From Chrysomallon squamiferum (Eukaryota; Animalia; Mollusca): DNA of 64,000 nucleotides. Both the position numbers and the translations under genes were made by a program. The first letter of the stretch is position 1. Each line of letters starts with the position of its first letter. The notes under the pieces are model-generated. The model saw only the letters and a list, made by a program, of their open reading frames with translations. It made no database searches and was not told where the DNA came from. The stretch is taken from positions 6,262,001 to 6,326,000 of the forward strand of contig CM022676.1 of NCBI GenBank assembly GCA_012295275.1, read 5' to 3'. Shown one piece after another: positions 1-64,000 of this stretch.

Positions 1-263
1 GTACTTCTACGATATGTACCATACATGAAGCCGAAGGATGTGTATAAAGGCTATAACTCCAGCCAAAGGCGTTAAAATAATTTCTAAGCTGCGGATCTCT
101 GTTCATGAAAAGATGGAGAAACCCTAACCCTGTACACTTTACAAAACCAATTTATTTCTTTACATTTTCTTTTATTTTGTCATTTATACATACTTTTTTT
201 ATTATTATTATTTAAAACACGTTACAAAAAATTGGTGGTTTTAAGGGGGCTGGAACGGATTAA
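1..263. mobile_element. Possible right end of a piggyBac-like non-autonomous element
   Basis: Ends GGCTGGAACGGA-TTAA (248-263), nearly the reverse complement of TTAA-CCCATTCCAGCC at 44219-44234; TTAA/CCC termini are piggyBac-type. Confidence 0.35.
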
Positions 264-592
264 TGGTATTTCTATTAATTTCATTTGGGAAAATGGATTT
301 GATATACGAGCAATCACGGAACGAATTAAACTCGTAAGTCAAGGTACCACTGTATGTGTGTGTGTGTGTGTGTTTGTGTGTGTGTGATATAGTATATATT
401 ATGATATTTATGATATACAAGATACAACATATATATAACGTATATGTATTTAGACACGCACATACATAATACACTTGTTTAATCACATGTAATAAAAAAA
501 TGTATGCTCTATTACTAAACACAATAACAGACAATTTGATGTCATTATCATATAATTTGTGTAGTAACTTTACACAATTGATGTTTGTTTAG

Positions 593-698
593 ATTTTCCG
601 TGGTGATGATGAAACAGAAGTGTGTGGACAAATTATAAAACACACAGATGTCGAGAATGAAATGAAAAATAATTTTACCGTGCAATGTAGGTTTATTA

Positions 699-754
<56 letters not shown>

Positions 755-1093
755 TTTATTTTAATTATTATTATTACTATCATGTATAATTAGATGTTAT
801 AAAGCTAAAAACACATTTTATATACTTCCTAGTCATTTTTTTTTTTTTTTTTTTTTTTTTTAATTAACATAAACTTTTCATAATAATAACGTATTATAGT
901 ATTGTTTTGTGATATTATAAAAAGAGGAATAAAAGCATAACATATTTCAGTTTTGTTTTGTGACATATATTTTTGAAGATATAAATGTAAATAAATGTTA
1001 AAACGAATTTTTGCTTTTAATGTAATTATTATAATCATTGATATCGATTGTGTATTTAGGTCATTTTATTTAGAATCAGTTTTTGTGGGCATC

Positions 1094-1147
<54 letters not shown>

Positions 1148-1234
1148 TTGGTTTCTGTCACCATGTCTTTCAACATTAATATATGTAGAAAGTTTTGCAA
1201 CATTCATCCTTTTTTTTCAACCTGCATTAGCCCC

Positions 1235-1273
<39 letters not shown>

Positions 1274-1463
1274 TGTCTATCTGTGTACATGCATTATTAT
1301 ATAAAATACACTGAATAGATTTTACGTATAACATATCCATTATTATTTTCTTCTATTATCAATTTCAGTTTCGCCTGGCTTGGACGTTTTCAGCAAAGTA
1401 ATTCTCCTTGGAGCAACGTTTCTCGTTGACTTCAACTACTTCGAAGACGACAAAACTCGTTGA
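593..1463 (+). CDS. PLSCR: Phospholipid scramblase paralog A, last two coding exons (593-686, 1369-1463); 5' exons lie outside the window
   Basis: AG/GT-bounded exons in phase: IFRGDDETEVCGQIIKHTDVENEMKNNFTVQ / FSPGLDVFSKVILLGATFLVDFNYFEDDKTR*. C-terminal K..LLGA.FL.DF..FE helix typical of scramblases; clearly homologous to the last two exons of the minus-strand copy. Confidence 0.88.
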
Positions 1464-2261
1464 CTTATTACCTCCACAGTTACATTCACATGTTGACATC
1501 ATAAATAAGCTTTTAGATAAATCTGTCTTTATTGTTCTCAAGTGCTTTTTCCAAGATATTTTGTTTTAGCCAAAGACTGACGATTTTGTTGATATAATTA
1601 TCCGCCATCTTTCTTCTTCAGGTTATATAGTTTTATAAGTAATTTTTATGTTTTTAATCTTCTACTGTTACAAAGTTTTAGTTATATATGCACAAGGACA
1701 CACACACACACACACAGAGTAGACTGTCATCACTGTTTTAAACATCTATAATGTGTATGTATGTATGTGTGTGTGTGTGTGTGTGTGTATATAAATATAT
1801 ATATATATATATATAGCACATAGTTGTTTTCCTTTTAAAATCATTGCATTCTAAATATTTATATATTTTTAGACTTTTTCAGAAGCATACTTATTTGGCA
1901 GTAAATAATTATTATTATTTTTTTTTTTTTTTTAGAATTTTTGTTCATTGCTTCTATTTTTATTTAATAGGAAAGTTTGGGTAATTTCAGATGAAAAGGA
2001 ACTTTTAGAGAAATGAAGTTGTACTAAGTGCCTTGTAGGTTTATTTATTTATAAATTTACCTCGTCATCATAATATTTTAATGTCAGTTTTGTTCCACCA
2101 TTTTACTGATCAAATATTTATTTAATATATACTTGTTTTTCACGTGTGTATATTTATATTTAGTTCTTTATATTTCATTTTTAAAACTTGTGCAAAAAAT
2201 TTCTGCTATGTAAAGAATCTTTGAGTTGTAGTAACTTTCAGTATCATAATTCAAATTGAAC

Positions 2262-2297
<36 letters not shown>

Positions 2298-2478
2298 TAT
2301 CAGATTATCAATGTATTCTCTATCTTTCATATTTTAATTGCTAGATTAGTACCCATTAATTAACCAGAATAAACTGGAAAAAGATTCAGTTGGACGCAGG
2401 TTGTACCTAATTTGATGTGTACAAATGCCAAATATATTTTGCAAGCTACCAAATTATTTTCTGTATGAAAATAATATA

Positions 2479-2531
<53 letters not shown>

Positions 2532-3604
2532 TCGGTTTTTAAGAAGAATGAAGAGTTAAGATTTTTCAATTTAATGTAATGTAATTTAAATAAATAAATA
2601 AATAAATAAATATAAAATGTAAAAAAAAAAAAATTTTAATAAATATTCTTGTATCTGTATAAAATGTCTGTTTTTAATGAGTCTCAATATATGTTTTATA
2701 TTTTAATTTATTGTTTTATTTATTCCAGATACCAGTTAGATGCCCCTGACATGCAGAAATCACCCATTTTAAAATATATTTCCACTCCCTCAAAAATCAT
2801 TTGCTGATATTTATTTTATCTTTCAATTTTTTTTTAAGTTTGTAAAATATTAGAACCCGAAGCAAAATAGACTAGTTTACAATGAAGGAAATGAAAACAG
2901 AAACGGAAAAATACCACAGCGACTGCGCACTGCTTTCCAGTGTTGTTGGAAATGTCAAGGCCAAATATAATAATAATAATAATAATAATAAGTTTTTCTC
3001 CAAGATGATCTTTATAAAAAGGCAGTACATGCATGCGCACACACGCATACATTAGCACTTATAAACACTCGCATTGTTCATACAAACAGATCAACGAAAT
3101 ATATATATTATTTCTCCTTTACCAAATGTCTGAATATGATTTGGTTACAAAAGCATATATTTTTCCTCTTTTCCTATTCTTTAAAATTATTATTATTATT
3201 GTTGTTGTTGTTGTTTGTGTAGAAGGAGAAAAAGTAATGCTCTTCCCAGTTAGTTGAAGTCGTTACAGAATAACAAAATACAGATACAAAAATAAAACTA
3301 TTTTAAAAATGACCAGTCTAATAATATAGCTTAAAACACTATATATGCATCATCAAAAATTATTCAGATTTAGCTTAAGTTCTTGTCAAGAGATAGAAAG
3401 TTCAGATAAAAAGTAAAATAGTTATATTATCGTTATCTTGCATAACCAAGTACTTCAGTACATAATACAGTCACATATCTGTCATGTAAGATAAAGAAAT
3501 CAAATACATGTATGTACTTTCAAGAGACTGAATGATATATTACTGACGTAAGCTTCATTTGTTTTCGTTATCTCTTTTTAGTGTCAATATTATACAGTGT
3601 GCGC

Positions 3605-3642
<38 letters not shown>

Positions 3643-4231
3643 AATACTACCAAACAAATCCACCCCAAAACATAATAATTAAATCATAATAAAAGAAACA
3701 ATGATAATAAAAATAAAAATAAATTACTGGTGAATACAGCAGTGAAAATAGGAAAGGACTTCAAAAATGAATAAAGAAAAAACAAAATAGTTTCTGTTTC
3801 TTTCTTGCTAGAAGCATGCATAATAATAATTTCAGTTAATTTTTAATTTAATTATATTAAATTAATGTTTAATAACACCATAGCGCACAAACACACAAAA
3901 CAAAAGAAACCATCTCAATAAATTATTTCCTAGCTGGTTCATTTTCTTTAATTATAACGTCATTATTATTTTTTAATTAGCAAAGGCTGGTCTAGGTTCA
4001 AATAAAATTATCAGTTAAAAGCATATCATATGTTATTTATTTAGAACATTAATTTGTTTACCACATCCGACTTTCGATAATAATTATTTCACAAATGTCA
4101 GTATCTAAATCTATTGACTTCAGCTTTTGTTATCGCAAAAAAAATAAAACAAACTGTTAATTATAATTAAAAAGCTTTTTGTGACTCGTTTAGTTAATAT
4201 TCCGTGGGGGACGATTAATTGCAAAATTGAA

Positions 4232-4277
<46 letters not shown>

Positions 4278-5137
4278 AGAAACAGCAGTGTGTTATGATT
4301 TATAAACTGATCTTCAAATACCGCAGATTCACTGCTTACCAATTTTTTATTTTTCATAAACATGTGTCTCTGTTATTATAAGTGTAAGTGGGTGTACGAG
4401 AAAGAGATAGAGTTAACTGTTATTATAAAACAAAATTCTTGTATAAAATTTAAAGGGAATAATTATGTCTATGTGAATGTACGAGAAAGAGACAAATAAT
4501 TTTTTTTTTTACAAAACAAAATTTTTGTATAAAATATAAAGGGAATAATAATAGTTTTAAGGGTTTGTCGTAAAATAATGGTGGACTGTTCTCACGAAAG
4601 GAATTTACGTAAGATAAACGTCTGCTACTGCAAAAACCAAATTCACTATTTTTCAATATTTCAAAAATGAAAAATAGAATAATAATGTTGCAAAGTGTGT
4701 AAGTGTTAAAAAATTAATGGGTATGATTTAAATTTTATTTCAAAGATGTCAGTGGATTGTTATTTTCCATTAATAAATAATGATAAAAACAAAGCGAAAT
4801 AACGCACCTGTTTTTGAGACTGAGTGACAACAAAAATAATCATATATTTATATTCCCCATAGTGACAGCGAAGATATCATCTGAATTAGCTCGTTATGAA
4901 AATAACAGATTTCCAGTATCAACTGTTTTTAAAATTGAATATAATGAAGATTATGAAATTAATTATGTTGATAAAGCGAAATACAAACTTCTAAATCTTT
5001 GTTTCTTATAATTGTTCTTTTTTCATATATATATATATATATATGTGTTTCTTTGCCATCCTGATTTAATTAATAAAACAGTACAACAATAGAAGAGTGA
5101 AGGGTATAATTAATGCTACCATTTTACTCTATTACTC

Positions 5138-5173
<36 letters not shown>

Positions 5174-7280
5174 ATTGTTATTATTTTTTATCCAGTCTTC
5201 AAGTGTACCTTGGATTTAATTAGTAAAAAAGTGTAGTAACAAAAGAATATAATTGCTGCTACTGTTTTCTGTAGTTCTGCCAAAATGGACTTGTTTGTTC
5301 TATTTCTTTCAGAACCCTCCCGACCCAGATAATTCAGTTTGCCATCTAATAGGAAGGACAGGGTGTGAGAAGACTTGGGGAGGGGGTAAGAGTACAAAAA
5401 TAGTGCAGTGCAAAAATAAGATTATTGTAGCGCATTTTTTTTTTTTTTTTGCCCTTGCCATTTGCAACAATGCTGGAAAGCAGCATGCAGTCTCTGTAGT
5501 ATCTCTCCATTTCCGTTTTCATTTCCTTCACTGGAAACTAGTCTATTTTGTTTCAGGTTCTAATGTTTTGATAAATTTTAAAAATTGTAAGAAAAAAGTA
5601 AAACAGGGCAAATGATTTTTGGGGATGTGGAAATATATTTAAAAATGGCAGGTTTCTGTCCTTTTGGACTTAAAGAGGTAAATACAGAGGCTTTTTTTAA
5701 TATTATTTTAAAGATAAATAGACCAAACACAATGAAATAACTAAGAAAGAGTGTTAAGACTATTAATTTATAATTCCACATGTTTCCTTTAAAATCCATC
5801 ATTATTTATGTTCTTAATTTTGTTAAAGTTTTTTTTTGTAATCTAATATCCAGGTTTTTTTTCAAAAATCTTAATCAATATGAATGCATCCACACATTCT
5901 TTATTGAAAAATGTCATTCTACATTTGTTCAAAAGTTTGCTGTATTTCATATTTTATTATTATCACACTGCAACTTAAATAAATGTAAAAAAGTAGTTTA
6001 AAATCCATAAAATATTTTTAAAATTTTTTTTAAAAATAATAATGAAAAAAAAAAACCAGAAGAAAAACAAAGCTTATTACATTAAATACTTTATTAGCAA
6101 AAACAAAAGTAAATTAAAATATATTCACACCCCAAAAATCACAGACATTTTATTATTTTATTCAGATACAAGAATATTTGTTTTGTTTTCTGAATTTTTT
6201 TTTGTGTTTATTTATTTATTTATTAAATTACATGACATTAAATTGAAACATTTTAACTTTTCATTCTTTTTAAAAAGCTATATTATTATTATTGTTTATT
6301 TTTTGTAAAGACTGATTACAGTAGCCTGCAAAATATATTTGGCATTTGTACACATCAACAAAGGTACAACTTGCTTCCATTTGAATCTTTTTCCTATTTA
6401 TACTGGTTAATTGATGGGTACTTATCTAGCAAATAAAATACAAAAGCTAGAATATACTTTCATAATCTTATAAAAAAACATTAGTTCAATTTTAAATCTG
6501 ATATTGAAAGTTATTACAAATCAGAAATTCTCAACACAGTAGAATTACTTTACACAGTATTAAACATGCAATATAAAAAGTAAATATAAATATACACACA
6601 AAAAAAAACAAATATATATATATATAAATAAATATTTGATCAGTTAAAATATACAACAAAATTGACATTAAAGTATTATGATGATGAGGTAAAAATAAAT
6701 AAATAAAACTATAAAAACGAGTTCAACAATAAACAATTTTCAAAATCAGTAAATTTTTATAAATAATGTGGCTTTTTTTAGTGATAAATTATTATTATTA
6801 TTGTTACTGTTATTTATTTATTTATTTGTTTATGGACAAATTTCAAAACAACAAAATTAATAATAAAAATCAAGTTACAAATATTGTTCATAAATATATT
6901 TGAGGACTGAGCAAATATGTCTTTGTGAGTTTATGTATGTGAATATATATATATATTGTTTTTTGTTTAAAGGCACTTAATAAAATCCAGACTTCCCTAT
7001 TATATAAAAATAGAAGCAGTCAACAAAAATTCTAAAAATTAATAAATATTTAGGTCTGAGAACACAAAGTTATTAAATAAAAATGCTATATGCTGTATAT
7101 ATATATATACATTGTAGATGTCTAAAATAGTAATGATGGTCTATGCTGTGTGTGTGTGCATGTGCACATATAACTAAAACTTTGCAACAGTAAAACATTA
7201 AAAACATAAAAATTACTCATAAAATTTTAACCTGAAGAAGAAAGACTGTGGATAATGAAAATTGAATTTCTTAGTCTTTG

Positions 7281-7627
7281 GTTAAAAATTGTTTTTAAAA
7301 AAACAAAAAAACAAAAAACTTTAGAAAAATAAACATAAATTTATCCAAAAGTTCATTTATGATGGTGTCATCATGTTAATGTAACCAGTGGAGATGTATA
7401 ATTCAGTCAACAGCTTTGTACAAGACATTAAAACATTCATTTGTTGCCGCTGTATTCAAAGTTAAAAATTGTTTAAAAAAAAAAAAAAAAATAATAAAAA
7501 AAAATCTTTAGAAAAATAAAGCATATATTTATCCAAAAGTTTATTTATGATGTCATCATGGAGATGTATAATTCAGTCAACAGCTTTGTACAAGACATTA
7601 AAACATTCATTTGTTGCCGCTGTATTC
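7281..7627. repeat. ~175-bp tandem duplication of the scramblase B stop codon and proximal 3'UTR
   Basis: gagatgtataattcagtcaacagctttgtacaagacattaaaacattcatttgttgccgctgtattc is identical at 7391-7457 and 7561-7627. Confidence 0.93.
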
Positions 7628-7701
7628 GAAGTAGTTGAAGTCAATGAGAAATGTTGCTCCAAGGAGAATTGCTTTGGTCAGCACATCCATACCAGACGGA
7701 A
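7607..7701 (-). CDS. PLSCR: Scramblase B exon 6 (terminal)
   Basis: FPSGMDVLTKAILLGATFLIDFNYFEYSGNK*, cag acceptor. Confidence 0.92.
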
Positions 7702-8423
7702 CTGAAATTGATAATAGAAGAAAATAAATTTACTGATATGTAAAATCTAATAAGAGAATTTTATATAATAATGCACACACACACACACACACACACACAC
7801 AGATAGCCAGACAGAGAGACAGGGCTAGTGAAGGCTGAAAAAGTATAAATGTTGGAAAAATATGCTACTGCATATATTAAAAATATTAATGTTGAGAGAC
7901 ATGGGAACAGAAATAAATGAAATGTTTATGATTATAAAACACTGACACACACGCACACATGTACACACAAAATAAATATGCCCACAAAAACCGATTCTAC
8001 ATAAAATGACCTAAATACACAATCAGTATGAATGATAACACACTTGTAAGATTGTCGTCAAAACAAGAAATTCCGTTTCAACATTATTTACATTTCTATC
8101 CTCAAAATGATGTCACAAAACTCAATACTTTATCATTAGCAAAGGTTGATGTTAATTAACAAACAAAACAAAACCAATCAATTTGAAAAGTATATGAAAT
8201 GTTTTAAAGCTTTCATTCCTGTTTTTATGTCACAAAACAATACTAAAATGCCGTATTATTATGTTAATTATAAAAAAAAAATAAAATAAAATAAAATAAA
8301 ATAAAAACAACTAGGATTTACATAAAATGTACTCATGGCCTTATTCCTGTTTATAAACATCTAATTGTACATGATGGTAATAACAGTAATTAAATTAATA
8401 ACAATAACAACAACAACAACAAC

Positions 8424-8511
<88 letters not shown>

Positions 8512-11500
8512 GTAATAATAATAATAGTAATAGTAATAATAATAGTAATAATAGTAATAATAATAATCATAACTATAATAATAATAATAATAACTATAAT
8601 AATAATAGTAATAATAATAATAATAATAGTAATAATAATAACAATAATAATAATAATAATAATAATAATAACTATAATAACAATAATAATAATAATAACT
8701 ATAATAACAATAACAATAACAATAATGATAATGTTATTGTAGAATGTATTAAACTCACATCGCAGGGTGAAATCATTGGCCCCACCGAACACCTCCCTGC
8801 AGCCCCCCCAGTGTTTTATAATTTGTCCACTCTCTTCGGATTCATCATCACCACGGAAAATCTAAACAAACATCAATTACGTAAAGTTACTACACGTTAC
8901 ATAACATGATGTCAAATTGTCTTTTATTGTTTGTGTATTCAGTAATGTATGATATATTTATATATTACATATACATGATGAAACAATTATATTATGTATG
9001 TACCTGTGTATGTGCATGCACTTACACACACACACATATATTATATGCATAGCTTATTATGTAAGTATATATCAAGTATCATAAATCATACTGTATCTTG
9101 AGTATCACATACCATAAATATGACATATGTAATACACTCACGATATACAAATCTATACACACGAGATACATACATACATACATACATACATATATGTACA
9201 TATCAAGACTTGATGTTTCAAAAGATTTTAAATTTAAAAACTGACATCAGTTAATGCTTTTTCACTCTTTTACAAATGCATTTACTATTACAATCCTTTC
9301 TGACCATAAATCATTTTACCCCAAACTATTCTGTTTCCTTTTCTCAAAAACAAAAAAAAAAAAACTTGGATTAAAAATATTACTTTTTAAAATTATCATC
9401 CTTATTTTGGAAATGTAAATTACTGGCTTAATTCTAATGCTGTTTACCTTAAAAATAACATCGGCACAACATTTGCAATAACAGCACTCTCCAAGGATGG
9501 TAAAGAGAGGGGTTCCATTCATGTCGAATACTCTGTACCTAGGAGTCCAACATGTCCATCTGTAACAGACAACAACAAAATACTGAAGCCATGTACAGAT
9601 TTTGAATTACAAAACAGAATTTAAAAAAATATATATTTAAAATCTCTTATGTGATTATTTTTGGAAAAATCTGCTATGATAAACCATTCTGTAGGAGGAG
9701 ATTCAAGGCATTCACTTGGATTTTCTGGTTAACCAATTTTATTTGTTTATTTTGTTTATTTGTTTGTTTATTTGCTTATGTCTTTATTTCTTTATTATTT
9801 ATTTTATTTATTTATTTAGTGTGGGTTTTTTTAAAGCACAATTTGAATTACAAAGCACAATTTAAAAATAATAAAGTATTAAAATTCTAAATCTTTTATG
9901 TGATTATTTTTTTTAAAATTTATTACCCTCAGCCATTCTGTGGATGAGTAACAAGGCACTCACCATTTTTATTTATTTGTTAGTTTGTTTATTAGTATTT
10001 TTTATTTATTTATTTATTTATTTATTACAATTTAAAAAAAAAAAATGTATTAGTGTTTTGTTTTTTAATAATGAAATTACTTTTATCTTGAAAACGTTCC
10101 TCCATTTTGATTATTCTTAAAATCTCTCATCTAGACCAGATGTATGTGTATTTGCCAGAATGTTTTTAAAAACTAAATTTAGACAGCAGCCAAATATTTT
10201 TCCTGAAGCACAAACTAAATTTAGAAGCAGCCAAATATTTATTTTTTTGTTGTTTGAGTCATCATACATTATTTTAACAAGAAGTTACATATTAACTGCA
10301 AAGCATTGAAAAAAATTATGGAAAAAGAAGTTAAAACTTGTTCAAAGATTTATTTAATAACTGCAGAAATAAACTGTAGAATGCTGCCCATTTTAAGAAA
10401 ATCTCTGTCGTATTACAAGACATGGAGAGTAAGATATCACTGAATGAAGAAACAGGCACAGCAAAAACTTTTTCTTTTCAATTTCTATAAGCAAAATAAT
10501 ACAACTATAGTGTGTGTGTGTGTATGTGTGTGTGTGTGTCTTTATCAATATCTATAATTTATATATATATGGTTAATTATTATTATGCTTACATATTTTA
10601 TTAAGAATTATTTTATTTTTTTATTTTGTTAAAAAATGACTCACATTTGTTTGATGGTTGCTATGGGAACCCCGGCCGGTGAATGTATTTCCATTTCTTG
10701 AAGATAACAGCACCAGAACATGCTACCTTGGCAACGGAGTGGCCGATGCAGCTGGATTAAATTAACTCCTTCGTTGTCGGTGATGTTCATGACAAATGGC
10801 CGAAGTGTTCCACACATCTGTCGGGTACAACAGTCAGTGTCTGTAGAAAACAGAAATTAAGTGTCTGTACAAAACAGAAATCAGTGTCTGTACAAAACAG
10901 AAATCAGTGTCTGTAGAAAACAGAAATGAGTGTCTGTAGAAAACAGAAATGAGTGTCTGTACTAAACAGAAATCAGTGTCTGTACAAAACAGAAATGAGT
11001 GTTTGTACAAAACAGAAATCAAGTGTCTGTAGAAAACAGAAATCAGTGTCTGTAGAAAACAGAAATGAGTGTCTGTACAAAACAGAAATCAGTGTCTAGA
11101 AAACAGAAATCAGTGTCTGTACAAAACAGAAATGAATGTCTGTACAAAACAGAAATGAATGTCTGTACAAAACAGAAATCAGTGTCTGTACAAAACAGAA
11201 ATCAGTGTCTGTACAAAACAGAAATGAGTGTCTGTAGAAAACAGAAATCAGTGTCTGTAGAAAACAGAAATCAGTGTCTGTACAAAACAGAAATCAGTGT
11301 CTGTACAAAACAGAAATCAGTGTCTGTAGAAAACAGAAATCAGTGTCTGTAGAAAACAGAAATCAAGTGTCTGTAGAAAACAGAAATCAGTGTCTGTACA
11401 AAACAGAAATGAGTGTGTGTGCAAAACAGAAATGAGTGTCTGTACAAAACAGAAATCAAGTGTCTGTACAAAACAGAAATCAGTGTCTGTAGAAAACAGA

Positions 11501-13325
11501 AATCAGTGTCTGTACAAAACAGAAATGAGTGTCTGTAGAAAACAGAAATCAGTGTCTGTACAAAACAGAAATCAGTGTCTGTACAAAACAGAAATGAGTG
11601 TCTGTAGAAAACAGAAATCAGTGTCTGTACAAAACAGAAATGAGTGTCTGTACAAAATGATAGTTAACATGTCTGTAATTCAGAAAATCAGAAGTTTAGT
11701 GTGAACATAAAACAGAAATCAATGTTTTAGAAAAGTTAAGAAATTTAGTGTCTCAAATTTTAAATTTCAGTTAATTTTAAAAAAACAGAAATTTTATGAT
11801 TTGGATAACATAAAATTTAAATCAATGGACAGAACAGTTAACATAAAATTTAAATCTCAATGTTTTATAATTTCAGTTAACATAAAAAGTAATTCAGTGG
11901 TATTTCATAAGTTTGGATGAACATAAAATTTAAATCTCAGTGTTTTATAATTTTTAGTTAACAAGATTTAAATCTCACTATTTCATAATTTCACTTAACA
12001 TAAAATGTTATGATTTCATCATATGTTACTGAGACTTGGTTGACAGACATTTAGCTGAACAGACATTACATAACAATTAATATATTTTATTACAACTGAT
12101 GGGCAATACTAAATTTTTTGTAATCATGCAACTTGTGTGTTGTTGTAGCTTGTTTTTTTTATTTTTGTTTTATAAAGCAATAAAAAAAAAATAATTAAAT
12201 TAAATTTTTTTAAAAGAAAAGATAAATAAAATTAAGAGTGGCATAGGGCACATGTCTGTTCTGCTGATTGTCCATTTGGTCTAGTGTCCATTTCTGTTTG
12301 GTCATCTGTCTGGTCAAGGTTCATAATAAAGCTGTATTTTTACCTTCCTTTGCAAACATAAACTGCTGATCTGCACTGTTGCATATTCTGTATTTGTTGT
12401 TCTTCTCCCATCCTATCACAACTGTAAAAAATAATTTTGAAATAAATTTATATTAAATTGGTTAATGGTATGGAGCAGTTACAACAGAAATGTACCATAA
12501 ACGATTAATTTGATAGATCTCAATTCAAGAGATTTCAAATTTAGCAGAGAACAAAATTTACTACCGATTCTTTCTGCTGTTGGGCAATACTATCGATTTC
12601 GGCAAAGGCTCTTCAATGAGTTAAGAACAATATGTTTTAAATTTTTAATATTTAATATATATATAAAAAACAAAAAAAAACACAAATGAAATTAATAAAG
12701 AAAACTTTTTATTTTATCCTCTGACTAAGAATTAACTGGAAAGAGAATATAAATGTGTAATTAAAAATATTGCAAATCTATATAAATGCTCCTGTCTGCA
12801 GTTCAAGTATAGGAAATGTAAAAAATGTATTCACTTTGCTCCCAATGGAAAAACCAAGAGTGTTGTGTACCCTTCTATCTTGTAATGACCTCAAATTGAT
12901 TGTAGTAGATATATCTTATAAATACATTCTATTGTTTACTCACTAAAATTAGTTTTTTTATTATTCCATTTTTTTTAAAAAAAATTTAAAGAAGAAGAAG
13001 AAAAAAAGCCACCTTTTCTTACATATTTCTATGAAATGTAAAAGTAAAGAAAACAAATTTTGGAAGTCAATTTGATTTAATAACCATGATTAATTATGTG
13101 ATCTAAACTGTAAAATTATTATAAAATAATTCTGGTTTCTAAGTATTATTATAGATTTCAAAATGTATGTATAGTTATCTGAATACCACAAACAAAATAA
13201 TAATAAAATATTTATTTTTTAATGAGAATTTTATTTTTTATTTAAATTTGCATGATTTTCTCCTTTCTTTTGCTTTTTTTTTTTTTTTTTTTTTTTTTAG
13301 TTTTCTGTGTATATGTGTCTAACTA

Positions 13326-13360
<35 letters not shown>

Positions 13361-13597
13361 AGAATCACTATTACATAATGCAAGTAGACAGCCTCGACAT
13401 TCATGGTGTTTGGATAACTGCAAAACCAGAATCAAGACACGGTGAACAACCTTGACCTCGTTTTAAATTCCACTCCTGTTTATTTCTCCGTGTTTGTGTG
13501 TGTATGTGTGCATATACACACACACTCACAATTTTATAAATTGATATTTACTGTATTTTGTTTATTTCAATGGTTTTATATAAAAAGCAATCTAAAA

Positions 13598-13631
<34 letters not shown>

Positions 13632-14269
13632 TAATATATAACTGAAGAATAGTAAGAAAATAAATACCATTATCACTTTTATTTGCTTTGTAAGTTTACT
13701 GAATTATTTTGGAGGGATATGAATATATATGAATATCTGTGTGTATGCGCATACCCACACCGTCACACACACATCTTGAACGAAAGCAATTTTCTTTTTT
13801 TTTTACTGTATCCTGCATTCTTAACATTAACGATTATCGACAATCACTCGATTCACTGTAGTGCACCTGTGGCATACACGATATATTACACAGACAATGA
13901 GACATGGTAATTAGAATGCAATTTCTCTTTACCTTCAACTTTAACCTGTTTCTGTTACATTTACTATAAATTAACATAAATATATTACAACAATAATTTG
14001 TGAGCAAGTTGTTTTCTAATTTACCGCCGAGTATTCAACATAACATTTATTGCTTAACCCGCGTCAGTCACTGTCAAACGTGCTATTTATAGAATCTTAC
14101 CTTCGAGCAGCTCTAGTTGTTGATGTACCCGAACCTCTTCAATCGCACCAAGGTACGCCAGACCGGGAGGCAATCCCGCTGGAACTACAGCCGTGGGAGG
14201 TGGTGCCTGCATCATCCCGAACTGCTGTCCCTTTTCCCCAGCTTGCGGTTGAGTTGCAATAGCTGACAT
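7607..14269 (-). CDS. PLSCR: Phospholipid scramblase paralog B, complete 6-exon CDS, 250 aa
   Basis: Exons 14269-14101, 12421-12344, 10840-10645, 9559-9448, 8861-8759 and 7701-7607 sum to 753 nt with consistent phases and GT-AG introns. Motifs PPGLAYL, HQQLELLE, GWEKNNKY, EDTDCCTRQMCG.LRPF, RPLRC...WCC.LQEMEI.SP.G and KAILLGATFLIDFNYFE match the PLSCR family. Confidence 0.95.
8385..8732. repeat. Long imperfect (AAT)n trinucleotide microsatellite
   Basis: About 115 triplets AAT/AAC/AGT/ACT in scramblase B intron 5; the paralogous intron has a shorter (ATT)n at 695-785. Confidence 0.95.
8759..8861 (-). CDS. PLSCR: Scramblase B exon 5
   Basis: IFRGDDESEESGQIIKHWGGCREVFGGANDFTLR, tag/gtgagt. 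Confidence 0.92.
9448..9559 (-). CDS. PLSCR: Scramblase B exon 4
   Basis: WTCWTPRYRVFDMNGTPLFTILGECCYCKCCADVIFK, cag/gtaaac. Confidence 0.92.
9595..9970. repeat. Diverged ~250-bp tandem duplication in scramblase intron 3
   Basis: tttgaattacaaa..aatttaaaaa..aaatct.ttatgtgattatttt..ccattctgt..caaggca.tcac occurs at ~9600-9720 and ~9840-9965. Confidence 0.75.
10645..10840 (-). CDS. PLSCR: Scramblase B exon 3
   Basis: DTDCCTRQMCGTLRPFVMNITDN...RPLRCQGSMFWCCYLQEMEIHSPAGVPIATIKQI, cag/gtgagt. Confidence 0.93.
10834..11657. repeat. 23-bp minisatellite (~35 copies) derived from the scramblase exon 3 acceptor junction
   Basis: Unit T(C/G)AGTGTCTGTA(C/G)AAAACAGAAA; its reverse complement TTTCTGTTTT(G/C)TACAG|ACACT(G/C)A equals the intron/exon boundary at 10841/10840. 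Confidence 0.97.
11760..12005. repeat. Degenerate ~40-bp minisatellite
   Basis: Recurrent acataaaatttaaatctca.tgttttataatttcagtta. Confidence 0.75.
12344..12421 (-). CDS. PLSCR: Scramblase B exon 2
   Basis: VVIGWEKNNKYRICNSADQQFMFAKE, cag/gtaaaa. Confidence 0.92.
14101..14269 (-). CDS. PLSCR: Scramblase B exon 1
   Basis: MSAIATQPQ...PPGLAYLGAIEEVRVHQQLELLE, donor gtaaga. Confidence 0.92.
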
Positions 14270-14470
14270 GTCGGATTTTGAAAGATTTTTTTTTTTTCTG
14301 TCTTCAACGCTTCTTTGTCGTCCTCCTAACTAACACCCGAAAAAATCTTACAGTTGCGCGCGCATTTCCAGTGGTCCTGTCCGCTAGGTGGCTGATCAAG
14401 TTATGCAGAAAGGGGGGGGGGGAAGAGAGGGAAAGGGAGAGGTTGAGCGTAATTACGTGTGCACCAAAAT
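14270..14470 (-). promoter_or_regulatory. 5'UTR/promoter of scramblase B
   Basis: CpG-rich island-like stretch (GCGCGCGC, TTACGTG, G/purine tract) directly upstream of the ATG in an otherwise CpG-poor region. Confidence 0.5.
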
Positions 14471-14641
14471 ATAAATAGTGGAAGTGAAAATAAACGAAAT
14501 AATTTCAAATGTCGAATCGAACGCTTCTTCTTTATATATATATATATATATATATTGTAAAATGAATTAAAAGAGGGAACAGTTGTAAAATCAAAAGCCC
14601 GCACCTTAGAAATAGCGGATATGTTAATATTAACAGGGCTA

Positions 14642-14696
<55 letters not shown>

Positions 14697-15255
14697 TGCA
14701 GAACTAAATTCACGAGGTGGAATAATGAACATGACTACATTTATCTTAAGTTTTTTTTTTTAACAAACAGATTGACACTTTCGATGAGAAATCTTCACGG
14801 ACGGATTCGAACTTCAGGAGATTGAAGATAATATGTGTACATGTTTAACATATTTCCAAGATTGTTCCCGGATTTCCGAAATCCGGCAAACAGAGATCCT
14901 TTAAACAGTGTGTGTGTGTGTGTTAAATATAATTGTCATAGTAGTCACCCATATTTGCTGTTAATAGTAGATTTTAAAAGTGCAGATAAGCTTACGGGAA
15001 TTTAAAATGTATGATGATATTAAATTCAAATAAATCTACATTTCCTTCTAAAATTCGTATAATGTGGCTTGTTTTCAAAATCATTTAACAATTCATTGCT
15101 TTTTCTGATAACTGAATAATGTTAAAGTAGGTTATTTTGTTTGGTAGTGAAAAAGGCAATCTTAGATCTCTGATTTAAAAAAAAAACACAAAAAAACAAC
15201 AACAAAAAAATGCATTATTATATATATTTTTGAAACTTTTTAATATAAGTTCAAC

Positions 15256-15570
15256 TGTGTTTATACATTACCAAAACTATACACGATGAATTCTGGGACA
15301 TTAGAAATACATAAAATAAGTAATAATAATAATAATAATAATGGAAAAATATAACTAAATTCCTGCAAAAAGTTTGGAATGAATGACATGGCAAAAGCAA
15401 ACTCTGCTTTGTACTGAAACAAAATTAGCATACACTGCACTGAAAAAAAAAAAAAAAAAAAAAGAAGATATTTATACACAATATTCTACATCATTCACTT
15501 CCTTCGTAGACTACAAAACTACAAACTAAACATCTTTATAAATATATATACACAGTTATGGCATTCGTTG
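15256..15570 (+). repeat. Dispersed direct copy of 21740-22051 (downstream/3'UTR region of ABCG)
   Basis: Near-identical ~310 bp from tgtgtttatacattaccaaaactatacacgatgaattctgggac to tatggcattcgttg. Confidence 0.95.
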
Positions 15571-17018
15571 AAAATACCCGGGCAGTGTACAGACTGAAAG
15601 GTAAACAAGCAGACGACAGACATGTATGTGCAGAAAGATATATAACTGTGCAGATTATCAAAGCCTTAAGCTCCTAAAGGTTCGTTAATAATCTCAGATC
15701 ATGTGATACCGAGATATATTCAGTGATGACGTAACCACTTAATAATGGCTCTCCGTGTCTAAAGACTAAATATAGCTCAAAGCAATGTAGATATGGTTGC
15801 ATTGCATTACATTGATAATATCTCTATTTTTTCTTCATTCACCGTAATCAGCACAGTCTATACCTGTTCCCCTATCTTTAAAATCATAGAAAAGGTGAAA
15901 ATAATAATGGAAATAGAGAAAAAAAAAAAAATAATAATAATAATAGAGAAATAAAAGAAAAAAGAACTAGAGATGAAAAAGTATAAAAAATAAAAAAAAA
16001 AAAAAAAAAATAAAATAAAAAATGTTAAGAACGACTAATAAGAAAGTGATAAAAATAGAAAAAAAATCTGTAAGAAAGTAACATAGAGTAAAGAAAAACT
16101 AAAAATTTTTTTAAAAAATAGAGAAATAGAAAAGAAAAAGTGAAAGAAAACGAACGAAAAAAAAAATAATGAACGGAAAAATAAAGTTAGAATAGAAAAG
16201 AAACGAAAGGAAAGAATTAAATAAAAATGAGAAAATTAAAACAAAGAAAAATGTGAGATTTTTTTTTTTTTTTTTTAAAAGAAAACGAAATGAAATAAAA
16301 GGATATGAAAGTACCTCACTATAAACAAAAATATATGTAGAGGTTATGACAATAAATGGCGGACAGGTAGAAATACAGTTGTAATAATAAACATATGAGA
16401 TGACAGCTATTCTCGTAACAGTCGGAGGAATCGAAAAACACTTTTCTTAATTTACAACAAACACTCAAAACCAGACATGCTGCTAAGTATGTTTCATTGT
16501 TTGTCACTGATTGACAACTGTGAGCATCTCAAACGATTCCTATTCAAGATGGCGGACGCGCGATTTAAATATCCTAAACACGGTATGAAAGGTTAATTAC
16601 TTGCTAATACCAAATAATTATTCTCAGAAACACGTCAAATAAAATAAAATAAAATACTACACTCAGTGGCGTGCAGATTGTATGTCCCAAAGACTCAAGT
16701 ATACGGCCTAGTACCGAGAAATATTACGAGAATGGAAGAGATTTTGAATATATAAACACAGATGTTACATAAAATAAACCCTTTATTCGATTTAAATGTA
16801 AATCAACCAAATTTATTAAGTTCTTTTCTCTGATCGGATGCTCCCCCTATCTGGATGCATGGGGCACCGCCCTTTCGCCATCCCCCCTCTGCACAGACTA
16901 CACTACGAAAGGAGAGCGAGACTATTACATCGCAGTCACGTATACCTTGTATTATATATCTTTCTGCGCGTTCATTTCTGTCGTCTGCTTGTTTACCTTT
17001 CAGTCTGCCCGGGTATTT
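15571..17018. repeat. ~70-bp inverted repeat pair (15571-15645 / 16952-17018)
   Basis: aaatacccgggcag..actgaaaggtaaacaagcagacgacaga..gcagaaagatatataa and its reverse complement. Confidence 0.9.
16664..16896. mobile_element. hAT-like non-autonomous element (MITE), 233 bp
   Basis: Starts CAGTGGCGTGCAG, ends ...CTGCACAG (right TIR partly eroded), GC-rich subterminal GGGGCACCGCCC; flanked by an identical 8-bp ACTACACT (16656-16663, 16897-16904), consistent with an hAT target-site duplication. Confidence 0.62.
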
Positions 17019-17972
17019 CTTACAGTAACCTCTTTTTTTGTTTTTTCTTTTTTTTTTTGTTTGAAAACGATATCACTTTATTTTTTTTGTTATTCGTTTT
17101 CTTTTCAATGTCAAAAGCGATGTTTGCTCATCTTTTCTTATCTAGCGTTTCACATTGGTTATGACGTTAGGTAACAGTTCATTCCAGTCTCGTTAATGTT
17201 TTTAGTACTGGTACTATCAATAAAAATACCTCCAAACCTAAGATAATGAGAGCAAAAACACATTATTATTATTATTATTATGTTTTTATTTTTCTGTAAA
17301 CTTTTTTTTAATCATCATTGTTTTTTGTTTTTTTTATGTTTATTTGTCATGGTTGAGACTAACCATAATACATTTTTTTTTTTTATACATCCAAGTGATT
17401 ATATTTGTTTTATTTACTTTTTTTTTTGTTGTTGTTGTTTTTTAGCAATGGACTTCTGACATCAGAATAAACAGTACAAGTGATCATTTTATTATTTTAG
17501 AAAGTTTACATGTAATGGAAATATTAAACAGAAATAATTTTATATCTGATAGTTTGTTCTGTAGACCAAATTTAACTAATGAATTAAAATATTAAAATAA
17601 AATAGATAGTTCTTAATTGTTTGTCTGTATTTGATTATTTATTCATAGTATTTAAGTTAAAATTAGGAATTAATAATACAATTTTTATGAAATAAATGAT
17701 TAAATGAAAGGTGCAATTTTTTTTGTTTTTTTGTTTTTGTTTCAGAGGATGTGGTATGATGGTATATAAAAATGAGGAAATTTCTTCTTGCAAAATATTT
17801 ATTAATTTTTGGGGGATCGAAGCAGTATAAAATAAAAATAATGAGAAAATGATTTCTTGCTAAATATTCACAAAACAATAATGTAATGAAATATGCACTC
17901 ACTGATACAGTAGAATCCAGAGTTTTATTTTCAGTTAATCAGATGCATAAATTTACAAAAAATAAATTAATA

Positions 17973-18010
<38 letters not shown>

Positions 18011-18480
18011 TAATAATAATTACAAAAGAAATAATAGCAATGATAATAAAAAAAAAAAAAAAATTCCATTTAAAATATTTCGAAAATCAACAATATTAAA
18101 TTAAAAAATAAGTGAATAATAATATTAATAATAATAACAAAATTTAAAACAAACGTAATAAAAATTCCATTTAAAATTTTTAGAAAATCAATAAAATAAA
18201 ATTTAAAAAAGAAAGATAACTCAACACGTAGATAATCTTTTTAATATATTTTTATTTAAATTCATTACTTACACAACGGTCAACCCACAAGAAGATGGTG
18301 AGTAGGAACATTTCATACACACTGTTACTATAGTGCAAATAAAATGGCTAATACAAAACATTAGTTACTTATTAGAAAGCGCATTAAAACAACAAAAAAA
18401 ACAGATTTAAGAGGCATTACCGACTTGTGAACAAAACCGAAAATATATATAAATAAGATAAACAATTAAAAATAAATTAT

Positions 18481-18524
<44 letters not shown>

Positions 18525-21369
18525 TAATAGAAAGATAAAATAAAAAAAGATTGAAAAATAAAAAAAAATTAAAAAAATTATTATAATCTACAAAAACTGA
18601 AAAAATTTCCCACAAAGTTCCTTCCAACCAAGATATTATATTTCTCTTCATAATATTTCAATTTCATTACAGTCGATAATATCCCTTATATGGACAAAAT
18701 GTCTGAATTTAATGTCTTTTTGTTTCATCTTTGTTGAATCTCGAAACAAAACTGCACGAAAAAAAAGGCTAAAATAAATTGAATTTTAAGCAAATGAACT
18801 AAATTAAAAAAAAAAAAAAAAAAAAAATTAAACGATTTTTGTAAAAAAAACCCCACATTTTTTGATATTTCAAAACTTGTTCTGTGCACCAAAATAAAAA
18901 GCAAAAAATATTTATCCAAAATTGTTTTTCTTCGTACAGATATTGACATATGACTAACAAATACAAAAATAATTAGCTTGTACCAGCAAAACTCTCCCCA
19001 CCCCCCAAATAAACATTTTTAAGAAATTTGGGCTCAAGAAAAAATAGACATTTTTAAGAAATACTTCTTGTGTCATTTTAATACATTTGATAATTTCAGA
19101 TTAAAATAATGTATGACAATCTAGGAGAAAAAAAAAAGTTTTATCTGTTTCAAAACAGATTTAGTATTTGACAAATTTATTAAAAATAGATTTCTCATGA
19201 CAAGTTGAGGTTTCTACTCTAAATAAATATGTACATCATATGCAGTAGCAGGAATAATAATAATAAAAAAAAAAAAAAAAAAAAAAAAATGACATCTGTA
19301 TGAAATCATAAAATGCAAAGATATTGGTGTAAGGAAGGACATTATAAATGCATTTTATTTTCAGTTTTTGTTCCAAAATATTGCACAAAATATTGACTTT
19401 AACAGTTAGACAAAAAGTAAGATAATTAGTTATTTAATAATAATGTAAATAAGAAAGAATTTAAAAAAAAAAAAAAAATTGCATAAGTTTAATTAACAGC
19501 AAAACATTGTTGAGTTGTGTTTTGAAAGTGAAAAATGATAACAAAATTATCAATGAATTTGTTTTTAAAATTAACGATCATATTTGGTTTTTGATTAGAT
19601 TTTCAAATATACTAAGTTTAAAAACAATGTAAAGCTAATTACTAACAATATTTAATTAAACATTCATTTATTAAAAAAAAATAAAAAATAAATAAAATGG
19701 TATATTTTCTTGTACACATTAATACAGATAAAGATATTATATCATTTATTGTTCTTAACATTAAAATAATTATATTTAACTTGTAATTAACATGGTTTTA
19801 ACTCAACAACAAAGTGAAGAAAAAGAAAAAAAATCTATAGCAAGCAAAATATATCAACCAACAAACCTACTTAATTTACAAAGAACTGTGTTAAACATCA
19901 AATTTTTTTTTTAAATATTAACAAACTAGATTAACAGATGAATACAAAACACAAAAAGAAAACAGTAATATTAAATAAAATAACACAAAAAAAAAAGATA
20001 AATAACATTAAAATACAAAAAGTTAACGACTGAACAGAACATTACTATCACAATTTTTGACACAAAATAAATAAATGCCTTTAGGTGTATTATTTTTTTA
20101 AACATGATTTTTTGTTTTATCTCGATTTATTCAACAAAAGTCACAAAACTGATGCAGCAAAATAAACTGTTTGAAAAGAGAAACAAAATATGTTTTGAAA
20201 AGCAAAAGTTAGCTATCTGAAAACACCACCTCAAAAATAAAAATTAAAAAACAAGAAAGTCCCAAACTGCAAGTCTTTGCTTACATAAATGCTGAAATAT
20301 TTTTTTAAAATTTGCAACTATCTTACTAAAAAAAACCAACCAAAACAATAAAACCTAAAAATATTAACTTAATTCCATTTTTCAATTATTTAAGACAAAA
20401 TAAAAAAATAATATAAAAATATTTTTTGTTTAATAATCTGAAAATAATGTATTTTATTTACTTTCCAATTTAAAAATTAGTTTTTTAATCAATTATTTAT
20501 TTACATGATTACATCAAAATACAATTTAGGATTGAGAATTTAACAATTAATTTTCAATTATTAGTCAAAAGTTTTATGTTTATTCAAAACTGGCCTTAAA
20601 TGAAGAATAAGCTGAAGATTACTGCTGTTATGTTACAAAATTAAATCCCCCGATTTTTAATTCTTTTTTATATATATTTTGTTTATCAATTCTGTATCAA
20701 CTTAAAAAAAAAAAAAATCTGTCAGTCAAAGTTACCATGAAATGAAAACAAACTAAATAACTAAACACACATACAAAAAACAAAACAATACAATAATGGA
20801 ATGGTGAAAAAAAAAAAAAAAAAAATTGTTGAACCCCACTGTTCAAGAAATTTGTAAACATGCTAGCTATTGGTCCTTTAGTCTTTTTGTCTTTTTAGTC
20901 TTTTTGTGAATGGCTCTCATTGGCCAATTTATACACGGAAGTGATTGGCTGATTTATCCACGGCAGCCATTGGATCATTTGTATGTATTTGTTAATGGTC
21001 CATGTTCAGTAAAACCATTTCTGGCAAGTAAAATTATTATTATTTTTTAATTTATTCCTCAAGAGACACCAAAATGTTATTTGTAAACAGCATATCAGAT
21101 TGGATTTTTATGCAGAAAACCAACTAGATGTGTTGATATTTAAATTCTACTGAAATAAATAAGTAGAGTCAATGCCTTACGGTTGTTGTGAGTATGTAAC
21201 CAAACAATAACAAAAATCAAAGTCAAAATATGTGTAACTATCATATTTTCTGTTTAGTTGTAAACTATCAAAACTTGTTGACAGATATAATTTGCAATCA
21301 GTGTTCATATTACAAATAACAATCTAATAAATCTAAAACACTAAGGAATGTGTTTTTGCATGCTTTCTG

Positions 21370-21411
<42 letters not shown>

Positions 21412-21739
21412 ATGTGTGTACATGTTATCATTTCTTTCTTTTAAAGGGATTCAACAAATAAAATACATTTGTAAAATAAATATGAAAATATCACAAAACA
21501 AAAGCACTAATGAAAGAAAATCATAAAATGAGACAAAGGTTTCGGACATCTTCACATTTTATCATCAGTCCAGCAGATTTCAAAATAATATCACAATTTT
21601 ATACATTACCAATATAACAATTATCTTCTCTTAATTTTTTAAATAAAAAATTCTTCTTTTTTTCTTATTTATTTTGTTGAGATTTATCACAAAACTTATT
21701 ATTATATATATATATATATTTTTTTAACTTTTTTATATG

Positions 21740-22051
21740 TGTGTTTATACATTACCAAAACTATACACGATGAATTCTGGGACATTAGAAATAGATAAAA
21801 AATAAATAATAATAATAATAATAATGGAAAAAAATAACCAAAAAATCAGCAAAAAGTTTGGAATGAATGACATGGCAAAAGCAAACTCTGTACTGAAAAC
21901 AAAATTAGCATACACTGCACTGAAAACAAGCAAAAAAAAAAAAAAAGAAGATATTTAAACACAATATTCTACATCATTCACTTCCTTCGTAGACTACAAA
22001 ACTACTAACTAAACATCTTTATAAATATATACACAATTATGGCATTCGTTG
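21740..22051 (+). repeat. Second copy of the ~310-bp duplicated segment
   Basis: Matches 15256-15570. Confidence 0.95.
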
Positions 22052-22593
22052 GAAATTTCTGATGCAATTAAATACGAGAAAAACCAAATTCTAAAAATCA
22101 TTTTTGAAGCAGAATACCTGTTGGTTAAATAAAATGTCACAAAACTTTACCCCTTTATTATTATTATTATTTACTATTTTAAAGGTAAAATTTATTTTCA
22201 AAATTTATTAAATAACATGTGTTAAAAAAAAATAAAAAATTTAAAATATCATTTTCTGTCTTAATTTATTTCTAATACTTAACCATACATTTTTTTGTTA
22301 GGCATCTAAGAAATTATTATTGAAATGATAATAAAATAAATTTTCAGTATTTAAAAAATGACTAAAAGATTAATCACATCAGAAATTTTCAACCATTTTT
22401 GAACAAAAAGGATTTGTTTAAGCATGAAAACAATTAACATGTTATTTAAAATTTTCTTGAGCAAAATACAATAAAAATCCAAATAATAATAATGATAATA
22501 ATAAAAATATTAATAATATGAAAACCAAAATAATGACAAAAAATAGAATAATAAAAATATAATATTATAAAACAATGATGACAAAATCAAGAA

Positions 22594-22633
<40 letters not shown>

Positions 22634-23321
22634 TGATGAAAATTAAACTAATAATAACATTAATAATAATTATAGATGACAGAGCCAATAAGAATAATTA
22701 CGAGAATAACAATAATGAAAAACAACAACAATAATAATAAATTAATAATAATAAATAATAACAACAATAGTAATGATAAACAAATCCTTTTTGTAGAAAA
22801 TATTTAAATTTGCATTGCTACTTGCTTTGACACACAATCTGGTGACACTGAGCACCATTACCAAACTCATCAGTGACTTAATACCATTATCTCTCGTAAG
22901 AATCAGGAGAGCAACAAGATGCTCTCCTTTACCCACTAGGAGAGCTTTTTTTAAAATGATGCATGCTGTGCTAAAAGTGTGATGAATAAATTTTTTTAAA
23001 TTTTTTTTTTTATAAACATTTATTTGTTATTAGATTCACATTATTTTTGTGACTATCAAATGAAAACAAGTTTTAATGAATATACTTTTCTCATTGCACA
23101 TTTCAAAAACAGAATGTTGTTAGTTATCAGCTAATGATGAAAAAAGCACCAATTTTTTGTTAAAATTTATATAAATTAATAAATATATTTTTGAGTATGT
23201 TTTAGAAATTAAAGTTTAAAATTTCAGGTACATCTTATTTTATAATCAATCTTTTTTTTTTTTTTTTTTTTTTTTTATTTAGATGTATTTGTAACAAGAA
23301 GATGTAAATTATTTTTTTATT

Positions 23322-23353
<32 letters not shown>

Positions 23354-25554
23354 TACAAGGTTTTAATCACTGATGAAGATTCAACTTCGTTTCACATTAA
23401 AAACCATTAACAGACTTCTTCTCACCCCTAATTTCAGCAATAGACTGATCCAAATAACCAGACCAGATAATTACGACAGCATTTATAGGTAATAATTGTA
23501 AATTTTGATTTATGAAAAATAATTTACATTAAAAATAATAATCATACAAACATTGCACATAAAAAGGAAACAACAAAATCTTTACATATAACGTCCAAAT
23601 TTCTAAGTTGAATAATATTTGGTATCTTGTTTGTAATAGTTATGTATTATTTTGTTCTGAAAGGGAAATAACTTCTGTTGAATTAGAGTTATCCAAAACA
23701 ATTCCCGTTAACACAACTAGTAAATGTTTCAAACGGACATAAATTACAAGTCTTTCACATTTCACATTCTGTTAAATTACAGTTCAGTATTGCATTGTCT
23801 AGTTCTCACCCATTATAATTTTCAAAACTGTAATACATGGGTTGTTTTTTATATAACCAATCTGTAATTACTTCAAATTCAATTTTCTAAAACATCTAAT
23901 AATTATCCACAAACCAAATTAACAGACATCTCACATATGAGAAATCCCATAAACTAAATATTTAAAAAATAAAATAAAATGCCACATAATAATAACATAT
24001 ATATACACATAAAATGAAAATATATAATAAATCAACAAACCCTACCCACATATAAAGAGAAAAAAACTGTGATAATTATGGTCCAATAAAATCCCATAAC
24101 TGCACAAAAAGACAGAATTACATTAAAAGAAAAACCAGAAAAGAATCAAATGATAGTCTTATTACATCCAAAAATTTACATTACTGCAGTTCTTGTTATA
24201 ACGTTTTTCTACTCTAATAATAATAAATTCTATAAAAAGGGGTGTTAGCAAACTCTTTCTCACATTTTATGTAACACTTTTCTTTAGGTTATAATAACAC
24301 AGCAATATGTCTTTAGACAGCTTTACATTCTTGTGCTTTCAAACCATGCTAATGTAGATACAGTAGCATGAACCTTTATATAATCACTGAACTATTCATA
24401 CTTGGCTTGTACAGTTTAGTTCACAGTGTCTACATATGCATTAAAATACAGCTTGTTGTATTATACACATCATAAATGTGACTTCTTGTACACTATTTTT
24501 TGCTCCTACCATATTTTATATACATCAGTATACATGCATCAATACAGTTGTTTAGAAAAACACCAGAAGTTGTTGTGCCAGTATATTTATATCTGTGCAT
24601 GAATGTACATCAAATTCTTGATTCTGTACATTATCACCATGCCTGAATGAACATCAATATTGTGGCTGGGTGTATATCAGACCATTTCTTATTTTCACAA
24701 CATAACAGCTCCTAAATGAACATTAAAAATGTACCTGGCCAATCTTCAAATCAGTTTGTTTGCTTCTGTATTCAACACTCCCTTAGCAAAATATTATTAA
24801 CACATGAATAAACAAGAATAAAGTAAAAAAAGATGCTTGAATTAAATAAAGCCTAACAGTGTATATAGTCTAATCACAGTCTTTCCTTCTTTCGTCATCT
24901 TGCAGAAACATTTAATTAAAAAAAATGTTACAGGTGAAAACAGTTTTAAATTGTTCTGGAAGTTCTGCAAAATAAATATACAACAAAAAAATAATAATAA
25001 TAATTTCAAGAAAAAAAATTAAATTAAAAAAATCATTAAATAAAAATAAAAAAAATCAATGGAGCTACTTAAATATAAGAACTGAAATGAAAATAATAGC
25101 ACAAATCAGTATTGTTTAAATAATTTAAAAAAAATTAAAAGTTTAAAAAAATAGAAGATGAATATTTTAACCACAGTTAAATCTATCATTCTTAAATAAT
25201 TGTTCTAAAGACACTGAATATTCTTAACAGCTTTTCTATTAAACAGAACTAAAAAAAAAAAAAAAAAAAAAAAAAACAACAGAAAAAAGAAAAAGTATAC
25301 ACTTTAAACTTAATCATTAATTTTCTATAAATCTCTTCTTTTTCGTACATTTTTTTGCTTATAATTTTGATAGAGATGTATTTTTAACATTTGTTAATTA
25401 TTATTTACAAGTTTGGAGCAAGATCTATATACATTTCCTGAGAAATTTAGCTCTTCTTTGTATGAAAGTTAATGTTACTTTTCTAAGATGAAAAACGTCA
25501 TTTGGCAAGCATGCTACTTTTGCACAAAACATAACAGTTTTTACCTATCTATTT

Positions 25555-25910
25555 TCTAATGTAATACTAACACATAAACATTTATTTTTTAATGTAATAC
25601 TAACACATTAACATTTTTTAAATGTAAAACTAACAAATTAACACATATTTAATGTAATGATAACGAATTAACTTTTTGTTTTAATGTAATATTAACAATT
25701 TAAGATAGTTTTTATTAATTTTTTTAACATTTATTTTTTCAATGTAACACTAACAAATTAACATTTATTTAATGTAATTCTAACAAATTAACGTATTTTT
25801 AAAATAATACTAACAATTAAATGATTATTCTGTAATGTAATACTAGTAAATTTGACATTTATTTTTTAATATAATAGTAACAAATTAACATTAATATTTA
25901 GTGAAGTACT
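25555..25910. repeat. Degenerate ~30-bp minisatellite
   Basis: About 11 copies of aatgtaatactaacaaattaacatttattttt. Confidence 0.85.
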
Positions 25911-26180
25911 AACCATTTATTTTTTATTGTTTTACAAAGAAATCAGCTTATTTTTTTAATGTGAATATAACATAATCACATATTTTTTATGTAACATAAA
26001 CAAAACACATTTATATTTTTATTTATATTAACTTACTTACTTTTTGAAGTCTTTTTTTCACAAATACTAACAAGTTAACTTTTTAACATAACAGCTAACT
26101 AGAGAATGTGATTTAACTGATATTATAAAGAAATAAGAATTGTATTATATCATATAAACACAAATTTTACATTTACAAAA

Positions 26181-26211
<31 letters not shown>

Positions 26212-26954
26212 GAAAAAAAATAGAATGCATCATTTTTACGGCATCAGATTGCATCATTAAAATGTATATTCACAATATGATGAATAATTTCAAGTCTTCA
26301 AATAAATATAATTTGTGACAAAATACTGCTAAATTCAGAAATATAATAAAGGCCAATTACAAACGTTATATATAACAAGCTGGGAACAAATTTAAACTGA
26401 AACAAATTTCCTTTCTTCAAAAAAAAAAAGGTACATATTAAATGAAACATGGAGTATTTTTGTTTTCTGTTTTGTTTTCAGAAACAACATTTAAAAATGG
26501 ATTAAATGTTCAAATTCTTGTTGTAAATAAGAAGCAACAAAGTGTTTTTAATTTGCTAAGATAAACAATAAAACGATTTAAAAACCAATATATATATAAA
26601 AATAAATATTGAAAGCTGAATTAATACAAATGGAAAATAGTACGATAGGTAAATTGTGCATGAAATCTCTTCTCTTACCAGATATAATAAATATTTTATA
26701 CACATCAGACCATTATTAAAACATCATCTGAATTAAGATTTGTATGATATAATATATCATTTACTTATATTCTGATTAGTAAAATAATGATTTCAGCTGA
26801 TGCTAAATGTATTATATAAAAAAAAAAAAAAATTTCCAAAGTATTTGAATTAACTATAGTAAACATGTTTAAAGGGTTTGATGATATTTTTATTTTTATA
26901 TATGAAACTTTGCAGTGATTCTTTTTTTTTAATTATTATTATTATTATTATGTC

Positions 26955-27180
26955 AGTGTTTGGATAGCTAGTTTTAATTTCAAATTCAAAATCTGAAGAA
27001 TTTTCCTTTTCTGTTTAAAGTATATAAATCCTAAAACAAATATTATTTTAATTTTTTTTTTTATTTTATTTCTTTAATATTATTATTATTTGTTTTGTTT
27101 TTTTCAGTTGTTGGAGTGCTAGTTTTAATTTCAAATTTAAAATCTGAAAATTTCTTTTTCTGTTTAAACTATATAAATCG
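26955..27180. repeat. Two diverged copies of a ~75-bp segment
   Basis: gctagttttaatttcaaatt.aaaatctgaa..tttttctgtttaaa.tatataaatc at ~26967 and ~27118. Confidence 0.8.
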
Positions 27181-27753
27181 TGTGTTCTTTAACAAAAACA
27201 AATACTAAATAGTATTAAATTTTAAACAGTCAAATTCTTTAACAACAAATTGAGTATGCAGTAAACAAACATATTACTGACAGTGTGTCTTGTATAACAA
27301 ACAAACAAAATATCATAAATAATTATTAATCTCCATTAAATGTGAAATTCATCACAAATAGATCTCAAAGTGCATTTCAAAATATTACAAAACAATATTA
27401 TCATATAGAAATGGTCAAAAAAAAGAAAAAAAGAAAAGAAATGAAAAAAAAATGAAAAAACATAATACAACAAATCTCAATTTTCAAACTGCATCAACAG
27501 CATTGGTCACCAGTAGCCATAGCAACAGTTTAGTTAACTGGACTCTTATTGGCTGGCGATAAGGTGAAAGTTAAACAGTACTGGTTCACCAGCACAAGTA
27601 AGTTAGCTATAGCTTTTGTCAACTCAACTCTGATTGGCTGGTGATGAAGCAAAGTCAAATATGATTGGTCGACTGGCATTTTGGGCCAGGTTTCTCGAGT
27701 CGTCAGATCACTGTTCCAAATTCCAGTAGCTGCCAGATGTTGTTGCTGTTGCA

Positions 27754-48215
<20,462 letters not shown>

Positions 48216-48350
48216 CTTGGATTATTATTTGGTTGTCATGGCCATGCATAAGATTTTGGTAGTCAAACTGTTATAGATTAAATCTGAAAATAAAAAAATA
48301 TTAACTATAATTTTAACAATTGCAATAATAGTAATAATAATAAGGATGAC

Positions 48351-48394
<44 letters not shown>

Positions 48395-49410
48395 TAATAA
48401 CAATAAAAGCATTGTAACTCAAGGATAACAGTAATAATAATAACGATAATAATAATAATGATAATAACAATGATAATAGCATTTTATCTCATTTGTAAAC
48501 ATTATAATTCAAAAACAATTTTCCTGTATTTTTTTTTTCAAATAAATGGTTATCAATATCATTATAAATATTATCTTACAATATAATATTATTTATTAAT
48601 TAAAGTAAAAAAGAATAATTATTTTATTGTCCAGATGTTATTAATTTGATAATGAAGACAAACCATTTTGAAATTAATAGTAAAAAAAACAGCTATTGTC
48701 TTCATTACTGCAGTCAGTGATATACCAAAAAAAAAACATCATTTCATTATTTATATAGCCTAAAAACACTGACTGTTTGTTAAATATGAAATAATGAATG
48801 TATCCATATTAACTTTAAATAAAATCATCACCATCATCATCCTCATCATTATTTATCATTATTATTATTATTAATAGTATACCTCAAAATGTGCATCACA
48901 TTATGCAGAATATTTTATTTAAATCCAAACTATTGATTCCTTTTTATATATATATAGTATATTTATATACACCATTTCTATATGAATAACCATGTTAACA
49001 TCAGTACTGTGACAGTTCTAATTTTATCCTATTGTTTTTGGCACAGAATCTAACTGAAAGGTCAACAGCATATATTTATGAATATTAATCATAAAAGGAA
49101 GGTTTTATCTATATGCTTGGATGAGTGTGGTGGCCAAGATCTATATGTCCATTGTATGTGTGTGTGTGTCCATCCATCTACCTATATATATTTCTTTATC
49201 TCTCTCTCTCTTTCTCTCCACAAAAAACAAACAAACACAGATACATTCACAAATGTATAAAGACAGAGACAGATAGACAGACAGATGTAAACAGACAGAC
49301 CAACATAATAATTAAATGAATGCAACTTATGTAATAAGGCTTAGACAATTTATTTGGCAAGGATATGTGTATGAATATACATATACATAAACCATTCATA
49401 TTCCAGAAAC

Positions 49411-49452
<42 letters not shown>

Positions 49453-49627
49453 GGAATCATCCATGGTTATATGTGCACACACTAAAGGCGTGCTAGTTTC
49501 TATCTTATCACATTAAATGTCAGTTACTAAAGTGTATTTCATATCTTGTCAATGAATGCAGTTAGTAATCTCTGTTATCAACTTAATCATAAACAGATGA
49601 ATATAAATTACACACACACACACACAC

Positions 49628-49672
<45 letters not shown>

Positions 49673-50629
49673 GCTGTTGAAAACAAATTATGATAAGAAT
49701 GAAGAAAATTTAATAAATAAATCAATCAATAAAGAATGAAATAAAGAAATGAAATAAATTAAAATAATATAAAATAAAATTAAGAAATGACACGGAACAA
49801 TTAAAAATCAAATAAAAGAAATAAAGACATAATATGAAATAATAAAAATAAACAATTAAAATAAAATAAAATCAGTAATAAACACATTTTTAAAAATTAA
49901 TAAGTGAAATCAATTAAAATAATAAATGAAATAAAATAAAACTTTTAAATAATGCAGAAACAAAATTTTACATTTTCAGAATGTTTCAAAAGAATTATCT
50001 TTTCAGAAACAATAAAATCAATAATTAAAAAAATAATAATTAAAATTAAAAAAGAAAATTAATCATCTTTGTATCAAAAATAAATAGTTAAGGACCTCTT
50101 AAAATGTTCTTAAATTCTCTAACATTTTAATTGTAGTTATTAAATTTTGTTAGCAAGTTAGCATGTAAAAAAAAAAAAAAAAAAAATAATAATAATAATA
50201 ATAATAAAAAAATAAAAATAAAAATAAGGAAAATAAAGATAAATTAAGAATGCCTATAAAATAAATATGAAAAAAAAAAATTTCTAACATTTGTCATCAT
50301 CACTTACAATTTTAAATCTTCTATAGAAGTAAATAGATATCAATATTATTGATATATTTTAGCATTCAAAATACTTTTTTAAACCTCCTTAAATTAACAT
50401 TAATATCTATCCAACACCCACATTAAATGTTGATCCAAACAGAAATCAGATAATTATGTATTGAAAATAAAATCTTCAGCTACATTAACATCCTGACATC
50501 TGTATCAAATCACCAATTAAATATCATTATGTTAAAAACTTTAATACTTAATTTCTAACCAAGCCCTTTTCATACTGCAAAGCTTTCCATACAGATAGAT
50601 ATTATAATTACACAAAATTTATTTATATA

Positions 50630-51050
50630 TATAGTTCAAATTCAGTTACAACTATTGATTTAAATGCATTAAGCCTATTTTTAACATAAGACCTTTTTTT
50701 ATTTATTTTAATACCTTGTTTAGAGAGATATATAGTTGTTAAGAAGAAATGTACACAAAACTTTACAATGCAGCCCATCTAAAGATATCAAATGTTATCA
50801 GTGATAGAATTTCAATTACAACTATTAACTTAAATGCAGTAAGCCTATTTTTAATGTAAGACCTTTTAAATTTATTTTAATGCATTTGGGGTTTTTAAGA
50901 GATATATTGCTGTTAAGAAGAATTGTACCCAAATCTTTACAGCCAATTTGAATTACAACTATTGACTTAAATGTGGGACCTTTTGCACTTACTTTAAAGC
51001 TTTATTTAGATATACATGACTGTCAAGAAGAACAATAACTTGCTATAAAC
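50630..51050. repeat. Diverged ~175-bp tandem duplication (2-3 units)
   Basis: ttacaactatt.a.ttaaatgca.taagcctattttt..taagaccttt at ~50646, ~50816 and ~50952. Confidence 0.8.
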
Positions 51051-51150
51051 TTTATCCAAATGTCCTATTTGGAAATACTCCATCCACCCCATAACCATCA
51101 TATTTACTGCACTCCCTCTTTTGAAATTACAGATCTGCCATTTATCATAC

Positions 51151-51217
51151 CATTCAGAGAATAAGGAAAAACATTTTCAATTTCATTCAGAGAATAAGGA
51201 AAAACATTTTCAATTTC
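51151..51217. repeat. Perfect 33-bp tandem duplication
   Basis: cattcagagaataaggaaaaacattttcaattt x2. Confidence 0.95.
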
Positions 51218-51988
51218 TTTTCTTAAAACTGGATCTGTTCTTGTTTTACCACTGGATAAACGATGAATACATTTTCTCCCCCTTTTCTGAAAACTGGATC
51301 TGCTCTGATTTTTGTGACTGGATTAATAATAAATAAATTTTCCATCTCTTTTCTGAAAACCAGATCTGCACCATCATAAACAATATTGAATGATGAACAT
51401 ATTTTGTTTCGGAAATCCTGTCATGCTAAACCAGTAAATGTTTTATTTATCAAGTGCTGCTTCTCTTATTTGTGAAATGTTGACAGATTACTGAATTATG
51501 CTTGTTCATGTGTCTGTTTGTTTGTGCCATCTTTATCTAGTATTACAAAAATGAACCACTTTTATTATACTTCAAAACATACCTGAAAGAGTACTGTACA
51601 TGCAACTCATTCATAAACTTTACTTGTTTAATGATAAAACAATAATAATTAGGTAAAGCATTACAATAAAAATGATTTACTATCATGTTAAAATAATATC
51701 TGTATTCATCAACAAGTTCCATATTTTTCACCTTACATATTAACCTGAATTATTTGATAAGTAACTCATTTATGTGGTATACTTTGCAACAGAAATATAA
51801 AAAAAATAGTTAAATAACCTTTCTTTTCAGTAGTTTTTTTCAATTTTTTGATATATATATATATCAAATTTCCATTTGTATTTCGGTGTCTGTTAAAATG
51901 TTAAACTGCATAAAGAAATTTAATACTTGCATAAATCATAGTCATTTGTGAAACATAGACATGCCATTTCATTATTTCTCTCTCCTCT

Positions 51989-52035
<47 letters not shown>

Positions 52036-52234
52036 TCACTGCCTCTTAATCTTATGTTTACACTCCTTTCCTCTCTTTCTCACCCCACCAATCAATACAT
52101 ATTTCAGTGCCTCTTATATTTATATATCACCCTTAGTTTTCTTTCTCCCTTGCACACATACACACAAACACACACACACACACTTCTTATATTTACATAT
52201 TCCCCTCTCCTTACCCTCTTCTCTCTCTCTTTTT

Positions 52235-52287
<53 letters not shown>

Positions 52288-52802
52288 AGACAGTAGACAT
52301 ACCAATATATAATTTAAACTTCAACATAATCTCTTCAGTACGGCTGTAACTATGAATCTATGCCAGCACATATTTGGTAGATCAGCAAACTCTGCAGGGT
52401 AAACCATATGATGCACTGAATTCAGGGCTGTAAGATCACCTTGTTACTAAATCTGTCTGCTAGAGTGTGGCTGATGTAAGAGCTGTTTCACAGCAAAAAT
52501 AACATTGTTAAGCTTTGTGAAATCCACGAGTTCACATGAGATATGAGTATGCATATCCCTGTTAATATAATTAGATTCATTGACATAGTAGAATTTATGA
52601 TTTTGTCAGCAGCATTAGTGTGGGATACATTACTAAAAAGAATGCTTGAAAAATATATATATATATTAATATGTACACATGTCTGTATATAATTCATATA
52701 GGTATCTACAAACACAGATACCCAGAAAAAAATGCATCCACAAAATATAGACAACTCACAACATATTCTGATATACACTTGTGATATACCAAGTATAAAA
52801 CA

Positions 52803-52852
<50 letters not shown>

Positions 52853-54529
52853 ATTTGTAACTCCACACTTAACACACAGACATAACCACCTCTTTATACA
52901 ACATAAAAATTTAAGAAAACAGTGATAAAAGGGAATATTTTAAAATGTCTAGACCTATGCATTACAAATTATGATACACTCTCCGCTGGGTGAATATTAT
53001 TAATGAAAATGAAGCTAAATTAAATATGAATTATCCAAACAAAACCACATACACACAAAAAAAAAAAAAAAAAAAAATCCCTTAAACATATTTGTAGTAT
53101 TTTGTGGGCTTTTTTCAAGTATTAAATTATTTTTTATTCTTTTGTGAATATGCATATTTATATGTTTTTACATATTTATAAAAATACATAAGTTTTACAT
53201 TTTTAAATTTTAATTTAACATTAATTTTGATAAGATATATTTATTCAAAAGCTTCCTGATACATATTTTTAAATTTTTATTTAAAAAAAATTAGCAAATA
53301 AAATTTCAAACTTTTATTACAGATATTCATTTTACAGATATTTTTAACATACAGATGTTTGATATAAAAACCAAAAAATATTAGTTTGCATTTTAAATGA
53401 ATACCATTTTTGCAATGACAAAAAACATATATCTGTCAAACATCAATCTATCCATTAAAGACAAAAATGAATTAAATGCAATAATCATGAATACATATTT
53501 AAAAATAACTAAACCATTTCATTTATCATAAACCTCCTTCCTTTTAACCATTTATTTCTTTACTTCATTTCTCTCTTTTTCTCAAATGTTTCCCCTTTCT
53601 CAAAACATATTCCTGCTTCTAATATTTCTATAACCCATCCCTCCCATTTTCTCTTCTTTCACAAAACAGTCTTGCCATCCATTTTCTGAATGTAACTTTC
53701 TTTAATCACATACCTAAGTCTTTCCACTTCATATTAAATATAAATGTATTAATAAATCTAGTTTACTGTTTATTGATCCAACAACTGATCCATCTTTCTA
53801 GATGTCTTTCTCATTTTCTGTCACTCACTCTCTTTCTTCCTGTCATCTAGTCTACCTTCCCTCCTACATTTTCATGTCAACATTTAAAAAATTACCATTT
53901 CATATCAAAATAATAAAAAAATGGCAAATTATTTAGTTCTTGACCACAACTGATCTAACACTTTTTGAAATCTAATTAAGCTTCATCTTGCTCTCATAAT
54001 TTAATAAAGAACTGATATATTAGCTAACAGATCTATCAGATCCATAATTCATTCTTCCTTTTCTTACTGTCTGTCTGTCTTTCTGACAACTTATAATCTC
54101 TTCCTCTCTCTCTCTCTCATGACTGATTAAAAAAGAATCAATAATTTATTAGGATTCTGACTGTTCAGATCTATTATTTATTCTTTTTGTATTGTCTGCC
54201 TTTCTGTTGGTCTGTATTGCCTAATCCATTTCTTTTTTAATATAAAATTGATAAATAATTCAGCTTAGTTATCTTTCAGGGTTTTTTAATTGTCTTTCTA
54301 CTGGTCTATGTTTCCTTCCCTTTCATTTTCACATAAAAATTGATAAACAGTTTACATCTTTCAGTTTTTTATTTTGATAGTCCTTTTTTTTTAAACATAT
54401 AATTTTAAAATAATTTTATTATGTCTGGATTCTTTGTTTTTTAAATTGTCTTTCTTTCTGTTGGTCTGTACTGCCACACTTTTCATTTTCAAATATAAAA
54501 ATTGATAAATAATTTAGCTTATTGATCTA

Positions 54530-54566
<37 letters not shown>

Positions 54567-55254
54567 CAATAATTGACTTTCTATTAGTCCAAATTTCCCT
54601 TCCTCTTCTTTTTAAATATAAAATTTAAAAAAAAAAGTGATCTTACTATATTCATTTTTTTTTAAATTAGATTTTACTAAACTGTTTTTCCATTGGTCTG
54701 TTTCTGCAGCTCCCTCTCATTTTTTTTTCAAATATAAAACTAATAAATACTTTACCTTAGGCCATTCTATCATATTCATTTGTGATTTATTTTGTTTTTT
54801 TTTTATCATCTTTCCATTGGACTGTATCTCCCACCCTATTCTGTTTTCACATACATGTAAGTTCTTATAAATTATTTAGTTTACTGACCCAGCGAGAAAG
54901 ACTATCTAATCCTGCTGGTGAGGCACACATAATGAATGCAGCTGTCATCTATGTAATGGTACTTCACTATAGCCAAATGGGAAGTGGGTAAAAAAAAAAC
55001 AGCTGGCTGGCTGGCTGTATTGTGCAAAGGTCAACCACCGATTTGAAGTAATACATGAACTAAGACACTGACACTAATGTGATGCAAATTTATTTATGTG
55101 TCTTTCAGTTTTTTTTAATTGTCTAACTGTTGCTGTACATGGCTTCCTCCTTCTCATATAATATATTACACAAACAATTCAAAAAAAAAAAAAAAAAAAA
55201 ATATTTGTTAAAGATCCAGAAAAGATCTACAACAACATAAGCAAAATAGCTAAA

Positions 55255-55295
<41 letters not shown>

Positions 55296-57297
55296 ATAAT
55301 AATAATAATAATAATTAATTAATAAATAAAAATTGGTAACAGTGGTTTTGAATGTGAGCAGTGTAAGATGATCTTGAAGGAATTTTGTATTAAACAATTA
55401 AGAATAATATGTCAGTATGTAGGGCAAAACAGAAAAGAAAGAGAGCTCTCAGAAACAACAAGAAATGTACTGTCAAAACTTAAAACTGCTAACAATGACC
55501 ATCTCCACAGCTATATTACATAGAAAGAAAGAATGAAAGAAAGAAATGAGTAGGGCAAATAAAGGAATACAAAATAGTAGTAATGTACAAAATCTATAAT
55601 AATGGATAACAAATTTTAAAATATATATATATTATTCTAGACAATACAGATCCAGAACCAAGTAATTAAAAAAACAAACAATAAAAAATCAAGGGTTGTT
55701 ATTTTCATCGATAGAAATTTCAAAATAAAATTAATTTTATAACAAAGAAAACAATAATGATGAGCAACTCTTGCATTCACTGATTTCCATCTCCCTTAAA
55801 ATAAAAAAAAAAAAAAAAAAAAAAACCAGGATGCAGTGACCTCACTGAATCAGTGTTCTGTTAATAATTATGTAAAACTACACTATAAATTTGTTTTCAG
55901 TACAAACTCAGTGACTTGTCTTATCAACAGTACATTCTTATCAGTCAGGTGAAAGTGCATATAAAATAGTGTATATATACATAATGCTGATTCAGCAGAA
56001 AGGATGCCCTATCTAACCTCACATTTCTTCCCAAATACTTTGTTAAAATCTAGGACATATATGGAAGAGTCCAGCAAGTTTATGTTACAAGATCTGAATG
56101 ATTATGATGATAATTATTTTGTCCTTGGGATATATTTCTATCAAATATAAGAAATGGGTTTAACTTCAGTAATTAGAAAATTTTGGAAGTAAATAAATCA
56201 TTATAAAGAAGAGTTCTAAGAAGAAGAAGAATCATCATAAAGAAAGATCCAATATAAAATTATACATTCTAATCAAATAAATGTAGATTGTGGAAATATT
56301 TATGATATTATTTTGAGTTATGGACAATTTGTATATTATGTCAGGTTATCAAATTTCACACAGATCTAAAAAAAAGGTGACCTCTGCATCATTAAATACA
56401 ATATATTCTTAATATTCATAAAATTAAAAAATTAAAAAAATTAAAATACGAGAAAGGAAATGACCTAGCAATTTAGATGAGTTACATAATCAAGCATAAA
56501 CAAAATGATTGAACCAGTATAGACTGCAAAATCAAAACTTCTATTCAATGCATGTGTTATTATTCGAGTTATTAATACAATTTATTTAACCTTTTTGGTC
56601 ACAATGCATTGTGTATTATTTTATAAACTGAAATATGATAGTTTGATTATGTAAAAATGCCTAATAAATTATAGTTACTCATCGGCTACCAGGCAGTCAT
56701 CTATATTTTTAACTGCTAAACAACAATAAACTAATAATAGTAAATATAATAAAAGAAAATAAATAGAAAAGAAAAGAGTAAAGTTCCAAATTATCCAATG
56801 TAGTTTTATTTTTTATTTTTTTTTATTTTTTTTTTTCCATCTATAATATATTAAAAATGAAAACAGAGTAAAAAAAAAAACTTTTAATTTTATTGAGTCC
56901 CAGCTGATGTGGATTGAATTCTTTCAAATTAGTCTACACAATGGAAAGGAGAATAAATACATGGTTTATTCTAAAGACTTTTAATCCTATCTTTTAACAG
57001 AAATTATATAATTTACAACTATAAATTTGATGACTATGAATGTTTTCTTTTCGTTATTTCTTCTTCTTCTTTTTTTTTTTTTTTAAATACCATACTGCAA
57101 TCGCTGGCTGGGTCGTTCTTTTCACTTTGTTTTCAATGATTTTACTTTCTGTTTTCCTTATATTAAATAAACAGTAGCTGTTTGTTGATTATAAGATAAA
57201 ACTAGTTCATTAAAACATCATTAAAATAAAAAATAAACGATATTTTTAAAAAAATAATAATGTAAAATAAAACTAAATAAGCTGAAAAACACGTCAC

Positions 57298-57500
57298 CTT
57301 CAGAAAGACAAGAACTGAACGCTTCTTTGTTCGTTCTAGATAACTCGAAAGCAGACGACAGTCTTAAACGTGAAGAAATTATTTATGTCTGATGGAATAA
57401 CAGTAAATATCCATATAACATTAAATGTCTCAACAGTAAATGAAAAACAAAGAAGGATATATATAAACTTACATTTCAGTAATCAGCAATGGACGATTTT
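57298..57500 (-). other. Probable non-coding first exon (5'UTR) of the ABCG gene
   Basis: Ends at AAG|gtgacg donor (57298/57297) just downstream of a CpG-richer promoter-motif cluster; coding exon 1 has a splice acceptor at 48284 and so needs an upstream exon. The 5' end is approximate. Confidence 0.55.
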
Positions 57501-57504
57501 TGCT

Positions 57505-57590
57505 TTTACCCGTCACGTGACAGATGTATTGACGGAAGTAGTGAAACCCAATGAAAAAACGTGACGTTTGAAAGCGCGAAAAGCCGATCA
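57505..57590. promoter_or_regulatory. Proximal promoter motif cluster for ABCG gene
   Basis: GTCACGTGAC (57512-57521, palindromic E-box/CLEAR), CGGAAGT (57533-57539, ETS), CCAAT (57548-57552), ACGTGACGT (57559-57567, CRE-like), TTTGAAA+GCGCGAAA (57567-57581, CHR/E2F-like). Confidence 0.6.
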
Positions 57591-58262
57591 GCTGTTTTTT
57601 ATTCAGATTAATTTTTTGAATCTTTTTCTTTATTATAACTCACTGTTATTTATTTATTTATTTTCTGAAATGAATAAGAGAAAGTGGGATCACGCTCTCA
57701 GTAATTTGTTTTGTTTGTTTGTTTTTAAATATTTTATAAAAATACACACAGTAGGAAGGTGCGGATGTTTTGGTTATCTGTTATTTTTAAGTGCGCGTTG
57801 TACATACTTCAAATTAATTCATGAGAACTATAGTAAATACATTTAAACATCACCTATGTAGACATTTAAAAAACATTTTTATTTTATATAATTAAACAGT
57901 TTGCAAATAAAAAATTCATAGTATACCAACTAATTAACACAATGTACAGACCATTAACGGAAAGTAAATTTGAAAAAAATAAAAAATAAAATAAAAAACC
58001 CAGTATTTTTTGTTTATTTAAAAAGTATATTGTTCTGCACTCTAGCTGTTAATAAAGTAACTATGGAAGAAGTCGAGCAAGCTAGATTTCTTAAGAGTTA
58101 GAAAAAAATATATATAGCAATAATAACCCCCTTCTCGAATCTTCTCTAAATTATAAAAAGAATTAAAAAAAAAAAACTTTTTTTTTTGGGGGGCAGTATT
58201 TAAATATTTGTTTTGGGGAGCTGTCTCTTTTTATTTATTTATTTATTATCTTTTCAAAAACG

Positions 58263-58297
<35 letters not shown>

Positions 58298-59162
58298 TGA
58301 CAACAAAGGGCTTTGCTATTATATGTCTGCATGTATGACTTTTTAATTATAAAGGCAAATGTTACTGTCTCCAAATAAACGGAAAGATGCGGAAATCTTT
58401 AGGATACAACGTGAGCAATATCAGACTAGTACCTGAAATTAATTAAAAGACTAGCTATCTAGTGGGCACTTACCGATGCTTAAAAACTGAGAATGACCTA
58501 TTTTTCTTTTCGCATCTTTGTGAAAATGTCGAAATTCTTTTCAATAACTGACTTAGTGATGGAGTTTTGTTTCATAATCATCCGGCATATTTCAGTGAGT
58601 TAGAGCACGCGCGGTTTCACATAGTAAAATAAATAGGTCAAAATAACCTATAGTCTGCACGCATTTATTATTATTATTATTATTATTTTTGATGGCGTTG
58701 ACTCATAAACGAGAATGGTAAAAAATAAAGTTCGTGTCCCTTTAACTAAACATAAACGTAGAAATAATTCAAAGAACGGACTAACAAAGTGGGCACCTTG
58801 TGTTCAAAACAGGTCATCGACTTAATTAACTTAAACACAAAGATAAATGGCCGAGTTAGTGTGTCAGCTCTGACGTAACGGACAAGGGTAGCTGTAATTT
58901 CAGTGGCATTGTTAACCGGTATCCAAAGTCTAACATGTATCGTCTTGTCATGGCCAGAGTTATCTCAGCCTCAGCTAAAAATAGAATCTTACTTCTGCTA
59001 GCTTCTTTCTCATTTACTGTGTCATTCTTGATAAAGACAGTGATAGACCGATAGTTAATAACAATATATATATATATAAAATAATAATAATAAATAAATT
59101 AATTAAAAATGAATCATATATATAGACAGATAGATATAGATAAATTTGTCAACTTTCATTGT

Positions 59163-59195
<33 letters not shown>

Positions 59196-60064
59196 TAATA
59201 AAATAAAAAAAAAATGAAAAAGAAATAAAAACGTGAAAATACTAAAAAGAATTAATAAAAATAAAAGCAAATGTGATACAGAAACATGGCACGTGCTAAT
59301 GATGTACTACCCACAAAGAATAAATGATCCGAAATAAACACGCAGAACCCTTAACAGTTATATGTTAATCAAATTGTGCGTTTTTCAAAACATTTTGTTA
59401 GCTGTCACATGAAGTAAACACTTCTATAAAATTTTAACATTAGTCTAAACGATTTGTTTTATAAAGTCTTATAAATTTAACTGTGCCATTTTCTAAAAAT
59501 AAAATAAATAAATGATATAAAGGCAATATTTTAAAATAATAAAACAAAGCACACGTACATTTATGTGCATTGTTCTGAACTTCGGGTTACCGACCAGCAA
59601 ATCGTGTGAATCGTAACCACGAGGTCATGCTCTTTTGACCTGTTGACACAGGTTCACGACCTTAGGCTAAACCTTATAGTATATAACACTATTCGTATCT
59701 TTTCCATGGTTTATTTTCAAGTATGCTGGGCAGAACTTGTTTTGACATCAGTGTGTCATTTCAGTAATACGTAATTTAGCTTCTATCTTTGAAATACGAA
59801 ATTCTGTGTTAGAACGAAATTTTAATAATAAATAATAATAATAATAATAATAATAATGTAAATGATAATAATAATATTAATATTTTTTTTTTTTCCTGTA
59901 AAGATTATTTATATATAATAAATATCCATTTAACAGTTATAATATGCAACTACTTATAAGTTGTTTGAATGCTGGCTTGGTGTCTGGATCTTCATAGGCC
60001 AGAAGCTCAAACCTCCTTGGTACACCATTTGAGTTATTTCCCCATCACAGGTATACAAAATAAT

Positions 60065-60890
60065 GGAATAAGAAAAAAAATGGCGCTTGGAAAAAATGGC
60101 AGCCAGAAGAAATGGCACTATGGAAATTTGTAAAAAAATGGCACCTTATTTATTTATTATGTTTAGTTGCTTAAAAAACCCACCTTAAAAGTACTTTAAA
60201 AAATACAGTTTATTCATGCAATATTGCCACATACATGTATATTAATATACAGCATCATTCAACCACTTGCTTTTGCTTAACGTACTACAGTTCTGTATCA
60301 GAGCTTAATATTACAATTATCACATTATTAACACATTCAAAAATACAGTGTATACATAGCATCACTCAACATGTCTTCAGAGGTGCAATTATAAATTGTT
60401 TTTGGAAGCAGGACTTAACTGATCATGTTGTCAAACACAAAGGGAATTGTATGCCTGTGCATGTGTGTGTCAGTGTGTGTGTGTGCGTGCTTGCATGTGT
60501 ACAGTCATACACACAAACATGTCCATACAGATGTACCTATATATATATATATATATATATAATATTTTATATGTGTATGTATTTTGGGGATTGTTTTTGG
60601 TTTACATTTGTTTTGTTTGACCGTTTAATTATGAACAATTTTTAAATATGATATTAGCTGCAGAGTATATTATTTCTGACATTAAATCATTATCTCAAAT
60701 ATTATTCCAGCACTGTTTTTTTATGTGCAATTATGAATTGTTTTTTGTAAGCAGTATTTCACCTATTACCAATAACTAAATGTTGATAAACAGTAACTTT
60801 TTTTTTTTCAAGTGCAATTTTTTTTCCAAATTTGCATAGTACCTTTTCTTCCAGGTGTCTATTTTTTCAAGTGCCATTTTTTCTGTAGCC
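60065..60890. mobile_element. MITE-like element with ~85-bp imperfect terminal inverted repeats built of AAAAATGGCAC subrepeats
   Basis: 60065-60147 (gg..agaaaaaaaatggcgcttggaaaaaatggcagccagaagaaatggcactatggaaatttg) is the reverse complement of 60805-60890; no clear TSD. Confidence 0.6.
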
Positions 60891-61841
60891 CCCCCCATTA
60901 CAGCCATGACTGATTTAAAAAAAAGCCATATTGTGTATTTTTCTGTTTGTGGAAAGGTATATAAAACAGGTCCTGTCTGCTAATGACAAGATATTTAGCA
61001 TAACGTTTAATTTTATTTTACTGCAACATAAAACTGTACATTAAGATGTAATTGCCATTAATAATAATGAAGAAAATATGTTGTGTCCTTGAAACAAATA
61101 TTCATGATAACAAAAGTTTTGTTCAATTTTAGTCATTTAATAACAATATACAATTACAAAAATAGTTTATTCCTTTTTCTTTTTTAAACTAATGTGTATA
61201 TAATAATAATAAATATATAAATATTTTTTTTTAAAAGTCATCATATATTTTAATATGTTATCTTGATGTGTCAATATACAAATAGAAAATGATTAATTCA
61301 GATGATATGCTGGTCATTTTTTATATCATTTTATTATTGATCTTAAAAAAAAAAAAATAATTTGAACCCCCTCTTCCTAGTTCAGAACTGTCCTGAAGCC
61401 AACCCAAAGTCACTTGTCCTGTTTTTCTTTCTTTCAAATGCTGGAGAACATTTTAAACCAAAAAACAGACACTATTTGCAGTTTGCAGTGATCATGTGAC
61501 CTGTTTCAGCAAATCACATCCTTGGAATTTGTTTAAAATACATCACAGATCAATATGTTAAAATTATCTCAGATTTCTCTTTTGAATACATTTCACTGTC
61601 ACCGAAATACAACTTGTGAATAACAAGAAATGGGTCCCCAGCTGCAGGGGGAGATAATTCCAAACAAACTGATAAGCAGCAGGACATAACTGTGCAAAAA
61701 GAATGTGTGTTGCTAGGCAACTTGTATATTTTTATATTTTATTACTTAATATATAATTTACAAAGCCTCTTCATCTGAACAATAACACACAACATTTGTT
61801 TTAAATTTCTTAAAAAAAAGTATTTATTACTGTCATTTGCT

Positions 61842-62017
61842 TTACATATCTTCTGTGCTCCATTTGTAAGCCATCATATCGACAGCTCTTCTTTCGGCTT
61901 TATGAGCGAATAATTTAGCTTCGAAACCATTTGAACGATCAACTCCATCCCATCTGTAACCTGGCATTATTCCATATCTGTTTGGAGGTGGCTGAGGTCC
62001 TCTGTACTTAGGTTTTT
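61842..62017 (-). CDS. BUD13: BUD13 terminal exon
   Basis: [57 protein letters not shown]; AATAAA on - strand at 61823-61828. Confidence 0.95.
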
Positions 62018-64000
62018 CTAAAAAAATTCAAATAAATAATAATAATAAAAAAATTAAAAATTAAAAAATTTATTTTTGAAAAAATAAAATAATAAAATAA
62101 AAAATATAATACATCTAAAACAAAGAAAAAAATAATGATAATAAATAAATAAATAAATAATAATAAAACTCTAGAGCAAAAAAACACTTTTTAAAAAATA
62201 TTAAAAAGCAATAAAATCTAAAAAATTTAAATAATTTAACACAATTAGAAAGTAAACAAATTACGTTAATAATAAACAAAACAATATATATATATATATA
62301 AAACTATTTTGCTTATATTACTAAATGTACACTAAAATTAAATGATTACTTATACACAGTATATATTAATAAAACAAAAAGAGAAAACAAACATGCCCAC
62401 CATTTGCATCACCAGTAGCATTTGTATTCTTCTTCTTCTTCATAAACATAGCCATTGGGTCACCATCTCGAATCTTCTCCTTCAACATACTGTCCAAGTC
62501 TTCATCGTCACGGTAACGTGCCAGTGGTTTTGTTATTTCATGAAGATTGTCAAGCAACTGTTTCTCTCTTTCTTCTTTTTGTTTTAATCTGATGTGAAAG
62601 TTAGTAATTTTAGATGTATTTTGGATGTAACATAGAATACAATTTTCAGTTAAATTATCTATTTGTATATATGTATCTGCGCTCAAATATATAAACTACT
62701 TCAAGTTAATTACGAATGAGTATCTGATGTTATATTATTTAACCATATAGAGATATACTTCTAGGTAACTCTCTCTCTCTCTCTCTACATATTTCTAAAA
62801 CACTAACATATACTGATCTTGTGAATCAACATGGTTAGGAAAAAAAGATTTAGTTCATTGGTGAGTTTTTTCATGATAAAGTGAAAATTTAAAATTAATT
62901 AATAACTAAGGTTTTAGCAAAGCTTTTTAACAATGTTTTCAGAAGATTTATCTCCTCTTAGCTTCATTGTACATTTTGTAGTAAACATTTTACTGTTTTA
63001 TTTAAAATTTATTTCTCGTTTTTTTTAAAAATTTATTTTAACAATTACTTCCCCTCCATTTTATTATATAGTTTTCATTTTGAATTACCATTTCATGACC
63101 TCTGTATATACATTTTTACTGAACTTGTATAATTATCTTTCCATAAAGGATTTTAAACCAGAGTTACCTACCCTTGACCCCACTCCATGTATTTCTTATC
63201 TTCCTCTGCTTTCTTTTCATCTGCTTCCTTTTCTTTCTTTTTCTCTTCTTCCAGGTTTCTTCTCTTGCCAGATTTGTCTCTGTGAACTGTGGTAGCATAT
63301 CTACCCAGTTTATCTTCACCAATCTAAAAAATGAATAAACGAATATTTAAATAACAGTTGAAGAAACTTTTAAATAGGACTGTATTCTAATGGTGACAGT
63401 CTACTTTGAAGTCCACTGATCTTGAACTGCTTCATTTACAACCATCAAACAAACATATTTAGGGTTATCTTCTTTCCAATCTGGGCCGAGGTTATCCATA
63501 AACCTAACTAGGTGTGTTAGTAAAACCTTTTTCTGGTAGTATCTTCAGACTTCAAATAATAACATTATTTTTTGGCATTTTATTACTGACCATAAAAGAA
63601 AACAACCTTATTATATCATTTGTGTATGCCACCCAGATTAAATGTATGTGCAGCTGTGAGATATTTTGCTATTTCTTAATAAAGAAGTCTATGAAATGGT
63701 AATAACAGCTTGTCCTTAATGACAACATCATTAAATCAAAGGATGTTAGAAAAACTGTTAATCAGTTGTAGGACAGATTTTTTGGATAAAGAATGAAAAT
63801 ACCTTTTTAAAAGCTTCATCTTCTCGTCTTCGGATGACTTCTGCTTCTAATTTCATATCTCTAGCACTCTGCAGGCCAGCTTTGGCCCCAGATAAAGTTT
63901 TTGTAGCTTTCTTTGATTCACCTTCTGTTTTTCTCCTTTCACCTCTCCTTGGTGGTGACTGGTCAGAATCTGAATGACGTCTTTGTTTTCTTGGTGGTGA
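61842..64000 (-). CDS. BUD13: BUD13 homolog (RES splicing complex), 3' four exons; 5' part outside the window
   Basis: Exons >64000-63803, 63323-63172, 62588-62401 (or 62413) and 62017-61842. SPPR repeats, [48 protein letters not shown] and [24 protein letters not shown]...AYKWSTEDM* are diagnostic of the Bud13 C-terminus. Confidence 0.95.
62401..62588 (-). CDS. BUD13: BUD13 penultimate exon (donor ambiguous: 62401 or 62413)
   Basis: [53 protein letters not shown]. Confidence 0.9.
63172..63323 (-). CDS. BUD13: BUD13 exon
   Basis: [51 protein letters not shown]. Confidence 0.92.
63803..64000 (-). CDS. BUD13: BUD13 exon (partial)
   Basis: [21 protein letters not shown]...[33 protein letters not shown]. 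Confidence 0.9.

What the first reader, a model, noticed from the sequence alone, without database searches (positions are those of the whole stretch)
10834..11657. Minisatellite made of ~35 complete 3' splice sites stacked in front of scramblase exon 3; every decoy is non-productive
Seen: the 23-bp unit read on the transcribed (-) strand is ACACT(G/C)A-TTTCTGTTTT(G/C)TACAG, i.e. the first 7 nt of exon 3 plus the polypyrimidine tract and CAG of its own acceptor. In units with the G variant, CACTGAT fits the branch-point consensus YNYTRAY about 17 nt before the next AG, so these units are self-contained branch point/polypyrimidine/AG modules. The true acceptor alone carries a variant (ACTTAAT). 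The nearest upstream AG (junction 10864) is 24 nt away and in frame but reads GAC ACT TAA, so every in-frame decoy hits a stop and all others frameshift. Established: 3' splice-site choice normally favours the first AG after a branch point, and premature stops trigger NMD. Inference: either the spliceosome bypasses ~35 near-identical acceptors, or the array works as a copy-number-tunable poison-splicing rheostat or U2AF/SF1 sink.
Basis: partly seen in the sequence, partly recalled or inferred. Interest (0 to 1): 0.8.

Follow-up and report, generated by a model that had tools for sequence, protein, structure and literature searches.

The report
Silent splice-acceptor "mirage" in snail scramblase
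In a snail scramblase gene, a 23-base piece spanning the end of an intron and the start of the next exon is repeated 35 times, yet the main transcript in all four transcript data sets examined splices only to the last, normal site, so this is likely a tolerated repeat of a type already described in lancelets ("mirage") rather than a splicing switch.

Summary
The array is real: 35 units (10841-11647, minus strand) of the last 16 intron bases plus the first 7 bases of exon 3 of an intact phospholipid scramblase gene (closest named relative Gigantopelta aegis, 216 of 249 residues identical). It puts 34 decoy AGs before the authentic acceptor at 10840; all 34 would give premature stops. In 4 of 4 transcript runs (two studies) the one contig leaving exon 2 joins 10840; no decoy junction is shown, though contigs drop rare forms. 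Three DNA runs (three studies) hold many unit copies, so it is no assembly artefact. "Every decoy non-productive" arises in 68% of random unit orders and is no sign of design. Tandem copies of intron-exon borders that leave splicing intact are published as amphioxus "mirages"; human F7 and CBS are close parallels. This scan has noted the same class on other DNA (41 notes, at least 13 genomes; unchecked AI notes). Best reading: a tolerated minisatellite in which the site nearest the intact exon likely wins by exon definition. The rheostat idea is unsupported but not excluded at low levels. Interest 0.2.

The parts
10841..11647 (-). Minisatellite of 35 units (30 x 23 bp, 4 x 24 bp, 1 x 21 bp); unit = exon-3 head (7 nt) + last 16 nt of intron 2; 34 decoy AGs from 11647 to 10864
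10841..10864 (-). Terminal 24-bp unit carrying the authentic acceptor, with the only TTAAT branch-like variant (branch A at -17, predicted)
   Evidence: use of this acceptor shown
10645..10840 (-). Scramblase exon 3 (196 nt); its first 7 nt (10834-10840) continue the repeat register
   Evidence: Pfam PF03803, E 6.2e-16; junction 12344 to 10840 in 4 of 4 runs
12344..12421 (-). Exon 2 (78 nt); donor after 12344
   Evidence: (joints and loose ends)
14101..14269 (-). Exon 1, coding part (169 nt from ATG)
   Evidence: joint 12421/14101 in 4 of 4 runs
9448..9559 (-). Exon 4 (112 nt, predicted borders)
   Evidence: GT-AG borders and open frame; alignment to relatives
8759..8861 (-). Exon 5 (103 nt, predicted borders)
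7607..7701 (-). Exon 6, coding part with stop (95 nt)
   Evidence: Pfam PF03803, E 2.8e-6
11648..12060 (-). Older, degenerate AT-rich repeat (period about 38 at 11835-12006) that shares words with the 23-bp unit and grades into it
   Evidence: a common origin is inferred

Best explanation
This is a minisatellite built from the intron-2/exon-3 border of an intact snail scramblase gene, and the main mRNA splices past all 34 decoy AGs to the last one; it is likely a tolerated, unselected repeat of the 'mirage' type, and the last site likely wins because it alone is followed by the whole exon and lies nearest exon 3's donor. Shown: the anatomy, the intact 250-residue frame, use of 10840 in the main contig of four runs, and many unit copies in three DNA runs. 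Inferred origin: slippage or unequal crossover seeded by the short direct repeat formed by the exon start and the look-alike word 24 nt upstream, followed by ordinary minisatellite turnover. Inferred site choice (about 0.6 on its own): splice sites are paired across the exon, so U2AF/U2 are committed at the acceptor next to exon 3's own sequence and 196 nt from its donor, while decoys are followed by only 7 exon bases and then more repeat. The TTAAT branch variant may add a small edge. Inferred clean-up: any rare decoy product carries an early stop and would be removed by NMD, which lets the array persist without being a regulator.
For:: in X6, X8 (study P2, on record as RNA) and X7, X9 (study P1, labelled 'DNA?' but spliced) a single contig per run leaves exon 2 at 12344, and its next 30 letters are 10840-10811 (exact in X8 and X9, one difference each in X6 and X7); depths 24.7, 166.5, 137.8, 52.9. 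A four-difference variant path at 14150-14276 is kept beside the main path in X7 (42.8 against 116.3) and X8, so a form at roughly a quarter of the depth survives contig cleaning; open 250-residue frame with GT-AG introns; 5 of 5 relatives align without gaps within 15 residues of the exon 2/3 junction; over three units X1, X2 and X4 stack depth of 4434, 814 and 5945 against 7-67 for single exon contigs; my simulation gives about 126-fold for the window's 35 units, 67-fold for 20 and 20-fold for 10, so each run holds roughly 20 or more units (rough: summed depth is not a copy number, and X1 may be the window's source); no productive decoy in 68% of shuffles; decoys as good as the authentic site from -16 to +7 exist (6 of 34), so local sequence does not explain the choice and position must matter; those six would make exons of 266-842 nt. 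Published parallels (passages read): PMC3087553, PMC3902484, PMC2630376 (distal copy of a duplicated CBS intron 7/exon 8 junction is favoured), PMC1557585 (site nearest the exon wins in F7 and moving it away promotes skipping).
Against: Contigs drop rare forms and NMD would deplete decoy products, so low-level decoy use is untested; 68 loose-end rows were not shown. The RNA individuals were not shown to carry the array (DNA runs of the same two studies do). In some human donor-side arrays (6-16, CBS intron 13) the two nearest pseudo-sites are used (PMC1557585), so leakage at 10864 or 10887 is plausible. The 321-nt stretch over the last units and exon start folds better than shuffles (z -3.7, 0 of 100), so structure may play a part. 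The exon-definition step was not tested; I have no enhancer map for molluscs (GAA occurs 5 times in exon 3 and 0 times in the array, suggestive only).
Confidence: 0.8

Rival explanations
1. Copy-number rheostat: a minority of transcripts use decoy AGs or skip exon 3, are destroyed by NMD, and array length tunes scramblase output; the array is kept for that effect.
For: 34 of 34 decoys are non-productive; 21 of 34 have a branch-like motif; many units are present in three DNA runs; human donor-side arrays leak at the nearest pseudo-sites (PMC1557585), and tandem repeats near splice sites are associated with splicing levels in humans (PMC10078293, passages).
Against: No decoy junction is shown in 4 of 4 runs; non-productivity is the default (68% of shuffles); two units have lost their AG; nothing links length to expression.
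Confidence: 0.1
2. The array is silent, but the choice is made by local features rather than position: the unique TTAAT branch variant with the C-type pyrimidine tract is the strongest site, and the repeated stems hide the decoys.
For: TTAAT occurs in 1 of 35 units, the used one; the region folds better than shuffles (z -3.7); PMC3087553 notes that border units escape homogenisation.
Against: Predicted unpaired probability of the authentic AG is 0.02, the same as nearly all decoys (0.00-0.04 in 32 of 34), so folding does not single it out. A unique border unit is expected from repeat turnover alone. 2 of the 9 window acceptors I tabulated show no such motif within 45 nt, so the motif is not required.
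Confidence: 0.07
3. Assembly artefact, or a dead gene copy in which splicing does not matter.
For: Repeat arrays can be mis-assembled; no raw long reads were available; no listed contig spans the array.
Against: Units vary in an interspersed pattern; three DNA runs from three studies hold many copies, and an X1 contig runs from exon 3 into the last units, 10687-10869; the gene has an open frame and spliced transcripts.
Confidence: 0.03

Closest known systems
Amphioxus 'mirage' minisatellites (Adh3, globins BflGb6/BflGb9, troponin C, PGBD5); PMC3087553 and PMC3902484, passages read
   Same: Tandem copies of an intron-exon border (BflGb6: intron 3' end plus exon 5' part); many but not all units keep the AG; regular splicing is undisturbed; unit length within the 10-72 bp range given for Adh3; border unit distinct from the homogenised interior.
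   Different: Gastropod rather than cephalochordate; very short exon head (7 nt); 35 units against 3-6 in BflGb6; length instability is shown there and only hinted at here.
Human CBS 844ins68 (PMC2630376, passages read)
   Same: Duplicated intron/exon acceptor junction; the distal copy is strongly favoured and the mRNA is normal.
   Different: One 68-bp duplication, not a 35-unit minisatellite. The primary paper on its mechanism (Romano 2002) was not held and I saw only its reference entry.
Human F7 intron-7 37-bp VNTR and related donor-side arrays (6-16, CBS intron 13, LAMIN B2, PDGF); PMC1557585, passages and Discussion read
   Same: Minisatellite whose border unit spans the splice site; identical pseudo-sites stay silent and the site nearest the exon wins; neither folding nor stop avoidance explained the choice there.
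   Different: Donor side rather than acceptor side; tested by minigenes in mammalian cells; in 6-16 and CBS the two nearest pseudo-sites are also used.

Membership tests
Mirage minisatellite | Tandem repeat whose unit spans an intron-exon boundary of the host gene | tested here: met
   Unit = 16 nt intron end + 7 nt exon head; register runs to 10834, chance about 4e-5
Mirage minisatellite | Many but not all units keep the splice signal | tested here: met
   33 of 35 units end in AG
Mirage minisatellite | Regular splicing of the mRNA is not disturbed | tested here: met
   Main contig uses 10840 in 4 of 4 runs; rare forms not visible in contigs
Mirage minisatellite | Length instability between alleles or cells | tested here: inconclusive
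   Stacked-depth ratios differ between runs (about 66-83 in X1, 110 in X2, 140-250 in X4, against 126 simulated for the window allele), and X1 and X2 show a unit variant at 10874 absent from the window's array; summed contig depth is not a copy number and other loci could contribute
Mirage minisatellite | Homogenised interior with a distinct border unit | tested here: met
   Interior units differ mainly at two columns; the terminal 24-bp unit is unique and the upstream end decays
Poison-splicing (AS-NMD) regulator | Unproductive isoform is actually made and rises under NMD block | not testable with these tools
   Only contigs were served; none shows a decoy junction
Poison-splicing (AS-NMD) regulator | Non-productive frame beyond chance expectation | tested here: not met
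   68% of shuffled unit orders also give no productive decoy
Recursive splice sites | AG immediately followed by a regenerated GT donor | tested here: not met
   0 AGGT and 0 GTRAG in the 807-nt array
Phospholipid scramblase (PF03803) host gene | Pfam match above cut-off and full-length intact frame | tested here: met
   Exons 3 and 6 pass the curated cut-off, exon 1 gave no hit; 250 residues, 216 of 249 identical to P0001

The most novel reading that the evidence does not exclude
The array is a heritable volume knob: each extra acceptor unit diverts a small share of scramblase transcripts into NMD or exon skipping, so array length sets expression, and acceptor mirages, which this scan keeps noting across animal phyla, form an overlooked class of copy-number splicing regulators.
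Probability: 0.08. Interest if true: 0.7.

Novelty: new member of a known kind. Interest (0 to 1): 0.2.

Why it matters
As it stands it extends amphioxus-type mirages to a gastropod (two literature searches, listed no mollusc case; subscription journals are mostly not held). It is also a compact natural substrate for asking how a 3' splice site is chosen: six decoys match the used site letter for letter from -16 to +7, yet the last site is the one seen. If length-dependent leakage were shown, it would be a simple mutable expression control; nothing here shows that.

Tried and rejected
RNA structure as the selector: local folding buries the authentic AG as much as the decoys, so rejected as the main cause. 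Selection for stops: rejected by unit shuffling and by swapping the last unit (6 of 10 AG-ending unit types in last place also give no productive decoy). Recursive splicing: no AG-GT sites. Dispersed repeat family within the window: no other copy of the unit at up to 4 errors. Paralog A's acceptor: outside the window. In one search one X4 contig (278 nt, 16 differences over 10686-10814, depth 40) looks like a paralogous exon 3 that goes on for 149 letters with no listed piece or joint on the units, but 183 pieces and 75 loose ends were not shown, so this is no evidence of absence. Run X10 (organism B) has an exon-3-like contig (19 differences over 10639-10754) and no cover on the units; lack of cover proves nothing. 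No whole genome was held, so no genome-wide count of such arrays. No raw reads were served, so decoy use could not be quantified, and no read set was laid across the whole array. Literature: searches gave listings of little use; PMC5628181 is an unrelated intronic marker; PMC2115697 gave only the reference entry of Reed and Maniatis 1986, whose content I did not see. Earlier notes near this place or on look-alike DNA: none. No supplements were read; Additional file 4 of PMC3087553 holds the BflGb6 alignment and could refine the comparison.

Full report
1. Observation. Tandem Repeats Finder reports 10834-11657, period 23, 35.7 copies, 92% matches. Read on the minus strand, 11647-10841 splits into 35 units: 30 of 23 bp, 4 of 24 bp and 1 of 21 bp. 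The commonest unit is ACACTGATTTCTGTTTTGTACAG; interior units vary mostly at two columns. 33 of 35 units end in AG, and 19 of 35 begin with the exact first 7 nt of exon 3. The repeat register continues 7 nt into the exon, which has a chance of about 4e-5 at window composition, so the unit really spans the border. Upstream the array decays into an older AT-rich repeat reaching about 12060. No other copy of the unit lies in the window at up to 4 errors.

2. Host gene. Six exons (14269-14101, 12421-12344, 10840-10645, 9559-9448, 8861-8759, 7701-7607) with five GT-AG introns give an open frame of 250 residues. Exons 3 and 6 match Pfam Scramblase above its cut-off; exon 1 gave no hit. A search with exon 3 returned 5 proteins among 6 candidates, the best a Gigantopelta aegis scramblase at 89%. 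Full-length identity to it is 216 of 249, and 5 of 5 relatives align without gaps around the exon 2/3 junction. The organism is therefore likely a gastropod, and 10840 is the conserved acceptor.

3. Decoys. Between 11647 and 10864 lie 34 AGs, all YAG. 11 are in frame, and all 34 meet a stop within 305 nt, upstream of later exon junctions. 21 of 34 have a branch-like YTRAY about 17 nt upstream. 6 of 34 equal the authentic site from -16 to +7, four of them with the branch-like motif. A 23-bp unit cycles through all frames and most units carry a TGA. The TAA of the last unit is not needed as a stop, since the other three 24-bp units read TGA in that frame, and 10 of 11 in-frame decoys stop before reaching it.

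4. Which site is used. Eleven runs were listed, all kept as contigs. I laid 4 of them on 11660-14400: X6 and X8 (on record as RNA, study P2) and X7 and X9 (labelled 'DNA?', study P1, but spliced). In 4 of 4 a contig joins exon 1 to exon 2 across the 1679-nt intron, and one contig per run leaves exon 2 at 12344 with 30 letters that are 10840-10811, exactly in two runs and with one difference in the other two. Contig lengths fit exons 3-6 in one piece (510 letters beyond exon 2 against 506 predicted). A variant path in exon 1 at 42.8 against 116.3 depth is kept in X7, so an isoform at about a quarter of the depth would have been visible. Rarer forms, especially NMD targets, would not; 68 loose-end rows were cut from the output.

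5. Is the array real and shared? I laid 4 other runs on exon 3 plus three units. X1, X2 and X4 (organism A, three studies; X1 may be the window's own source) stack depth of 4434, 814 and 5945 on the units against 7-67 for single exon contigs. Simulated 31-mer contigs give peaks of about 5, 9, 20, 67, 152 and 312 for resampled arrays of 3, 5, 10, 20, 34 and 70 units, and 126 for the window's allele. All three runs thus hold roughly 20 or more units; this is rough, as summed depth is not a copy number and similar units elsewhere could add. One X1 contig runs from exon 3 into the terminal units (10687-10869). A unit variant seen in X1 and X2 is absent from the window's array, hinting at allelic turnover. 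An artefact is unlikely.

6. How it most likely works. Shown: anatomy, intact gene, main use of 10840, presence in several data sets. Inferred: the array arose by slippage or unequal crossover at the border and turns over like any minisatellite. Local sequence cannot explain the choice, since six decoys are identical over the core. Folding cannot either: the predicted unpaired probability of the authentic AG is 0.02, like nearly all decoys, although the stretch folds better than shuffles (z -3.7). What is unique to 10840 is position (196 nt from exon 3's donor, followed by the full exon) and the TTAAT variant. I favour exon definition and exon-adjacent enhancement (established concept, recalled; about 0.6), with the branch variant as a possible helper. 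The 'first AG' rule concerns the step after branch-point choice (recalled), and 10840 is the first AG after its own branch-like motif. Recursive splicing is excluded by the lack of AG-GT sites. NMD would remove rare errors, which explains tolerance without implying regulation.

7. Comparison. An earlier-findings search returned 41 notes in at least 13 genomes holding my search words; the 8 shown describe acceptor arrays in annelids, sea urchins, a cartilaginous fish and other animals. They are unchecked AI notes and count as leads only; they gave me the term 'mirage' and two papers, which I read in passages. [quoted passage not shown] PMC3902484 adds troponin C and PGBD5. PMC1557585 shows for the donor-side F7 VNTR that identical pseudo-sites are functional but outcompeted by the site nearest the exon, that neither folding nor stop avoidance explains it, and that two other human arrays leak at the nearest pseudo-sites. 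PMC2630376 states that the distal copy of the duplicated CBS intron 7/exon 8 junction is strongly favoured. The array meets four of five mirage features tested, with length instability inconclusive. Searches for a mollusc case listed none, within a library that lacks most subscription journals.

8. Verdict. New member of a known kind; confidence 0.8 in a tolerated, silent mirage; probability 0.08 for a length-tuned regulator; interest 0.2.

Noticed in passing
window 1-1461 (+ strand): Exons 5 (593-686, 9 nt shorter and diverged in its second half) and 6 (from 1369) of a second scramblase, tail to tail with the gene studied; introns and 3' regions are visibly homologous. Its exons 1-4 lie left of the window.
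   Followed up: partly
window 7389-7462 and 7559-7632: A 74-nt piece holding the last codons, stop codon and start of the 3' UTR is duplicated 170 nt apart at 99% identity, within a longer local duplication: a second tandem duplication at a feature border in the same gene.
   Followed up: partly
window 41849-42078 (- strand): A degenerate 16/33-bp repeat ends right at the acceptor (41846) of an exon of the ABCG/white-like gene (name from my reading of the frames, no family search). Its units carry no exon head and only 1 AG in 230 nt, giving a 221-nt AG-free zone: the opposite case to the scramblase array.
   Followed up: partly
window 14150-14276: Runs X7 and X8 hold a second form of exon 1 with four differences at substantial depth: an allele or a very close gene copy.
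   Followed up: no
window 10562-10715: All three organism-A DNA runs hold a second sequence about 94% like the end of exon 3 and start of intron 3, at single-copy depth and with the same differences: likely a close paralog, possibly partly homogenised by gene conversion.
   Followed up: no
window 28786-29802: A 198-bp period repeat of about 4.8 copies at 91% matches inside an intron of the ABCG-like gene.
   Followed up: no
window 15540-15670 and 16900-17030: Two similar stretches of about 130 nt upstream of the scramblase gene (seen), perhaps a small dispersed repeat or transposon end.
   Followed up: no
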